Shown: piece after piece, positions 1-64,000 of the stretch
Position numbering within the stretch: position 1 is the stretch's first letter
How the letters are laid out: the number at the start of each line of letters is the position of its first letter
Source of the DNA: an uncultured Chloroflexia bacterium
GTDB taxonomy: Bacteria; Chloroflexota; Limnocylindria; QHBO01
Assembly (NCBI GenBank): GCA_963767985.1
Contig: CAVYGE010000002.1
Span: 169,211-233,210 of the forward strand
Direction: 5' to 3'
Length of the DNA: 64,000 nt
Position numbers and translations under genes: made by a program
Notes under the pieces: model-generated
Told to the model about the DNA's origin: nothing
The model's database searches: none
Seen by the model: the letters and a program-made list of their open reading frames with translations, nothing else

Positions 1-416
1 GGCGCGCAGGACCAGCCGATGAAACCCGTGCTCGTCGAACAGCCAGCGGGCGACGGCCAAGGTCACCTCCACCGCGATCCCTCGCCGCGCGCCCACGGCG
101 CCACCCAGAAGCCGATCTCGCTCGCGCCGTCCCGCCAGTCGGTCCGGCGCAGGCCGAACGAGCCCACCAGGCGGTCGTCGCTGCGCCTGACGGCCGCGGC
201 CATCACGCCGTCGCCCATGGTCCGGATCTCCTCGGCGCCGAGGCTGCACCAGTCCATGGCGTCGGCCATCGTGTACGGGCTGGGCAACGGCAGCCAGCGC
301 TGCGACCGCTCGTCGCCGCACGCCTCCAGGACATCGGGCGCGTCGCGTTCCTCGAAGGGCCGGAGGCTGACCCGCGCCGTCTCGATGCGCAGCTGGGGAA
401 AGGTCGGTCGCTCCAT
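1..416 (-). CDS. GNAT (RimJ/RimL-type) N-acetyltransferase, runs off window start; frameshift near 75
   Basis: MERPTFPQLRIETARVSLRPFEERDA...ASEIGFWVAPWARGEG; continues after a 1-nt slip as IAVEVTLAVARWLFDEHGFHRLVLR. Confidence 0.8.
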
Positions 417-1119
417 CAGCGGCGGGACCGTCCGATCCACAGGCCGCGCCCGGTGAGTCCCTCGGGGTCGTGCTCCACCTCGAGGTCGGCCCGCTCGAAC
501 GCCCCGCGGTAGTCGACGGCGCAGAAGAGCCCGAGGGAGTGCGTCTCGACGATGTGCTCGACTGACCCGAGCGCGCCACCAGGTAGTGGAAGTCCATGAC
601 CGATCGCCCGTCCTCGACGCGCGATCCATTCGTCCGCACCGCTCGGAGCCCGGACCCCTCGACCACGAGCATGGCCGGGACATGGTCCGGATCGAACGTC
701 GTCGGGGAGAGCCATGGCTCGACGACGAGGACGCCACCGGGAGCCAGGTGGCGGGCCAACGTCTACGCCGCTCGACCGAGTTCGTCCGGCGTCTGCATGT
801 AGCCGATGCTGCTGAACAGACAGGTGACGACGTCGAACGTCCTCCCGAGGTCGGCGTCGCGCATGTCACCGAGGTGAAGCGGGACACCCGGCAGCCGCGC
901 GGCGGCAACGTGGAGGAGGCCCGCGTCGAGATCCAGGCCCTCGACGTCGAACGAGGCCCGGAGCGCCTCGAGGTGGCGACCCGTACCGCAGGCGACATCG
1001 AGGAGCGTCCTGGCCCCCGGATAGCGCGCGCTCACGATCTCGCGCACGGCATCGGCCTCGGCCGCGTAGTCCTTGAAGTCGTAGAACAGGTCGTACAGGT
1101 CAGCGGTCTTGTCGAACAT
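416..1119 (-). CDS. Class I SAM-dependent methyltransferase (TylM1/DesVI-like), frameshifted
   Basis: YDLFY..KDYAAEA, LLDVACGTGRH motif I, LGDMRD, FDVVTCLFSSIGY; C-terminus GLTGRGLWIG lies in another frame. Confidence 0.8.
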
Positions 1120-1195
1120 CGGCGATCCCCGGCTCAGGCTCGTATTGTCCACCGCCGGCGGTCGATCCGCGCGGGGACGCCGCTAGGATGGGGCG

Positions 1196-2219
1196 ATGGT
1201 CAACCCCGCGGACCGTGTCGTGGTCGGGATCGACAACGGTGCGACGAAGAACAACGCGACCGTCCTCGACGGCGTCGGGGCACTTTCTCGTCGATCGCAT
1301 GTACGAGATTCCGAGCCGCGTCGGCGAGGGGCCGGCATCGGCGATCGAGGCCATGGCGGAGACCATGGACCTCGTGCTGGCAGAGACCGGCGTCGAGCGT
1401 GAACGGGTGGTGGCCGTGGGCCTCGACACGCCCGGCCCGGCGAGCGCTGACGGCGTCATCAGCGTCAAGGGCGCTACGAACTTCGCGCAGCCGGCATGGT
1501 GGGGGTACGACGTGCGCGCCGGGCTCGAGGAGCGCATCGGCCTGCCCGTGGTCTACAACAACGACGGCAACGCGGCCGCCCTGTACGCGCATCACGTCCT
1601 GCTGGGCGCGGCCGCCGCGACCAGCTCGTCGGTGTCGGCCATCGTCGGCACGGGCCTCGGCGGGGGCGTCATCGAGGCGGGGCACGTCGTCCGCGGCGCG
1701 GCCGGCATGGCGGGCGAGCTCGGGCACGTCCGGATTGCCACCGATGGCATCCTGGCCGAGGGTCAGCCGATGCCGATCTGCGGCTGCGGCAACGCGGGCG
1801 ATGTCGAGAGCATCGCGTCCCTGACCGGCATCGTTCGCAACCTGCTCCCCTACTGGCTGAGCCGATACCCCGAGCATCCCCTGGCCGCGATGCCGCCGGC
1901 CGATGCCGCCAAGGCGGTCCGCGGCTACGGCGTCGATGGCGACGAGATGGCGCTCGCGCTGTTCGACCAGCAGGCCGCCGCGCTCGGCCGGCTCTTCACG
2001 ATCGCGGCCAACTACAGCGACCCCGCGGTCTACTTCGTGGGCGGCGGCGTGGTGGAGGCGGCGGCGCACTTCGGCGAGTGGTTCCTCGGCCGCGTCCGCG
2101 AACACACCCAGCTGCGGGAGGAGCAGACGGCCATCGCGCAATTCGTGCTCGTGCCGGACCGCGACATGGCCGGCGCGCGAGGCTCGGCACTCGCGGCGGC
2201 GGCGACCGCCGCGCTCTGA
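1196..2219 (+). CDS. ROK family sugar kinase-like protein (frameshift ~1280)
   Basis: VVGIDNGATK, GLDTPGP, YNNDGNAAAL, GTGLGGG, GELGH, CGCGNAGDVES. Confidence 0.85.
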
Positions 2220-2242
2220 GCGCCGATGCTAGGCTGCGCGGC

Positions 2243-2828
2243 ATGACAGCACAGGCAGCCGCCCGACCCCGCGTCCTTGCCGATCTCATCCCCGGCGAGC
2301 TCGTCCGCGACGTCGCGCTCGTCGTCGGCGCGGCGGCGCTCACCGGCGTGGCGGCCCAGGTCGCCGTCCCGCTCCCCTTCACCCCGATCCCGCTCAGCCT
2401 CCAGACGCTGACCGTGCTGCTGGCCGGCGCGGCGCTCGGACCGATGCGAGGCGGCCTGGCGATGGGCCTCTACCTCGTCGCCGGCGTCATCGGCGTGCCG
2501 TGGTTCAGCGAGCAGCGCTCCGGCTGGGAGTTCGCATCCTTCGGGTACATCGTCGGGTTCGTGCTCGCGGCGATCGTGGTGGGAGCCTTCGCACGACGCG
2601 GGGCCGACCGGACCGTGATCGGGACGGCCGGCCTGATGGTGCTCGGCAACCTTCTCATCTACGCGATCGGGGTCCCGTGGCTGGCCTTCTCGCGTCAGCG
2701 CGGACCTGCCCGCTGCCTTAGGGATGGGCGCCACGCCGTTCCTGCTGGGTGACGCTCTGAAGATCGTGATCGCGGCGGCCCTGCTGCCCGCGGCCTGGCG
2801 CCTCGCCGGAGATCGACGCCCCGGCTGA
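2243..2828 (+). CDS. bioY: Biotin transporter BioY (frameshift ~2690-2725)
   Basis: AQVAVPLPFTPIPLSLQTLTVLLAG, YLVAGVIGVPWF, SFGYIVGF, PFLLGDALK. Confidence 0.9.
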
Positions 2829-2830
2829 CG

Positions 2831-3514
2831 CTAGGCCAGCCCGAGCGTCGGAGCGATCTCGACCGATCGAAGCAGATCCGGACCGTCCGCTGCCACGCGG
2901 TTGACGGCCGTGCTCACCGGCCACATGCGCAGATGGTCCGCCGGCGCGGGCTGCATGAGCGCCGCCACTACGGCGAGGTCGGCATCGGGGTCGAGCCATG
3001 CCTCGAGCGCATCGGCGCCCAGGATCACCGGCATGCGGTTGTGGATCGGCGCCAGGAGCTCGTTCGGTGCCGTGGTCAGGATCGCGGCGGTCAGTCCCTG
3101 CTCGTGGATCGGGCTCCAGATGCCGGCCAGCGCCAGCATCTCGCCGTCGGTCGCCGGGCCGATGGCGTAGGGCTGCCGCGGCGACGTGGTGCGGTCCCAC
3201 TCGTAGAACGCGTCGGCCGGCACGATGCATCGGCGACCGCGCAGCGAACGACCGAAGACGGACGAGTCCCACGCCGTCTCGGAGCGAGCGTTGATCCAGG
3301 ACTTCGTCCCAGGGCGCTCGTCCGCCGCCCAGAACGGGCGGAATCCCCATCGCGCGGCCACAAGCCGCCGCTCGTCGTCGCGCTGGACGACCATGCGGAT
3401 GGTCTCGGTCGGCGGGACGTTGTAGAGGCCGTCGGGCAGGTCGTCGTCGGGATACGCGCCGAAGTAGTCGCTGATCCGATGCGACGGCTCGCCCTGGCTG
3501 AATCGACCACACAT
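2831..3514 (-). CDS. SOS response-associated peptidase (SRAP/YedK/HMCES family)
   Basis: N-terminal MCGRF with catalytic Cys2, YNVPPT, INARSET, RCIVPADAFYEW, IHNRMPVIL, VSTAVN. Confidence 0.9.
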   Translation of the reverse strand: MCGRFSQGEPSHRISDYFGAYPDDDLPDGLYNVPPTETIRMVVQRDDERRLVAARWGFRPFWAADERPGTKSWINARSETAWDSSVFGRSLRGRRCIVPADAFYEWDRTTSPRQPYAIGPATDGEMLALAGIWSPIHEQGLTAAILTTAPNELLAPIHNRMPVILGADALEAWLDPDADLAVVAALMQPAPADHLRMWPVSTAVNRVAADGPDLLRSVEIAPTLGLA

Positions 3515-3553
3515 GCGTACGCCGATGGTAGCCGCCGGGGCTATGCTCCGAGC

Positions 3554-3874
3554 ATGCGTGAGATGACGTTCAGCCCGGCGCTCGTCGGCGCCGCCTGTGA
3601 CCTGGGCGAGGCCGACCTTCGCGTCCGGGTCGCCGAATGGAGGTCGCTGCGCGAGCATGCCGCGCACGTCGCGCTCATCGACGACGGCGTCGCCGTCGAG
3701 CTCGCCCCCGACCAGGACGTGCGCGCGGCTGCGGACCTTGCGGCTCGTGAGTCGGATTGCTGCCCGTTCTACGCCATGACCCTGACGATCGCCGGGCCTT
3801 CGCGTCGCCTGGCGATCACCGCCGGGCCGGGCGGCCAACCCGCCGTCCAGGCCCTGCTCGGGATGCTTCAGTAG
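3554..3874 (+). CDS. Small Cys-containing protein (AC-x-L ... E-x-x-CCPF), resembling the C-terminal domain of some MerR-type proteins
   Basis: [17 protein letters not shown]...[10 protein letters not shown]; leaderless TATGCT 6 nt before the ATG. Confidence 0.6.
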
Positions 3875-4534
3875 CGACGCCCCCGCTGGCGGGCCAGGTC
3901 GAACTGTGCGGTGTCGGCGATGGCCATGACGGCCATGGTCCCCGCCTGGACCGGGTCGGACACCACGAGGTCGGCGGCATCCGCGACGGACCCGGCCATG
4001 TTCAGGGCGATGACCGGCACGCCCGTGCTCGCGCAGCTCGCGGACGGCCGTCGTGATCTCGCCGCCCATGATCGCCCCCGCCAGCACCAGGCAGCGGGCG
4101 CGAGGCAGGTCCGCGACCGCCCGCACCGCCGCGGCGATGGCATCCTCGCCCACCAGCGCGATGGTGTCGACGCTGATGCGCTCGCCGCGCAGGTTGTGGC
4201 GATCGGCCTCCGAGACGGCGCCCAGGGCAACCTGCGCGACCTGCGCGCCTCCGCCGATGACGATCACCCGCTTGCCGAAGACGCGGTCGAGGATCCGCGT
4301 CGGCTCCTGGGACTCGATGGCGGCGACTCCGGCCAGCGCGGCCGCGAGGCCGGCCTCGTCCAGCCCGATCACCTCGAGCTCCGCCTCCGCCACCCCGTCG
4401 CTGACCCGCGGCGTCGACAGCGTGCGCAGCGTTCCTCCCGCGGCGGCCACGGCCGACACGATCTGGGCCAGTGAGTCGGGTGCGTCGGTGAACCGAAGCC
4501 GGATGGCGCTCGAGGTGCCCGGGGGACCGGTCAT
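3868..4534 (-). CDS. ACT domain + DUF5612 protein (archaeal AF1403-like); frameshift ~4022
   Basis: [40 protein letters not shown]...[10 protein letters not shown] / [38 protein letters not shown]; ATG directly follows the trpG stop. Confidence 0.8.
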
Positions 4535-5115
<581 letters not shown>

Positions 5116-5119
<4 letters not shown>

Positions 5120-6477
5120 TCCGGACCCCCGATCGCCGCGAGCATGGAGGCGGCCTTGGCTGCGACCTCCGCCGCCTCGCGGTCCGGGATCGAGTCGGCC
5201 ACGATGCCGGCCCCCGCATGCACGGTCGCCACGCCGTCGCGGATGAGGGCCGAGCGGATGGTGATGGCGCACTCGACGTCGGTCGGGCTGAAGTAGCCAA
5301 CGGCCCCGCCGTACGGGCCGCGCTTCTCGTCCTCGAGCTCCGCGATGGCCTGCATGGCCCGGACCTTGGGGGCGCCGCTCACCGTCCCGGCCGGGAACAC
5401 CGCGCGAACCGCGTCGAAGGCATCGAGCCCGTCGGCCAGGCGGCCGTGGACCTCGGACACGATGTGCATGACATGCGCGTAGCGTTCGACGTCGCGCAGG
5501 GTGGTGACCTCGACGCTGGCCGTGGTCGCGACGCGCCCGACGTCGTTGCGTGCCAGGTCGACGAGCATGGCGTGCTCCGCCAGCTCCTTGGGATCGGCCC
5601 GCAGCTCCGCCTCGAGAGCCGCGTCCGCGACGGGGTCCTCGTCACGGCGCCGGGTGCCCGCGATCGGCCGCGTCACGACCTGGCCGTCCCGGACCCGGAC
5701 CAGCAGCTCCGGCGATGCGCCGACCACGGCGGCACCGGGAGAGACGACGCTGAGGTCCAGGTAGTAGAGGTAGGGGGACGGGTTGACGCGTCGCAGGGAG
5801 CGGTAGATGTCGAGCGCGGTGCGATCGGTCGGAACGGAAAAGCGGCGCGCCAGCACCGTCTGCAGCATCTCTCCGGCGTGGATCTCCTCGACCAGCCGTG
5901 CCACGCCTCGCTCGTAGCGGTCCCGCGCATCGGGGTCGGTCTCGGGGGGCACGACGGCCGCGGGAAACTGGAGCGGAACCTCACCGGGCGCCGGCGTGCC
6001 CAGCGCCGCTGCGACATCCTCGAGTCGCTCGGGGGCGCCGGGGCCATCCAGCGTGGCGACGCGCGCGACCTGGGCGAGGTGGTCGAAGATGATGACCACC
6101 GACGGGATGTGGAAGACGGCGTCCGGCATGCCGAGCGGGTCGGCGGCAACGGCCGGAAGGCGCTCCCAGTGCGCCGTGGCCTCGTAGGCAAGGTAGCCGA
6201 CTCCCGACGCGAGCGGGAATCCCGGGTCGCCGGCGGACGCCGTGACGGACGGCAGCTCGCCGCGCAGGACCTCGAGCGGGTCGCCGTCCTCGGGCCGCAC
6301 GACCAGCGTTCTGCCATGCACGCCGGCGATCGAGTAGCGACCGTAGCGCGCGCCGCCCTCGACGCTCTCGAGCAGGAAGGCGCAGCGGGAGCCGAGGCGC
6401 AGCGCCGCAGCGACGGGGGTCAGCGTGTCGGCGGCGAGTTCGATGCTCGTGACGCGGGCGGGGGTCGCGATGGTCAT
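5116..6477 (-). CDS. trpE: Anthranilate synthase component I
   Basis: FLLESVEGG (Trp feedback site), NPSPYLY, GASPELLV, RPIAGT, EHAMLVDLARND, FPAGTVSGAPK, RGPYGGAVGY; upstream Trp T-box. Confidence 0.9.
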
Positions 6478-6499
6478 TGGGTCCTGCTCTGGTGGGAAC

Positions 6500-6533
6500 G
6501 ACAAAGCCTCCATCCGGATCAGGGACGGAGGCT
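6500..6533 (-). terminator. T-box intrinsic terminator
   Basis: AGCCTCCGTCC-loop-GGATGGAGGCT followed by TTGT; overlaps the 3' arm of the antiterminator. Confidence 0.8.
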
Positions 6534-6782
6534 CTCTTCCGCGGTGCCACCCTTGGTTCGGACCCGGGCGGGTCCGCGCTCATTCGGGCCGATGTTAACG
6601 GGGCCCAGCCCGTCGCCGCCTAATGTGTTCGGAGCCGAGGAGTATTACCGTATATACCCACCGCCGAAACACCTCGGAGCGAGGCTCGCGGGTCCATTCA
6701 CGCTCGTCGTGCCATGCCGGCTCGCACCATCCCGGCTCGCTCCCATGGCCGTGCGATCGCTACTCGTCCCAATCGTCGCCAT
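6500..6782 (-). promoter_or_regulatory. T-box riboswitch with Trp (UGG) specifier
   Basis: Minus strand: kink-turn GGCGACGA, AGTA loop, GGTGCGAG distal loop, GAA-TGG-A specifier, CCGTTA stem IIA/B, stem III CGGACCCG/CGGGTCCG, T-box AAGGGTGGCACCGCGG. Confidence 0.92.
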
Positions 6783-6798
6783 CTGAAGTTGGAGCCGC

Positions 6799-6827
6799 AT
6801 GCTAGGCGCGGACCGCGGCCTGGTCAA
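6799..6827 (-). promoter_or_regulatory. Sigma70-type promoter of the T-box/trpEG operon
   Basis: TTGACC-17 nt-TAGCAT just upstream of T-box stem I. Confidence 0.75.
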
Positions 6828-6914
6828 GGCTTCGCCCAGATCGCAACCGCGTCGCAACCCAAGCATCACCACCGCGTTGCCGACGTCCGGGCATCGGCGT
6901 CGTACGCTCGCCGC

Positions 6915-7148
6915 ATGGACCTTTCCGAGCCGATCTCCATTGAGCGTGACTTCACCGCCTTCTCGGTCCGCGACGGCCGCCTTGCCCCGATCACCTGCGT
7001 CGCCTGCGGCTGCCGCCTCGAGCGCCACGCCGACGGCGCCTGGTGGCACTTCTCCGGCCGCGGGGAGCGCGACGCGCGAGGCTGTATCGTTGCCTGCGCC
7101 GAGCAGCCGCACTACGCACCCGGAGGCGTCGCCGCCGCCCTCGGCTGA
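6915..7148 (+). CDS. Small Cys/His-rich hypothetical protein (77 aa), possible metal binder
   Basis: CVACGC..H..WWH...RDARGCIVAC...H; leaderless TACGCT 6 nt before the ATG. Confidence 0.6.
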   Translation: MDLSEPISIERDFTAFSVRDGRLAPITCVACGCRLERHADGAWWHFSGRGERDARGCIVACAEQPHYAPGGVAAALG

Positions 7149-7161
7149 GCCCGAGGACCGC

Positions 7162-9934
7162 GTGCCCCGATCGACCGCCGCCGAGACCGCCCGCCGAGCC
7201 GAGCCCAAGGGCATCGGCAGTGCCCATGCGCGGGACCCGCTGGCCCGCGAGGTCAAGCTCGTCGGCGCGCTCCTTGGGCAGGTCATCGTCGAGCAGGAGG
7301 GGGCGCAGCGCTTCGAGCTGATCGAGCAGCTGCGCAGGGCCGCCATCCGCCGCCGAGCGGGGGCGACTGACGACGCCTCGCATCTCGACGACCTCCAGAC
7401 AGCGATCCGCGGCCACGGCACCGACGACCTCCTCGCCGCCGCCCGTGCCTTCACCGCCTACTTCCTGCTCATCAACCTCGCCGAGGAGAAGCACCGCGTG
7501 CGATCCCTCCGCCAGCGAGAGCGGTCGAGCACCCGCGACGGGCTGCCCGAGAGCATCGCCGACGCCGTCTCGCGTCTCGCGCGCGCCGAGACCTCGACCG
7601 CCGAGATGCGCGACATGCTGGACGGGCTGCTGCTGCGCCCGGTGCTCACCGCCCATCCGACCGAGGCTCGGCGCCGGACGGTGCTCGTCGCACAGCGCCG
7701 CCTCTACGCACTGCTCGACCGCTTCGACGATCCGCGGCTCACCCGGACCGAGGACGCCGACCTGCGACGGCGGCTGCGCGAGGAGATCAGCATCCTGTGG
7801 CAGACGAGCCACGCGCGGACCCAGCGGCCCAGCCCGCTCGACGAGGTTCGGGCCGCCATGGTCTTCTTCGACCAGACGATCTTTCGCGCCATTCCCCGCC
7901 TGTATCGCGCTCTCGACGCGGCTCTCGTCGACCGTGGACGCGCGAGCCCCGGCAGCGGCGCCCGCCGGCCCGCGGCCCCGGCCTACGTGCGCTGGGGCTC
8001 GTGGATCGGCGGCGATCGCGACGGACACCCCGGCGTCACGTCCGAGACGACACGCGCCACGCTGCGCATCCAGGCCGATCACGTCCTTCACGGCTACCGG
8101 AACGTCGCCGACCGCCTCCAGCAGACGATCGCCGTGGGTGATGACCGCGCCGCACTGCCGGCCGACTACGCGCGTCGCATCGCTCGCGACCGGCGGGCAC
8201 TTCCGGAGCTGCGGGCCAGCCTCGATCGACGGTTCCCCCACCAGCCGTACCGGCAGGCGTTCGGGATCATCGGCGAGCGGATCGAACGGACACGCACCCG
8301 GCTCACGGGACGCCGGGGACCGCGTCGCCACGGCTACGGCTCGCCATCGGAGCTGCTGGATGACCTGCGCGCGATGCAGGCCGCACTCGTCAGCCACGGC
8401 GCGGATCGGGTCGCGTGGGGCGAGGTGCAGGACTTCGTGTGGCAGGTCGAGACCTTCGGATTCCACCTCGCCGCCCTCGAGGTTCGACAGCACGCGGACG
8501 TCCATGCCGCCGCGCTGGAGCGAGTCCGCGGAGAAGGCGATCCAGGCGAACCCCTGTCGGGCAGTGGCACGACCGCGGACGAGGTGCTCGCCACCCTCCG
8601 CGTGATCCGGGAGATCCACGCGAGCTTCGGCCCCGAGGCACTCCCCCGCCATGTCGTGAGCTTCACGCGAACGGCCGCCGACGTGACGAACCTCCTGGCG
8701 CTCGATGCCATCGCGTCGCCGAACGCCGAGCCGCTGGACCTGGACCTCGTCCCGCTCCTGGAGTCGCGTGACGCCCTGACCGGCGCGCGCGACCTGCTGC
8801 GCAGCCTGCTCACCGACCCCGTCTATCGGCCTCACCTCGTGCGTCGCGGGATGCGCCAGGAGGTGATGCTCGGCTACTCGGACTCGAACAAGGAGAGCGG
8901 CTATCTCGCGGCGGCCTGGAGCCTGTACCGCGCCCAGGAGGAGCTGGTGGCCGTGGCGCGGGAGGAGGGCGTCGAGCTCACGCTGTTCCACGGCCGCGGC
9001 GGGACGATCGGCCGCGGCGGCGGCCCGGCCAACCGCGCGGTGCTGGCCCAGGCCGGCGGCTCGGTCGACGGGCGGCTCGCACTGACCGAGCAGGGCGAGG
9101 TGATCGCCGAGCGATACCCGAGCCCGGTGATCGCGCAGCGCCATCTCGAGCAGCTCACCAACGCGGTCCTGCTCGCCAGCCGCGCCGATCACGCCGCCGA
9201 GACGGCGGTCCAGGCAGAACGCTGGCGCGCGCTGATGGACGAACTCGTCCGGCCTCGCGGAGCGGGCGTATCGGCGGCTCGTCTGGGAGGACCCGGAGTT
9301 CGAGGCGTACTTCCACGCGGCCACCCCGATCGACGAGATCAGCCGCATGGAGCTCGGCTCGCGGCCGGCCAAGCGCGGCAGCACCGGGGCGCCGCCCGGC
9401 CTCGAGCAGCTGCGGGCCATCCCGTGGGTCTTCTCCTGGTCGCAGAGCCGCACGAACCTGCCAGCCTGGTTCGGCGTGGGGGCCGCGCTGACGGCCTACG
9501 CGGAGGACCGTGCCGATGGGCGTGACCGCCTGGCGGCCGCGTACCGTGAGTGGGCCTTCTTCCGCTCGGTCATCGACAACGTCGAGCTCGGTCTGGCCCT
9601 CGCCGATCCGATCCTGGCGGCTCGCTACGCCAGCCTGGCCGGCGACTCCCCGCCGATGCGGCACATCGCCGATGCGATCGAGCAGGAGCGCATCCGGACC
9701 CTGGACGAGCTGATGAGAATCACCGGACGCAGCGAGATCCTCGAGGGCAGCCCCCGATTCCGGCGCAGCGTCGAGCTGCGGACGCCATACGTCGACGTCC
9801 TGAGCGAGCTCCAGGTGCTCGCGCTTGAGCGATTGCGCGGCGGCTCCCTGTCCGTCACGGAGCGCACCTCGGCAGAGCAGCTGCTCCAGCTCACCGTGGG
9901 AGGGGTCGCGGCCGGACTCCAGCACACCGGTTGA
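7162..9934 (+). CDS. ppc: Phosphoenolpyruvate carboxylase (frameshift ~9250)
   Basis: VLTAHPTE, WIGGDRDG, QEVMLGYSDSNK, FHGRGGTIGRGGGP, TEQGE, LRAIPWVFSWSQ, AAGLQHTG C-terminus. Confidence 0.93.
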
Positions 9935-9959
9935 CCCGATCCGTCACGATGTCGCGGCC

Positions 9960-10670
9960 ATGACCGACCGTCCACGGACCGCGATCATCACCGGCGCCGC
10001 CGCCGGCATCGGCCGCGCGACCGCCACCCTGCTGGCGACCGATGGCTGGCGCGTGGTCGGCGTCGACCGGTCGAACGGCGACGGCGTGGACATCGCTGGC
10101 GACGCGGGTGATCCGGCTGTCCTGGCCGATGCGCTGGCTCGCTGCGATGGCTCGCTCGACGCGCTGATCTGCTCTGCCGGCATCCCGCCGTCGGGGCCGT
10201 GGGACAGCCGCGAGCACTGGGACGAGGTGCTGCGCGTCGATCTCTCCGCCCCGTACGAGGCGCTGCGCGTCTGCTGGCCCGCGCTCGTTTCTGCCGGCGG
10301 ATCGGCGGTGCTCGTCGGAAGCATCGTCGGGGCGGCCGAGGGCTCGCTCCGTTCCCCCGCCTACGCGGCCGCCAAGGCCGGGATCGAAGGGTTGGCGCGC
10401 TCGTTCGCGGTCATCGGCGCGGCCGATGGCGTGCGCGTCAACGTCGTGGCGCCCGGCGCCATTGCCACCGACTTCGACGAGCGGCTCCTCCCCGCCGACC
10501 ATCGGACCGACGTGCCGCTGGGACGGATGGGCACGGCGGAGGAGGTTGCCGGCGTCATCGGCTTCCTCGTCGGTCCGGCCGCCAGCTATGTGACCGGAGC
10601 GGTGTGGACGGTCGATGGTGGACGGAGCGTCCTCTCCTCGGCCGATGCGGCCCGCCTGCCGAGTGGTTGA
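9960..10670 (+). CDS. Short-chain dehydrogenase/reductase
   Basis: TGAAAGIG, YAAAK, VRVNVVAPG, VDGG. Confidence 0.88.
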   Translation: MTDRPRTAIITGAAAGIGRATATLLATDGWRVVGVDRSNGDGVDIAGDAGDPAVLADALARCDGSLDALICSAGIPPSGPWDSREHWDEVLRVDLSAPYEALRVCWPALVSAGGSAVLVGSIVGAAEGSLRSPAYAAAKAGIEGLARSFAVIGAADGVRVNVVAPGAIATDFDERLLPADHRTDVPLGRMGTAEEVAGVIGFLVGPAASYVTGAVWTVDGGRSVLSSADAARLPSG

Positions 10671-10696
10671 CACCGCGAGCACATCGGCCGTAGAGT
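10667..10696 (+). promoter_or_regulatory. Sigma70-type promoter of the shikimate operon
   Basis: TTGACA (10667-72), 18 nt, TAGAGT (10691-96). Confidence 0.75.
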
Positions 10697-10706
10697 CCGC
10701 GAACCA

Positions 10707-10733
10707 ATGAACAGCAAGTGGTTTTATGGCTAG
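10707..10733 (+). CDS. Attenuator leader peptide MNSKWFYG (Trp-Phe-Tyr)
   Basis: ATG AAC AGC AAG TGG TTT TAT GGC TAG, located between the promoter and an intrinsic terminator preceding the DAHP synthase gene. Confidence 0.8.
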
Positions 10734-10785
10734 CGGGTACGAGGCAGGCGAGTAGAACTCGCCGGCAGAGGCACTCGTGCCCGCA

Positions 10786-10820
10786 GACGCAGGAAGCGAA
10801 AGCTCCTGCGTTTTTTGTTT
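10786..10820 (+). terminator. Attenuator intrinsic terminator upstream of DAHP synthase
   Basis: ACGCAGG-A-AGC-GAAA-GCT-CCTGCGT hairpin followed by TTTTTGTTT. Confidence 0.88.
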
Positions 10821-10871
10821 CCCCGATGCGGGCCGGGGCGCGACGGCGCAACAACGAGAGGCGGCAACCGA

Positions 10872-12215
10872 ATGATCGTGGTGATGCGTCCGACGGCGAC
10901 GCGAGAGGAGATCGACGGCGTCAGACGCGCCGTGGAGGACAACGGGCTCGAGGCCTTCCTGAGCGAGGGCGAGGAGCGGACGGTCATCGGCGTCGTGGGC
11001 GATGTCGAGCGGGTCAACCACCTCGGCACGCTGCCCGGTGTCGACCAGGTCATCCGCGTCAGCTCCCCGTACAAGCTCGCCAGCATCCAGGAGCCCGGTG
11101 AACGGACCAGGGTGCGGGCCAACGGAACGGAGATCGGCCTGGGGCAGGAGCTGGTGGTCATGGCCGGCCCCTGCGCAGTCGAGTCGCGCGAGCAGCTGCT
11201 CGAGACGGCCCGATGCGTCGCACGGGAGGGCGCCCGCGTGCTGCGCGGCGGCGCCTTCAAGCCGCGCACCTCGCCGTACTCGTTCCAGGGCCTGGGCCTG
11301 CCGGCACTCAAGCTGCTTGCCGAAGCCCACGAGGAAACCGGCCTGCCGGTCATCAGCGAGGTCGTCGACCCCGCCGACGTGCCGATCTTCGAGGAGCACG
11401 TCGACATCCTCCAGGTCGGCGCCCGCAACATGCACAACTTCGTGCTCCTCAAGGCGGTCGGGCAGAGCCGCCGCCCCGTCCTCCTCAAGCGGGGCCTGTC
11501 CGCGACCATCGAGGAGTGGCTGCTCGCCGCCGAGTACATCCTGTCCGCCGGCAACCCGAACGTGATCCTGTGCGAGCGCGGCATCCGGACCTTCGAGACC
11601 GCCACCCGCAACACGCTCGACCTCTCGGCCGTGCCCGTGCTGCGCGAGCTGACCCACCTGCCGATCATCGTCGACCCGAGCCATGGGACCGGTCACCGAG
11701 CGCTGGTCGGACCGATGGCCCTGGCGGGCGCCGCCGTCGGTGCAGATGGCCTGATCATCGAGGTCCACCCTGATCCGGCCAACGCACGATCGGACGGTGA
11801 CCAGAGCCTGAGCTTCGACGAGTTCGGCGGCCTGATGGACGAGCTCCGACGCCTCCAGTTCGTGCGCGCGCCGGAGAGCCAGGCGGCGGTCACGGCAACG
11901 GCGGCGGCCGATGGCATCGACGACGTGCGCGATCGGATCGACGACCTCGACGCTCGCCTGGCCGGGATGGTCCAGGAGCGGGCGGCCCTGGCGCTCGAGG
12001 TGCAGCGACGCCGCGCGCCCGGCTCCCACGGCCACGATCCGCGACGCGAGCGCGCGCTGCTGGAGCGGGCGGCGAGCGGGACGACCGGGCCGATGACCCC
12101 CGTGGAGCTGACGCTCGTCTTCGACGCCCTGCTCCGCGCGTCGCGCTCGGTGCAGCGGCGTCACGCGCAGTCGGTCACCGAGGCCGAGGCGGCGACCGCC
12201 GGAAACGGCCGGTGA
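10872..12215 (+). CDS. aroF: Type I-beta DAHP synthase with N-terminal ACT-like domain and C-terminal AroQ chorismate mutase domain
   Basis: MIVVMRP...[11 protein letters not shown] (ACT-like), [45 protein letters not shown]; tail [15 protein letters not shown]...ER...DPRRE...ASRSVQ. Confidence 0.92.
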
Positions 12216-13499
12216 CGCCGGCGTCCACCGCCACCACCCTCCGACCCGCGGCTCGCCTCCGGGGGACGCTGACGCTGCCCCCGGACAAGTCGATCGCGCA
12301 CCGCGCCTTCATCTTCGCGGCCCTCTCCGGCGGCCCGTCGACGGTGACGATGGCCACGCCCGGACGAGACGTGCTGAGCACGATCACCTGCCTGCGTGAG
12401 CTCGGTGTCGAGATCGACGAGGCATCCCCGGGCCGATGGGAGATCCGCGGCCGGCCGATGCGTCACGCGACCCTCGACTGCGGCAACTCCGGCACCACGA
12501 TGCGGCTCCTGGCCGGGATGCTTGCCGGCCTCCCGCTGCGCGCCACCCTCGACGGCGACGCGTCGCTCCGCGCCCGACCGATGGAGCGCGTCGCGGAGCT
12601 GCTGCGCCGACACCGGGGCAGAGGTCGCGACCACCGACGGGCATGCGCCGATGACAATCGTTGGTCGCGCATCCCCCGCCCCTGCCGTGGTCGACATCAG
12701 CGTCTCCAGCGCGCAGCTGCTGGGCGCCTGCGCGCTCGCGGGCCTCGCGGCCACCGGTGAGACCCTGATCACGACCCCCGGACCGACCCGTGACCACACC
12801 GAGCGCATGCTGGCCTGGATGGGCGTACCGATCCGCCGCGCCGGTGGGACCACCACCCTCAGCGGGCCGGCGCGTCCGCGCCCCTTCGAGCTCGCGGTCC
12901 CCGGTGACCCTTCGGCGGCATCGGCGTGGCTGGTCGCCGCGGCGCTGCATCCCGACGCCGAGATCCGAATGGAGGACGTCGGTCTCAACCCGACGCGCCT
13001 GGCCCTGGTGGGGCTGCTGCAGCGCATGGGCGTCGAGATCGAGACGCGGATCACGGACGTGGCGGGGCCCGAGCCGATCGGGGAGATCGTGGTCCGCGGC
13101 GGCCGGCCGCTCGAGGCGGTGAACATCGGCGGCGCCCAGGTGGCCGAGCTCATCGACGAGCTGCCGCTGGTGGCCGTGGCCATGGCATCGGTGGCGGAGC
13201 CGTCCGAGCTGCACGACGCGTCGGAGCTGCGTGTGAAGGAGACGGATCGCATCGGCGCCATGGTGGAGGGCCTGCGTGCCATCGGCGCCAACGTGGAGGA
13301 GCTCGACGACGGCTGGCGGGTGAGCCGTGGCACACCGCGCGCGGGCGCCATCCGCACGCACGGCGACCATCGGATCGCGATCGCCTTCGCCGTGGCCGCC
13401 ACGGCGGGGATCGCGTCAGAGGTTGAGCTCGACGACGCGGACTGCGCGGCGGTCTCGTACCCGAGCTTCTGGGACGACCTCGCCGCGGTGACGCGCTGA
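12212..13499 (+). CDS. aroA: EPSP synthase (frameshift ~12605)
   Basis: [71 protein letters not shown]. Confidence 0.92.
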
Positions 13500-14698
13500 T
13501 GCGCCGCCTCCGCCTGCTGACCAGCGGCGAGTCACACGGCCCGGGGCTGTCCGGGATCCTCGAGGGCCTGCCCGCCGGCATGCGGGTGAGCACCCGGATC
13601 GTCGACCGCGACCTGAAGCGCCGCCAGCACGGCTACGGCAGCGGGAAGCGGATGCAGATCGAGCGCGACCGCGTGCAGTGGACGGCGGGCATCCGCTACG
13701 GGCGCACGCTCGGATCCCCCGTCGGCTTCAGCGTCGACAACCGCGACTGGGCGAACTGGACCGATCGCATGTCGGTCGAGCCGATCCCGGCGGATCGACG
13801 CCCCAAGCCGATCACCCGCGCGCGCCCCGGGCACATCGATCTCGCCGGCGCCCTGAAGTACGACACGGACGACGTGCGGAACGTGCTCGAGCGGGCATCG
13901 GCTCGGTCGACCACCCCGCGGGTCGTGGCGGGCAGCCTGGCTCGCCAGCTGCTCGCGACGTGCGGGGTGCGCATCTGGAGCTTCGTCGACCAGCTCGGGC
14001 CGGTCCGGGCGTTCCCCGACGCCGATGACGTCCTGGCCGCCATCCCCGACGGCTGGGCCGATCGCGACTTGGCCGATCCCTCCCCGCTTCGCTGCCCGGA
14101 CCCCGACGCGGAGCGTGCCATGCTCGCCGAAGTGGACGCGGCGAAGGAGGCCGGCGACTCGATCGGCGGCTCGTTCGTGGTCGTGGTCGAGGGCACGCCG
14201 ATCGGCCTGGGCTCGTCGTCCGAGTGGGACACCCGGCTCGACGGCCTGCTGGCCGGCGCGACGATGGCCATACCCGGCGTGAAGGGCGTCGAGATCGGGC
14301 TGGGGTTCGGGACCGTCGAGCGACGGGGCAGCGCGGTCCACGACGTCATCGATGCCGAGGAGGGCAGATGGCGGCGGCAGACGAATCGCGCCGGTGGGAT
14401 CGAGGGGGGCATCAGCAACGGCGAGCCGATCGTGGTCCGCGTCGCCCAGAAGCCGGTCTCGACCCTGCGCAGCCCGCTTCCGTCGCTCGACCTGACGACC
14501 GGCGAGAGCGGCCGCGCCCACATTGAGCGCAGCGACGTCACCGTCCTGGCGCGGGCGGCGATCGTGGGCGAGGCAATGGTGGCGCTGGTCCTCGCCGACG
14601 AGCTCCTCTTCTCGTTCGGGGGAGACTCCATCGGCGACCTGCGAGCGGCGGTGGCCCGCCGCCGGCGGCGGACGCGGGGACCGGGAGGGGCTCCGTGA
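13499..14698 (+). CDS. aroC: Chorismate synthase
   Basis: LTSGESHGP, RPGHIDL, ERASARST, GDSIGG, NRAGGIEGGISNG, KPVST, ERSD. Confidence 0.95.
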   Translation: MRRLRLLTSGESHGPGLSGILEGLPAGMRVSTRIVDRDLKRRQHGYGSGKRMQIERDRVQWTAGIRYGRTLGSPVGFSVDNRDWANWTDRMSVEPIPADRRPKPITRARPGHIDLAGALKYDTDDVRNVLERASARSTTPRVVAGSLARQLLATCGVRIWSFVDQLGPVRAFPDADDVLAAIPDGWADRDLADPSPLRCPDPDAERAMLAEVDAAKEAGDSIGGSFVVVVEGTPIGLGSSSEWDTRLDGLLAGATMAIPGVKGVEIGLGFGTVERRGSAVHDVIDAEEGRWRRQTNRAGGIEGGISNGEPIVVRVAQKPVSTLRSPLPSLDLTTGESGRAHIERSDVTVLARAAIVGEAMVALVLADELLFSFGGDSIGDLRAAVARRRRRTRGPGGAP

Positions 14699-15456
14699 CG
14701 GCCCTTGCCGTGCTCCTGGGCCAGGGCATCGGCTATTCGGCGTCTCCGGCCATGCACAACGCGGCGTTTGCCGCGCTCGGCGCCGACGCGCGATACGAGC
14801 TGCGCGACGTGGAGCTCCATGAGCTGGCAGCCGAGGTTGCCGCCCTGCGCGACGGCGATCGCATCGGCGCCAACATCACCCGCCCGTACAAGGTCACCGT
14901 CTGCGCCCTGGTCGACGAGCTGGGACCCGAGGTCAAGCGGCTCGGCGCGGCGAACACCATCGTGCGCTACGGCGACCGGTTGGTCGCCCACAACACCGAC
15001 CTCGCCGCCCTGCGCGGCGAGCTGCCCCCGGGAATCCGGCGCGCCGTCGTGCTCGGAGCCGGCGGCGCATCGCGGGCCGCGGTCGACGCGCTGGCCGCCA
15101 CCGGTTGCGAGGCGACCCTCGTCCTGGATCGCTCGCGCTGGGCCAACCTGCCGGGTGCGCTCGCCACGGCGGACCTCCTCATCAACGCGACGCCGGTGGG
15201 CACCGAATCCGACGAGACCCCGGTGCCGGCCTCGCTGCTTCGTCGCGAGATGGCGGTGCTCGACCTCGTGTACCGCCCGAGCCCGACGCGACTCGTGCGC
15301 GAGGCGCGTGCGGCAGGCGCGCGGGCGCGTGGCGGGGCCGGCATGCTGCTGCGCCAGGCGGCGCTCAGCTTCTCGATCTGGGCGGAGCGCGAGGCACCGA
15401 TCGACGCGATGCGCCAGGCGCTGCGCGCCGAGCTCGGACCCGGGGCCGATGTCTGA
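14695..15456 (+). CDS. aroE: Shikimate dehydrogenase
   Basis: SASPAMHN, GANITRPYK, AANT, HNTD, LGAGGASRA, INATPVG, DLVYRP, GMLLRQA. Confidence 0.92.
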   Translation: MTALAVLLGQGIGYSASPAMHNAAFAALGADARYELRDVELHELAAEVAALRDGDRIGANITRPYKVTVCALVDELGPEVKRLGAANTIVRYGDRLVAHNTDLAALRGELPPGIRRAVVLGAGGASRAAVDALAATGCEATLVLDRSRWANLPGALATADLLINATPVGTESDETPVPASLLRREMAVLDLVYRPSPTRLVREARAAGARARGGAGMLLRQAALSFSIWAEREAPIDAMRQALRAELGPGADV

Positions 15457-17019
15457 CGGCATGGGCGCGGGCGTCGTGCTCGTCGGCATGCCGGCAAGCG
15501 GCAAGTCCACGGTGGGGGCCGTGCTCGCCGAACGCCTCGGCGTCCCACACCTCGATACCGATGAGCTCGCCGCGCAGCGCATCGGCATGGCGGTGCCGGA
15601 GTACATCGAACGCCATGGCGAAGCCGCCTACCGCGTCGAGGAGTCCCGGGCGGTGCGCGCGGCATGCGCCACGCCCGGAGCCGTGATCTCGACCGGTGGG
15701 GGCGCCGTGCTCGACCCCCTCAACCGATGGGAGCTGTGGCACCACGGCACCGTGGCGTGGCTGGATCCCGAGGCGGCCGTGCTCCTCGCGCGACTCGAAG
15801 CCGATGGCGTCGCACGGCCGACCCTCCAGCCCTACGGCCCGGACCGCCTGGCCGCGGTGCGTGCTGAGCGCGCGCCCGTCTACCGCGCCGCGGATGTGCG
15901 GACCGACTCCACGCAGCCACCGGATGCGGTCGCCGACGAGGTCATCGCGGCAATGGGAGCCACACCCGCCCGGCGTCTGCTGGATGCCGAGGTGGAACGC
16001 CGCCACCCGATGGGGCCGCCGAGCGCGCGGATCGTGATGGGCGTGGACCTGGACGAGTCGCCCGGCGGCGTGGCGGTGGTGGATCGACGGCTGCTCGACC
16101 TGGCGCCTGACCTCGTGCGTCGCATCCGAGCGCGAGCACAATTGCCGCTGCGCGGTGGCGAGCGGACCAAGCGGCTCGGCTCACTCGAGCGCGTCCTGGA
16201 ATGGCTGGCGGCGCATCACGTGGAGCGCTCGACCTCGCTCGTCGCGGTCGGCGGGGGCACCATCGGCGACCTGGCGGGCACGGCGGCCGCGCTCTACGCG
16301 CGTGGCATCCCGCTGGTCCAGGTGCCCACGACGTGGTTGGCACAGGCGGACAGCGCCATCGGCGGCAAGGTGGCGATCGACCTGGGCTCCGCCAAGAATG
16401 CCGTGGGAGCCTTCTGGCCACCAGTGGCCGTCTACGCCGACGTGGGGGCGCTGCGCAGCCTGCCTCTCGCTCAGCGGCGGGACGGCATGGCCGAGTCGAT
16501 CAAGTCCGCGATGATCGGGGACCCGCTGCTGTGGGAGCTCATCGAGCGCCGCGGGGCCGGGGCGCTCCGCGCGGACGAGCCGGCGCGCTACGCCATCGTC
16601 GAGCGCAGTGCCCGCCTGAAGATCGGCGTCTGCGATCGCGATCCGTTCGAGACCGGGGAGCGCCGAACGCTGAACCTCGGCCACACCATCGGCCACGCGG
16701 TCGAGATCGAATCGGGTTACGGGCTGTCCCACGGCGCGGCCGTGGCGCTGGGGCTGCGCGCGGTGACCGCGATCGCGGCCGGTCGCGGCGCGGAATCCGA
16801 CGCTGCCCGACCGCCTCGATTCCCTGCTCGACGCCATGGGGTTCAGCCTGCGTCGCTCGTTCGACCCGGGCCGTCGTCCGCAGCGCCATGCTCGGCGACA
16901 AGAAGCGGCAGGCCGGGCGCCAGCGCTGGATCCTGCCGATGGAGATCGGGCGCGTGATCGAGGCCGACGACGTCACCGACTCCGAGGTGGAGGCCGCGCT
17001 GGCGGCGATCGCCGCGTGA
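15449..17019 (+). CDS. aroKB: Shikimate kinase / 3-dehydroquinate synthase fusion (frameshifts ~16800-16880)
   Basis: GMPASGKS P-loop, ISTGGG, RP.L, then GERTK, GGGTIGDLAG, VPTTWLAQADSAIGGK, KNAVGAF, LNLGHTIGHA, SHG.AVA, DKKR. Confidence 0.9.
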
Positions 17020-17870
17020 CGACCGTTGCCTACCAGGGCGAGCCGGGGGCGTTCGGCGAGGAGGCCGTCATCGGCTGGTTCGGGGATGACGCAACGCCGA
17101 TGCCGATGCCGACCTTCTCGGCGGTGTGCGCCGCCGTCGACGACGGCAGCGCCGATGCGGGCGTCCTGCCACTCGAGAACTCCCTGGCCGGCACGGTCGG
17201 CGACGCGCTCGATGCGCTGGCCGACGGCGACCTCCGGGTGGTCGGAGAGCTCCTGCTGCCGATTCGCCACCAGCTGCTGGTGCTGCCCGGCGTGCGGGTC
17301 GACGAGGTTCGACGCGTCAGCAGCCACTGGCAGGCGCTGGCGCAGTGCGAGCGATTCCTGGCGGACCGTTCGTGGGAGGTCGTCCCGGCTGCCGACACGG
17401 CCGGCGCGGCCCGCGAGCTCGCCAGCCGCGGAGAGCGAGGGGCGGCGGCGATCGCTTCGGCTCGCGCCGCCGAGCGCTACGGGCTTGAGATCGCGGCTCC
17501 CGACATCCAGGACGCGGCCCACAACATGACGCGCTTCGCCGTTCTTCGGCGAGAGGACGGTGATGGCATCGACCCGGCGGGCTCGCTTGCCCCACCGTCG
17601 GACGCCGCACGGGAGACGCTGATCACCTTCGAGACCGGCCACACGCCCGGCGACCTGTATCGCGCGCTGGGCTCCCTCGCCGATGCGGGGATCAACCTCA
17701 GCCGGATCGAGTCGCGGCCGTCGGGGAGCGGTCCGTGGCGCTACCGGTTCCTGGTCCAGGTCTCCGGCGACGCAGCCGCCGATCCCCTGGCGGCCGCCCT
17801 GCCGGGGCTGCGGCGGCACACCAGCTCGATGCGTGTGCTCGGTTCGTTCGGCGTGGCGGGAGGAGAATGA
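17016..17870 (+). CDS. pheA: Prephenate dehydratase with ACT domain
   Basis: VAYQGEPGAFGE, PLENSLAGTV, SHWQALAQC, NMTRF, NLSRIESRP. Confidence 0.93.
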   Translation: MTTVAYQGEPGAFGEEAVIGWFGDDATPMPMPTFSAVCAAVDDGSADAGVLPLENSLAGTVGDALDALADGDLRVVGELLLPIRHQLLVLPGVRVDEVRRVSSHWQALAQCERFLADRSWEVVPAADTAGAARELASRGERGAAAIASARAAERYGLEIAAPDIQDAAHNMTRFAVLRREDGDGIDPAGSLAPPSDAARETLITFETGHTPGDLYRALGSLADAGINLSRIESRPSGSGPWRYRFLVQVSGDAAADPLAAALPGLRRHTSSMRVLGSFGVAGGE

Positions 17871-17874
17871 GCCG

Positions 17875-18297
17875 ATGCGCATCCTCGTCCTGAACGGCCC
17901 GAACCTCGGCACGCTCGGCCGCCGTGAGCCGGAGATCTACGGCACGGCCACGCTCGACGAGATCGTCGAGTCGGCCCGAGCCCATGCGCTGGAGCGCGGC
18001 TCACTGCTCGATGCGTTCCAGTCGAACCACGAGGGCGCCCTCATCGATCGGCTCGAGCAGCTCGACTACGACGCGGTCATCTGCAACTTCGGCGCGCTGT
18101 CGCACACGTCGTATGCGCTCCATGACGCGCTGCGTGGATGTGGCCGCCCGGCGGTCGAGGTCCACATCAGCGACATCGCCGCCCGCGAGCCCTGGCGCCG
18201 GGTCTCGGTCACGGCACCGGCCACCGCGCACCAGGTCATCGGTCGGGGCTGGCGCGGCTACCTCGAGGCCATCGACTGGCTGCTCGAGTCCTCCTGA
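17875..18297 (+). CDS. aroQ: Type II 3-dehydroquinate dehydratase
   Basis: LNGPNLGTLGRREPEIYG, QSNHEG, HTSYALHDA, EVHIS. Confidence 0.93.
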   Translation: MRILVLNGPNLGTLGRREPEIYGTATLDEIVESARAHALERGSLLDAFQSNHEGALIDRLEQLDYDAVICNFGALSHTSYALHDALRGCGRPAVEVHISDIAAREPWRRVSVTAPATAHQVIGRGWRGYLEAIDWLLESS

Positions 18298-19101
18298 TCA
18301 ATCGGACGCGCCCCGACAGCTGCCCGGCGATCCCCGACCCGCCGAAGTTCCAGGGAGAGCCCGAACGTCGAGCTCATTGACTCGTCGGTCAGGACCTCGT
18401 CGATCGGACCGGCAGCAACGACGCGAGCATCGCGCATGAGCAGCGCATGGGTGAAGCCCGGCGGGATGTCCTCGACGCGATGGAGCACCACCACGACGGC
18501 GCCGATCGGTCCCGACGCGACGCGCGACAGGGTCGCCACCAGCGCCTCGCGGCCGCCGATGTCGAGCGAGGCCATCGGCTCGTCCAGGAGCAGCAGCGCC
18601 GGATCGGTGACCAGGGCACGGGCCAGCTGGATCGCGCAGCTGCTCGCCGGACGAGAAGGTCTCGATGGGCGCGTCGCGAGCGTCGGACATGCCGGCATCG
18701 GCGAGGGCGCGGATCGTGCGGTCCCGGTCGATGCGGCCCGGGTCGACGTACCACGGCAGCACGGCCCCGGCCTGCGCCGCGTCGACGATCTGGCGCGGCG
18801 TGAGCTCTGGAGGGACCATGGTCGCCAGCGACGGGCTCAGGTAGCCGATCCGGGGCCGCAATTCGGCGACATCCGTGCGCGCCAGCGGACTGCCGAGGAT
18901 CTCGACCGTTCCCGACGACGGCCGAAGATACGTGCTCGCGATCCGAACCAGCGTCGTCTTGCCCGCGCCGTTCGGACCGAGGACGACCCATCGCTCGCCC
19001 TCGCCGATCGTCCAGCTGACGTGCGAGACGATCTCGCGGCGCTGGCGGCGGACCGTGACGTCGCGCAGCTCGACGACGGACCCGCCGTTCGTCGGTGTGA
19101 T
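18258..19101 (-). CDS. ABC ATPase (ModF-like), frameshifted, start uncertain
   Basis: WVVLGPNGAGKTT, FSSGEQ, LLLLDEP, VLHRVEDIPPGFTHALL. Confidence 0.8.
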
Positions 19102-19111
19102 CGAGCGGCCC

Positions 19112-19731
19112 TCAGCCGGTGGTCGAGACGCGCGGCGGATGCGCCCGTTCGTACGCCTCGAGCGCCGGCTCCTGGGCCAGCAGGTACCCGAGCTCATCGG
19201 TCCCGTCCAGGATCATGCGACGCGCGAACGAGTCAACCGTGAAGCCGATGCGCCCGCCATCCGGCAGCCGGACCTCCTGCGCCTCGAGGTCGACCGTGAT
19301 CTCGGCATCCGGATCGTCCCGCACGATTGCCACGATGTGCCCGAGCTCCTCCGGCGAGACGGCGATCGGCAGCAGCCCGTTCTTCAGCGCGTTGTTGCGG
19401 AAGATGTCGGCGAAGCTGCTGCTGATGACCGCGCGGATGCCCCACGCGCCGAGGGCCCACGGCGCATGCTCGCGGGACGAGCCGCAGCCGAAGTTGTCGC
19501 CCACGACCAGCACGGACCGCCCCGCCATCTCGGGTCGGTTGATGACGAAGTCGGGGTTCGGCGAGCCATCGGCCAGGTAGCGCCAGTCGTGGAACAGCTG
19601 GTCGCCGAGGCCGGCGCGGTTGATCGTCTTCAGGAAGCGCGCCGGAATGATCTGGTCGGTGTCGATGTCGTTGCGGGGCAGCGGCACGACCGCCGAGGTC
19701 ACCGCGCGAACGGCTCGCGAACGGCGCTCAC
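19112..19731 (-). CDS. leuD: 3-isopropylmalate dehydratase small subunit (5' frameshift)
   Basis: [44 protein letters not shown]. Confidence 0.95.
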
Positions 19732-21160
19732 AGCAGCGCCCTCGGATCCGACAGCCGCCCGGTCACCGCCGATGCGACGGCGGTCAGCGGCGACGCCAGG
19801 AAGGTGCGACCGCCCTTGCCCTGCCGTGCCCTCGAAGTTGCGATTGCTGGTGCTGACGCTGTACTGGCCGGGGCTGAGCTGGTCGCCGTTCATGGCGATG
19901 CACATGCTGCAGCCCGGCCTCGCGCCACTCGGCGCCGGCGTCAGTGAAGACCTGCGACAGGCCCTCGTCCTCGGCCTGGCGCTTCACCTCGGTCGAGCCG
20001 GGGACCACCATCATCCGCACGCCATCGGCGACGTGGCGGCCTCGCAGCATGCGGGCCGCCTCGCGCAGGTCGCTGATGCGCGAGTTCGTGCACGACCCGA
20101 CGAAGACGACGTCGATCGGCTTGCCCAGGATCGGCTCGCCGGGGGTGAGGGCCATGTACTCGAGCGCGTGCTGGAGGGAGCTGCGCTGGTTCGCATCGGC
20201 GAGGCTGGCCGGGTCCGGGATGCGCTCGGTGATCGGGAAGCCCATGCCGGGGTTCGTGCCGTAGGTCACCATCGGCGTGAGCTCGCCGGCGTCGAAGGCG
20301 ATGCTGCGGTCGAAGGTCGCGCCCTCGTCGGTCGGCAGCCGGCGCCAGGCCTCGACCGCCGCGTCCCACGCCTCGCCCTGCGGCGCATGGGGTCGGCCGT
20401 GGACGTACTCGAAGGTGGTCTCGTCGGGGGCGATCAGCCCGGCCCGCGCCCCGCCCTCGATGCTCATGTTGCAGATCGTCATGCGGCCCTCCATGCCGAG
20501 CGCGCGGATCGCCGAGCCGCGGTACTCGAACACATGGCCGGTTCCGCCGCCGACGCCGATGCGCGACAGGAGCGACAGGATGATGTCCTTGGCGGTCACG
20601 CCGGGATGGAGCGTGCCGTCGACACGGACCTCGAACGTCTTCGGCCGGCGCTGGAGCAGCGTCTGGGTCGCCAGCACGTGCTCGACCTCGGTGGTGCCGA
20701 TGCCGAACGCCAGCGCCCCGAATGCCCCGTGAGTCGCCGTGTGCGAGTCGCCGCACACGATGGTCATGCCGGGCTGCGTCAGGCCCAGCTCCGGGCCGAT
20801 GACGTGGACGATCCCCTGGTGCGGCGAGCCGATGCCGTGGAGCGGCACGCCGAACTCGCGGCAGTTGTCCTCGAGGCGCTTCACCTGGGCCGCGGCGATC
20901 TCATCGGCGATCGGGAGGCTGCGGTCGGTGGTCGGGATCGAATGGTCGGCGGTGGCGACCGTCTGGCCGGGCCGTCGCACACGGAGGCCACGGTCGCGCA
21001 GCCCGTCGAAGGCCTGCGGGCTGGTGACCTCGTGGACGAGGTGCAGGTCGACGCCCAGGACGTCGGGGGCGCCGTCGGTCCCGGGCGCGACGACGTGGTC
21101 GTCCCAGATCTTCTCGACGATCGTGCGCGGGCGTGCGGAGTCGGGGCTGTGATCACTCAT
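19728..21160 (-). CDS. leuC: 3-isopropylmalate dehydratase large subunit (3' frameshifts)
   Basis: [55 protein letters not shown]. Confidence 0.95.
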
Positions 21161-21170
21161 CGGTGAGCCG

Positions 21171-21218
21171 ACCGTAGCCGATTCGTCAAGGGCTCGCTCT
21201 GGACGACTCGGATACAGT
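21171..21218. promoter_or_regulatory. Mirror-symmetric divergent promoter pair (leuC / cyclase)
   Basis: 20-bp arms 21171-21190 and 21199-21218 are inverted repeats (16/20 identical), each ending in a TAnnnT box. Confidence 0.65.
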
Positions 21219-21224
21219 GGCGCC

Positions 21225-22010
21225 ATGGCCGACGAGCAGCGGGAATCTTCGCTCGACTGGGAGATGATCCTGAGCGGTCAGCACCCGGATCTCGTGCGTC
21301 AGCGCCGCATCTTCCGCCACCTGCCATCGGATCCCCGTTGCAAGATGTGCCTCGCTCCCCAGGGTGGCCTCGGCGGTCCCGTCATGCGAGCGCTCGGCTT
21401 CGGGCGCTATCCGCCGAATCCGCAGCTGTGCAACAGCTGCTTCCGTCAGTCGGAGAAGCATCCGGGCGGCGCCGGCGCTCGAGATCACCGCCCTCTTCGC
21501 CGACATCCGAGGCTCGACCGGACTGGCGGAGAAGATGTCGGCGCGCGCGAGTACTCCGCCGCCGTCAACGAGTACATCCGGGCGGCCAGCCATGCGATCC
21601 GAGAGCCGAACGGTATCGTCGACAAGCTGCTCGGCGACGGCATCATGGCCCTCTTCATCCCGGGCTTCGTCGGCGAGCGCGGCCACGCCGAGGTGGGGAT
21701 CGAGGCGGCGCGCGCGATCCTGCGCGAGGTCGCGCTGCCGGTCGGCGTCGGCGTTCACAGCGGAGAGGCCTGGGTCGGTTTCGTCGGCGGGACGGACCAG
21801 GTCCGCGACTTCACCGCACTCGGCGACGCCGTCAATGTCGCGAGCCGGCTGGGCTCGGAAGCCGCCGGCGGCGAGATCCTGATCAGTGCCCGAACGGCCA
21901 GCGCGGCTGGCCTCGATACCTCGAGCCTGGAGTCGCGGCGCCTGGAGCTGCGCGGGCGATCGGAGCCGCTGGAGACCTGGTCGGAGCGGCTGGAGCGCGC
22001 GACCGCGTGA
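21225..22010 (+). CDS. Class III adenylate/guanylate cyclase with N-terminal CxxC...CxxC domain (frameshifts ~21475 and ~21545)
   Basis: RCKMC...LCNSC; [41 protein letters not shown]. Confidence 0.85.
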
Positions 22011-22268
22011 GCATCGGGCCGACGCTCGAGACCGAGCGGCTCATCCTGCGGCCGCCGGCGCCGGAGGACTTCGAGCCGTGGGCCGCCTTCATGGCCGACG
22101 CCGAGGTCACCCGCTTTCTGGGCGGTGTCCAGGGACGCGCGATGGCCTGGCGCAGCCTGTGCCAACCTCGGGTCCACGGTCCGCGGGGAGGGCATCCTGC
22201 CCGATCCCCTCAACATTCCCGTCGAGATCTGGGCGCAGACGCGCGACGAGTGGCGCGCACGCGGATGA
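22007..22268 (+). pseudogene. Internally deleted GNAT acetyltransferase remnant
   Basis: N-terminal PTLETERLILRPP..EDFEPWAAFMAD joined out of frame to C-terminal LPDPLNIPVEIWAQTRDEW; acetyl-CoA binding core missing. Confidence 0.6.
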
Positions 22269-22278
22269 CCACGCCGCC

Positions 22279-22869
22279 TCACGTCCCGGGCTCCGTGTCC
22301 TCCACCTCGGGAAGCAGCGGGTAGTCCGGAATCGGATAGATCCCCAGGACGAAGCCGTATGCCGTGGTTCCAGAACGCGGCAGGCGGTCGAAGTCGTTGA
22401 CCAGCTCGACAGCCCGCGCCCAGAACTCGGCCGCACGCTCCGGCGGGATCCGGGCATGACGGATGTACGACCACAGCCGATGGGCTTGATAGGCCGACTG
22501 CGACTCGTCCGCCGCCATCTCGAGATCGTTGAAGTCGAGCGGAAGGGGCTGGCCAGGCTCCCGCCGGCCGATGCCGATCGAGAACATGCGGGCCGTGCGC
22601 CCGAAGTACCGCTCGTCGATGGCGCGGACGCGACGGGTGCGCACCACGCGGACCAGCCCGGCCTCCTGGAGGACATCCATGTGGTACGCGACCGTGCTCC
22701 TGGGCTTCCCGACGGCCGTCGCGACCTCGCTCACGCTGGCGGCGCGCTCGTGGAGCAGCCCCAGGATGGTGGTCCGAAGCGGATGGCTGATGGCCTGGAC
22801 CTGCATCGGCGATGACAGCGCAAGCTCGTCGCGGAGGCGGTAGTCCGGACCGGTCGACTTGTCAGCCAT
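22279..22869 (-). CDS. ArsR-like winged HTH regulator
   Basis: AISHPLRTTILGLL..RAASVSEVA...STVAYHMDVLQEAGLV...RAIDERYFGR. Confidence 0.85.
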   Translation of the reverse strand: MADKSTGPDYRLRDELALSSPMQVQAISHPLRTTILGLLHERAASVSEVATAVGKPRSTVAYHMDVLQEAGLVRVVRTRRVRAIDERYFGRTARMFSIGIGRREPGQPLPLDFNDLEMAADESQSAYQAHRLWSYIRHARIPPERAAEFWARAVELVNDFDRLPRSGTTAYGFVLGIYPIPDYPLLPEVEDTEPGT

Positions 22870-22886
22870 GATGGATCAGACTAGCA

Positions 22887-22914
22887 TTCCCGAATGATCG
22901 GAAAATCCCGATCA
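22887..22914. promoter_or_regulatory. Putative operator between the ArsR-like gene and the hydrolase gene
   Basis: TGATCGG-N6-CCGATCA (22895-22914) overlapping TTCCCGA-N4-TCGGAAA. Confidence 0.55.
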
Positions 22915-22938
22915 ATACCGCGAGGAGGCATACCATCC

Positions 22939-23517
22939 ATGGCCGACGTCATCCTGCTCCACCATGTCCAGGGCCTCACGCCGGGCATGGCGGCGCTCGC
23001 CGACAGGCTCCGCGCCGAGGGACACACGGTCCACGCGCCCGACCTGTTCGACGGGCGTACGTTCCCCACCCTCGACGAGGGAATGGCGCACGCCAAGTCG
23101 ATCGGCTTCGGCGCCCTCCAGGAGCGTGGCATCGCGGCGGCTGACGCGCTGCCGCCGGGCCTGGTCTTCATGGGCGTGTCGATGGGCGTGATGGCGGCCC
23201 AGCAGCTGGCCCAGACGCGAGATGGAGCTCTCGGCGCCGTGCTGATCGACTCGTGCATTCCCACCGAAGAGTTCGGCGGCCCGTGGCCCGATGGCGTGCC
23301 GGTCCAGGTCCACGGCATGGACGCCGATCCGATCTTCGCCGGCGAGGGCGACCTCGACGCGGCGCGCGCGCTGGTGGAGGAAGCCGACGAGGCCGAGCTG
23401 TTCGTGTACTCCGGCGCCCAGCACCTGTGGTCGGACTCGTCCCTGGCCTCCCACGACGCCGAGGCGACCGAGCTCATGATCACGCGAGTCCTGGAATTCC
23501 TCTCCGGGCGCCCATGA
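22939..23517 (+). CDS. Dienelactone hydrolase family protein
   Basis: LLHHVQGLT, PDLFDG, GVSMG nucleophile elbow, Y.G..HLW.D. Confidence 0.85.
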   Translation: MADVILLHHVQGLTPGMAALADRLRAEGHTVHAPDLFDGRTFPTLDEGMAHAKSIGFGALQERGIAAADALPPGLVFMGVSMGVMAAQQLAQTRDGALGAVLIDSCIPTEEFGGPWPDGVPVQVHGMDADPIFAGEGDLDAARALVEEADEAELFVYSGAQHLWSDSSLASHDAEATELMITRVLEFLSGRP

Positions 23518-23552
23518 GCGACTGACTCGACACAGCGCCTATAGTCCGGCCC

Positions 23553-25276
23553 ATGACCGACCCCGTCCCCTACGACCCGCGCGAGCACTCGCGCGTTCTG
23601 CTCGACGGCCCGGACCGCGCGGCCGCGCGCGCGATGCTCAAGGCCATCGGCTTCACCGACGATGACCTGTCGAAGCCGATCATCGGCGTCGGGACGACCT
23701 GGATCGAGACGATGCCCTGCAACTACAACCAGCGCGAGCTGGCGGAGCACGTGAAGGCCGGCATCCGGGCGGCGGGCGGCACTCCGATGGAGTTCAACAC
23801 CATCGCCGTCAGCGACGGCGTCTCGATGGGCACCGAGGGCATGAAGGCCTCGCTCGTGTCGCGAGAGGTGATCGCCGACTCGATCGAGCTGGTGGCGCGC
23901 GGCCACCTGTTCGACGGACTCGTCTGCATCGTCGGCTGCGACAAGACGCTGCCCGGCGCGGCCATGGCGCTCGCTCGCCTGGACCTGCCGGGGCTTGCCC
24001 TCTACAGCGGCACCATTAACCCGGGCGTCGTCCGCGGGAAGCGCGACGCGACGGTCGTGACCGTGTTCGAGGCGATCGGGGCTTATCGGGCCGGCAAGAT
24101 CTCGCTCGAGGAGCTGCGCGAGATCGAGGACGCGTCCGTGTCCGGGCCCCGGCGCCTGCGGCGGGCAGTTCACGGCGAACACGATGAGCACCGCGCTCGA
24201 GTTCCTGGGGATCTCGCCCGGCGGTCTGAACGGGATCCCGGCGACGGATCCGGCGAAGCTGGACGCGGCACATCGGTCCGGTGAGCTCGTGATGGAGCTG
24301 GTGAACGGCGGAATCCGACCCTCGGCGATCATGACGCGTGCCGCCATCGACAACGCGATCGCCTCGGTCGCGGCGACCGGTGGCTCGACAAACGGCGTGC
24401 TGCATCTGCTCGGGATCGCCCATGAGCTGGGGATTCCGCTGGAGATCGATGACTTCGATCGGATCGCCGAGCGGACGCCGATCGTCGCATCGCTCATGCC
24501 CGGAGGGCGCTTCACCGCGCTCGACATCCACGAGGCGGGTGGGATCGGCCTTGTCGCCCGCGAGCTGATCCGCGGGGGTGTCGTGGACGGATCCACGCGG
24601 AACGTCGACGGCCGGACGCTGGCCGAGGTCGCCGATGCGGCCGTCGAGACCGTCGGCCAGGAGGTGGTCGTCTCGATCGAGCACCCGATCAAGCCGACCG
24701 GGGGCCTCGCCATCCTGCGTGGGTCGCTCGCACCGGACGGCTGCGTCATCAAGCTGGCCGGGCACGAGCGGCGCTCGTTCCGCGGCCCGGCGCGCGTCTT
24801 CGACTCGGAGGCTGCGTGCTACGACGCGGTGCGAGCGCAGCGCATCGGCGAGGGTGACGTCGTCGTCATTCGCTACGAGGGGCCCGTCGGCGGACCGGGC
24901 ATGCAGGAGATGCTGTCGGTCACCGCGGCGCTCGTCGGCGAGGGGCTGGGCGGGGACGTGGCGCTCCTCACCGACGGCCGCTTCAGTGGCGGAACCCACG
25001 GGCTGATGATCGGTCACGTGGCGCCCGAGGCGGCGCTCGGCGGGCCGATCGCGCTGGTCCAGGAGGGCGACGAGATCGTCGATCGACGTCGACGCGCGGC
25101 GGCTTGACCTGGTCGTCGACGAGTCGGAGCTGGAGCGGCGGCGCGGCGCGTGGTCGGCGCCGGAGCCTCGCTACGCCGGTGGCGTGATGGCCAAGTACGC
25201 GGCGCTCGTGTCATCGGCCTCGGAGGGCGCCGTCACGACCGGCCGCCGGCTCCGGGACGCCCTCGGGCGCGGCTGA
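23553..25276 (+). CDS. ilvD: Dihydroxy-acid dehydratase (frameshifts ~24135 and ~25080)
   Basis: [70 protein letters not shown]. Confidence 0.95.
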
Positions 25277-25292
25277 CCTGTGCCTGGTCACC

Positions 25293-25475
25293 GGCAATCC
25301 TCTCAGATGCTCATCCAGGGAACGTAAGAGCGACTCCGCGGCCGGAAACCCTGTCAGATGGTGCATGAGCTGAGCCGATGACAGCCTTCCAGCGCGCCGC
25401 CACGCTCGGCTACGGTGGCATGCCGTCGAGCAACCATGGATTGCGTTCCGGTGGTGAGACTCTGATAGGAAAGTC
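25293..25475 (+). ncRNA. Candidate structured ncRNA, 6S RNA-like rod (~183 nt); strand tentative
   Basis: Ends pair over ~35 nt (TCCT/AGGA, TCAGA/TCTGA, CTCA/TGAG, CCA/TGG, GGAACGTAA/TTGCGTTCC), with a central bubble and apical stem (GGAA/TTCC, CTGTCA/TGACAG); G-U pairs favour the + strand. Confidence 0.5.
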
Positions 25476-25551
25476 ACCGGGTCTCGCCTCGCCCCTGGCC
25501 CGATCACGAGGAAACCGGCCGCGGGGTTGACAGGACTGGTAGGGTCGCCCC

Positions 25552-25695
25552 ATGTCCACTGAGCGCGGCACCGTCGCCGCCGAGTCCACCGTGCGCCCGT
25601 ACCAGGCCGGGCTTCTCGGCGTGCTCGTACTCATCAGCATTCTTCGGCTCGTCATCCTTCTTGGATGGCGGGATGGAGGACGCTCGACCGAGTAG
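25552..25695 (+). CDS. ilvL: ilv/leu attenuator leader peptide (47 aa, LLGVLVLISILRLVILL)
   Basis: Leaderless ATG 6 nt after TGgTAGGGT; dense Leu/Val/Ile run using CTT/GTA/ATT codons; followed by a terminator before ilvB. Confidence 0.85.
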   Translation: MSTERGTVAAESTVRPYQAGLLGVLVLISILRLVILLGWRDGGRSTE

Positions 25696-25726
25696 CCGGA
25701 CAGGCACCCGAAACAGCGAAGCCGCC

Positions 25727-25764
25727 ACCCCGCCAGGCCGAGAGCCAGGCGGGGTTCTTGTTTC
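25727..25764 (+). terminator. ilv attenuator terminator
   Basis: ACCCCGCC-A-GGC-CGAGA-GCC-A-GGCGGGGT followed by TCTTGTTTC; 5' arm is sequestered by the alternative pairing 25666-76/25725-35. Confidence 0.82.
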
Positions 25765-25784
25765 TCCCAGAGGACCCGAGCACC

Positions 25785-27530
25785 ATGACAGCCCTCCCCC
25801 ACCCGTCAGCCCCGCAGCCCCAACGACAGGTCGAGCCCCGCATCGGCGCACGCGCCGTGTGCGAGGGGCTCGTGCGCGAGGGCGTCACGACGATCTTCGG
25901 CTACCCCGGCGGCACCGTCCTGCCGATCTACGACGTGCTGCGCGAGTTCCCCCTGCGCCACATCCTCGTCCGCCACGAGCAGGGCGGCGCGCATGCGGCC
26001 GACGGATTCTCGCGCGCCACCGGCGGCGTGGGCGTGGCGATCGCCACCAGCGGCCCGGGTGCCATCAACCTCGTGACGGGCCTGGCGACGGCCATGATGG
26101 ACAGCGTCCCGATGGTCGCCATCACCGGCAACGTGCCGCGTGCGCTGCTCGGCAAGGACGCATTCCAGGAGACCGATATCGTCGGGATCGCGCTGCCGGT
26201 CACGAAGTTCGCCACGGTCGTCATGGACCCCGACGAGGTCCCGTACGCGGTCGCCGAGGCGTTCGAGATCGCGCGCAGCGGACGGCCGGGGCCGGTCCTG
26301 CTCGACTTCCCGAAGGACGTGCTGCAGGAGGAGACGCGCGTCGCGCACCCAGAGCCATACGAGCTGCGCCTGCCCGGCCTGCTGCGACCTGTCCGCGGCG
26401 ACGTGCCGGAGGCCGATGAGCTGACCGAGATGATCGCCGCGGCCGAGCGACCCCTCATCCTGTCCGGCCACGGCGTGCAGATCGCGAACGCGGTCGACCT
26501 GCTGCGCGAGGTCGCCGAGCGAACCGAGATCCCGGTCGCGCACACGCTGCTGGGCATCGGCAACATCGACGAGACGCATCGGCTCAGCGCGGGCTACGCC
26601 GGCATGCACGGCTGGATGCACGTCAACAAGATGATCCAGCAGTGTGACCTGCTGATCGGGATCGGCTGCCGCTACGACGATCGGATCACCGGCAAGACGA
26701 GCACGTTCGCGCCGAACGCCAAGATCGTGCACGTCGACGTCGACCGGAGCGAGATCGGCAAGAATGTCCGGACCGACCTCGGCATCGTCGCCGATGCGGG
26801 CGATCTGCTCGCCGCGCTCCTGCGGCGCCTGCCGCAGTCCGAGCCGCGCACCGAGTGGATGGCGCAGCTCGCCGCCTGGCGGGAGGTCAGCGAGGCGCGC
26901 TCGTGGCACGGCTCCGGCGCCTGGCGCGAGGGCCGCCTCTCGGCCGACTACGTCGTCGACCAGATCGGCGAGGCCACGGACCACCAGGCGACGCTGGTCA
27001 GCGATGTCGGCCAGAACCAGATGTGGGCCGCGCGCTACTTCGGGTTCCGCAAGCCGTTCCATCACCTGTCGAGCGGTGGCCTCGGCACGATGGGCTACAG
27101 CGTCCCCGCGGCCATGGGCGCCGCACTCGGCGCGCCCGAGCGCGAGACGTGGGCCATCGTCGGCGACGGCGGATTCCAGATGACCATGCAGGAGCTCGCC
27201 ACGCTGGTGCAGGACCAGATCCCGGTGCGGATCGCCGTCCTCAACAACCATCGGCTGGGGATGATCCGGCAGTGGCAGGAGATCATCTACGACGAGAACT
27301 ACCACTCCGCCGAGCTGCTGGGTCCCGACCTCGTCCGCCTGTGCGAGGCATACGGCATCCCCGCCTGGCGCGCGACGCGGCCCGATGAGGTGGCCGGCGT
27401 GATCGCCGAGGCACGCAAGGCGCCGGGGCCGGCGCTCATCGACTTCCATCTCGACGAGGCGCAGAACGTCTACCCGATGATGCTCCCCGGCAAGGGCCTG
27501 TCCGACATGGTCGAAGGCTCATCCGAGTGA
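25785..27530 (+). CDS. ilvB: Acetolactate synthase large subunit
   Basis: [52 protein letters not shown]. Confidence 0.96.
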
Positions 27531-28099
27531 GCGCGATGGCAGCCCGCCAGACCCGACCGGCCGGCGAGGCCGATGCGGTCCACCGCCGGCACGTGGTGAG
27601 CGCGCTCGTCGTGGATCGGCCCGGGACGCTCAACCGCGTCTCCGGGCTGCTCCGTGCGCGGAGCTTCAACATCGAGTCGCTGACGGTCGGCACGACCCAC
27701 GAACCGGGGCGATCGCGCATGACGATCGCCATCCGCGGGGACGACGGCCACCTGCGCCAGGTGCTCGCGCAGCTCGAGCGGCTCATCGAGGTGCTCGATG
27801 TGACGGATCTCACGGTCGCTCCGCACCTCGAGCTGGAGCTCGTGCTCGTCGAGCTCACCCCGCCCCGCGGCACCGCCGACAAGCGCGAGATGGAGGACGT
27901 CCTGGCGTCCGCCGGCGGCGAGATCCTGACCCGCGACGCCGCCGTCTGGCGCGCCCGCCTGACGGCCGAGCCCGAGGCGATCAACCGCGCATTGGAGGCG
28001 CTTCGCAGCCACGGCCTGCGCCGCCTGGTGCGTGCCGGTGCCGTGGCCATGGCGGCGGATTCATCCAGCGACACCGAGAACGGAGCCACATCGGAATGA
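27527..28099 (+). CDS. ilvN: Acetolactate synthase small (ACT) subunit
   Basis: [42 protein letters not shown]. Confidence 0.93.
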
Positions 28100-29161
28100 C
28101 CAAGCTCATCTACGACGCCGACATCGACGCATCGGCGCTCGACGGCCAGACCGTGGCAGTCATCGGCTACGGGAGCCAGGGCGAGGCGCACGCGCGCAAC
28201 CTCGCCGAGTCCGGCGTCGACGTCGTCGTCGGGCTGCGACCCGATTCGGCATCGGCCGAACGGGCGCGCGAGGCGGGACTCGAAGTCACCGACGCGGCCG
28301 AGGCCACGAAGCGCGCGAACGTCGTCATGGTCCTCGTCCCCGATACCGCGGCACCCGGCGTCTATCACGCCGAGATCGAGCCGAACCTCCAGGATGGCGC
28401 GCTGCTGATGTTCGCCCACGGCTTCAACATCCACTTCGGGGAGGTCGACCCGCCCGGCGGCATCGACGTCGGGATGGTGGCCCCGAAGGGCCCGGGCCAC
28501 CTCGTGCGACGGCTGTACGAGGGAGGCGGTGGCGTCCCGGCCCTGTTCGCGGTGCATCGCGAGGCCACCGGCAGCGCGCGCACGCGGACCCTCGCCTACG
28601 CCCGCGGAATCGGCGCCGGGAGGGCCGGCATCCTCGAGACGACCTTCGCGGAAGAGACCGAGACCGACCTGTTCGGTGAGCAGGCCGTGCTGTGCGGCGG
28701 TGTCACGTCGCTCGTCCAGGCGGGATTCGAGACGCTGGTCGACGCCGGCTATCAGCCCGAGCTCGCGTACTTCGAGACCATGCACGAGCTCAAGCTCATC
28801 GTCGATCTCATGTACCAGGGCGGCATGCAGTACATGCGCTACTCGATCAGCGACACCGCCGAGTACGGCGACTACGTCTCGGGGCCGCGCATCGTGAACG
28901 AGGCGACCCGGGCCGAGATGAAGCAGATCCTGACCGAGATCCAGGACGGCAGCTTCGCGAAGCGCTGGATCGAGGAGGGCCGCCGCGGCGCACCCGAGTT
29001 CAAGCGGATGCGGGCCGAGAACGCGGGCTCGCGGCTCGAGGAGGTCGGCGCCGAGCTGCGATCGCACATGGCCTTCATCGGCCCGAAGCAGGCACCCGAC
29101 GGCTGGGCCGAGGGCGGCCGCCGGACGGCCGATACGCCGAGCGGCGAGGGCCAGGAGCTGA
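28096..29161 (+). CDS. ilvC: Ketol-acid reductoisomerase (reads in frame into leuA in this assembly)
   Basis: [65 protein letters not shown]. Confidence 0.95.
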
Positions 29162-30804
29162 TGCCCCGGATCCGCATCTTCGACACCACCCTTCGCGACG
29201 GCGAGCAGACCCCGGGGGCGTCCCTGACCGTCGACGAGAAGGTGACCGTGGCGCGCCAGCTGGCGCGGACCCGGGTCGACGTCATCGAGGCCGGCTTTCC
29301 GGCGGCGTCGCCGGGCGAGGCCGAGGCCGTGCGCCGCATCTCCCAGGAGGTCGGCGCCGCCGACGACGCCCCGGCGATCGCCGCACTGGCGCGCTGCGTG
29401 CCGGCCGACGTGACGGTCGCCGCCGCGGCACTGGAGCCGGCGCGCAGGCGCCAGCTCCACGTCTTCATCGCCACCAGCGACATCCACATCACGCACAAGC
29501 TGCGCACGACCCGCGAGGACGTGCTCGAGCGCATCCGGACCTGCGTGGCACAGGCACGGCGCATGGTCGGGCCCGACCACGACGTCGAGTTCAGCGCCGA
29601 GGACGCGTCGCGGTCGGAGCTGCCGTTCCTGCTCGAGGCGTACGAGGCTGCCGTGGAGGCCGGCGCGACGGTCATCAACGTGCCGGACACCGTCGGCTAC
29701 ACCGAGCCGAAGGAGTTCGCGGCGGTCGTGAAGCAGGTCGTCAAGCTCTGCGGCAAGCGCGCGATCGTGAGCACGCATTGCCACAACGACCTGGGCCTGG
29801 CCACGGCGAACACCCTGGCGGGCATCCAGGCGGGGGCGCGCCAGGTCGAGGTGACCGTTAACGGCCTGGGAGAGCGCGCCGGGAACGCGTCGCTGGAAGA
29901 GGTCGTGATGGCACTCCGCACCCGGCCCGCCCAGTTCCGCTCGGCAACCACCGGCGTCGCCACCGAGCAGCTGACGAGCACGAGCCGCCTGGTGAGCTAT
30001 CTGACGGGCATCGTGGTGCAGCCGAACAAGAGCGTCGTGGGTGCCAATGCCTTCGCGCACGAGTCGGGGATCCACCAGGACGGCTTCCTGAAGAACCCGC
30101 TGACCTACGAGATCATGACCCCCGAGTCGGTCGGCCTGTCCGGCTCGACGCTCACGCTGGGCAAGCTCTCCGGCCGCGCCGGATTCGACGAGCGGCTGCG
30201 GCGCCTGGGGATCCATGTCGAGCCCGAGACACTCGACACCCTCTACGCCGAGGCGATCACGCTCGGCGACCAGAAGAAGCAGGTGACCGATGCGGATCTG
30301 CTGGCGCTGGCCGAACTGCACGCCGATCCGGTGCCGCAGCTCGTGGGGCTCGAGCACTGGGCGGCAGCCAGCCGCCAGGGCGAGTCGAGCTCCGGCAACG
30401 TGTCGCTCTTCTACGAGGGCAAGACGTTCCGCGCCTTCGCCGGCGGCAATGGACCGGTCGACGCGTTGCTGTCGGCGGTGGACAACGCCCTGGAGCAGAT
30501 CATCAGCGGCCGTCCTCAGCTCGTGGACTACCAGCTGCGCTCGGTCGGGTCCGGCGAGGATGCGCAGGGAGAGGCGACGGTCAAGATCTCGGCTCCCGCC
30601 GGCGATGGCGACGTGCCCCAGACCTTCACCGGCCATGGCCTCTCCACCAACGTCGTGGAGGCGTCGCTGCGTGCGTACATCTCCGCCGTCAACAAGCTGA
30701 TCGCGGAGCACCCCGCGGCCGCGGATGCGGTGGCGGCGGCTCGCCAGCGTCGCACCGGTGGCGACCCTGATCCCGTCCCGACCCCCGCCGGAAGCCATCC
30801 ATGA
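29161..30804 (+). CDS. leuA: 2-isopropylmalate synthase
   Basis: [40 protein letters not shown]-terminal GNGPVDA and NVVEAS regulatory domain; own GGAG SD before the ATG. Confidence 0.95.
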
Positions 30805-31903
30805 GGACCCATTCGGTCGCCTATCTGCCCGGCGACGGGATCGGGCCGGAGGTCTGCGCCGCGGCCCGTCGCTGTGTCGACGCGTCCGGCGACGGCGTTC
30901 GGTTTCAACGTCAGCTGGAACGAGCAGAGCGTGGGAGGAACGGCCATCGACGAGTCGGGCCGGGCCCTCCCGCCGACGACGCTCGAGGCGTGCCGATCCG
31001 CCGACGCGATCCTCCTGGGTGCGGTCGGTGGACCGCGCTGGGACGACCCGGCGGCCACGGCCCGGCCGGAGGATGCGCTGCTGGCCCTGCGTTCCGAGCT
31101 CGAGCTGTTCGCCAACCTCCGCCCCGTGACGGCGCACCCGGCGCTCGCCGCGGCCTCGCCCCTGCGTCCCGAGGTGCGCGACGGCGCCGACATCCTCATC
31201 CTGCGCGAGCTCACCGGGGGCCTGTACTTCGGCCGTCCGCAGGGTCGCGAGGAGCACGACGGTGTCGAGTCGGTGGTCGACACCCTGCGCTACACCCGCG
31301 CCGAGATCGAGCGCATCGTCGAGCTGGCATTCGAGCTGGCCGAGGGCCGGCGCGGACACCTGACCAGCGTGGACAAGGCCAACGTGCTGGCCTCGAGCCG
31401 CCTGTGGCGCGAGGTCGTCAACGAGGTTGCCGCCCGCCATCCGGCCGTGACGGTCGAGCACGCCCTCGTCGACTCGACCGCGTATCTCCTGCTGACCCAG
31501 CCGACCCACTACGACGTGATCGTCACCGAGAACCTGTTCGGCGACATCCTGTCGGACGAGGCGGCGGCGATCGCAGGGTCGCTCGGCCTCATGGCGTCGG
31601 CCAGCCTCGGGACGCGCACCACCGCCACGGGACGCATCGGCATGTACGAGCCGGTCCACGGCAGCGCACCGGGCATCGCCGGCCAGGGCGTGGCGAACCC
31701 GCTGGCCACCGTCGCCAGCGCCGCGATGATGCTGCGCCTGAGCCTTGGCGAGGCCGATGCCGCCGACGACCTGGAGTCCGCGGTGACGTGCGGCGATCGA
31801 GGGTGGCCCGCGGACCGCGGACCTCGGCGGGTCGGACGGGACCGCGGCGGTCACGGAGTACCTGCTGGGGCGCATCGGCGCCGGATTGGAAGTGACGGCA
31901 TGA
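30801..31903 (+). CDS. leuB: 3-isopropylmalate dehydrogenase (frameshifts ~30890 and ~31790)
   Basis: [56 protein letters not shown]. Confidence 0.95.
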
Positions 31904-33552
31904 GCGAGCCGATCCTCCTGTATGACACGACCCTGCGTGACGGCACCCAGCGTGAGGGCCTGGTCCTCTCCCTGGCCGACAAGCTGAAGATCGCTCGACG
32001 GCTGGACGAGGCCGGCTTCCCGTACGTCGAGGGCGGCTGGCCCGGCTCGAACCCGAAGGACGAGGAGTTCTTCGCGGCGGCCCGCGGCATGACGTTCCGC
32101 AACGCGAGGCTGTCGGCCTTCGGCTCCACGCGCCATCGGTCGAATCGTGCGGGGGACGATCCGAACCTCCGTGCGCTCATCGAGGCCGAGACGCCGGTGA
32201 CCACCATCTTCGGCAAGAGCTGGCTGCTCCACGTCACCGACGTGCTGGGCGCAACCGCAGAGGAGAACCTGGCGATGGTCGCCGAGTCGGTCGCCTATCT
32301 GCGCGACGCGGGCCGCGAGGTGGTCTACGACGCCGAGCATTTCTTCGACGGCTACAAGGCCGATGCGGCCTACGCCATCGCCACCCTGCGCGCCGCCGTC
32401 GCGGCCGGCGCAACCACGGTGGTGCTGTGCGATACCAACGGCGGCTGCCTCACCGATGAGGTTGCCGCCCTGACGCGGAGCGTGGGGGACGAGTTGGGCA
32501 CCGATGTGACCCTCGGCATCCACGTTCACGACGACGCCGGCCTGGCGGTGGCCAACTCCCTCGCTGCCGTCCAGGCCGGTGCTCGTCACGTCCAGGGAAC
32601 GATCAACGGCTACGGCGAGCGCTGCGGGAACGCGAACCTCGTCACGATCTGGGCCAACCTGGCTCTCAAGCTGGGCCTGCCCACCGTTCCGGCCGGAGAC
32701 GACCTGAGCCACCTGCCCGAGCTGTCGCGGTTCGTGGCGGAGGTCGCGAACATCGCGCCCGACGCGCATCAGCCGTATGTCGGGACGAGCGCCTTCGCGC
32801 ACAAGGGCGGCGTCCACGGAGCGGCCACGGCCCGCGTCGAGCAGGCGTATCAGCACGTGGATCCGGCGATCGTCGGTGGCACCTCGCGCCTGGTGGTCAG
32901 CGAGCTCGGCGGCAAGGCGAACGCCGCCTGGCGCGTCCGCCAGCTCGGCGAGGTCGCATCGGAGGGGCTTGACCCGGCGGAGCTGTCGCGACTCGTGAAA
33001 CAGCTCGAGTCCGAGGGGGCCAGCTTCGAGGGGGCGGACGCTTCGTTCGAGCTCCTCGTCCGGCGACGGCGCAACGACTACGTCGCGCCGTTCCGGATCG
33101 TGGACTTCACCGTCATCGTCGAACGGCGCAACGGCGCCTCCCCGCGCGCCGAGGCCAGCGTCAAGGTCGAGGTGGACGGCGAGGTGCTCCACACCGCGGC
33201 CGATGGCAACGGGCCCGTCAACGCGCTCGACCTGGCGCTGCGCAAGGCGCTCGGCGCCTTCTACCCCGCCCTCGACGAGGTGCATCTCGTCGATTACAAG
33301 GTGCGGATCATCGACGGCGAGGCGGCGACCAAAGCCCGGACGCGCGTGATCATCGAGACCGGCCACGAGACCGGGACGTGGATCACGGCCGGCGCCGAGG
33401 CGAACATCATCGCGGCCAGCCTGGCGGCGCTCCACGACTCGCTGGAGTACGCCATCTGGAAGCTCGACGCGCAGCCGCATCGGCGCGACGAGCGCAGCTC
33501 CTCGGACGCGGCGCTCCGTCGAGATCGGCTGGCAGCCGGGGAGGCATCGTGA
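31900..33552 (+). CDS. cimA: Citramalate synthase
   Basis: YDTTLRDGTQ, YVEGGWPGSNPKD, FGKSW, YDAEHFFDG, LCDTNGG, FAHKGGVH, FEGADASFEL, GNGPVNALD, DYKVRI. Confidence 0.92.
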   Translation: MSEPILLYDTTLRDGTQREGLVLSLADKLKIARRLDEAGFPYVEGGWPGSNPKDEEFFAAARGMTFRNARLSAFGSTRHRSNRAGDDPNLRALIEAETPVTTIFGKSWLLHVTDVLGATAEENLAMVAESVAYLRDAGREVVYDAEHFFDGYKADAAYAIATLRAAVAAGATTVVLCDTNGGCLTDEVAALTRSVGDELGTDVTLGIHVHDDAGLAVANSLAAVQAGARHVQGTINGYGERCGNANLVTIWANLALKLGLPTVPAGDDLSHLPELSRFVAEVANIAPDAHQPYVGTSAFAHKGGVHGAATARVEQAYQHVDPAIVGGTSRLVVSELGGKANAAWRVRQLGEVASEGLDPAELSRLVKQLESEGASFEGADASFELLVRRRRNDYVAPFRIVDFTVIVERRNGASPRAEASVKVEVDGEVLHTAADGNGPVNALDLALRKALGAFYPALDEVHLVDYKVRIIDGEAATKARTRVIIETGHETGTWITAGAEANIIAASLAALHDSLEYAIWKLDAQPHRRDERSSSDAALRRDRLAAGEAS

Positions 33553-34490
33553 CGGCGACCGAGCCGCGACACGCGGCGACAACCTCTGGACTGGGGGCCT
33601 GGGCCTACTTCGAGGGCGCCGTGGTTCCCATCGGCGAGGCGAACGTCAGCATCGCGACCCACACCTTCAATTACGGCACGGCCGTGTTCGAGGGCATTCG
33701 TGCCTATCGGCAGGCCGATGGCAGCAGCGCCGTCCTCTTCGCGCCTGAGCACTACGAGCGTCTCCTGCGCAACGCGCGCCTGATCCGGGCGGCCGTGCCG
33801 GAATCGGCGACCGACCTGGTGGAGATCACCCTCGACCTCCTGCGTCGCAATGCGCACGAGGGCGATGCCTACATCCGGCCGCTGGTCTACAAGTCGGCGC
33901 CGTCGATCCGCGTGCAGCTCAGCGGCATGGAGGATCGGATCGGCATCTTCACCATTCCGCTTGGCGATTACCTGCCGACCGGCGGCATCCGGGTCACCGT
34001 CTCGGGCTGGCAGCGTGTCAGCGACAACGCCATCCCCGCTCGCGGCAAGATCAGCGGCTCGTACGTGAACGCCGCGTTCGCCGCCGAGGACGCTCACGCC
34101 GGCGGCTACGACGACGCGATTCTGCTGACCGGCGACGGGCACGTGGCCGAGGCATCGGCCGCCAACCTGTTCGTGGTGCGCGGCAACGAGATCGCCACGC
34201 CCCCACTGACCGATGACGTCCTGGCCGGCATCACTCGTGCAGCGATCCTGCGCATCGCCGCCGATGCTGGCCACGACGTCGCCGAGCGCCGAATCGACCG
34301 CTCGGAGCTGTACCTGGCGGACGAGATCTTCCTGACCGGGACCGGCGTGCAGGTTGCGCCGATCTCCTCGGTCGACGATCGTCCGGTGGGCACGGGGGAG
34401 TTCCCGACCTCGCTCGACATCCAGCAGCGTTACTTCGCCGCCGTCCGCGGCAGCGATGACCGCTACGCATCCTGGCTCACGCCGATCTGA
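33549..34490 (+). CDS. ilvE: Branched-chain amino acid aminotransferase
   Basis: YGTAVFEGIRAY, YIRP, KISGSYVN, E.SAANLF, LAGITR, DEIFLTGT. Confidence 0.93.
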   Translation: MTATEPRHAATTSGLGAWAYFEGAVVPIGEANVSIATHTFNYGTAVFEGIRAYRQADGSSAVLFAPEHYERLLRNARLIRAAVPESATDLVEITLDLLRRNAHEGDAYIRPLVYKSAPSIRVQLSGMEDRIGIFTIPLGDYLPTGGIRVTVSGWQRVSDNAIPARGKISGSYVNAAFAAEDAHAGGYDDAILLTGDGHVAEASAANLFVVRGNEIATPPLTDDVLAGITRAAILRIAADAGHDVAERRIDRSELYLADEIFLTGTGVQVAPISSVDDRPVGTGEFPTSLDIQQRYFAAVRGSDDRYASWLTPI

Positions 34491-34530
34491 CCGCCGGAGC
34501 GCGGACGACCCAGCAAGGAGACACGACCCG

Positions 34531-35053
34531 ATGACCACTTCCCAGCCTGACGCGAACCCGGGCGCCTCGGACGGCCTGAGCATCGAGCGCTGGTCGGCGA
34601 CCAGCGGCAGCGATCGCGGCAGCCGCGCGTCCCTGGTGCTCCATGGCGGCGGCCACCGCTGGCGCGCCCATGCCGACGGAAACGGCGCGGTCGACGCGCT
34701 GATGCGGGCCGTGGACGATGCGCTGGCCCCGCTGCTCGGGGAGGGCGATCTCCCTCGTCGCCTATGACGTGCACGCCCAGGGCCCCGGCCACGAGACGAA
34801 GGGCTCGGTGACCGTGGCGATCCGGGGCCGCGCGGATGACGACGGCCCGGTCTATCCTGGCGAGTTCGTGAGCGAGAACATCCTCGAGGCGTCGGTGGGC
34901 GCGTACGTGGACGCCGTCAACGCACTGCTGGTCGACACCGGCGTCGACATTGCCGCCGCCGTCCCCGCGCCCGGCAGCACCGACACCCACGAGACCGATC
35001 CCGAGCATCGGACTGGCGCCAAGGACCGGATCATGTCGGCCTACAACAACTGA
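34531..35053 (+). CDS. Stand-alone LeuA-type allosteric (regulatory/dimerisation) domain protein (frameshift ~34745)
   Basis: AAGGAG SD; GNGAVDALMRAVD, LVAYDVHAQG.G...G.VTV, NILEASVGAYVDAVN align with the LeuA C-terminal domain; no catalytic barrel. Confidence 0.78.
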
Positions 35054-35111
35054 GCAGGGCTTTCCGGCGCGCGCCTTGCAAGGAGCAGGGCAGAACGCAG
35101 GAGAGGGTCCG

Positions 35112-35276
35112 ATGACTGATCGCGAACCCGACGCCAGGAGCGTCGACCAGCCGACCGACCGACCCCCGGACGAGGGGAAGACCTACGACCCCGAGATGAC
35201 CGACACGGACGAGGCGAACATCCCGCCGGACTCCGACGCCGATCCTGACAGCGAGGGAGAGACGCACTCCGGCTGA
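35112..35276 (+). CDS. Small acidic low-complexity protein (54 aa)
   Basis: GGAGAGG SD; Asp/Glu/Pro-rich ORF with typical codon usage. Confidence 0.45.
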   Translation: MTDREPDARSVDQPTDRPPDEGKTYDPEMTDTDEANIPPDSDADPDSEGETHSG

Positions 35277-35347
35277 TCTCGCAGGCAGGCGCCACGCCGC
35301 TACCATGCGGGCGGGGGCCACTGCGGGATCGAATCAGGAGGAGATGC

Positions 35348-36304
35348 GTGCCCGAGTCCGAGGTCATGACGGTGACCGGCCCGATGCCGGCATCGGGGCT
35401 CGGGGTCGTCGATGCGCACGATCACCTGTTCCTGCGCACGCCCGCCATGCCCGGCGAGGAGTTCGAGGACCTCGACCGCTCGACCGAGGAGGCCCGGGAA
35501 GGGCGCGACAGCGGCATCGGTGCCGTCGTCGACCTCACCCCCATCGGGCTCGGACGCCGACCGGACCTCCTCCGATCGGTCTCGGAGGCGACCGGGCTCG
35601 CGATCATCGGAGCCACCGGGTTCCATCGCGACGCGCACTATCCCGCGGGCCACTGGGTGCGCGACGCCACGGTCGACGAGCTGGCGGACCGCGTGATCCG
35701 CGACCTTGCGGATGGCATGCACCCGGCGGACTGGGATGACCCGACCGCCGTCCCGGATCTTGCGAGGGCCGGCGTGATCAAGGTCGGGACCTCGTACCAC
35801 CATGCCAGCGATGCGGAGCGCCGACGCCTCGAGGCAGCCGCCGTCGGCAGCCGGCAGGGTGGCGTCGCCATCGTCGTCCACGCCGAGGTCGGAACCTTCG
35901 GGCACGAGATCATCGACATCCTCACCGGACACGGCGTCGCCGCGAGCCGGATCGTGCTGGCGCACATGGATCGCAACCAGGACGCCGAGCTGCACGCCGA
36001 GATCGCCAGCCGCGGCGTGTACCTCGAGTACGACACGATCGGGCGAACCAAGTACGGACCCGACAGCGCCATCCTCGACCTGATCGAGGCCGTCGCCGGC
36101 GCCGGCCATCTCGATCGGCTCATGCTCGGGCTCGACCTGGGACGCAGGCTCATGCTGCGCGCCTACGGCGGCGGCCCGGGGCTTCGATATCTCATGCGAA
36201 CCTTCGTTCCCCGCCTGCGGCGACGCATCGGCGACGAGGCCGTCGACGCCATCCTGGTCGCGAATCCTGCTCGCGCATTCGCGCTCACCGAGCGTGTCTC
36301 GTGA
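35348..36304 (+). CDS. Phosphotriesterase-family (PTE/Php) metallo-hydrolase
   Basis: AHDHL, VDLTPIGLGR, ATGFH, GVIKVG, VHAE, AHMD, GLD metal ligands. Confidence 0.88.
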   Translation: MPESEVMTVTGPMPASGLGVVDAHDHLFLRTPAMPGEEFEDLDRSTEEAREGRDSGIGAVVDLTPIGLGRRPDLLRSVSEATGLAIIGATGFHRDAHYPAGHWVRDATVDELADRVIRDLADGMHPADWDDPTAVPDLARAGVIKVGTSYHHASDAERRRLEAAAVGSRQGGVAIVVHAEVGTFGHEIIDILTGHGVAASRIVLAHMDRNQDAELHAEIASRGVYLEYDTIGRTKYGPDSAILDLIEAVAGAGHLDRLMLGLDLGRRLMLRAYGGGPGLRYLMRTFVPRLRRRIGDEAVDAILVANPARAFALTERVS

Positions 36305-37597
36305 GGGACCGGTTCGACGTCGTCGTGGTCGGTTCCGGATCGGCCGGGTCGTCGGCGGCCATCGCGGCGGCCCGAAGCGGCGCTTCGACCCTGCTCATCG
36401 ATCGGCTGGGGTTCATGGGCGGCACCTCGACCGCCGTGCTCGATACGTTCTACGCGTTCTACACGCCGGGCCAGGATCCGCGCCGCGTCGCCGGAGGCAT
36501 CGGCTGGGAGGTGGTCGAGCGTCTCAGCGCGGACGGTGTCGCCTTCGAGCGGCCAAATACCTACGGCGCCGGCACGGGTGTCACGTATGACCAGGAGGCC
36601 CTCAAGGTGCTGTGGGAGCGGATGGCCGAGGATGCCGGCGTCGAGCTGCTGCTCCACACCTGGGTCACCGGCGTGACCATGGACGGGGATCGGATCACGG
36701 GCATCCGGATCTGGAACAAGGGCGGCGAACGAACCATCGGCGCCGATGCGGTGATCGATGCCTCCGGCGACGCCGATGTCATGCGCCATGGCCGGCGTCC
36801 CGTACGAGAACGCCCAGGCCACCGGGCAGGTGCAGTCGCTCTCGACGCTGTTCAAGCTGGCGAACGTGGACGTCGCGCGCGCCTCGGCCGTGCCAAAGGC
36901 CGAGCTGTGGGAGCTGATGCGCGCGGCTGCGGACTCAGGGGACTACCGCCTGCCGCGCATCGAGGGGTCGTGGCACCGGACCCCATTCGACGGAATCGTG
37001 CTCATCCACATGACCCGCATCCCGAACGTCGACGCGACCGACCCCGAACAGCTGACCCGCGCCGAGATCACCGGGCGGCGCCAGGTGCGCGAGTACGCCC
37101 GCTTCCTGCGCGACCGGGTTCCGGGCTTCGAGGAGTCGGTCGTCGTCGCCACCAGTCCGTCGATCGGCGTTCGGGAGAGTCGTCGCGTGCACGGCGACTA
37201 CCGGCTGACGCGCGACGACGTCCTCGAGGCGCGCCGCTTCGACGACGAGATCGCGCTGTGCGGCGCCCCGATCGAGGATCACCACGCCGGCGGCGACACC
37301 GAGTGGCGCTACGTCGCCGATGCCGGGGTGTACGGCATCCCGTATCGCTCGCTGCTGCCACAGGGCGTCGAGGGGCTGCTCGTTGCGGGACGGTGCTTCT
37401 CCGCCACGCACGACGCCCATGCCTCCGCCCGCTCGATGGCGACCTGCATGGCGATGGGGCAGGCCGCCGGGACGGCCGCGGCCATGTCGGTCGCTTCGCG
37501 GACCACGCCGCGGCGCCTGGATGCGGTCACCCTGCGCGAACGGCTTCGAACCGACGGAGCGCTGCTGGAACCGCTACCCGCCGAGATGGTCCGATGA
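36301..37597 (+). CDS. FAD-dependent oxidoreductase (FAD_oxidored type; frameshift ~36780)
   Basis: DVVVVGSGSAG, GFMGGTST, IDASGDAD, GVRESRR, IPYRSLLP, LLVAGRCFS, MAMGQAAG. Confidence 0.88.
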
Positions 37598-38233
37598 CCG
37601 TCGACGAGCTGCGTCGCGGACCCGCGGCCGAGGCCATCCGCCGGCATCGGCTGGTCGTGATCCTGCGTCGAGTCGAGCCCCGTGAGCATCTCCTGGCCCT
37701 GGCCGGCGAGCTGGCCGACGCGGGTGCCAGGATCTTCGAGGTGACCCTCGACTCCGCGGCGGGCGCGCAGGACCTGGCGGCGCTGCGCGCCGATCTCGGC
37801 CGACCGCGACGACGGCCCGTTCCTGGTCGGCGCAGGTACGGTCCGGACGGCCGAGCAGCTGGCCGCCGCGCGCGAGGCCGGGGCGGACTTCGCCGTCGCG
37901 CCACTCCTCGAGCTCGACCTGCTGCGCTCGTCCACGGAGGCGGGCCTCCCCTTCATCCCCGGCGCGATGACCCCGACCGAGATCGGCGTGGCCTGGGCGG
38001 CCGGTGCAACCATGGTCAAGCTGTTTCCCGCATCGGCCGTCGGGCCGGCGATGGTCCGTGAGGTGCGCGGCCCAATGGCGGAGGTGGAGCTCATCCCGAC
38101 GGGTGGCGTGGACGCCGGCAACGCGCTCGCCTACCTCGACGCCGGAGCGGCCGCGGTCGGCATCGGGAGCGCCATCACGAAGGCCGATGCGTCGGCGCGC
38201 CGCGACCTCGTGCGGATGGTCACCGCGTCATGA
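37594..38233 (+). CDS. KDPG/KHG aldolase family protein (frameshift ~37800)
   Basis: LVVILR, FEVT, VGAGTV, PGAMTPTE, KLFPA, IPTGGV. Confidence 0.88.
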
Positions 38234-39037
38234 GCGATCCCGGCCGCTTCGATGGTCGCGTCACCCTCGTGACCGGGTCGACCGGGATGGCGGCCTCGGC
38301 CGCGCGCGCCGATCGCCGGCGAGGGCGGCAGCGTCTTCCTCATCGCGCGTGACCCCGACCGCGTCCGTTCGCTCGCGTCCGAGATCGAGTCCGGTGGCGG
38401 GTCCGTGGCGTTCGTGAGCGCGGACCTGGCGCGGGAAGGCGAGGCCGATCGCGCCGTCTCGGGGGCGGTCGAACGCTTCGGCCGCATCGACGCCGCGTAC
38501 AACGTCGCGGGCATCAGCGGCCGTCGGTTCGGTGACGGTCCCGTGCACGAGGCGTCGCTGGCGGGTTGGGAGGCGGTCATCGGCGGCAACCTGACCAGCC
38601 TCTTCCTCGTCTGCCGTGCCGTCGTGCGGCACATGCTCAGCCAGGAGCCCGATGCGCGCGGTGAGCGCGGCGCCATCCTCAACATGTCGAGCGTCCTGGC
38701 ACGCCATCCGTCGGATGAGCATTTCGGCACGCATGCCTACGCCGCCAGCAAGGGCGGGATCGAGGCCCTGACCCGCGCGATGGCCTCCGCCTACGCGACG
38801 CGAGGCATCCGGGTCAACGCCATCGCGCCGTCCCTGGTCGCCACCCCCATGAGCCGCCGAGCCCAGGATGACCCGGCGGTCCGGGCATTCCTCGAGCGCA
38901 AGCAGCCACTGGCGCGCGGGCCGATCGACGTCGACGACGTCACGCCCACAGCGCTCCACCTGCTGGGACCCGATGCGCGGATGATCACCGGGCAGGTGAT
39001 CGACGTGGACGCGGGCTGGGGCGTGAGCGAGGGCTGA
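38230..39037 (+). CDS. Short-chain dehydrogenase/reductase (frameshift ~38310)
   Basis: VTGSTGMA, NVAG, NMSS, YAASK, IRVNAIAP, VDAGW. Confidence 0.85.
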
Positions 39038-39038
39038 C

Positions 39039-39767
39039 TCAGGCGCGAGATGGCTCCTCGACGTCGAACCAGACATCGAGGGCATAGCGCTCGGCCGGGT
39101 AGCGTGACTCCGTCGTCTCCAGTGGCCGTCCCTCGGCGTCGAGGATCACACGACGCTCCGCGAGCATCGGAGCCCCCGGGGTCGTCCCGAGGAGTCGGAC
39201 GTCGGCATCGGTGGCTGCCGAAGCGGTGATCGTCGCGCGGCCGCGGCGCAGGACGTGGCCGGCGGACTGGAGCGCGGCGTGGAGCGACCCAGTCGCAAGA
39301 TCGGCGGCCATGACCGCGTGGGCCACGCGCCGTTCGAGGACGGCCAGCTCGAGCGCGATCGGCACGCCGTCGGCGCAGCGAACGCGCTGCAGGACCACGA
39401 CCGGCTCCCCTTCCCTGATGTCGAGATCGGCGGCGTCCGCCGGGCGAGCCGGCCGGATCTCGCGCGTCACGATACGCGACGACGGAACCCGCCCCCGCCG
39501 GGTCATCTCGCGCGAGAAGCTCATGAGCCGATCGGCGCGACGGTGGGTCGAGGGCTCGGCGACGAAACTGCCTCGGCCCGGCACGCGCTCGACCAGGCCC
39601 TCATCGGCCAGGACCTGCATGGCATTCCGCGCGGTCATGCGGCTCACCTCGAACTCGGTGCACAGATCGGTGTCCGATGGCAGCGGATCACCCGGGCGCA
39701 GCGTTGCGATGCGCTCACGGAGCGCCTGCTCGATCGTTCGATAGCGAGGCACGTACGACGTCGTCAT
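39039..39767 (-). CDS. GntR/HutC (UTRA) transcriptional regulator
   Basis: PRY..I...L, LPS...L..EFEVSRMTARNA, PGRGSFV, SFSREM, UTRA C-terminus. Confidence 0.9.
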   Translation of the reverse strand: MTTSYVPRYRTIEQALRERIATLRPGDPLPSDTDLCTEFEVSRMTARNAMQVLADEGLVERVPGRGSFVAEPSTHRRADRLMSFSREMTRRGRVPSSRIVTREIRPARPADAADLDIREGEPVVVLQRVRCADGVPIALELAVLERRVAHAVMAADLATGSLHAALQSAGHVLRRGRATITASAATDADVRLLGTTPGAPMLAERRVILDAEGRPLETTESRYPAERYALDVWFDVEEPSRA

Positions 39768-40717
39768 CGGACGCTCGAGGTGGCGGCGACGGGCGAGCCG
39801 GCCGCTTCCATGCGCTCGGCGCCGTGCACCGCCGCGCCGATCGAGCCCGCCCATGTGCCGAGAGCGGCGCGGACGATCGACACCTGGTCGAGATCCGTCA
39901 CGTGGACGCGGCGACGGACCTCCTTGCGGATCGGCTCGAGGAGCAGCTCCCCGGCCGCGGCAACCCCGCCGCCGACCACGACTCGATCCGGGGTCAGCAC
40001 CACGATGAGGTTCGCGATGCCGATCCCCAGCAGCCGGCCGATCTCCCGAAGGCCGGCCCGGGCCCGCTCGTCGCCGGCATGAGCGGCGTCCACCGCACGC
40101 GCCGCACTGGCCGTCCCGCACGCGGCCGCGATACGGTCGGCGCGGGTCAGCGACTCGAGACAGCCCCGGTTGCCGCAGGTGCAGGGCGGCCCGTCGGCCT
40201 GGATCGTCTGGTGTCCGACCTCGCCGCCGGTCCCATCGTGCCCGAAGTGAATGCGGCCGCCGACGGCCACCACCCCGCCGACCCCGCTGCCAAGCGTGAG
40301 TCCGACCATCGTCGAGGCCCCACGCCCGGCGCCGAGGCGGAGCTCGGCCAGCCCGAAGGCGCGCGCGTCGTTGATGAGGGCTGCCGGGAGGCCGATACGC
40401 TCTCCGACCGGCCCGGCCATGGGACGACCGCTCCACTCGCCGGCCAGGTTCGGCAGGAAGCGCGCGGTGCCGCGCTCCGCGTCGTAGAGGCCCGGCACGC
40501 CAATCCCGACGGACCGCAGGTCAGTCCAGCGCGCCAGCGCATCGGCGCCGACCGTGCCCAGGCGAGCGATGACGGCTTCCGGTCCCTCAACCGAGCGCGT
40601 CGGGACCTGGCCGCGGTCCAGGGTCTCCCAGCCGTCCGCGCGCCGCTCGACGACCGTCCACTTGATGTTCGTGGCCCCAAGGTCGAGCCCGAGGTGGCGC
40701 GAAGTCGAGGCGCCCAT
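39764..40717 (-). CDS. ROK family sugar kinase
   Basis: GLDLGATNIK, GIGVPG, INDARAFGLAE, GEVGH, CTCGNRGCLE, AGSIGAA. Confidence 0.9.
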   Translation of the reverse strand: MGASTSRHLGLDLGATNIKWTVVERRADGWETLDRGQVPTRSVEGPEAVIARLGTVGADALARWTDLRSVGIGVPGLYDAERGTARFLPNLAGEWSGRPMAGPVGERIGLPAALINDARAFGLAELRLGAGRGASTMVGLTLGSGVGGVVAVGGRIHFGHDGTGGEVGHQTIQADGPPCTCGNRGCLESLTRADRIAAACGTASAARAVDAAHAGDERARAGLREIGRLLGIGIANLIVVLTPDRVVVGGGVAAAGELLLEPIRKEVRRRVHVTDLDQVSIVRAALGTWAGSIGAAVHGAERMEAAGSPVAATSSVR

Positions 40718-40721
40718 CGGC

Positions 40722-41719
40722 TCAGGACTCTTCGGTGATGCGCGTGTAGGCGGCCGCCACCGCCAGGATGATGGCGCCGAAGAGGATCTGGCGGACGGGC
40801 TCCGGCATCGACAGGACGGTGAGGAGCGAGGTGAGCACGGTGAGGATGAGCGCTCCCACGATCGTGCCGGAGTAGCCGCCGCGACCGCCGAAGATCGAGG
40901 TGCCGCCGATGACCGCCGCGGCGACCGAAGGGAGCAGGTGGCGGTCGGCAAGCGTCGCACTGGCCGCATTCGTGACGCCGGACAGGACGATCCCGGCCAG
41001 GCCCGCGAACACCGCCGAGAAGACATAGAGCAGCGTCAGCACCTGCCACACCCGTACGCCGGCCAGGCGCGCCGCCACCTCGTTGTCGCCGATCGCGTAG
41101 AGCAGACGTCCGTAGCCGGTCCGCCGCAGTCCGATCAGGATGAGCGCGGCCATCGGGACGAAGACGACGAGGCTGTTCGGCAGATTCGAAGGTCGTGCCG
41201 CCGCCGAGCCACGAACTCGCCCGGGCGCCCGAGCCGGTCTGCACCATCTGGAGCTGCCACACGTCGGCCAGCCCCAGCACGACCAGGCTCATGCCGAGCG
41301 TCATGATCAGTGGATGGACGCGGAAGATCCCGACGCCGACGCCGGTGACCAGTCCGGCCAGCAGCTGCCGCGGCCAGCGCCACCCCAATGCCGACGGCGA
41401 GCCCCGGGCCGCCGACGAGGGTCGCGACCACGAATCCGGACATCGACGCGACGGCTCCCACCGACAGGTCGATTCCACCGGTGAGCATGGTCAAGGGTCT
41501 GGCGCCGGCCAGAATGGCGAGCGGCACGGCGGATCGCAGGATGGTCGCCGCCCAGTCCACGGTGATCACTGTGGCCGCACGGCCAGCAGGACGCCACGCA
41601 CGAGGAGCCCAGCAGGACGAGCAAGGGAACGAGGGGTCGATCGCGGAAGATCGCGCCGCCAGGTCGGCCGTCAGGTCCAGCGGCTCGGCCCGCGGGCTGG
41701 GGCGCGGCATGCCGGTCAT
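40722..41719 (-). CDS. Sugar ABC transporter permease (RbsC type), multiple indels
   Basis: MLTGGIDLSVG, TGYGRLLYAIGDN..AARLAGV, LPSVAAAVIGGTSIFGGRG. Confidence 0.8.
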
Positions 41720-42730
41720 TCGGACGTGCCTGCCGCAGCGTGACGTAGGCGCCGAACATGACGACCGCGACCAGGATCCCGCCCTCGTGACGGTGGTGAG
41801 GTTGGTGTTCAGCCGCAGGAACGTCATGTCGGTGCGCAGCAGGGCGAGGACGACGACGGCGACCATGGGACCGAACAGACCGCCGCGCCACCGGCCAGGC
41901 TGACGCCGCCGAGCACGACCGCCGCGACGCTCAGGAGCGTGTACGGACCGGGGATCGGGGTGCCGATGCCGGTGTCGCCGTCAGCACCAGCCCGCCGAGG
42001 GCGGCGAAGAGCCCGCCGATGCGTAGGCGCCGATCTTCGTGCGATCCGACGTACACGCCGCTGCGGAATGCGGCCAGCTGGTTGCTGCCGACGGCGTACA
42101 GCGAGAGGCCCGAAGCGCGAGCGCTGGATCGGGATCCAGACCAGCGCAACGATGACGGCGAGCACGACCGCCGCCTTCGGGACCCACTCGGTCACGAACG
42201 AGCCGCAGGACGAGGTCCTGCAGCCAATCCGCGGACCCACCCCCCGGCGTGCTAAGGACGAGCAGAGCGAAGCCCGCCCACACGAACGAGCATGGCGAGG
42301 GTGACGACGATGTCCGGTACCCGTGTCAGCACCACCAGCGCGCCGTTGACCGCGCCGATGACGAGGCCGAGCGCGAGAACGATCGCCACGGCGAGCATCC
42401 CGACCTCGCCGGTCTGGTCATCCAGTCATGCGTCGCCGCCACCACGCTGGTGAGCGCCATCACCGAGCCGATGGAGAGGTCGATGCCCACCGCTGATGAC
42501 GACGACCGCCTGCGCCGCCGCCGCGAACGCGAGCGGCAGCGCGGCGATGGCCAGGGAGGCCATGGATCCGAGGCGCCGTACGTGTCGCGGATGAGCTTCG
42601 TGAAGACGAGGAGAAGGACCAGGAACCCGAACAGCGCCGAGCGTCCACGTGTCGCGGCGGACCGCGCCCATCGGCGGGCCGACCATCCGCCGCCGGCATC
42701 GGGCGTCGCCGTCGGGGCCAGGGCGCTCAC
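41716..42730 (-). CDS. Sugar ABC transporter permease (RbsC type), multiple indels
   Basis: QAVVVISG/GIDLSIGS, LYAVGSNQLAAFRSGV, LLSVAAVVLGGVSLAGG fragments. Confidence 0.75.
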
Positions 42731-44282
42731 GATGCGCCGCCCGCTCGCCGATCGGCACCTCGGCATTCGATCCGCGGCCCAGCAGGCCGTAGGCGGCACG
42801 CACCAGCGACGGCTCGTCGGCATCGGCGGCCGTCGATCTCGGCCGACGATCCGTCCGCCGAAGATGACGATGGCGCGGTCGCAGACCAGCTGAATCTCCT
42901 CCAGCTCGGAGGTGTAGAGCAGGACCGCCGACTCCGGCTCGCGCCAGGTCACGCACGAGCCGATAGATCTGGCGCTTCGTGCGGATGTCGATGCCGCGCG
43001 TCGGGTCGAAGCAGAGCAGGGTCTCGACGCCACTCGGCGATCCAGCGCGCGATCGTCGACCTTCTGCTGGTTGCCGCCGGACAGGCGTCGAACCTCCCGA
43101 CTGCGCACGCGTGTCGATCTGCAGTCGTTCGATCGCGCGCTGAACGCGGCTCCGCTCGGCCCGGACGCGAGATCGGTCCCCAGCTCCGCTGCGCCGGAGA
43201 ACGAGGGCAAGGCGATGTTCTCGCGCACCGACCGCTGAGCCAGCAGGGCGTCGGCGCGATCCGCCGCGACGTAGACCGACGCCCGCCCGAATCGCATCGG
43301 CGGGGTGGCTGAAACGAGACGGGCTTGCCGTCGACCAGGAGCTCGCCGCCGGTCCGGCCGGCGATCACCCGCCAGGATCTCGAAGAGCTCGTCCTGGCCC
43401 TGTCCCTCGAGCGCAACGACGCCGAGCACCTCGCCGCGGCGCGACGTCGAACGAGACGTCGCGCAGCGTCGTCCCCGACTGCAGACCCCGAACCTCCAGG
43501 GCCGCGGGTCACGTCCGTCGTGGACGCCGTCGCCGATGCGCCCGCCACGGCTGCCTCCCCGGGGCCGGACGGGCCGAGCATCAGCTCCACGATCTGCTTC
43601 TCGGCACCGGGTGACATCGACCACGCCGACCGTCTCGCCGTCGCGCAGCACCGTCGCGCGGTCGCAGAGGGAGGCGGATCTCGGCATGCGATGAGAGATG
43701 AAGATCACCGATCGCGCTGCCGCCCCGTTCGTTGGAGACGCGCTCAAGCACACGTATCGCTGAGGTTCGCGGGCAGTGCGGCGGTCATCTCGTCGAGGAG
43801 CAGGATGTCGGGTTCGATCGCGAGGGCGCGCGCCAGGTCGATGATGCGGAGCGACGCCAGCGGCAGATCGCGGCGGGCCAGGCGGTCGAGGTCGATGGTC
43901 CGCCAGGCCGAGGCCGTCGAGCCCGCGCGGAACGGGTCAAGCGGCGTCTCGGTGAGCCGCAGGTTGGATCGACGGTCGAGGTCCGGCATCAGGGCCGGCT
44001 CCTGGTAGACCGAGACGATCCCGTTTCGTCTCGCCGTCTGCCGGCGAATGCATGTCGCGGGCGTCCCGCCACGACGATCGAGCCGCCATCGGGTCGGACC
44101 GCGCCGGTGAGGATCTTGACCAGGGTGCTCTTGCCGGCGCCGTTCGCACCCATCAGGGCGTGAATCTCTCCGGGTCGGACGTCGAGCGATGCGTTGCGCA
44201 GCGCGACCACGGCACCGTACGTCTTCGAGACGCCGGTCGCTTCGAGCAGCAGGTCCGTGGTCGGGGCGGCGGAGGCGGTCAT
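42727..44282 (-). CDS. Sugar ABC transporter ATPase (RbsA type), multiple indels
   Basis: [52 protein letters not shown]. Confidence 0.82.
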
Positions 44283-44301
44283 TGGGTACCTGGTGTGAGG
44301 T

Positions 44302-44336
44302 GTGGGGAATGCCGGCGCTGAGCCGGCACTCCCCAC
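44302..44336 (-). terminator. Hairpin between substrate-binding protein and ATPase genes (terminator or mRNA stabiliser)
   Basis: GTGGGGA-ATGCCGGC...GCCGGCAC-TCCCCAC inverted repeat; weak U-tract. Confidence 0.45.
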
Positions 44337-44360
44337 GATTCGCTACGAACGTGGCGAGTT

Positions 44361-45485
44361 CTACATCCTCGCCCGGACCGGCACAGGCGATCGCCTGCTC
44401 CGGGGTGTACGTCGTGAAGCCCTCGATCTCGAGGCCGAGCGGCCACAGCGGATCGAGACCGTCGACCTGCCACGACTCGAGCAGCGAGCGACCGTCGTCC
44501 GAGGTGTTGTCGGCCACGACCGGATCGAGCAGCACGGTGTTCGGCTGATCGGCATCCTCCGCCGTCTCAACGGTGCCTCGCCATTGAGCAGCTTGAGCGC
44601 CAGGTTGACGCCGGCGCCGCCGACGGCCGCGGTGTTCGTCACCGCCGCGCCCTCGAGGCCCGGATAGTTCTCCTCGTCGAGCAGCTGCGCGACGAACGCA
44701 CCGAGGTCGGCGCCGACGATCGGCACGAATTCCTCGTTCGCGGCCTGGATGGCGTCAACGACCTGCGATGTCCATGCCCGAGGTCCAGATGCCATTGATG
44801 TCCGCGTACTGACCGCTTCCGAGGAAGTCGTTGATCAGCTGCGTTGTGGTGGCGGGATCCCAACCAGTGTGGACTCCCTCCTCGTTCGGAACGACCGTGA
44901 TGCCCGGGTTCTCGTCCAGCGCACGCTGGAACCCGATGTGGCGGTCGCTGTCGGCCGGGTGGCCGGCAAGACCGCGCATGTAGTACACGGTTCCCTCGCC
45001 GCCGAGCTGCTCGAACAGCCACGAGGCGCCGAGGTACGCGTACTCGACCTGGTTGTTGTAGAGGTTGTAGGTGTCCTCGTTGGTGACGAAGGCGTCGACC
45101 GACGACCGTCGTGATGCCCGCGGCCTGGGCCTCCTCCAGCGCCGGGTTCAGCGCCTCGGGGTCATTCGGGTTGAAGACGATCGCATCGACGTCCGCGGCG
45201 ATGAGGTCGCGGAGGTCCGCGAGCTGGCCGGCCGCATCGGTGTTGCGGTGGATCGTGTTGAGGTCGGTGACCTGGCCGGAGGCGAGCGCCTCGCCTTGCG
45301 GTGCAGACCTGCTCCTCACGGAAGCCGTTGCCCACGCCACCGGCATTCGAGATAGCCGATATGGTGTAGCTGTCGTCTCCGGTTCCGTCGCCGGAGCCCG
45401 AGGCGCCGGCGCCACCGCACGCGGCGAGCACGAGCACGCTCGCGAACGCGAGCGCCGGCATGCGGCGATTCTGAAATAGGTTCAT
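44361..45485 (-). CDS. Sugar ABC transporter substrate-binding lipoprotein, multiple indels, 3' end approximate
   Basis: Signal peptide with lipobox VLAAC; NGFREEQ, VDAIVFNP, RGLAGHPADSDR, GW fragments of the RbsB-like fold. Confidence 0.78.
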
Positions 45486-45583
45486 CGAGGTTTGAACTCC
45501 TTTTCGTGTGGACCTGTCGGTTCGCAGCTGGACACCGCGACTCTGAGACTGATGAGACGCTCCGTCCTCGGTCGTACGCTTCG

Positions 45584-46390
45584 TCATCCACCTCCTGGTT
45601 GCTTGTCGATCGCACGGGCGATTCGCCGAGCATGCTCTCGGTAGGCCTGGTCGAACAGCGTCCGGGATCGTTCCTCGCCGACGACCGTCGCGCGGGTGAG
45701 GACCGGCGGCATCGCATCTCGCTCCACCAGGAGCTCCGCGACCCGGACCTTGATGGCGTTGACGATCGCGACCGCCGCGATCGTCGACCCCGGTCCGACC
45801 GGGGTGTCGAGGCCGTCGATGGCGCACAGCGCGTCGGCGGCCGGAGTGCAGAGGTCGATCACGAGATCGGCCTCGTCGAGCAGGCGGCTCCCGGGGATCC
45901 GCGACGGCTCCGAAGCCATTGATTGCGCCACCGAAGTGACCGCGATGACGCGCAATCCGCGGGCGCGCCCTCCTCGTGCCATCTCGATCGGCACGGCGGA
46001 CAGCCCGCTGGCGGAGAAGATGATGAGGACGTCATGCTCGCCGAACGTGAAGTTACTGAGGATGACCTCCGCCAGCCCCGGCGTGCGCTCGATGAACATC
46101 GCCTGGCGCTGTCCGTTGGCACCCACCACCTGGGTATGGAACGTCATCGAGAGCTCGACCATCGGGTTGAACCCCGGGTACGAGCCGTAGCGCGGAAACA
46201 TCTCCTCGACCGGGATGCGCGAGTGGCCGGTGCCGAAGAGGTGGACCAGGCCGTCCGCGGCGATCGCATCGGCGCACCACTGGCTGGCCCGCTCGATCGG
46301 CTCCGCCTGGGTCTGCGCAAGGCGCTCGAGAACGGCCGTGGCCTCGCCGATCCATGGCATCGCCCGCGTCGTCGTGCCCACGCCGTCCAC
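45584..46390 (-). CDS. SIS-domain sugar isomerase
   Basis: HLFGTGHS, IFSASG, PIEMA, VIAVTS, ADLVID, GPGSTI. Confidence 0.85.
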   Translation of the reverse strand: MDGVGTTTRAMPWIGEATAVLERLAQTQAEPIERASQWCADAIAADGLVHLFGTGHSRIPVEEMFPRYGSYPGFNPMVELSMTFHTQVVGANGQRQAMFIERTPGLAEVILSNFTFGEHDVLIIFSASGLSAVPIEMARGGRARGLRVIAVTSVAQSMASEPSRIPGSRLLDEADLVIDLCTPAADALCAIDGLDTPVGPGSTIAAVAIVNAIKVRVAELLVERDAMPPVLTRATVVGEERSRTLFDQAYREHARRIARAIDKQPGGG

Positions 46391-46392
46391 GC

Positions 46393-47133
46393 TCAGTACC
46401 CGCCCTCGTCGGTCGCGGAGCCGGCGGCGACGGTCGATCCGGCGCGACGCGCGCGGTACTCGTCGATGATCGGCTTGGTCTGCGTGGCGCCGATCCGCGT
46501 GACGCCGAGCGCCATCACGGCCAGCAGGTCGTCCAGCGTCCGGACCCCGCCCGCCGCCTTGACCCCGATGTGCGGAGAGGTGTGCTCGCGCATCAGCCGC
46601 AGGTCCTCGTGCGTCGCGCCGCTGGGAGCGAACCCGGTCGAGGTCTTCACGAACTCGGCACCGGCGGCCTCCGTCAGCTGGCAGGCACGGATCTTCTCCT
46701 CGTCGGTGAGGTAGGCGTTCTCGAAGATCACCTTGACGATGGCTCCCCGGCCATGGGCAACCTCGACCACGGCGGCAATATCGGCCTGCACCTCGGCATC
46801 ACGGCCGGCCTTGAGTGCGCCGATCTGGAGGACCATGTCGAGCTCGGTTGCTCCGTCGTCGAGCGCCCGCTCGGCCTCGAACACCTTGGTCTCGGTCCGG
46901 TGGTTGCCGTGGGGGAAGCCGATGGTCGTCCCGACCGCGACGTCCGTTCCGGCCAGGAGCTCGTGGGCGCGTGCGACGTCCGCCGGGCGGACGCAGACCG
47001 ATGCGACGTCGTACTCGGCAGCCAGCCGGCATCCGTCCTCGACGAACGCGTCGTCGAGCTCCGGGCGAAGGAGCGAGTGGTCGATCGTCTTGGCGAGCTG
47101 GCGCTCAGTGACGTCGTCGATGGACAGGGTCAT
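46393..47133 (-). CDS. deoC: Deoxyribose-phosphate aldolase family
   Basis: IDHSLL.P, VCVRP, IGFPHG, GA.ELDMV, VKVIFE, FVKTSTGF, VKAAGGVR, RIGA. Confidence 0.9.
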   Translation of the reverse strand: MTLSIDDVTERQLAKTIDHSLLRPELDDAFVEDGCRLAAEYDVASVCVRPADVARAHELLAGTDVAVGTTIGFPHGNHRTETKVFEAERALDDGATELDMVLQIGALKAGRDAEVQADIAAVVEVAHGRGAIVKVIFENAYLTDEEKIRACQLTEAAGAEFVKTSTGFAPSGATHEDLRLMREHTSPHIGVKAAGGVRTLDDLLAVMALGVTRIGATQTKPIIDEYRARRAGSTVAAGSATDEGGY

Positions 47134-47140
47134 GCGCTCC

Positions 47141-48055
47141 TCACTTGATCCACGGCCGCAGGACGTCGCGGGCGATGAGGAACCCGCGCTTCACGAGCTC
47201 GTCGGTGCCTTCGAAGTCCTTGTCCTCGTGCTCGATGATGATGTCGCCGTCGTACTTCGCCCGATACAGGGCGGAGAAGATCTCGCTCCAATCGGCGTCG
47301 CCAAGCCCGGGCAGCCGCGGAACCTGCCAGCCGATGCCGCCCGACAGCGTGCCGCGCTCGTAGAGCCCGTCGCGGTCGACCTGGACGTCCTTGGCCTGCA
47401 CGTGGAGGATGTGCGGCCCGAACTCGCGGATGAACCGCGCCTGGTCGATCATCAGCCATACGAGGTGCGACGGATCGTAGTTCAGCCCGACAGTCCCGCC
47501 CCACTGGTCGATGATCTTGCGCCAGATGTACGGCGACCAGGCGATGTTGTTGCCGGCCGGCCACTCGTCGCGGCTGAAGATCATCGGGCAGTTCTCGATC
47601 GTGACCTTCACGCCGTGCTCGCGGGCGTGGTCGACGATGCTCGGCCAGATGTCGAGCGCGGACTCCCAGTTCTCGTCCTGGCTCTTGCGCGGGTCGCCGC
47701 CCATGAACGTGTTGAAGAACGGGACGCCCATCTTCGAGGCGGCCTCGATGACGAGCTTCATGTGGGCGATCGCGGCTTCCCTGACCTCGTCGTCGGGATG
47801 CAGCGGGTTCGGATAGAAGCCAAGCCCCGAGATGGCGAGCCCCGTGCCGGCGACCTCGTCCACGATCTCGGTCGCGCGCTGCGGCGAGAGGTCGGTCACG
47901 TCGATGTGCGACGTACCGGCGTACTTCCGAGAGGAACCACTTGACGGTGGCCAGCAGGCGATCTCGAGGCTCTCGAAGCCGCTGGCCGACGCCCAGGCGG
48001 CCACCTCGCGGAGCGGCGTGTCGGGGAACGGAGCGGTCAGGAAGCCCAGCCTCAT
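47141..48055 (-). CDS. Sugar phosphate isomerase/epimerase (xylose-isomerase-like TIM barrel)
   Basis: IENCPM, GLNYDPSHL, HVQAKD, RLPGLG..DW, IEHED. Confidence 0.88.
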   Translation of the reverse strand: MRLGFLTAPFPDTPLREVAAWASASGFESLEIACWPPSSGSSRKYAGTSHIDVTDLSPQRATEIVDEVAGTGLAISGLGFYPNPLHPDDEVREAAIAHMKLVIEAASKMGVPFFNTFMGGDPRKSQDENWESALDIWPSIVDHAREHGVKVTIENCPMIFSRDEWPAGNNIAWSPYIWRKIIDQWGGTVGLNYDPSHLVWLMIDQARFIREFGPHILHVQAKDVQVDRDGLYERGTLSGGIGWQVPRLPGLGDADWSEIFSALYRAKYDGDIIIEHEDKDFEGTDELVKRGFLIARDVLRPWIK

Positions 48056-48080
48056 CGAGGATCCTCCAGCGTGATCGGGA

Positions 48081-49241
48081 TCATGCCGCGCGCTCCACGT
48101 CCACCCAGCGGCCCTCGCGCGCGCTGGCGGCGACCGCATCGCCGACGAGCATCTCGTCGTGGCCGTCCGCAAAGGTCGCATAGGGAGGGCGATCCGATGG
48201 GCCGCCCGCGACGACATCGGTGTAGATGGCGTTGAACAGAGCGCGGAAGGTATCGGCGAAGCCCTCGACGTGTCCGGCAGGCAGCGCGGAGGCGGCGGCG
48301 GCGGCCGGACCCATCATCGCCGGGTTGCGAATGAGGATCTCGTTCGGGACCTCGCGGTGGCCGATCCACAGCTGGTCGGGCTGCTCGGAGTCCCATGCGG
48401 CCGCGCTGTCCGATCCCGCGATCTCGTACTGCAGCGAGTTCTTGCGACCCGGGCTGAGCTGGCTGATGGCCACCGAACCGCGCGCCCCGTTCTCGAAGCG
48501 CAGCAGGATGGTGGCGGTGTCCTCCGTCTCGATGGCGCGCTCGACCGTGTCCCCGGCGCGCTCGGTTGAGAAGGTCTCGACCGGGCCGGACGGCTGCTGG
48601 CGCGTGGTGATGAACGTCGCGAGATCGGCCATGACGGACACAACGCGCTGGCCGGTGATGAAGGTCAGCAGGTCCAGCCAGTGCGAGCCGATATCGCCGA
48701 CGGCCCGCAGCGCCCCGCCCCGATCGGGCTCGAGACGCCAGTTCCAGTCGGTCGCCAGCAGCAGCCAGTCCTGGAAGTAGCGCCCGGTGACGAGGCGCAC
48801 GTCGCCGAGCGAGCCCGACGCGACCATCTCGCGCGCATGCTGGTTCACCGGATAGAAGCGGATGTTGAAGTTCACCGCGGCGACCCGGTTGCTCTCCGCG
48901 GCCAGGCGCACGAGATGGGCGGACTCCACGGACGTCAGGGCCAGCGGCTTCTCGCACACCACGTGGCGGCCGGCGGCCAGGATCTCGCACACCTGGTCGT
49001 GGTGCAGGTGGTTCGGCGACGTCACGTGGACGACCTCGACCCGATCATCGCCCAGAAGCTCGGCGAGGCTTGCGTATCCCTTCGGGACGCCCAGCTGCTC
49101 GGCGCGCGCCGCGGCACGCTCGGGGCTGGAGCCGAGAAGGCCGTGTACCTGCACGCCGAGACGACGAAGCGCCTCGACATGCACGGTGCCGATGAACCCA
49201 CTGCCGATGACGGCAGCGCCGACGTGGCTCGGGCTCTTCAC
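48081..49241 (-). CDS. Gfo/Idh/MocA oxidoreductase
   Basis: GSGFIG, SPNHLH, CEKPL, YFQDW, DIGSHWLD. Confidence 0.9.
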   Translation of the reverse strand: MKSPSHVGAAVIGSGFIGTVHVEALRRLGVQVHGLLGSSPERAAARAEQLGVPKGYASLAELLGDDRVEVVHVTSPNHLHHDQVCEILAAGRHVVCEKPLALTSVESAHLVRLAAESNRVAAVNFNIRFYPVNQHAREMVASGSLGDVRLVTGRYFQDWLLLATDWNWRLEPDRGGALRAVGDIGSHWLDLLTFITGQRVVSVMADLATFITTRQQPSGPVETFSTERAGDTVERAIETEDTATILLRFENGARGSVAISQLSPGRKNSLQYEIAGSDSAAAWDSEQPDQLWIGHREVPNEILIRNPAMMGPAAAAASALPAGHVEGFADTFRALFNAIYTDVVAGGPSDRPPYATFADGHDEMLVGDAVAASAREGRWVDVERAA

Positions 49242-49326
49242 CGAGGTCCCAGGGTATCTAGCCGTCTAGATGACTCCGGCGCACAGTGAGGCCTACGAAA
49301 GCTCGGGGGATGCACGAATGCATCGT

Positions 49327-49351
49327 ACTTCGGCCTGTCAAGCGCAAAAGT
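49327..49351. promoter_or_regulatory. Putative ROK repressor operator
   Basis: ACTT-N17-AAGT (25 bp) enclosing a minus-strand TTGACA, between the divergent ROK repressor and the catabolic operon. Confidence 0.45.
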
Positions 49352-49389
49352 TCGCTCACGCGCGTCCTGGCGCCGTATGATCACCCCCA

Positions 49390-50676
49390 ATGGACGAGAA
49401 GTTCGCGGCGCAGCCACCGGTCGAGGAGGCCCTCGACACGCTGTCCTCGGTCCTGGACGAGATCCGATCGGCGCGTTCGCGGTCCCGCGCCGAGATCGCG
49501 GCGCGCACCGGCCTGAGCCGCGGCGTCGTTGCCCAGCGCGTGAGCGAGCTGATCGGCGCCGGCCTGGTGGTGGAGGGCGACTACGGTCCCAGCACCGGTG
49601 GGCGGCCGCCACGCCAGATCTCGTTCCGCGCCGACGCCGGGCACGTCCTGGTCGCCGACCTGGGAGCGACGAGCATCGACGTGGCCGTGACCGATCTCGA
49701 CGGCCGGATCCTGGGTCATCGCGACGAGCCCTCCGATATCGCCACCGGCCCGGAGCACTGCCTCGATCGCGTCGACGAGCTGTTCGACGAGCTCACATCG
49801 GCCACGCGCGACCTGCCCGGTCGGCTGTGGGGCATCGGCATCGGCGTTCCGGGTCCGGTGGAGTTCGGGAGCGGGCGGCCCGTCTCGCCGCCGATCATGC
49901 CCGGCTGGGACGGCTATCCGGTCCGCGAGCGCTTCGCATCGCGCCGAGCGGCGCCGGTCTGGGTCGACAACGACGTGAACCTTCTCGCCCTCGGCGAGTG
50001 GCGCTCGGGGATCGCCGTGGGCCACGACAACGTGGTGGTGGTGAAGATCGGCACCGGTATCGGGGCCGGGATCATCTCGAACGGCAGGATCCACCGCGGG
50101 GCGCAGGGCTCGGCCGGCGACATCGGCCACATCCAGGTCGTCGACGACGCCAGCGTCACCTGCCGCTGCGGCAACATCGGCTGCCTGGAGGCGCTCGCGG
50201 GCGGATCGGCCCTGGGACGCATCGGCGAGGCGCTGGCCGCCGAGGGCCGAAGCGATCGGCTCGCCGCGGCCATGGACCAGCGCGGGCGCGTCAGCGCCGA
50301 GGACGTGGCTCGCGCGGCGTCATTCGGCGATCCGGCGGCCGTGGGCCTTCTCCAGGACGCGGGCCATCGGGTCGGTCTGACCCTGGCGAGCGTCGTCAAC
50401 TTCTTCAATCCCTCGCTCATCGTCATCGGCGGCGGGGTGGCGCAGAGCGGAGACCAGCTGCTGGCCGCGATCCGCGAGACGGTCTATCGCCGATCGCTGC
50501 CGCTTGCAACGCGCGACCTGCTCGTCAAGCGGTCGTCACTCGGGGCGCTGGCCGGCGTGATCGGGGCATCTTCGATGGTCGTCGAACAGCTCTTCGCGCG
50601 CGACGCGATCGCGCGCTGGCTCCATGCCGGGGAGCCCGCCGGCCTGCCGGAGGACCTCCTGGTCGCGGGCGCCTGA
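49390..50676 (+). CDS. ROK family transcriptional repressor (HTH + ROK)
   Basis: [13 protein letters not shown]...[35 protein letters not shown]; TATGAT box 8 nt before the ATG. Confidence 0.92.
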
Positions 50677-50679
50677 CGC

Positions 50680-51883
50680 TTACCCGCCCGCGACCACCAC
50701 GTCCGCGAAGTCGCCCGAGTCTGGATCCTTGAGGATCATCTTCAGCCGGCCGTCGGGTAGCGTCTCGCGCTTGATGACGACCTTGCCCTCGTGGAGCTCG
50801 GGCTCGCGGCCGATCCGCTCGGTCGTCCCGCCGCGCCACTCGAACAGCTCGACCGGCTCCCAGGCTCGGCTCTCCGCGGAGCGATAGCAGGCGTCCATGA
50901 TCGCGTTCACAACGTAGCCGTCGTACATCGTCTCGCGCGGCTGCCCGCCGGCGTCGATGGCGTTGAACATGTCGCTGAACATGTCGACATAGCCCAGCTC
51001 GCTCACCTCGTCTCCCACCGGGAAGAGCCAGCCTGCGCTCGTCTCCGCCTTCTCCGCGACGTAGCCGCCCTGACCAGCCGGCGGTGAACATCTCGAAGCC
51101 GGTGCGGAGGAAGTGGTTGAGCCAGATCGTGCCGTGCGTGCCGGCCACCTCGTCGCGCAGGTCCATCCCGCCGCGGAACGTCCAGCTGACCTCGAACTGG
51201 CCCATGGCCCCCGACTCGAATCGGATGAGGGCGATGGCGTTGTCCTCGTCGTCGATCGGGTGCACGAGCGTGTCGGTGTGGCACATGACCTCGACCGGCC
51301 GGTTCCCCTTTCCGACGAAGTTGCGAATGATCTCGATGCAGTGGCAGCCGAGGTCGATGATGGCCCCGCCACCGGTGAGCCGCCCATCCCAGAACCAGGC
51401 GGAGTGCGGCCCGGGATGGGTTTCGCGCGAGCGGACCCAGGTGACGTCGCCCAGTGCTCCATCCTCGACCGCCTTGAGGGCCTTGAGCGACTTCGGCGTG
51501 TAGCACAGGTCCTCGAGATAGCCACCGAAGACACCGGCCTTCTCGACCGTCTCCAGGATCTGCTGAGCCTCCTGGGCATTGCGTCCGAGTGGCTTGGTGC
51601 ACAGCACCGGCTTACCGGCCGCCGCTGCCGCCGCCACCGCCTCCACGTGGAGGTGGTTCGGCAGTCCGACGATCACGACGTCCGTGTCCCGATGGTTGAC
51701 GGCCGCCTCGAGGTCGGTCGTGTGCTCCGGGATCCCCCACCGCTTGCTGAATGCGGCCCCGCGCGCCTCGGTCCGGGAGTAGACGACCTGGACCCGGTCG
51801 CGCCCGCGCTGGCCGTGCAACGTGGCGGTGTAGAAGTCACCGATCAGACCGGTGCCGAGCATCGTGATCCGGTGGGCGCGCAT
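50680..51883 (-). CDS. Gfo/Idh/MocA oxidoreductase (frameshift ~51080)
   Basis: [39 protein letters not shown]. Confidence 0.88.
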
Positions 51884-52165
51884 CGCTCAGGGGTTCCTCC
51901 AGGAGCTACCGATGAGGGTGGGGTCATTGATTCTAGCCGTGCCGATGCCGGCATTGGCATTGACCGCGGGTCCGGCCGAGTCTGATGATGCGGCCAATCA
52001 GTCTGGTTGACGCCCCGACCTCAAGACCTCGCCCGTCGTCGACATCCCGGTGCTGGCTGCCTCAGCGACGCTCCGGCGTTCCACACGGCGAAAGTTGAAC
52101 CGATCGGCCCGCCACACCGCCATTGCTGGTGAGCAGCCCGGAGATCCCGGGGCAACGGAGGCACG

Positions 52166-52723
52166 ATGGTGCAACGGGAGTTGGTCGACCTGGCGAGGTC
52201 CGGCGACCGAGAGGCATTCTCGGCGCTGGCCGCCAGCGTCGTGGATCGGCTCTACGCCACTGCCGTGCTCATCCTGCGCGACAGGTCGATGGCCGAGGAC
52301 GCCACCCAGGAGACAGTTGTTCGCGCCTGGCGCGACCTGCCTTCTCTCCGCGATCCTGATCGCTTCGACGCGTGGCTTCGCCGCCTGCTGATCAACGCCT
52401 GCCGCGATGAGGGCCGGCGTGAGCGGCGGCGGAGGCCGGAGATGGCGCTGCTCCCCATCCACGAGCCCGAGGTCGGCGATTCGAGCGGGGAGCTGGCGGA
52501 CCGGGACGCGCTCGAGCGCGGCTTCCGTCGGCTCTCGTCTCATCATCGTGCCGCCGTCGTGCTCCATCACTACCTCGGGCTGTCGATGCCCGAGGTGGCC
52601 GAAGCGACCGGCGTGCCACTCGGCACGGCCAAGTCGCGCGTGCACCACGCGATCCGTGCACTACGAGCCGCGCTCGAGGCCGATGCCCGCAGCGCCGGCA
52701 TGACAGGAGGCGGGACGGCATGA
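52166..52723 (+). CDS. ECF RNA polymerase sigma factor
   Basis: GDREAF, AEDATQE...AWR.LP.LRDP.RF.AWL, EVAE..GVPLGTAKSR. Confidence 0.92.
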   Translation: MVQRELVDLARSGDREAFSALAASVVDRLYATAVLILRDRSMAEDATQETVVRAWRDLPSLRDPDRFDAWLRRLLINACRDEGRRERRRRPEMALLPIHEPEVGDSSGELADRDALERGFRRLSSHHRAAVVLHHYLGLSMPEVAEATGVPLGTAKSRVHHAIRALRAALEADARSAGMTGGGTA

Positions 52724-53835
52724 ACCGCAACGACGACTTCGACCGCGTGCTCGAGTCCTGGCTCGGTCGCCAGGCACCGCGGCAGGCACCCGATCGGGTG
52801 CTCGACGCGGCCCTCGAGCGGGTCCGGGATGAGTCGCAGCGGCGGGGATGGCTGCAGCGCTTCCGGGGAGGAACCACCATGACCCTTATCTATCGCACCA
52901 GCGCGGTGGCCGCGGTGGTCGTCCTGGCCGTCCTGATCGGTCTCCAGTTCAGCAATCTCACCGATGACGACATCGGCGCCACGCCGACGCCGAGCCTATC
53001 GCCCTCGGACGATCCGAGCGCATCGGCGGCAACGAGCGCCGAACCATCCGCGGAGCCGAGCGCGGCGGCAATGGTCTTCCGCCTCCTCGGTGGCGGCGAG
53101 GCCGGCCGCGTCCACCTCATCACCGTCATGGACGACGGGCGGGTGATCACGAGCGACCCGGGTGGCGTGAACCCGCCGCTGGAACGGCGCCTCACACCGT
53201 CGGGCGTGGAACTCGTCCGCGACGAGCTCGCGGCGACCGGCCTGGCCGAGACCTCCGCCGAGTATCTGCCGGTCCCCAATCCGGGTGCGGAGCCGCCGGG
53301 CTATGGCGGGGTCGGCCCGTCGCTGGAGGTCGGCAGGTCCGATGGCGAGACGGTGGTGGTGTCGTGGTTCCTTTTCGGAGACACGGAGGACGACTACTTC
53401 CAGCCGCAGCCGGAGGCCGAAGCGCTCGATGCTCTGGCCGCCCGCCTCAGCACCCTCGAGACATGGCTGCCGGCAGAGGCATGGGCCGATGCCACGGGGG
53501 CGCCACACGAGCCGAGCGCCTACCTGATGGCGATCGACCTCGAGCCTTGGGGCGGGAGCCTCGACGAACTCCCGGTGGAGTACGCCAGCGTGTCGTGGCC
53601 GCTGGCCGGCGAGTTGGTGAACTTCGGTGCGGAGCTGAGCCCGCCGCCGTTCGAGATCCGGTGCGGGACCGTTGATGCCCAAGAGGGCGACGCCGTCATC
53701 CGAGCCCTCGAAGCGGCGGGGGCGGAACCCGGATTCGTGGGTGGGCTCGCCTTCCGGCTGGGTGACCGTGCCGGCACCCGGCACATCACCGTCTCCCTGG
53801 TTCCGGCGCTGACCGCGACCAATGACAACTGCTGA
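52720..53835 (+). CDS. Putative membrane-anchored anti-sigma factor
   Basis: ATGA-coupled to the sigma gene; short cytoplasmic N-terminus (DDFDRVLESWL...APDRVL), one TM helix, Ser/Pro linker, extracytoplasmic domain. Confidence 0.7.
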   Translation: MNRNDDFDRVLESWLGRQAPRQAPDRVLDAALERVRDESQRRGWLQRFRGGTTMTLIYRTSAVAAVVVLAVLIGLQFSNLTDDDIGATPTPSLSPSDDPSASAATSAEPSAEPSAAAMVFRLLGGGEAGRVHLITVMDDGRVITSDPGGVNPPLERRLTPSGVELVRDELAATGLAETSAEYLPVPNPGAEPPGYGGVGPSLEVGRSDGETVVVSWFLFGDTEDDYFQPQPEAEALDALAARLSTLETWLPAEAWADATGAPHEPSAYLMAIDLEPWGGSLDELPVEYASVSWPLAGELVNFGAELSPPPFEIRCGTVDAQEGDAVIRALEAAGAEPGFVGGLAFRLGDRAGTRHITVSLVPALTATNDNC

Positions 53836-53901
53836 CCATGCGTCGCCGAAACTCCGCGCGGATGCTCAGGGACGCGCACCCGACGCCGATCGACGCGCTC
53901 C

Positions 53902-54315
53902 TCAGCCCTCCGTCACCGTCAGGGTGCCAGTCATGCCCAGGCTCTCGTGGCCGGGCAGCGAGCAGAAGATCGTGTACTCACCGGGCTCGAGCTCGCCCGT
54001 GATCGTTTCCGTTCCGCCGACGCTCAGGTCCTCGGTGGCCATGAGCACCTCGCCGCCGGCATCGCGCACCGTGAAGTTGTGCGGAGTCGGGCCGTCGTTC
54101 ATCACGTTGAAGGTGACCGTGGAACCGGTGACCTCGAGGGAGGATGGCTCGAGCATGAAGTCGAGAACGCTGACCTCGATCGCATCGCCGGCGGGTGCCG
54201 TCGATTCAGATGGGGTGGTCGCGGCGGACGGAGCCGCCGACGCAGAGTCGGAGGGAGCGGCGCTGCAGGCCGCGACTCCCAGGGCGAGCAGAGGAATGAG
54301 GAACGCGCGTCGCAT
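53902..54315 (-). CDS. Cupredoxin lipoprotein (type-1 copper site)
   Basis: Lipobox VAAC; PHNF ... YTIFCSLPGHESLGM (H, C, H, M ligands). Confidence 0.9.
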   Translation of the reverse strand: MRRAFLIPLLALGVAACSAAPSDSASAAPSAATTPSESTAPAGDAIEVSVLDFMLEPSSLEVTGSTVTFNVMNDGPTPHNFTVRDAGGEVLMATEDLSVGGTETITGELEPGEYTIFCSLPGHESLGMTGTLTVTEG

Positions 54316-54332
54316 GATGATCTCCAGTGCAT

Positions 54333-54368
54333 GAAGAAGGGGCGGCCCGGTCGATCCGGGCCGCCCCT
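54333..54368 (-). terminator. Intrinsic terminator between the ferritin-like lipoprotein and cupredoxin genes
   Basis: 13-bp perfect stem AGGGGCGGCCCGG/CCGGGCCGCCCCT followed by TCTTC on the minus strand. Confidence 0.65.
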
Positions 54369-54384
54369 CGGAGGGAGAAGCCTG

Positions 54385-55650
54385 CTAGAAGGCGTCCGGC
54401 TGGGCTTCCACGATCGCCGGGGCGAGCGCGTCACCGATCATGCGCATGTGCATGGCGGCGGTGCGGTCGGCATCGGCAGCCGCGGCAGCGTCACCCGATG
54501 CCTGGGCATCGACGACGGCCTTGGTCTGCAGGACGTGGTCGGTCACCAGCGAGGTGATCGCGTCCTCCGGCAGCCCGGTGGCGCCGGCCAGGAAGGAGCT
54601 GAACTCGGGCACGTAGATCGTCGTGAGATCCTCGACGGCCTTGTCCTGCACGGCCTGGTCGTCGGTGGCCACACCGGTGGTGTAGTCGACGAAGAAGCCG
54701 TTATGGGCGCTCCAGATGCGGTTCCACTCGTCCTCGGCCTCCTGGCCGTAGATCGAGCCGATGGCGGCGCCGAGATCGGTGCCGTTCGTGTTCAGCGCGG
54801 CGCCGGCCGCGGCGAACTCGTCGTTCCGGCCGCCCAGGGCGGCATCGGTGGCGAAGCTGGCCAGGAACAGGTGCTCCTGGAGGAGCTGGTTCAGCGCAAC
54901 ACGGAAGTCGACGCCGGCCGTGGCCGCATCGCCTTCGATGTCGTTCGTCTCGGCGATGGCCGGGGCCAACGCGTCACCGATCATCTGCATGTGCGCATAG
55001 GCGGCGCGGATGGCGTCGTAGGTCGCCTCCCAGTCACCGGCGGCCTGGGCATCCACGACCGCGGCGGTCTGGACGACGTGATCGGTCACCAGCGAGGTGA
55101 TCGCGTCCTCCGGCAGCCCGGTGGCGCCGGCCAGGAAGGAGCTGAACTCGGGCACGTAGATCGTCGTGAGATCCTCGACGGCCTTGTCCTGCACGGCCTG
55201 GTCGTCGGTGGCCACACCGGTGGTGTAGTCGACGAAGAAGCCGTTATGGGCGCTCCAGATGCGGTTCCACTCGTCCTCGGCCTCCTGGCCGTAGATCGAG
55301 CCGATGGCGGCGCCGAGATCGGTGCCGTTCGTGTTCAGCAGGCCACCGTAGGCGGTGAACTGATCGCTGCGGCCGTCGAGCGCTGCACCGGTCGCCTTGG
55401 CGGCCAGGATGAGGTGCTCGCCGAGCAGGTAGTTGAGGTCGGTACGCAGGTTCGCGGCATCACTCGTGATGTCGCCACCCATGCCGCCCATGTCGTGGGA
55501 CTCTTCGGGAGCCATCGACTCCGCGGCCATGGATTCGGGGGCCATCGATTCGGCCGCGGACGGCTCGGTGGATGTGCCCGGGGTGGACGTGCAGGCGGCG
55601 AGGGCCATGATGCCCGCGAGCGCCAGCGACGTCGGCTTCCAGGTTCGCAC
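54385..55650 (-). CDS. Lipoprotein with two tandem helical His/Glu-rich domains (family often labelled 'copper amine oxidase'-like, but no amine oxidase catalytic domain seen)
   Basis: AAGGAG SD and GTG start, lipobox LAAC, Met/His linker, two copies of (LL.EH...IWSAH.GFFVDY...DHV...HM.MIGDALA). Confidence 0.8.
   Translation of the reverse strand: MRTWKPTSLALAGIMALAACTSTPGTSTEPSAAESMAPESMAAESMAPEESHDMGGMGGDITSDAANLRTDLNYLLGEHLILAAKATGAALDGRSDQFTAYGGLLNTNGTDLGAAIGSIYGQEAEDEWNRIWSAHNGFFVDYTTGVATDDQAVQDKAVEDLTTIYVPEFSSFLAGATGLPEDAITSLVTDHVVQTAAVVDAQAAGDWEATYDAIRAAYAHMQMIGDALAPAIAETNDIEGDAATAGVDFRVALNQLLQEHLFLASFATDAALGGRNDEFAAAGAALNTNGTDLGAAIGSIYGQEAEDEWNRIWSAHNGFFVDYTTGVATDDQAVQDKAVEDLTTIYVPEFSSFLAGATGLPEDAITSLVTDHVLQTKAVVDAQASGDAAAAADADRTAAMHMRMIGDALAPAIVEAQPDAF
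54539..55339. repeat. 258-bp perfect direct repeat (54539-54796 and 55082-55339)
   Basis: Base-by-base comparison shows identity; offset 543 nt (181 codons). Confidence 0.92.
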
Positions 55651-56065
55651 TAGGGGTTCTCCTTGGTTTCGAATGGACCGCGACTTGCGATCCCCTCCGA
55701 TACGCCGGAGCGCCGGTTCTGAATCATCCGCGCATGGAAGCCCATGGTCCGGGGTGCGCGGCCCGTGTGTGGCACGTCCCCTGCATCGCGCACATCGGGT
55801 TCGAGCAGGCGCGCAGGGGGACGTGACGTGCTGATCGATACGAGAGCGGCCGCGGACGACGAACCGCGGCGGATGGCTTCCGGGGTTCCGGCCTTGGACA
55901 GCGGTGGTGAGGATGCGGAGGAGGATGCCGCCGACGGGCCCTGGACGACTGACCCGGACGAGTGGCCGCCGCACTTCGGCGCAGCTCGCCTCGGCATTCC
56001 CTGAAGGCACCGATCCGTCATCGGTTCGTCATCAGGCCGTCACACGACACTGAGACCCTCCGTGC

Positions 56066-56677
56066 ATGGGCCTCATCGGCGACCTCGAGCGCTTCTTCGG
56101 CGAGTACGTGTTCCCGCTGCGGGTGCCCATCGCCATCGGGCTGGGGCTCGTGCTCCTCGCGCTGGCGGTGCTCGCCTGGCGACGCCGTTGGGATCGGCCC
56201 ATCCGCCGGCATCCCGGACGTGCTCTCGCAATCGCGGTGCCCCTGCTCCTTGTCCTGGTTCCTGCGGGGTGGGTGCTGGGGTCACCGCTCATCATTCGCA
56301 GCGAGCTCGTCGAGGCCGATCCGATCGTGGCGTCCAGCCCGGGTGCCTCACCCGTGCTGCTGGCCGGGGAGTTCGTCGGCGCGGATGAGTTTCACTTCGG
56401 AAGCGGGCAGGCACGGATCGTCGAGACCGACGACGGGTTCGTTCTGCGGTTCGAGGACTTCAGCGTGCTGAACGGCCCCGATCTCCACGTCTACCTTTCC
56501 CCCAGCCCGGACGGCTACGCGGAGGACGCGGTCGACCTGGGGGCCCTGCGCGCCACCGATGGGAGCTTCAACGTCGACCTGCCCGCCGAACTCGACCTCG
56601 ATGCGGTCGCCAGCGTCGTCATCTGGTGCGAGCCGTTCGCCGTCCAGTTCGCGCACGCAGCGCTGGGGAGCCCATAG
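56066..56677 (+). CDS. DM13 domain membrane protein
   Basis: Two TM segments, then G.FVGADEFHFGSG.A, LRFEDFSVLNGPDLHVYLS, DLG.L....G..N, VVIWCEPF.V.F. Confidence 0.88.
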   Translation: MGLIGDLERFFGEYVFPLRVPIAIGLGLVLLALAVLAWRRRWDRPIRRHPGRALAIAVPLLLVLVPAGWVLGSPLIIRSELVEADPIVASSPGASPVLLAGEFVGADEFHFGSGQARIVETDDGFVLRFEDFSVLNGPDLHVYLSPSPDGYAEDAVDLGALRATDGSFNVDLPAELDLDAVASVVIWCEPFAVQFAHAALGSP

Positions 56678-56903
56678 GCCGGGCGATCTCAATTCGGAAT
56701 TGCGCGGCTCACGCTGATATGTCGGCCAAAATTGCGCTTGGCGCCCGCTTCGGGCGGCGTTCCGGCGATTTGTCGTGCGCCGGGGCGCGTGAGCAGTAGC
56801 CTCGGGCGGCTATCAGGCGCGACCGTAGCCGATAGATCGTCGGAACTGCGCCCGTGCGACGCGTCCGGCGCGAATCCGTGGATAGATCGGCACGTCCGGT
56901 CGT

Positions 56904-56978
56904 TGGCTGGGGAGGAAGGATTCGAACCTTCGATCTCCTGATCCAGAGTCAGGCGCCTTACCGCTTGGCCACTCCCCA
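56904..56978 (-). tRNA. tRNA-Gln (anticodon CTG)
   Basis: TGGGGAGTGGCCAAGCGGTAAGGCGCCTGACTCTGGATCAGGAGATCGAAGGTTCGAATCCTTCCTCCCCAGCCA; cloverleaf, encoded CCA, TGcTATCAT box upstream. Confidence 0.97.
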
Positions 56979-57020
56979 GTGCGCGAGGCCGACCGATGAT
57001 AGCAAAGGCCGCCCGGAGCC

Positions 57021-57990
57021 TCAGGACGGCGCCTGGTCTTCCCGGCGCTTCGGCTTCGGGCGACGCTTTGCCTCCGCCTCTCCCGGATGTTGGTGCTCGG
57101 CGGGCCGAGGCTCCCGATCGGGCGAGTTCATCACCGCCACGAGGTGCGCCGCCAGCAGGATCACCGACGATGCGACGAGCGCCCACGTGAGCACGGCGGC
57201 CAGCCCGGCGATCGGCCCGTAAGCGGAGTCGAATCCGCCGAAGGTGCGGACGTAGGTCGTAAAGCCGACCTGCGCCACCCGCAGCGCGACGGCCCCCACG
57301 GCGGCGCCGATCAGCGCCGTCTGCCACGTCGCCGCACGGCGCGGGATGAGATAGAAGAGCAGGAAGAGCGCGGTGCCGATGAAAAGGACCGGTACGACCT
57401 GGCTCTGTGCCAGCACCCTGACCGAAGTCGGCAGATTGAGGAGCTCGCCGGCAAAGGCGAAGACCACGTCGGCCACGCCTGCCATGGCCAGCAGCGCGCC
57501 GATGGTGAGAACCATGACGATCCGCTCGACCTGCCGCTTCCAGAAGCCGGGCGGCTCGATCTCGTGCCACATGAGGTTGATGGCGGTGATCAGGCTGGCG
57601 AAGACGCGGCTGCCGGAGAAGAGCAGGAAGCCGATGGCGGCGGCCACGGCCGCACCGCTGGCATCCACGGTCTGGCCCACGATCTCCTCGATGACGCCCT
57701 GCTGTCCCGGCAGGAAGCGTGCGACCTGGTCGACCAGGAAGCTGCGTGCGGACTCGGCGCCAACGAGCACGACGCCGATCGAGACCGCGGCGATCAGCAG
57801 CGGCGGCACCGACAGGACGAGGTAGAAGGCCACCGCCCCCGACCACTGCAGGCCCTCCTCGTCGACGAAGTTGGTGATCGTGCGCCGGACGACCCGCCAG
57901 GCGGGCCGGATGCGCTTGGGAAGGTGTCGGTCGATCGCCGGTCGGATGCTTCGCCGCTCCCGCCGCGCGTGCGATGCGCGGCACTGCGTT
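57021..57990 (-). CDS. YihY/virulence factor BrkB family membrane protein (start uncertain)
   Basis: AVAFYLVLSVPPLL, FYLIP, GA.VG, YV..F....SAYG.I.G....L.W. Confidence 0.85.
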
Positions 57991-58130
57991 GGATTGCGTG
58001 TCGGTCTGATGAGGATACGTCGCTCGCCATTGGTCCGGCATCGGGTAGCCATACCGGTATCTGGCGGTCCCGCCCGGCCGCCGATACGGTTCGGGCACGG
58101 GGGGATCCACCACCGCAAGGGAAGAAGTCG

Positions 58131-58490
58131 ATGCAGCAGGTTCAGCCGGGCGAATGGCGCAGGTTCGGGTTCGGGGGACCGCCGGAGCCGTGGGATCACA
58201 ACGCCCAGCGCGACCTGGACCGGCTGGCGACCTCCTACTACGTCGAGATCCTGGCCTGCCGTCGCGCGATCGTGGGAAGCGGCGCCGATGACGCGACCCG
58301 CACCCGGGTCGAGGAGCTGTTCGCGACCGCCGAGCGCCACAAGCACGAGGTGGATTTCTCGCTGCGCCACTGGGCCACCCCCGTCGAGCGAGCCCGAGTC
58401 GAGGATCGGCTCGGGTCGCTCATGCGCATCGGCATCCGCCTGCGCGAGATCCGCGACGCGCCACCATCGGATCCCGCCTCGGCCGCCTAG
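58131..58490 (+). CDS. Hypothetical helical protein (119 aa)
   Basis: AAGGGA SD, GC3-biased ORF MQQVQPGEWRRFGF... Confidence 0.6.
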   Translation: MQQVQPGEWRRFGFGGPPEPWDHNAQRDLDRLATSYYVEILACRRAIVGSGADDATRTRVEELFATAERHKHEVDFSLRHWATPVERARVEDRLGSLMRIGIRLREIRDAPPSDPASAA

Positions 58491-58540
58491 CTCCTCGCCA
58501 CAGGAGGTAGAACGCGGCCCCGCCGCCTAGACTCACGAGC

Positions 58541-59515
58541 ATGCCCCGCATGCCGACCCTCGCCGATGTCAACGCCGCGACGGCGCGCCTGCATGGCATC
58601 GCCTTCCACACGCCGCTCGAGCCGAGCCGCGAGCTGGCCGATGCGACCGGCGCCGCCGACGTCCGCCTGAAGCGCGAAGAGGTCCAGCCGACCGGCGCCT
58701 TCAAGATCCGCGGCGCGCACAACAAGGTCGCGATCGTGGCCTCGGAGCGGCCCGAGGCGGCGCTCGTCACGGCAAGCAGCGGGAACCACGGCATCGCAAC
58801 CGCGACCGCCGCCATGCGCCACGACATGCGGCTCACCGTGCTGGTCGGGCGGTCCGTCTCGCCGGCCAAGCTCGAGCGGCTGCGCGCGCTCGAGACGAAC
58901 CGCATCACGGTCGAGCTGACGGGGAACGACACCGATGACGCCGAGGCCGAGGCCCGCCGCCGGGACGACGCCGGCCACGCCATCTACATCCCGCCCTACA
59001 ACGACCCCGACGTGATCGCCGGACAGGCAACGGTCGGCGTCGAGATCCTCGCCGACTGGCCGGAGGTCGACACGATCGTCGTACCGATCGGCGGCGGGGG
59101 CCTGATCGCCGGCGTCGGCCTGTGGGCCAAGGCCATGAAGCCGAAGCTGCGGCTCATCGGCGTGCAGCCGACCGCGTCGCCGCCGATGTACGCGCATCTC
59201 GAGACCGGCTCCACCGACCCCATGCCGATCGCGCCGACGCTCGCCGACGGTGTGGCCGGCAACGTCGAGAAGGCCAGCATCACCTGGAAGATGTGCAAGC
59301 AGCTCGTGGATGAGATCGTCCTCGTCGAGGAGGACGAGATCGCATCGGCCATGCGCTGGGCCATCGAGGTGCCGCACATCCTGCTCGAGGGCAGTGCGGT
59401 CCTGGGCATCGCCGCGCTCCGCCCCGGATTGCTCGATGTGCGCGGTCGGAACGTGGCCGTGGTGACCACCGGCCGCAACGTCGGCCCCGACACGCTGAGA
59501 ACGCTCCTCGGCTGA
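58541..59515 (+). CDS. Threonine/serine dehydratase (PLP, no ACT domain)
   Basis: LKREEVQPTGAFKIRGA, SSGNHG, PIGGGGLIAG, TLADG, TGRN. Confidence 0.9.
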   Translation: MPRMPTLADVNAATARLHGIAFHTPLEPSRELADATGAADVRLKREEVQPTGAFKIRGAHNKVAIVASERPEAALVTASSGNHGIATATAAMRHDMRLTVLVGRSVSPAKLERLRALETNRITVELTGNDTDDAEAEARRRDDAGHAIYIPPYNDPDVIAGQATVGVEILADWPEVDTIVVPIGGGGLIAGVGLWAKAMKPKLRLIGVQPTASPPMYAHLETGSTDPMPIAPTLADGVAGNVEKASITWKMCKQLVDEIVLVEEDEIASAMRWAIEVPHILLEGSAVLGIAALRPGLLDVRGRNVAVVTTGRNVGPDTLRTLLG

Positions 59516-59545
59516 GCTGGCGCGCGGCTTGCGACGGGCAACCGC

Positions 59546-60061
59546 ATGTTCTTCGACGACTGGACCGGGATCTGGCGCACGCTGTTGGTCGGCGCGCTGG
59601 CGTACATCGCGCTGATCGCCCTGGTTCGCGTGGCGGGGAAGCGGACGTTGGCGAAGATGAATGCCTTCGACCTGATCGTGACCGTGGCGCTGGGATCCAC
59701 GCTTGCCACCATCCTGCTCTCCGAGGACGTCGCACTGGCGGAGGGGGTGGCCGCCTTTACCCTGCTCATCGGCCTCCAGCTCCTCATCACGTGGCTGTCG
59801 GTGCGCACCAGGGTGGTGCCCGCGCTCGTGAAGTCCGAACCGACGCTGCTCGTCTTCCGCGGTCGGCAGCTGGACGACGCAATCCGCGCGCAGCGTGTCA
59901 GCGAGGCGGAGGTCCTGCAGGCGGTTCGGCAGCGCGGATTCGCCAGCGTGGCCGACGTGCACGCCATCGTGCTGGAGACCGATGGCAGCTTCTCGGTCAT
60001 CGGTGCGGCGGAAGCGACGCAGGAATCCGCCTTGCGCAACGTCTCCGGCTGGCGGGACTAG
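59546..60061 (+). CDS. DUF421/YetF family membrane protein
   Basis: GKRTLAKMNAFDLIVTVALGS, P.LLV..G, LETDGSFSVI. Confidence 0.9.
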   Translation: MFFDDWTGIWRTLLVGALAYIALIALVRVAGKRTLAKMNAFDLIVTVALGSTLATILLSEDVALAEGVAAFTLLIGLQLLITWLSVRTRVVPALVKSEPTLLVFRGRQLDDAIRAQRVSEAEVLQAVRQRGFASVADVHAIVLETDGSFSVIGAAEATQESALRNVSGWRD

Positions 60062-60786
60062 CGGTTTTCGGGACGCTTGCCGAAGAGCAGCGCCGCCAGG
60101 ACTCCGGCCACGTAGCCGAGCAGCACGAGCCCGCCGAACATGATGAGCAGGGCGACGATGCGTCCGCCCAGCGTGACCGGCTCGGACGAGGCGCCGACGG
60201 TGGTGAGCGTCGCCGACGCCCACCACAGCGCCTCGGCGTAGTCGGTGATCTGCGAGTCGGGCGCATCGGCCTCGAACATCAGCAGCACCGCCGAGCCGAG
60301 AAAGGCAGCGGTCAGCGCAAGTCCTCCTGCATAGCCGGCCCGTGACCAGGCCAGCACTCCGCGAAGGCTCCGGGCCGTCCGGTTGAACCCCGCCAGGACG
60401 CGCAGCGAGTTCGTGGCGCGCAGCACGCGGATGGCGCGCAGGACCCGGAACGCCCGCAGGAACGGCACGAGCAGGGAGAGGGCCGTCAGCCAGTTGCGGC
60501 GCAGGTAGCGGCCGCGGTCCGGGCTGATGGTGACTCCGAGCAGGAAGTGGACGACGAAGACGGCCCAGATGCCGAGCTGGATCCAGCCGAGCACCGCCGG
60601 GACGGGCGAGTCCTGCGCGGTGAGGACGATCTCGGCGATGAGGAGCGCGGCGAAGAGCAGCGCCAGGAACGTCGTCGGCCCGTCGAGCACGGCCTCGATC
60701 TCGGCCACCAGGCGGTAGCGCTCGGCCCGTGTCCCATCGGCCTCGTTCGGCGGCTGGTCCGCGCTGCGGACGGCGTCATCGGTCAT
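60058..60786 (-). CDS. Ion transporter / potassium channel family protein
   Basis: S4-like RAFRVLRAIRVLR, Y.EALWW...TLTTVG, P.T..GRI. Confidence 0.82.
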   Translation of the reverse strand: MTDDAVRSADQPPNEADGTRAERYRLVAEIEAVLDGPTTFLALLFAALLIAEIVLTAQDSPVPAVLGWIQLGIWAVFVVHFLLGVTISPDRGRYLRRNWLTALSLLVPFLRAFRVLRAIRVLRATNSLRVLAGFNRTARSLRGVLAWSRAGYAGGLALTAAFLGSAVLLMFEADAPDSQITDYAEALWWASATLTTVGASSEPVTLGGRIVALLIMFGGLVLLGYVAGVLAALLFGKRPENR

Positions 60787-60862
60787 GGGAATCGAGGCTA
60801 ACAGGCCGGGTGGTATCGGTCTTGCGGCCCTGAGGGTCGTAGGAACATCCCAAGGAGAAGCA

Positions 60863-61162
60863 GTGCTTCAGATCACCCACGACGCGGCGACCTTCCTTTC
60901 CGAGCTCCGCCGCGGCCAGGACGTGCCCGAGACGTACGGCCTGCGCGTCTTTCCCGAGTCGACCGAGCCCGGCGAGATCACGATCGGCCTGGGCTTTACC
61001 GAGCAGCCGGCCGATGGCGACCAGGTGACCGAGCAGGACGGCCTGCGCGTGTTTGTGGCCCCCGAGCTGGCGACCCCGCTCGAGAGCGCGACGATCGACG
61101 TCACCGAGGAGGCCGGCGCCGAGCGCCTCGTCTTCCGCCCGCAGAGCGAGCTCCAGAACTAG
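60863..61162 (+). CDS. HesB/IscA-like small protein lacking Cys
   Basis: AAGGAG SD; L.IT..A...GLRV...P..GDQV.EQDGLRVFV...L...TID. Confidence 0.65.
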   Translation: MLQITHDAATFLSELRRGQDVPETYGLRVFPESTEPGEITIGLGFTEQPADGDQVTEQDGLRVFVAPELATPLESATIDVTEEAGAERLVFRPQSELQN

Positions 61163-61176
61163 TCGACGGCCGGGGT

Positions 61177-62115
61177 CTACTCGAGGGCCCCGGCCCACCA
61201 TCCCTCATCCGCGGGCTCCGGCGAGGCAACCTCCTCGAGGACGTCGAGGCGCCGCTCCATCTCGGCAAATGCTTCCCATGCGAGCTCCGGCGTGACCTCC
61301 GAGAACCGCACCCGGTCCCCGGGCCGCACCTGTGCCACGCGGCCGATGTCGGCGCGGATCACGCACGCCGGCACCGGGTAGCCGCCGGTCACCGGCCGAT
61401 CGCCGAGCATCGCGATCGGGCGACCGTCGGGCGGGACCTGAATGGCCCCGAGAGGCAGGCCCATCGACTCGACCTCGGCCGGCTCGATCCGTATCCGTGG
61501 CCCATCGAGCCGGATGCCGGTCCGGTCCGCCTGCTCGCTCACGGTCCACTCGCCGTCCAGCAGCTGCGCAACGCCATCGCCGTCCAGCGCGGGGACGACA
61601 CGAATCGACCCGCCCGGCCATTCCGCGCCCCATCGGAACAGCGACCGACCGGATTGACCGGCCTCCAGCCGATCACCCGCGCGCAATGCCCGGCCGGCGT
61701 GCCCGCCGAACCCACTCCGCAGGTTGGTCGCGCGTGAACCGAGAACGATGTCCACCTCGATTCCCCCGGCGATCGCGACGTACGCGCGCGCTCCACGGCC
61801 GCGCCGCAAGCGCAGCACCGACCCGGCACGCACCGGGCGGCCGGCACCGGACGGCAGCGGAAGGCCGTCGAGCGTCGCATCGAAACGCGAGCCCGTGACG
61901 GCCACCGCCGATGGCGCACCGAAGCGCAAGCTCGGTCCGCTCATCGTGACCTCCAAGAGCGCGTCGTCGTCCCGGTTGCCCACCAGGCGGTTGGCGAGGC
62001 GCGCGCTCCACGGATCGGCGGCACCGCCGACACCGATCCCGAGGTGGCGCCAGCCCGGGCGGCCGGCGGGGGTCTGGACGGTCGTCAGGGCGCCCGGCTC
62101 CATGACCTCGATCAT
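61177..62115 (-). CDS. pxpC: 5-oxoprolinase subunit C (KipA family)
   Basis: PG.LTTVQ..GR.G, GG.AD..S..LANRLVGN, G.RAY, DRTGIRL, GAIQVPPDG.P, TGGYP. Confidence 0.9.
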   Translation of the reverse strand: MIEVMEPGALTTVQTPAGRPGWRHLGIGVGGAADPWSARLANRLVGNRDDDALLEVTMSGPSLRFGAPSAVAVTGSRFDATLDGLPLPSGAGRPVRAGSVLRLRRGRGARAYVAIAGGIEVDIVLGSRATNLRSGFGGHAGRALRAGDRLEAGQSGRSLFRWGAEWPGGSIRVVPALDGDGVAQLLDGEWTVSEQADRTGIRLDGPRIRIEPAEVESMGLPLGAIQVPPDGRPIAMLGDRPVTGGYPVPACVIRADIGRVAQVRPGDRVRFSEVTPELAWEAFAEMERRLDVLEEVASPEPADEGWWAGALE

Positions 62116-62720
62116 GCGCGCGCGAACCGCACGACGTCCCCCGGCACGAGAAGCGTCGGCGGATCCGACGCCGGGTCGAACATCGCAACCTCCGTGCGGC
62201 CGATGACCCGCCACCCTCCGGGCAGGTCGGCCGGGTAGATCCCGCTCAGCGATCCGGCAATCGCCACCGATCCGGCCGGCGTCGTCGTCCGGGGGGTGGC
62301 GAGCCGCTCGACGCGAAGCTCGTCCGGCAGGTCGCCGAGGTAGGCGAAGCCGGGCGCGAACCCGCAGAACAGCACCCGCAGCTCGGCCTGCGTGTGCAGG
62401 GCGACCACCTCGTCCACCGATCGCCCCGTCAGGCGGGCGACCTCGTCGAGGTCCGGGCCGTCGTAGCTCACCGGAATCGTGTGCCGCCGGCCAACGGGCA
62501 CGGTGGCCGGCAGGCCCTGGATGCGCTCCTCGACGGTCGCTCCCAGGCCGGGCGCATCCGGGTGCATCGGATCGAGCTCGACCAACACCGACCGCAGGCC
62601 GGGCACCGCCTCGATCACCGCGGCGGGCGGATCGCGGCGCAGATCGGCGGCGAGAAGCTGGGCCCGATCAGCCGAGTCGAGCTCGACCAGGAGAGCCGCC
62701 TCACCGAAGGGTCGGATCAC
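62112..62720 (-). CDS. pxpB: 5-oxoprolinase subunit B (KipI family)
   Basis: IPVSYDGPDL, GFAPGFAYL, R..TPR...PAGSVAIAG, GIYP...PGGW..IGRT. Confidence 0.92.
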   Translation of the reverse strand: MIRPFGEAALLVELDSADRAQLLAADLRRDPPAAVIEAVPGLRSVLVELDPMHPDAPGLGATVEERIQGLPATVPVGRRHTIPVSYDGPDLDEVARLTGRSVDEVVALHTQAELRVLFCGFAPGFAYLGDLPDELRVERLATPRTTTPAGSVAIAGSLSGIYPADLPGGWRVIGRTEVAMFDPASDPPTLLVPGDVVRFARA

Positions 62721-63475
62721 GATTCCCGGACGGATCCCACGCTCACGCCGCTCTCCTCGAGGACGCGGCGAACGGCGGTGGCGATCTCGACGGCCCCCGG
62801 CGTGTCCCCGTGGCAGCAGATGCTCTCCGCAGTCACGGTGGCGGGCGTCCCGTCCGAAGCGATGGCGCGACGGTCAACGGCGATCGACCGAGCCTGCTCG
62901 GCAGCCGCCTCGGGGTCCGAGATGACCGAGCCCGATTCGGCACGCGGCTGGAGCGACCCGTCGGGCAGGTACCGCCGATCCGCAAAGGCCTCCGGCACGA
63001 ACCGCAGGCCCGCGTCGGCCGCCGCGTTGCCCATGGCCGCGGACGAGGCGAGGCCGAACAGGGCCAGGTCTCGGCTGAAGCTGGCGGTGGCGCGCGCGAT
63101 CGCCGTCGCCAGCCGCGGGTCGGCGGCGGCAGAGTTGTAGAGGGCGCCGTGGGGTTTCACGTGCTGCATCTCGATCCGGTTGGCGCGGCAGAAGGCCTCG
63201 AGCGCGCCGATCTGGTAGCGAACCAGGGACTCGACCTCGTCCGGTGCGAACGGGATGGGTCGCCGTCCGAACCCTGCGAGGTCGGGGTAGCCGGGCTGCG
63301 CACCGACCGCGACCCCGGCCTCGCGGCACAGCGCGACGGTCAACTCCATCACCCCGGGGTCGCCGGCGTGGAATCCGCACGCGACGTTCGCGCTGGTGAT
63401 CTGCCTGACCAGGCGCGGGTCGTCGCCGAGCGTCCAGCGCCCGAAGCTCTCGCCGAGATCAGCGTTGAGGTCCAT
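62717..63475 (-). CDS. pxpA: 5-oxoprolinase subunit A (LamB/YcsF)
   Basis: DLNADLGESFG, SANVACGFHAGDP, HVKPHGALYN, EAFADRRY, CCHGDTP. Confidence 0.95.
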   Translation of the reverse strand: MDLNADLGESFGRWTLGDDPRLVRQITSANVACGFHAGDPGVMELTVALCREAGVAVGAQPGYPDLAGFGRRPIPFAPDEVESLVRYQIGALEAFCRANRIEMQHVKPHGALYNSAAADPRLATAIARATASFSRDLALFGLASSAAMGNAAADAGLRFVPEAFADRRYLPDGSLQPRAESGSVISDPEAAAEQARSIAVDRRAIASDGTPATVTAESICCHGDTPGAVEIATAVRRVLEESGVSVGSVRES

Positions 63476-63525
63476 GAGGCGACACATGCTAGCCGCGGGT
63501 CGTCGCTCGGCGGTAGCATCGGCGC

Positions 63526-64000
63526 ATGAGTGATCAGCCCGCGACGCCCGAGCCGGTCCGGCGGGACGACCGCGGCCCCTCGACCATGGCGATCGGCCTC
63601 GTCCTGGTGCTGGTCGGTGCCGCGCTGCTGGCGGGACAGCTGCTCGGGATCCGCATCGAGGACATCGGCTGGCCGTTCTTCGTCATTGCCGTGGGCGCGG
63701 TGCTGCTCCTCGTTGGCCTGATCGTGATGGACGAGCAGGGAGTCGTCATTGCGGGCACCATCACGACCACCGTGGGACTGGTGCTGCTGTTCCAGGACCA
63801 GACGGGGCGCTGGGAGAGCTGGGCGTATGCCTGGGCCCTGGTCGGTCCGGCGGCGAGTGGACTGGGCCTTGCGCTGTGGGGCGTCCGCAGCGGCAACCTG
63901 GCGGACGTCCGCAATGGGATCTGGGGGATGCTGGGGGGCCTTGCGCTGTTCGCCGTCGGATTCCTCGTCTTCGAGGGCATCATCGGCATCAGCGGCGAGC
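63526..64000 (+). CDS. Multi-TM membrane protein (LiaF/DUF5668-like), runs off window end
   Basis: Leaderless TAGCAT-6 nt-ATG; GLVLVLVG.ALL, WPFFVI..G, WESWAYAWAL. Confidence 0.65.
   Translation, partial: MSDQPATPEPVRRDDRGPSTMAIGLVLVLVGAALLAGQLLGIRIEDIGWPFFVIAVGAVLLLVGLIVMDEQGVVIAGTITTTVGLVLLFQDQTGRWESWAYAWALVGPAASGLGLALWGVRSGNLADVRNGIWGMLGGLALFAVGFLVFEGIIGISGE

Follow-up and report, generated by a model that had tools for sequence, protein, structure and literature searches.

The leader at 10667-10871 of the 64,000-nt stretch of DNA analysed here (the window) probably works, taken as a whole and leaving aside the steric step considered below, as a transcription attenuator of the shikimate operon that is read by the ribosome; we put the probability of this at about 0.7. 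The element most likely lets this soil bacterium turn on the whole aromatic pathway when tryptophan, phenylalanine or tyrosine runs short. Inferred within the model are where transcription starts, that the leader ORF is translated, that ribosomes stall on it, which way the response runs, and the steric step. The features concerned are the following.

10667-10696, + strand: sigma-70-type promoter (-35 TTGACA at 10667-72, 18-nt spacer, -10 TAGAGT at 10691-96)
10707-10733, + strand: leader ORF of 8 codons and a stop (ATG AAC AGC AAG TGG TTT TAT GGC TAG)
10719-10727, + strand: putative sensor codons TGG TTT TAT (Trp, Phe, Tyr), codons 5-7, the last ending 5 nt before P1
10733-10745, + strand: 5' strand of the P1 helix, its first base being the G of the stop codon
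10747-10763, + strand: inner hairpin inside P1, from the fold
10771-10784, + strand: 3' strand of the P1 helix, with A10773 bulged
10786-10820, + strand: intrinsic terminator (stem 10786-97/10802-12, loop GAAA, tail U6-G-U3)
10872-12215, + strand: DAHP synthase with an N-terminal ferredoxin-like and a C-terminal chorismate mutase domain (PF18152 1-64, PF00793 85-319, PF01817 352-429)
12212-18297, + strand: rest of the operon, from Pfam matches: EPSP synthase (read in two frames), chorismate synthase, shikimate dehydrogenase, shikimate kinase plus dehydroquinate synthase, prephenate dehydratase, type II dehydroquinase

Most of this layout was in the original prediction. Its promoter and the ATG that follows 10 nt after the -10 box, with no Shine-Dalgarno (SD) sequence in the gap, check out on the sequence; the ORF with one Trp, one Phe and one Tyr codon in a row is borne out; and folding recovers the helix (10733-43 with 10774-84), the inner hairpin and the terminator. 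To this core of P1, alignment folding adds the pairs 10744-10772 and 10745-10771, making 13 bp. The DAHP synthase gene that was placed after the terminator is confirmed, with the correction that its ATG is at 10872. Between 9500 and 20000 the promoter at 10667-10696 is the sole sigma-70-like site (shuffled mean 0.3), and the leader RNA folds with an energy of -74.6 kcal/mol (z -2.84), equalled by 1 of 200 shuffles. The terminator, which begins 1-3 nt past P1 in the window copy and has a bulged A in its stem, is not listed by a simple consensus terminator scan; in a separate genome-wide scan it is one of only 18 strong hairpin-plus-T5 sites in 2.7 Mb. The codons TTT and TAT, thought from their appearance to be rare, are so: TTT provides 473 of the 11745 Phe codons (4%) of the window's genome, which is 70% GC, and TAT 1132 of the 7440 Tyr codons. 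Aromatic codons make up 6.5% of all codons of this genome.

A shikimate operon does lie downstream, as had been supposed: eight genes led by DAHP synthase, which abut or overlap and, by their Pfam matches, provide all seven shikimate steps, chorismate mutase and prephenate dehydratase. Scanning as far as 20000 revealed no further promoter-like site and, downstream in the operon, no + strand terminator. The source genome is a metagenome-assembled genome (MAG), 84% complete, whose nearest named relatives are MAGs labelled Candidatus Limnocylindria or Chloroflexia; we know of no cultured relative, and all the evidence used here derives from MAGs. Contigs of four soil or ice metatranscriptome runs that fall on 10600-11400 match only conserved coding parts of DAHP synthase and come from other organisms, and 10600-10842 is uncovered. 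Elsewhere in the window a Trp T-box precedes trpE, which implies that sensing of tRNA charge is in use in the same genome. A strict promoter-plus-ATG scan of the genome gave no other convincing leaderless mini-ORF attenuator; one further candidate of this type was seen, before a metY-like gene.

The element has been retained in relatives. The DNA from 10660 to 10875 is matched in 16 of 24 congeners, and a covariance model (R1) built from 25 sequences (alignment A1) finds exactly one copy per genome in 60 of the 151 genomes of the class, distributed by family as 41/44 in f3, 16/50 in f1 and 0/49 in f2; the N-terminus of DAHP synthase lies 22-111 nt downstream in 64 of 68 copies. Tallies of copies below refer to alignment A2, which holds 65 distinct copies, unpublished genomes excluded: these (G006, G144 and G118) enter into the counts 16/24 and 60/151 but are absent from A1, A2 and the tallies of 56, 65 and 68 copies. 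Further afield, 48 of 98 DAHP synthase upstream regions, from many phyla, carry a short ORF with a run of at least three aromatic residues (one of the loci being from an unpublished genome), compared with 5 on the reverse strand and 1-7 in ten shuffles. No Rfam family covers these ORFs. In 9500-12500 none of the curated Rfam models for the Trp leader, the Phe leader or other leader families is hit at E 10 or below, 10667-10871 has no T-box match, and at gathering score the curated leader families are absent both from the window and from 16 related loci. The promoter is present in 49 of 56 related copies (-35 with at most one mismatch, TAnnnT as -10, 17-18 nt spacing), and in 45 of these 49 the -10 box ends 9-13 nt before the ATG. 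This closeness of the -10 box to the ATG across copies points to a leaderless or near-leaderless mRNA; the transcript would have a 5' UTR of about 2-6 nt, with no SD.

Evidence for a leader read by the ribosome comes from the way its ORF has varied. All 65 copies have an in-frame start (ATG in 61, GTG in 4) and an ORF of 8-13 codons. In every congener upstream region that was read the ORF is M-x-x-x-W-F-Y-(G/V)-stop, positions 2-4 being variable and TAT and TAC interchanging; a more distant genome, whose enzyme is 65% identical, has M-T-R-Y-W-Y-F-S, and in L003 the order is swapped to W-Y-F. Other copies share the scaffold but have M-x-x-x-F-Y-F-R-x-P-A, and F-Y-F is present in eight of the relatives that were found first. 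Counting positions from the P1 side, an aromatic codon is found at -1 in 65/65, at -2 in 58/65 and at -3 in 65/65, and the codon nearest P1 (-1) is Phe or Tyr in all 65, Trp in none. The aromatic runs differ by lineage (WFY, WYF, FYF, YFYF, FFFY, FWY, YWF, FWYY, and Y-x-F in one subgroup), and all three aromatic amino acids occur in 23 of 56 ORFs. The choice of Phe codon depends on place: TTT in 55 of 56 cases at -1/-2, TTC in 51 of 51 at -3/-4. Where leaders differ in length they do so by whole codons, inserted before the aromatic run, while the 5-nt spacer never takes any; the first base of P1 is nt 27 or 30, and measured from there the stop codon falls at -2, +7 or +10. Conservation of a short ORF with Trp, Phe and Tyr codons upstream of DAHP synthase in relatives, by which the original prediction was to be judged, is thus seen in the form of an ORF in 65/65 copies whose aromatic codons are kept as codons. 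To judge from these comparisons selection on the leader is acting at the level of codons, and they strongly support an aromatic sensor read by the ribosome: this is the only reading that fits all the data, because the aromatic codons are selected in frame and occupy a fixed place before a terminator and the common aromatic pathway.

Leaders that respond to several amino acids are classical (thr, ilv), so the premise that ribosome-mediated attenuators use runs of a single amino acid does not hold, and an aroR leader peptide upstream of aroF was reportedly described by Neshat et al. in 2014. The aroR leader of C. glutamicum, with Phe-Tyr-Phe a further exception to that premise, is reported to precede aroF and to respond to Phe limitation through ribosome-stalling attenuation (PMC11802643, PMC4046766); its Tyr codon conferred no Tyr response (PMC11802643), from which it follows that the presence of a codon does not prove an input. 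The likeness to the window's leader is that of a short ORF with mixed aromatic codons before a DAHP synthase gene. As described, aroR has no Trp codon, whereas here an ORF of 8-13 codons is near-leaderless, its aromatic run stops 5 nt before a helix, no antiterminator is detectable and all the shikimate genes would be controlled at once. A second comparable case is uORFC-13-1, a motif before aroF in Acholeplasma that is predicted to be a uORF and has one or more Phe codons by a terminator (PMC8632094); it differs in having a ribosome-binding site, belongs to another phylum and was described from comparison only. With these two before aroF, the view that no example of the design had been characterised is not supported. 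Classical leaders use runs of codons, whereas here there is one codon per amino acid.

The structures downstream of the ORF are conserved in form and in spacing. P1 is paired in 98.9% of alignment cells, and 3 of its 11 pairs are altered on both sides. The helix covariation that had been looked for is therefore present, as compensatory changes in P1 and, in L096, L093 and L003, in the inner hairpin, but those in P1 essentially trace back to a single divergence of two clades; bases 10767-69, in the internal loop, are not constrained. Spacing is fixed as well: 5 nt separate the aromatic run from P1 in 55 of 56 ORFs, and 0-4 nt lie between P1 and the terminator in 65/65 copies. None of the 65 copies lacks the terminator itself, and the tail fold energies range from -13.9 to -22.4 kcal/mol.

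How the state of the ribosome would be passed on to the terminator is the less certain part, for we found no convincing antiterminator. Constrained folding of 12 homologues with the ribosome at six positions always kept the terminator, and mutual information over 60 sequences disclosed no new helix, the signal being dominated by the two-clade split. Region-by-region duplex energies over 60 sequences exceed shuffled complementarity only for P1 (-22.9 vs -10.7 kcal/mol shuffled) and the terminator (-18.6 vs -8.0). The same test applied to E. coli trpL as positive control gave -13.3 vs -7.7 for the 2:3 pairing, a value reached by 14 of 500 shuffles, and constrained folding recovers this 2:3 antiterminator with a pairing probability of 0.62, compared with 0.03-0.37 here; a ribosome covering the RNA as far as P1 leaves the terminator 5' arm unpaired (pairing probability 0.03). 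No helix that is exclusive with the terminator and also favoured on stalling emerged from these analyses, apart from a weak candidate in the window copy only. The antiterminator sequence originally suggested, GCAGG at 10744-48, is missing in L097 and L003 and offers only 5 bp, and nowhere does the leader complement the terminator arms better than shuffled sequence does. In ribosome-free truncated transcripts the stretch of aromatic codons is predicted to pair with the terminator 5' arm, with a mean probability of 0.68 (above 0.5 in 58/65). This was rejected as the mechanism: the gain lies between -0.7 and -12.9 kcal/mol and amounts to only about -1 within the genus of the window, the synonymous codons actually used rank 0.475 among the alternatives, complementarity is no better than shuffled, and the pairing would vanish exactly on ribosome stalling. 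The classical transduction route does not fit.

That route nevertheless provides the best of the alternatives. In a classical 1:2/2:3/3:4 attenuator the stalled ribosome would mask the 5' strand of P1, leaving the 3' strand (10775-84) to pair with the terminator 5' arm (10789-99), which is the accepted scheme for trpL of E. coli and of S. meliloti. When the first P1 bases are blocked, the truncated window transcript does fold into the 10775-84:10789-99 hairpin, and with 5 nt of P1 covered the terminator 5' arm of the window copy is paired upstream with a probability of 0.48, and of more than 0.5 in 13 of 65 copies; since the window copy allows this weak 2:3 hairpin, we consider the scheme unlikely but no worse than that. 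The hairpin is missing in most copies, among them L093 and the whole FYF group; across the 60 sequences the 3' strand of P1 pairs with the two terminator arms no better than shuffled, and if anything less well (-6.6 vs -7.7 for the pairing in question, -6.3 vs -8.4 for the other), and the mean pairing probability of 0.23-0.37 compares poorly with the 0.62 of the E. coli control. Moreover, the aromatic run lies before strand 1 and not inside it, so that of the 13 GC-rich pairs a stalled ribosome should open no more than a few, or not a single one if it stalls at Trp or Phe, and the stop codon never takes the ribosome near strand 2. The E. coli leaders trpL and pheL resemble the window's in having codons for the end product, a rare synonymous codon where it matters most and, ahead of the first gene, a 1:2-like helix with an intrinsic terminator after it; they part company in that the trpL codons lie inside strand 1 and strands 2 and 3 pair, whereas here the codons precede the helix and there is no 2:3.

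Two further comparisons bear on the classical scheme. The Rfam family RF02502 (Atu_C8), which we take to be the Agrobacterium trp attenuator, matches over its full length (model positions 1-122) with 32.6 bits and E 5.5e-4, below the gathering score of 50 bits; its layout is alike, with UGGUGG 3 nt before the first long helix, which favours the scheme. The S. meliloti rnTrpL, a leaderless attenuator RNA of ~110 nt with an SL1/SL3 layout (PMC6614838), likewise has a first stem-loop followed by a terminator, and its Trp codons lie immediately 5' to the first helix; it differs in having an antiterminator, SL2, and a WWW run.

We return to the ribosome-read attenuator without 2:3 pairing, and to what it would entail. 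Transcription would start a few bases upstream of the AUG, and a ribosome would translate the 8-codon ORF. If charged tRNA for Trp, Phe or Tyr were short it would wait at codons 5-7; if charged tRNAs were ample it would proceed to the UAG, whose last base is the first base of P1. The terminator would then either halt the polymerase, releasing an RNA of ~110 nt, or pass it on to DAHP synthase and the seven genes that follow. With no antiterminator there is no textbook route from stalling to read-through, and so the direction of this response rests on biological expectation and on aroR.

For the step that couples the two we tentatively favour a steric clamp, a possibility to which we give distinctly less credence than to the attenuator as such: the 13-bp helix would loop out 52 nt, and a ribosome stalled at Trp, Phe or Tyr would block completion of the terminator stem by its bulk, without antiterminator RNA. 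When the A site holds the last aromatic codon, some 12 nt separate the first P-site base from the start of P1. The mRNA channel of the ribosome reaches to ~+11 from the P site, and studies of frameshift signals and of the ribosomal helicase indicate that a helix can still stand at the entrance there. At this distance a stalled ribosome should leave P1 closed; a stall at Trp would put it 11 nt from P1, not 5. If, as expected, starvation raises read-through, closed P1 must mean read-through and open P1 termination. Under starvation, then, the ribosome would stop just short of P1, P1 would close, and the ribosome together with the rigid base of P1 would be held within a few bases of the terminator foot; the stem would then not be completed inside RNA polymerase, with read-through the result. 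In fed cells a ribosome past the aromatic codons would occupy the 5' strand and hold P1 open, the 3' strand would be a loose tether, and the terminator could form. The supposition is that the terminator foot must form deep in the RNA exit channel of the polymerase, which a rigid helix and a wedged ribosome should prevent. Against the attenuator reading, base pairing alone leaves the terminator formable at every ribosome position, and Trp is never the codon nearest P1; for the steric step itself we know of no precedent. In E. coli pyrBI/pyrE attenuation, which involves no antiterminator helix, a nearby ribosome does physically block the terminator hairpin, the signal being polymerase pausing at low UTP; the ORF there runs to or through the terminator, whereas here it ends 53 nt upstream and only P1 could bring the ribosome near.

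Three other explanations concern functions that the leader might have besides, or instead of, attenuation by the ribosome. The terminated leader RNA of ~110 nt, and perhaps the 8-residue peptide, might also act in trans, an idea compatible with our main explanation that we consider improbable. The rnTrpL/peTrpL of S. meliloti provides a precedent (PMC6614838), and inside the genus an 80-nt core is nearly invariant while its flanks diverge, an invariance that exceeds what the helices need; but an 8-residue peptide whose positions 2-4 vary probably has no specific partner. The same invariance could be read, with much less probability still, as the mark of a riboswitch-like binding site for a protein or small ligand formed by P1 and the inner hairpin, the ORF being incidental. 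A bound factor acting directly would need no antiterminator, yet such a site leaves unexplained that the ORF is in every one of the 65 copies, that its aromatic residues are kept while UGG, UUY and UAY interchange, that indels are of whole codons with the stop in frame and that 10767-69 are free to vary, and there is no Rfam match at gathering score. Least credible of all is that the hairpin and U-run are a mere terminator of the short-chain dehydrogenase gene upstream (9825-10670), whose stop codon is 116 nt away on the same strand, for a promoter separates that gene from the terminator and the upstream neighbour changes between genomes while the element stays with DAHP synthase.

As a sensor the leader would follow a known principle; what appears new is the 8-codon leaderless form, in which Trp, Phe and Tyr have one codon each, along with the rigid spacing and the lack of an antiterminator. 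Our literature search, which covered part of the literature, turned up neither this element nor any aromatic leader from Chloroflexota. The model is compact and testable, at about 150 nt comprising a promoter, 8 codons, one helix and one terminator, and the element is small enough for use as an engineered switch responsive to aromatic amino acids. The missing antiterminator and the rigid spacings of 5 nt and 0-4 nt suggest a coupling between ribosome and terminator that goes beyond the textbook model; the clamp, if true, would link translation to intrinsic termination in a new manner, and in about a third of copies it would act as a true three-input sensor. Related aromatic uORFs stand before DAHP synthase in many phyla. 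In this class of uncultured bacteria, widespread in soil and freshwater, the leader represents a conserved RNA family outside Rfam, and a single such element could read the charging of three tRNAs and control the whole common pathway.

Synonymous codon choice in the aromatic leaders is position-specific within the four codons before the 5-nt spacer that separates the aromatic codon run from the P1 helix. Among the 65 distinct homologous leader copies of alignment A2, Phe at the two codons nearest P1 is written TTT in 55 of 56 instances, and Phe two or three codons farther upstream is written TTC in all 51; Trp occupies the codon nearest P1 in 0 of the 65 copies. A third small hairpin follows the terminator, and many congeners carry a hairpin of differing sequence at the same place.

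10821-10838 of the window: third small hairpin (CCCC...GGGG), 3' of the aromatic leader terminator

Longer ORFs, of 20-33 codons and with a very high content of Phe, Tyr and Trp, lie upstream of the same type of DAHP synthase at 15 loci (L005, L011, L012, L014, L015, L018, L019, L027, L030, L039, L040, L055, L062, L063 and L070), their hosts being MAGs labelled Syntrophales/Smithella, Bryobacteraceae, Terriglobia, Calditrichota, Anaerolineae, Rokubacteria and Gemmatimonadaceae. The window's own DAHP synthase (10872-12215) is a three-domain fusion of a ferredoxin-like regulatory domain, the catalytic barrel and a type II chorismate mutase, and only its four closest relatives show similarity past residue ~330.

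In the same operon, EPSP synthase (12212-13499) is split over two frames. The cause is a frameshift or else a mistake in the assembly, in what is an essential gene of the pathway.

12212-12760 of the window: EPSP synthase, first frame, Pfam profile positions 2-130
12396-13499 of the window: EPSP synthase, second frame, Pfam profile positions 133-417

Shikimate kinase and dehydroquinate synthase share a single long frame (14705-16957); since the match to the C-terminal domain of the latter covers no more than 104 of the 144 positions in the profile, there may be a further frame problem around 16800.

Elsewhere in the source genome, an O-acetylhomoserine sulfhydrylase-like gene is preceded by a second candidate mini-ORF attenuator.

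G000:C2:165925-166085 (L100, 126-285), ~3 kb before the window: candidate mini-ORF attenuator

Here a near-leaderless ORF of 26 codons, with Met-Cys-Met among them, lies behind a promoter-like site; a strong terminator comes next and directly adjoins the end of a long-range helix. In a tally that takes in the unpublished genome G006, the ORF is conserved in 11 of 11 aligned congeners and the Met-Cys-Met motif in 10 of 11, with the Cys codon alternating between TGC and TGT. An Rfam search of this candidate returned zero matches.

A leader of another kind lies 4 kb from the aromatic leader, before a trpE-like gene.

6518-6785 of the window, minus strand: T-box leader, matching RF00230
5116-6513 of the window, minus strand: trpE-like gene (ORF), downstream of the T-box leader

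The match to RF00230 is full length, at 75.5 bits (E 1.1e-16), short of the gathering score of 93, and a UGG is aligned at the specifier codon position. Because of this match and the placement of the UGG, the Trp branch seems to be sensed via uncharged tRNA-Trp, at the T-box before the trpE-like gene.

Follow-up and report, generated by a model that had tools for sequence, protein, structure and literature searches.

Why does an operon for branched-chain amino acid synthesis encode a leucine-sensing domain as a separate gene, when the LeuA and CimA enzymes of the same operon keep their own? We analyzed this gene, referred to below as gene X, within the window (the whole 64,000-nucleotide stretch of DNA under study), where it lies among the following features.

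25552–25695, + strand: Ile/Leu/Val-rich leader peptide of an attenuator, 47 amino acids
25728–25763, + strand: attenuator terminator, a GC hairpin and T run upstream of ilvB
25785–28099, + strand: ilvB and ilvN, acetohydroxyacid synthase (AHAS), named from sequence, ilvN by its ACT match
28096–29160, + strand: ilvC, which shares one continuous reading frame with leuA as assembled here
29161–30804, + strand: leuA (TIGR00973), own regulatory domain intact; parent of gene X
30801–31895, + strand: leuB, frameshifted in this assembly
31900–33552, + strand: cimA (TIGR00977), regulatory domain likewise retained
33549–34490, + strand: ilvE, branched-chain amino acid transaminase
34515–34520, + strand: Shine-Dalgarno site (AAGGAG) of gene X
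34531–35053, + strand: gene X, a free-standing LeuA_dimer domain of 173 amino acids, split by one spurious base (from PF08502, relatives and contigs)
34576–34942, + strand: predicted (beta-beta-beta-alpha)2 LeuA_dimer core, residues 16–137, leucine-pocket positions kept (pLDDT block means 91–98 from residue 21)
34746–34747, + strand: extra base, the assembly error behind the gene X frameshift (from contig comparison)
34994–35050, + strand: conserved acidic tail, residues 155–173, a low-confidence predicted helix ending in Y/F and then mostly N/E/D
35065–35080, + strand: sigma-54-type -24/-12 site, CGGC-N7-TTGCA, belonging to the following unit and marking the operon end in family f1

Within 34531–35053, LeuA_dimer (PF08502) was the only domain encoded. 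Gene X opens with ATG at 34531 and closes with TGA at 35051–35053, and its two frames matched PF08502 model positions 20–71 and 71–131 at 28.8 and 40 bits, both above the curated cut-off of 24.9; an intact relative reached 76.5 bits (E 2e-21). A profile search gave gene X no match to the catalytic HMGL-like model (PF00682) or the accessory model (PF22617), and against the NCBIfam models for IPMS and CMS it scored 51–67, where the cut-offs are at least 450. Read through, with an X placed at the break, the product has 173 amino acids. Genome-wide there were four PF08502 matches, one each in LeuA and CimA and one from either half of gene X; LeuA itself scored 598.9 against TIGR00973 (cut-off 598.7) and CimA 642 against TIGR00977 (cut-off 450). 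The original prediction had described a gene of ~173 codons with one indel and its own AAGGAG site, devoid of a catalytic domain and resembling the C-terminal domain of the operon's LeuA, next to LeuA and CimA enzymes that retain theirs. All of this was recovered, including the three motif pairs quoted for the likeness to LeuA.

The frameshift in gene X is an assembly error. Base 34746 was missing from two closely similar contigs (run X1, record 3, 445 nt with 7 other letters, ~98% alike; run X2, record 12, 369 nt with 17 other letters, ~95% alike), and a third (run X4, record 24) lacked the base at 34747; run X3 had no cover at 34746–34747. Among 14 gene X loci of the genus, 11 were intact (165–174 amino acids), one was cut by a contig end and two were frameshifted. 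In the best 30 loci, 29 were complete and one was frameshifted near the tail; all 29 complete relatives had the gene's own start, preceded by a Shine-Dalgarno-like site of 4–6 nt, and in these the DRE-TIM barrel and accessory subdomains were missing. A real frameshift or pseudogene, which the original prediction had allowed for together with absence or degeneration in relatives, was rejected on the strength of the near-identical contigs without the extra base, the intact and conserved relatives and a dN/dS of 0.29. Elsewhere in the window, ilvD is also broken between frames, and frameshifts seem to affect leuB and leuC as well. Likewise, ilvC and leuA form one open frame at 28096–30804 (902 amino acids, no stop between), which is probably another assembly indel, since relatives have the two genes apart.

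We then asked how widely the gene is kept. Its close homologues carry NCBI names from Ca. Limnocylindria, Chloroflexota; 540 protein matches spanned 90–305 amino acids, and the best 120 of the 540 were all 169–174 amino acids long. Gene X was present in 31 of 48 genomes of the genus (33 of 50 counting two unpublished ones); five of the 48 had LeuA only, these being fragmented genomes, and 12 had neither. In a survey of 80 genomes of the class, mostly picked for having a PF08502 match, 44 carried gene X (10 in family f1 and 34 in family f3), always together with the operon leuA (44/44); 12 had the operon LeuA without gene X and 24 had neither. The original prediction had proposed searching for LeuA_dimer-only proteins and their synteny. 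In all 29 loci read, gene X sat within the ilv-leu-cimA operon, the order being cimA-ilvE-X in nine f1 loci and cimA-X in 20 f3 loci, with a cimA-X gap of -4 to 17 nt in all 20 of the latter. The nearest clusters in the Atlas were LeuA_dimer-only proteins of 172–187 amino acids, commonest in Chloroflexota. Among 265 Chloroflexota genomes outside the class, 208 had a PF08502 match and four had three; inspection of these four gave no clear stand-alone copy (in two, a match was split within a single frame, in one it lay at the end of a contig, and in the last it was a weak match in an unrelated 212-amino-acid protein), and genomes with one or two matches may still have one. The last of the four comes from another Chloroflexota class (L077, 336–974, - strand; C-terminal PF08502 match, E 1e-5), and the coding region adjoins a gene that by eye resembles a deacetylase.

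One lineage, genus g11 (L107–L110 and L065), lacked gene X in all nine operons, the operon leuA in four of nine and cimA in none. A TIGR00970-type LeuA was confirmed in one g11 genome and is taken from an extra PF08502 match in the others, as though a replacement were in progress. In family f1 outside the genus of the window, many genomes had no PF08502 match (13 of 50 f1 genomes had one), which suggests widespread loss of leucine synthesis there. Three lineages do without gene X. In the 12 class genomes that have the operon leuA but not gene X, the LeuA domain shows no special acceleration: the tree hinted at a higher rate once gene X had been lost, but the effect was gone after normalization (LeuA domain 1.4–1.6, LeuA catalytic 1.3–1.6).

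Where the gene came from is indicated by a tree of the domain core, computed on 35 of the 104 rows of an earlier tree after removal of its CimA, TIGR00970-type, tandem and representative rows. In it, gene X formed one clade (98/98) joined to the LeuA domains of the class (97/92); the earlier 104-row tree, built by quick search only, also placed the clade (91) on the LeuA side. Two independent origins were rejected, since forcing the f1 gene X sequences together with f1 LeuA gave a p-AU of 0.0136. Gene X thus has one origin, in a LeuA of the class, predating the split of f1 and f3. It represents an ancient, class-specific copy of the LeuA regulatory domain, now a separate protein.

Purifying selection, for which the original prediction had suggested a dN/dS test, was evident. 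The median dN/dS was 0.29 (153 pairs from 18 genus sequences; a simple counting method, in which high GC probably depresses dS), falling to 0.04–0.15 in the four closest pairs. By part, it rose from 0.17 in the tail through 0.23 in the linker and 0.26 in the core to 0.64 in the N-terminal 15 residues. The rate of change of gene X exceeded that of the fused LeuA domain in its own genomes, with dN of 0.34 versus 0.15 in f1 and 0.26 versus 0.22 in f3.

We next examined whether the detached domain still has the means to sense leucine. Models of gene X predicted six strands and a pair of long helices, all with high pLDDT, and a terminal helix of low confidence. The top ten Foldseek hits were all MtIPMS or LiCMS; MtIPMS 3FIG and LiCMS 3F6H were matched at E ~2e-8, with a TM-score of 0.84 and rmsd of 2.0 on 3F6H. 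By sequence, a PDB search with a genus-level profile found nothing, and a class-level profile found 3F6G (E 0.0013). The available excerpt of PMC2704214 names seven leucine-contact positions in MtIPMS (L535, A536, V551, Y554, A558, A565 and A567), which we mapped to gene X through a TIGR00970-type LeuA. In most of 81 gene X sequences these positions were LeuA-like: I in 45 and V in 36 at L535, D in 72 at A536, L in 80 at V551, Y in 61 and F in 20 at Y554, A in 77 at A558, A in 57 and T in 18 at A565, and A in 49 and G in 31 at A567. The GNG loop was kept as well (G531 in 77, N532 in 73 and G533 in 81 of the 81 sequences). Twelve pocket columns showed stronger conservation than the remaining core columns (entropy 1.05 versus 1.60, permutation p = 0.02, Neff ~11). 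The original prediction of a branched-chain amino acid (BCAA) sensor therefore appears well founded, since on the aligned residues the leucine-pocket positions stay.

At two of these positions gene X sides with LeuA: position 558 is I in CimA (38/38) and position 567 is T, and both are small residues in gene X and LeuA. We take positions 558 and 567 to set the choice between leucine and isoleucine. Together, the pocket and the tree point to LeuA over CimA. The pocket has also drifted in places, with P534 replaced by A in 71 of 81 sequences and the E at the D563 equivalent by H or P; the equivalents of P534, D563, Q566, G622 and P625, all invariant in 24 class LeuA sequences, have drifted in gene X. 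The window's own gene X belongs to a subgroup that has T at position 565, and this subgroup may therefore bind another ligand. Residues W22 and R33 were invariant in gene X, and R21, H43 and W45 nearly so; R21, R33, H43 and W45 differ from LeuA.

Beyond the domain, gene X has a variable, flexible linker followed by the tail, which is its most constrained region (dN/dS 0.17 versus 0.26 for the core). The tail ends in Y/F followed by N/E/D/Q/P in 80 of 81 sequences, is family-specific (RIMSAYN in f1, DTTDWFN-like in f3) and is missing from LeuA and CimA. Its pLDDT stayed at ~52–55 even with 81 sequences, so that a tail folded onto the monomer is at most a candidate arrangement. A tail that mimics another protein of the genome was considered and rejected, as the tail profile matched gene X alone. 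The original prediction had mentioned neither the linker and tail nor the BCAA attenuator upstream of ilvB. It had left two options, and the conserved tail favors the second of them, a signal to another partner.

The transcriptional setting bears on when such a protein would be made. Upstream of ilvB, the leader has 12 Ile/Leu/Val per 14 residues, followed by the hairpin and T run; a similar leader (8–12 per 14) occurred in 18 of 18 operon loci, three of these without gene X, against a background in which 8 was reached by 17 of 500 random windows and 10 by 2 of 500, the hairpins of relatives being judged by eye. The leader and attenuator (25552–25763) had no Rfam or Pfam match, and across the window Rfam gave one tRNA and nothing else. 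With a BCAA attenuator in this position, transcriptional sensing is already covered. Gene X would presumably be made when branched-chain amino acids are scarce.

No terminator was found 3' of gene X. In family f1, its predicted place as the last gene of the operon holds, the next ORF having its own sigma-54-type site: of the 13 loci carrying the next small ORF, 12 had such a site ahead of it (0.04 expected per locus), and the genome encodes RpoN. The site and the ORF after it span window 35065–35276; this ORF encodes an acidic product of 54 amino acids, has no Pfam match and recurs in 12 further genomes of the genus. In most relatives another small acidic ORF (~74 amino acids), missing here, lies between the site and the 54-residue ORF. 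In family f3, pheA lies downstream of gene X in 18 of 20 loci. The suggested parallel with an orphan ACT protein closing the trp operon holds only loosely, as that gene belongs to a different, known family, DUF5612, and follows trpE-trpG only; trpA is on another contig, and trpE-trpG stand alone here. The DUF5612 gene is frameshifted (window 3868–4534, - strand) and lies between trpG and an SRAP gene; its N terminus is ACT-like by eye, with no Pfam ACT match.

Because gene X consists of the leucine-sensing domain alone plus a conserved tail of its own, it is probably a detached feedback sensor. Our main reading, to which we assign a probability of roughly 0.5, is that the protein dimerizes, binds leucine or another BCAA and acts in trans through its tail on a pathway enzyme. 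The dimer would bind its ligand at the interface, as the parent domain does, and would relay the signal through the linker and the C-terminal aromatic motif, which would dock on the enzyme. It would thereby add a post-translational layer on top of the LeuA and CimA feedback sites and the attenuator. The most likely target is LeuA, which gene X always accompanies in the class survey and with whose regulatory domains a complex model, described below, gave a weak pass. In some g11 operons gene X is gone together with the operon leuA and cimA is kept, an observation from one lineage; against LeuA, gene order ties gene X to cimA more than to leuA. LeuA and CimA own complete pockets, and so there is no obvious gap for gene X to fill. 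Further points against the main reading are the drifted positions around the pocket, the faster change of gene X than of the fused LeuA domain, the low pLDDT and family-specific sequence of the tail, and the dispensability of the gene.

A more ambitious version, which we regard as doubtful, would make gene X the first LeuA_dimer in nature known to work as a freely diffusing leucine signal, the ligand at the dimer interface exposing the C-terminal aromatic motif, which docks on another enzyme (CimA, AHAS, IlvE, LeuB or PheA) and so balances Leu/Ile/Val flux through shared steps.

It is unlikely that gene X instead pairs with the LeuA regulatory domain, as a mixed dimer or side-on, and, once starvation has switched the operon on, uncouples or retunes the feedback by leucine. 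Both interface helices are nearly identical in type to those of LeuA. In addition, a complex model of gene X with two competing LeuA regulatory domains scored 0.45 against 0.00 for the best control, a weak pass, although solved look-alike dimers could explain this; of 157 solved complexes 116 reach the complex mark, as do 2 of 215 mismatches, with only 18 of the solved complexes, and both mismatches, at 0.60 or below. Runs agreed in at least 69% of contacts, with a partner pLDDT of at least 72. Gene X distances also tracked the LeuA domain best of eight operon parts (partial r 0.67, against 0.61 for IlvB and -0.45 for the CimA domain), a hint only, as the pairs are non-independent. However, the available excerpt of PMC9860122 has the LeuA domains already locked in a domain-swapped dimer, likeness lets close paralogues pass the complex test, and the tail, the most constrained part, would be left unexplained. 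The heterodimer with LeuA that had originally been put forward is thus compatible with the modeling, which the likeness to solved dimers may account for.

Less probable again is that gene X has given up ligand sensing and instead helps to scaffold, assemble or stabilize the operon enzymes through the tail and the surface formed by R21, R33, H43 and W45. The invariance or near-invariance of W22 and this surface, its departure from LeuA and the drifted pocket loop would fit such a role, but most residues remain at the seven ligand-contact positions and in the GNG loop, with conservation above the core average.

Lower still we place a leucine sensor whose target lies beyond the leucine branch, either prephenate dehydratase, as a cross-pathway link, or a regulator elsewhere. 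Leucine activates Bacillus PheA, and the f3 gene order brings pheA next to gene X; however, pheA also follows cimA in operons without gene X, and here it sits in an aro cluster ~17 kb away. Finally, a decaying, functionless partial duplicate of leuA is hardly credible: frameshifts in this assembly, in 2 of 14 genus loci and in 1 of 30 relatives' loci, along with evolution faster than that of LeuA, would suit it, but near-identical contigs lack the frameshift, the low dN/dS speaks for constraint, and two families retain the gene at ~40% identity with fixed synteny.

Gene X is a genuine new and uncharacterized architecture of a known domain. In the excerpts available from PMC9860122, PMC13381585, PMC10464499, PMC12994207 and PMC2704214, LeuA_dimer always stands within IPMS or CMS or has been cut out artificially. 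The fused domain is described, in the portions available, as working by limiting the motion of the attached accessory domains. We found no description of a natural stand-alone LeuA_dimer in a literature search of mainly open-access journals; in NCBI the family is automatically named regulatory-domain-containing protein. The retention of a detached copy in two families indicates that the module is useful without its tether to the enzyme, making gene X a test case for an allosteric domain turning into a trans regulator. Its reach is limited to one uncultured class, a known fold and a predicted partner. Gene X could also serve as a natural, soluble starting point for building a leucine biosensor, of the kind proposed from the LeuA domain in the available text of PMC13381585, where an isolated CimA domain made into a biosensor binds isoleucine.

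Among known systems, the nearest is the LeuA regulatory domain itself (M. tuberculosis 1SR9/3FIG, TIGR00973), with the same fold, GNG loop and leucine contacts, from whose class members gene X derives. In contrast to LeuA, gene X lacks the catalytic barrel and accessory subdomains, has its own gene and Shine-Dalgarno site, carries A for P534 and a drifted EDAQG loop, and has gained the linker and aromatic tail. The CimA regulatory domain (Leptospira 3F6G/3F6H, TIGR00977) shares the fold, and in f3 gene X directly follows cimA, but in the tree gene X falls on the LeuA side, and it lacks the bulky residues equivalent to I558 and T567. Three proteins from metagenome data (P0213, P0215 and P0221) carry LeuA_dimer twice in tandem, again with the catalytic domain absent; P0213 and P0221 fall beyond the gene X clade on long branches, lack the tail and probably arose independently. 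All three could be single-chain sensors or fragments.

Separately encoded regulatory subunits include the beta subunit of aspartate kinase and Thermus SraA. They also include IlvH and IlvN, for AHAS, according to the available excerpt of PMC13381585, and HisZ (PMC9734150). All are small amino-acid-binding regulators acting in trans, and by analogy gene X likely works in a similar way. Whereas these regulators have ACT, RAM or synthetase-like folds and known partners, gene X has the LeuA_dimer fold and stands beside enzymes that carry copies of their own.
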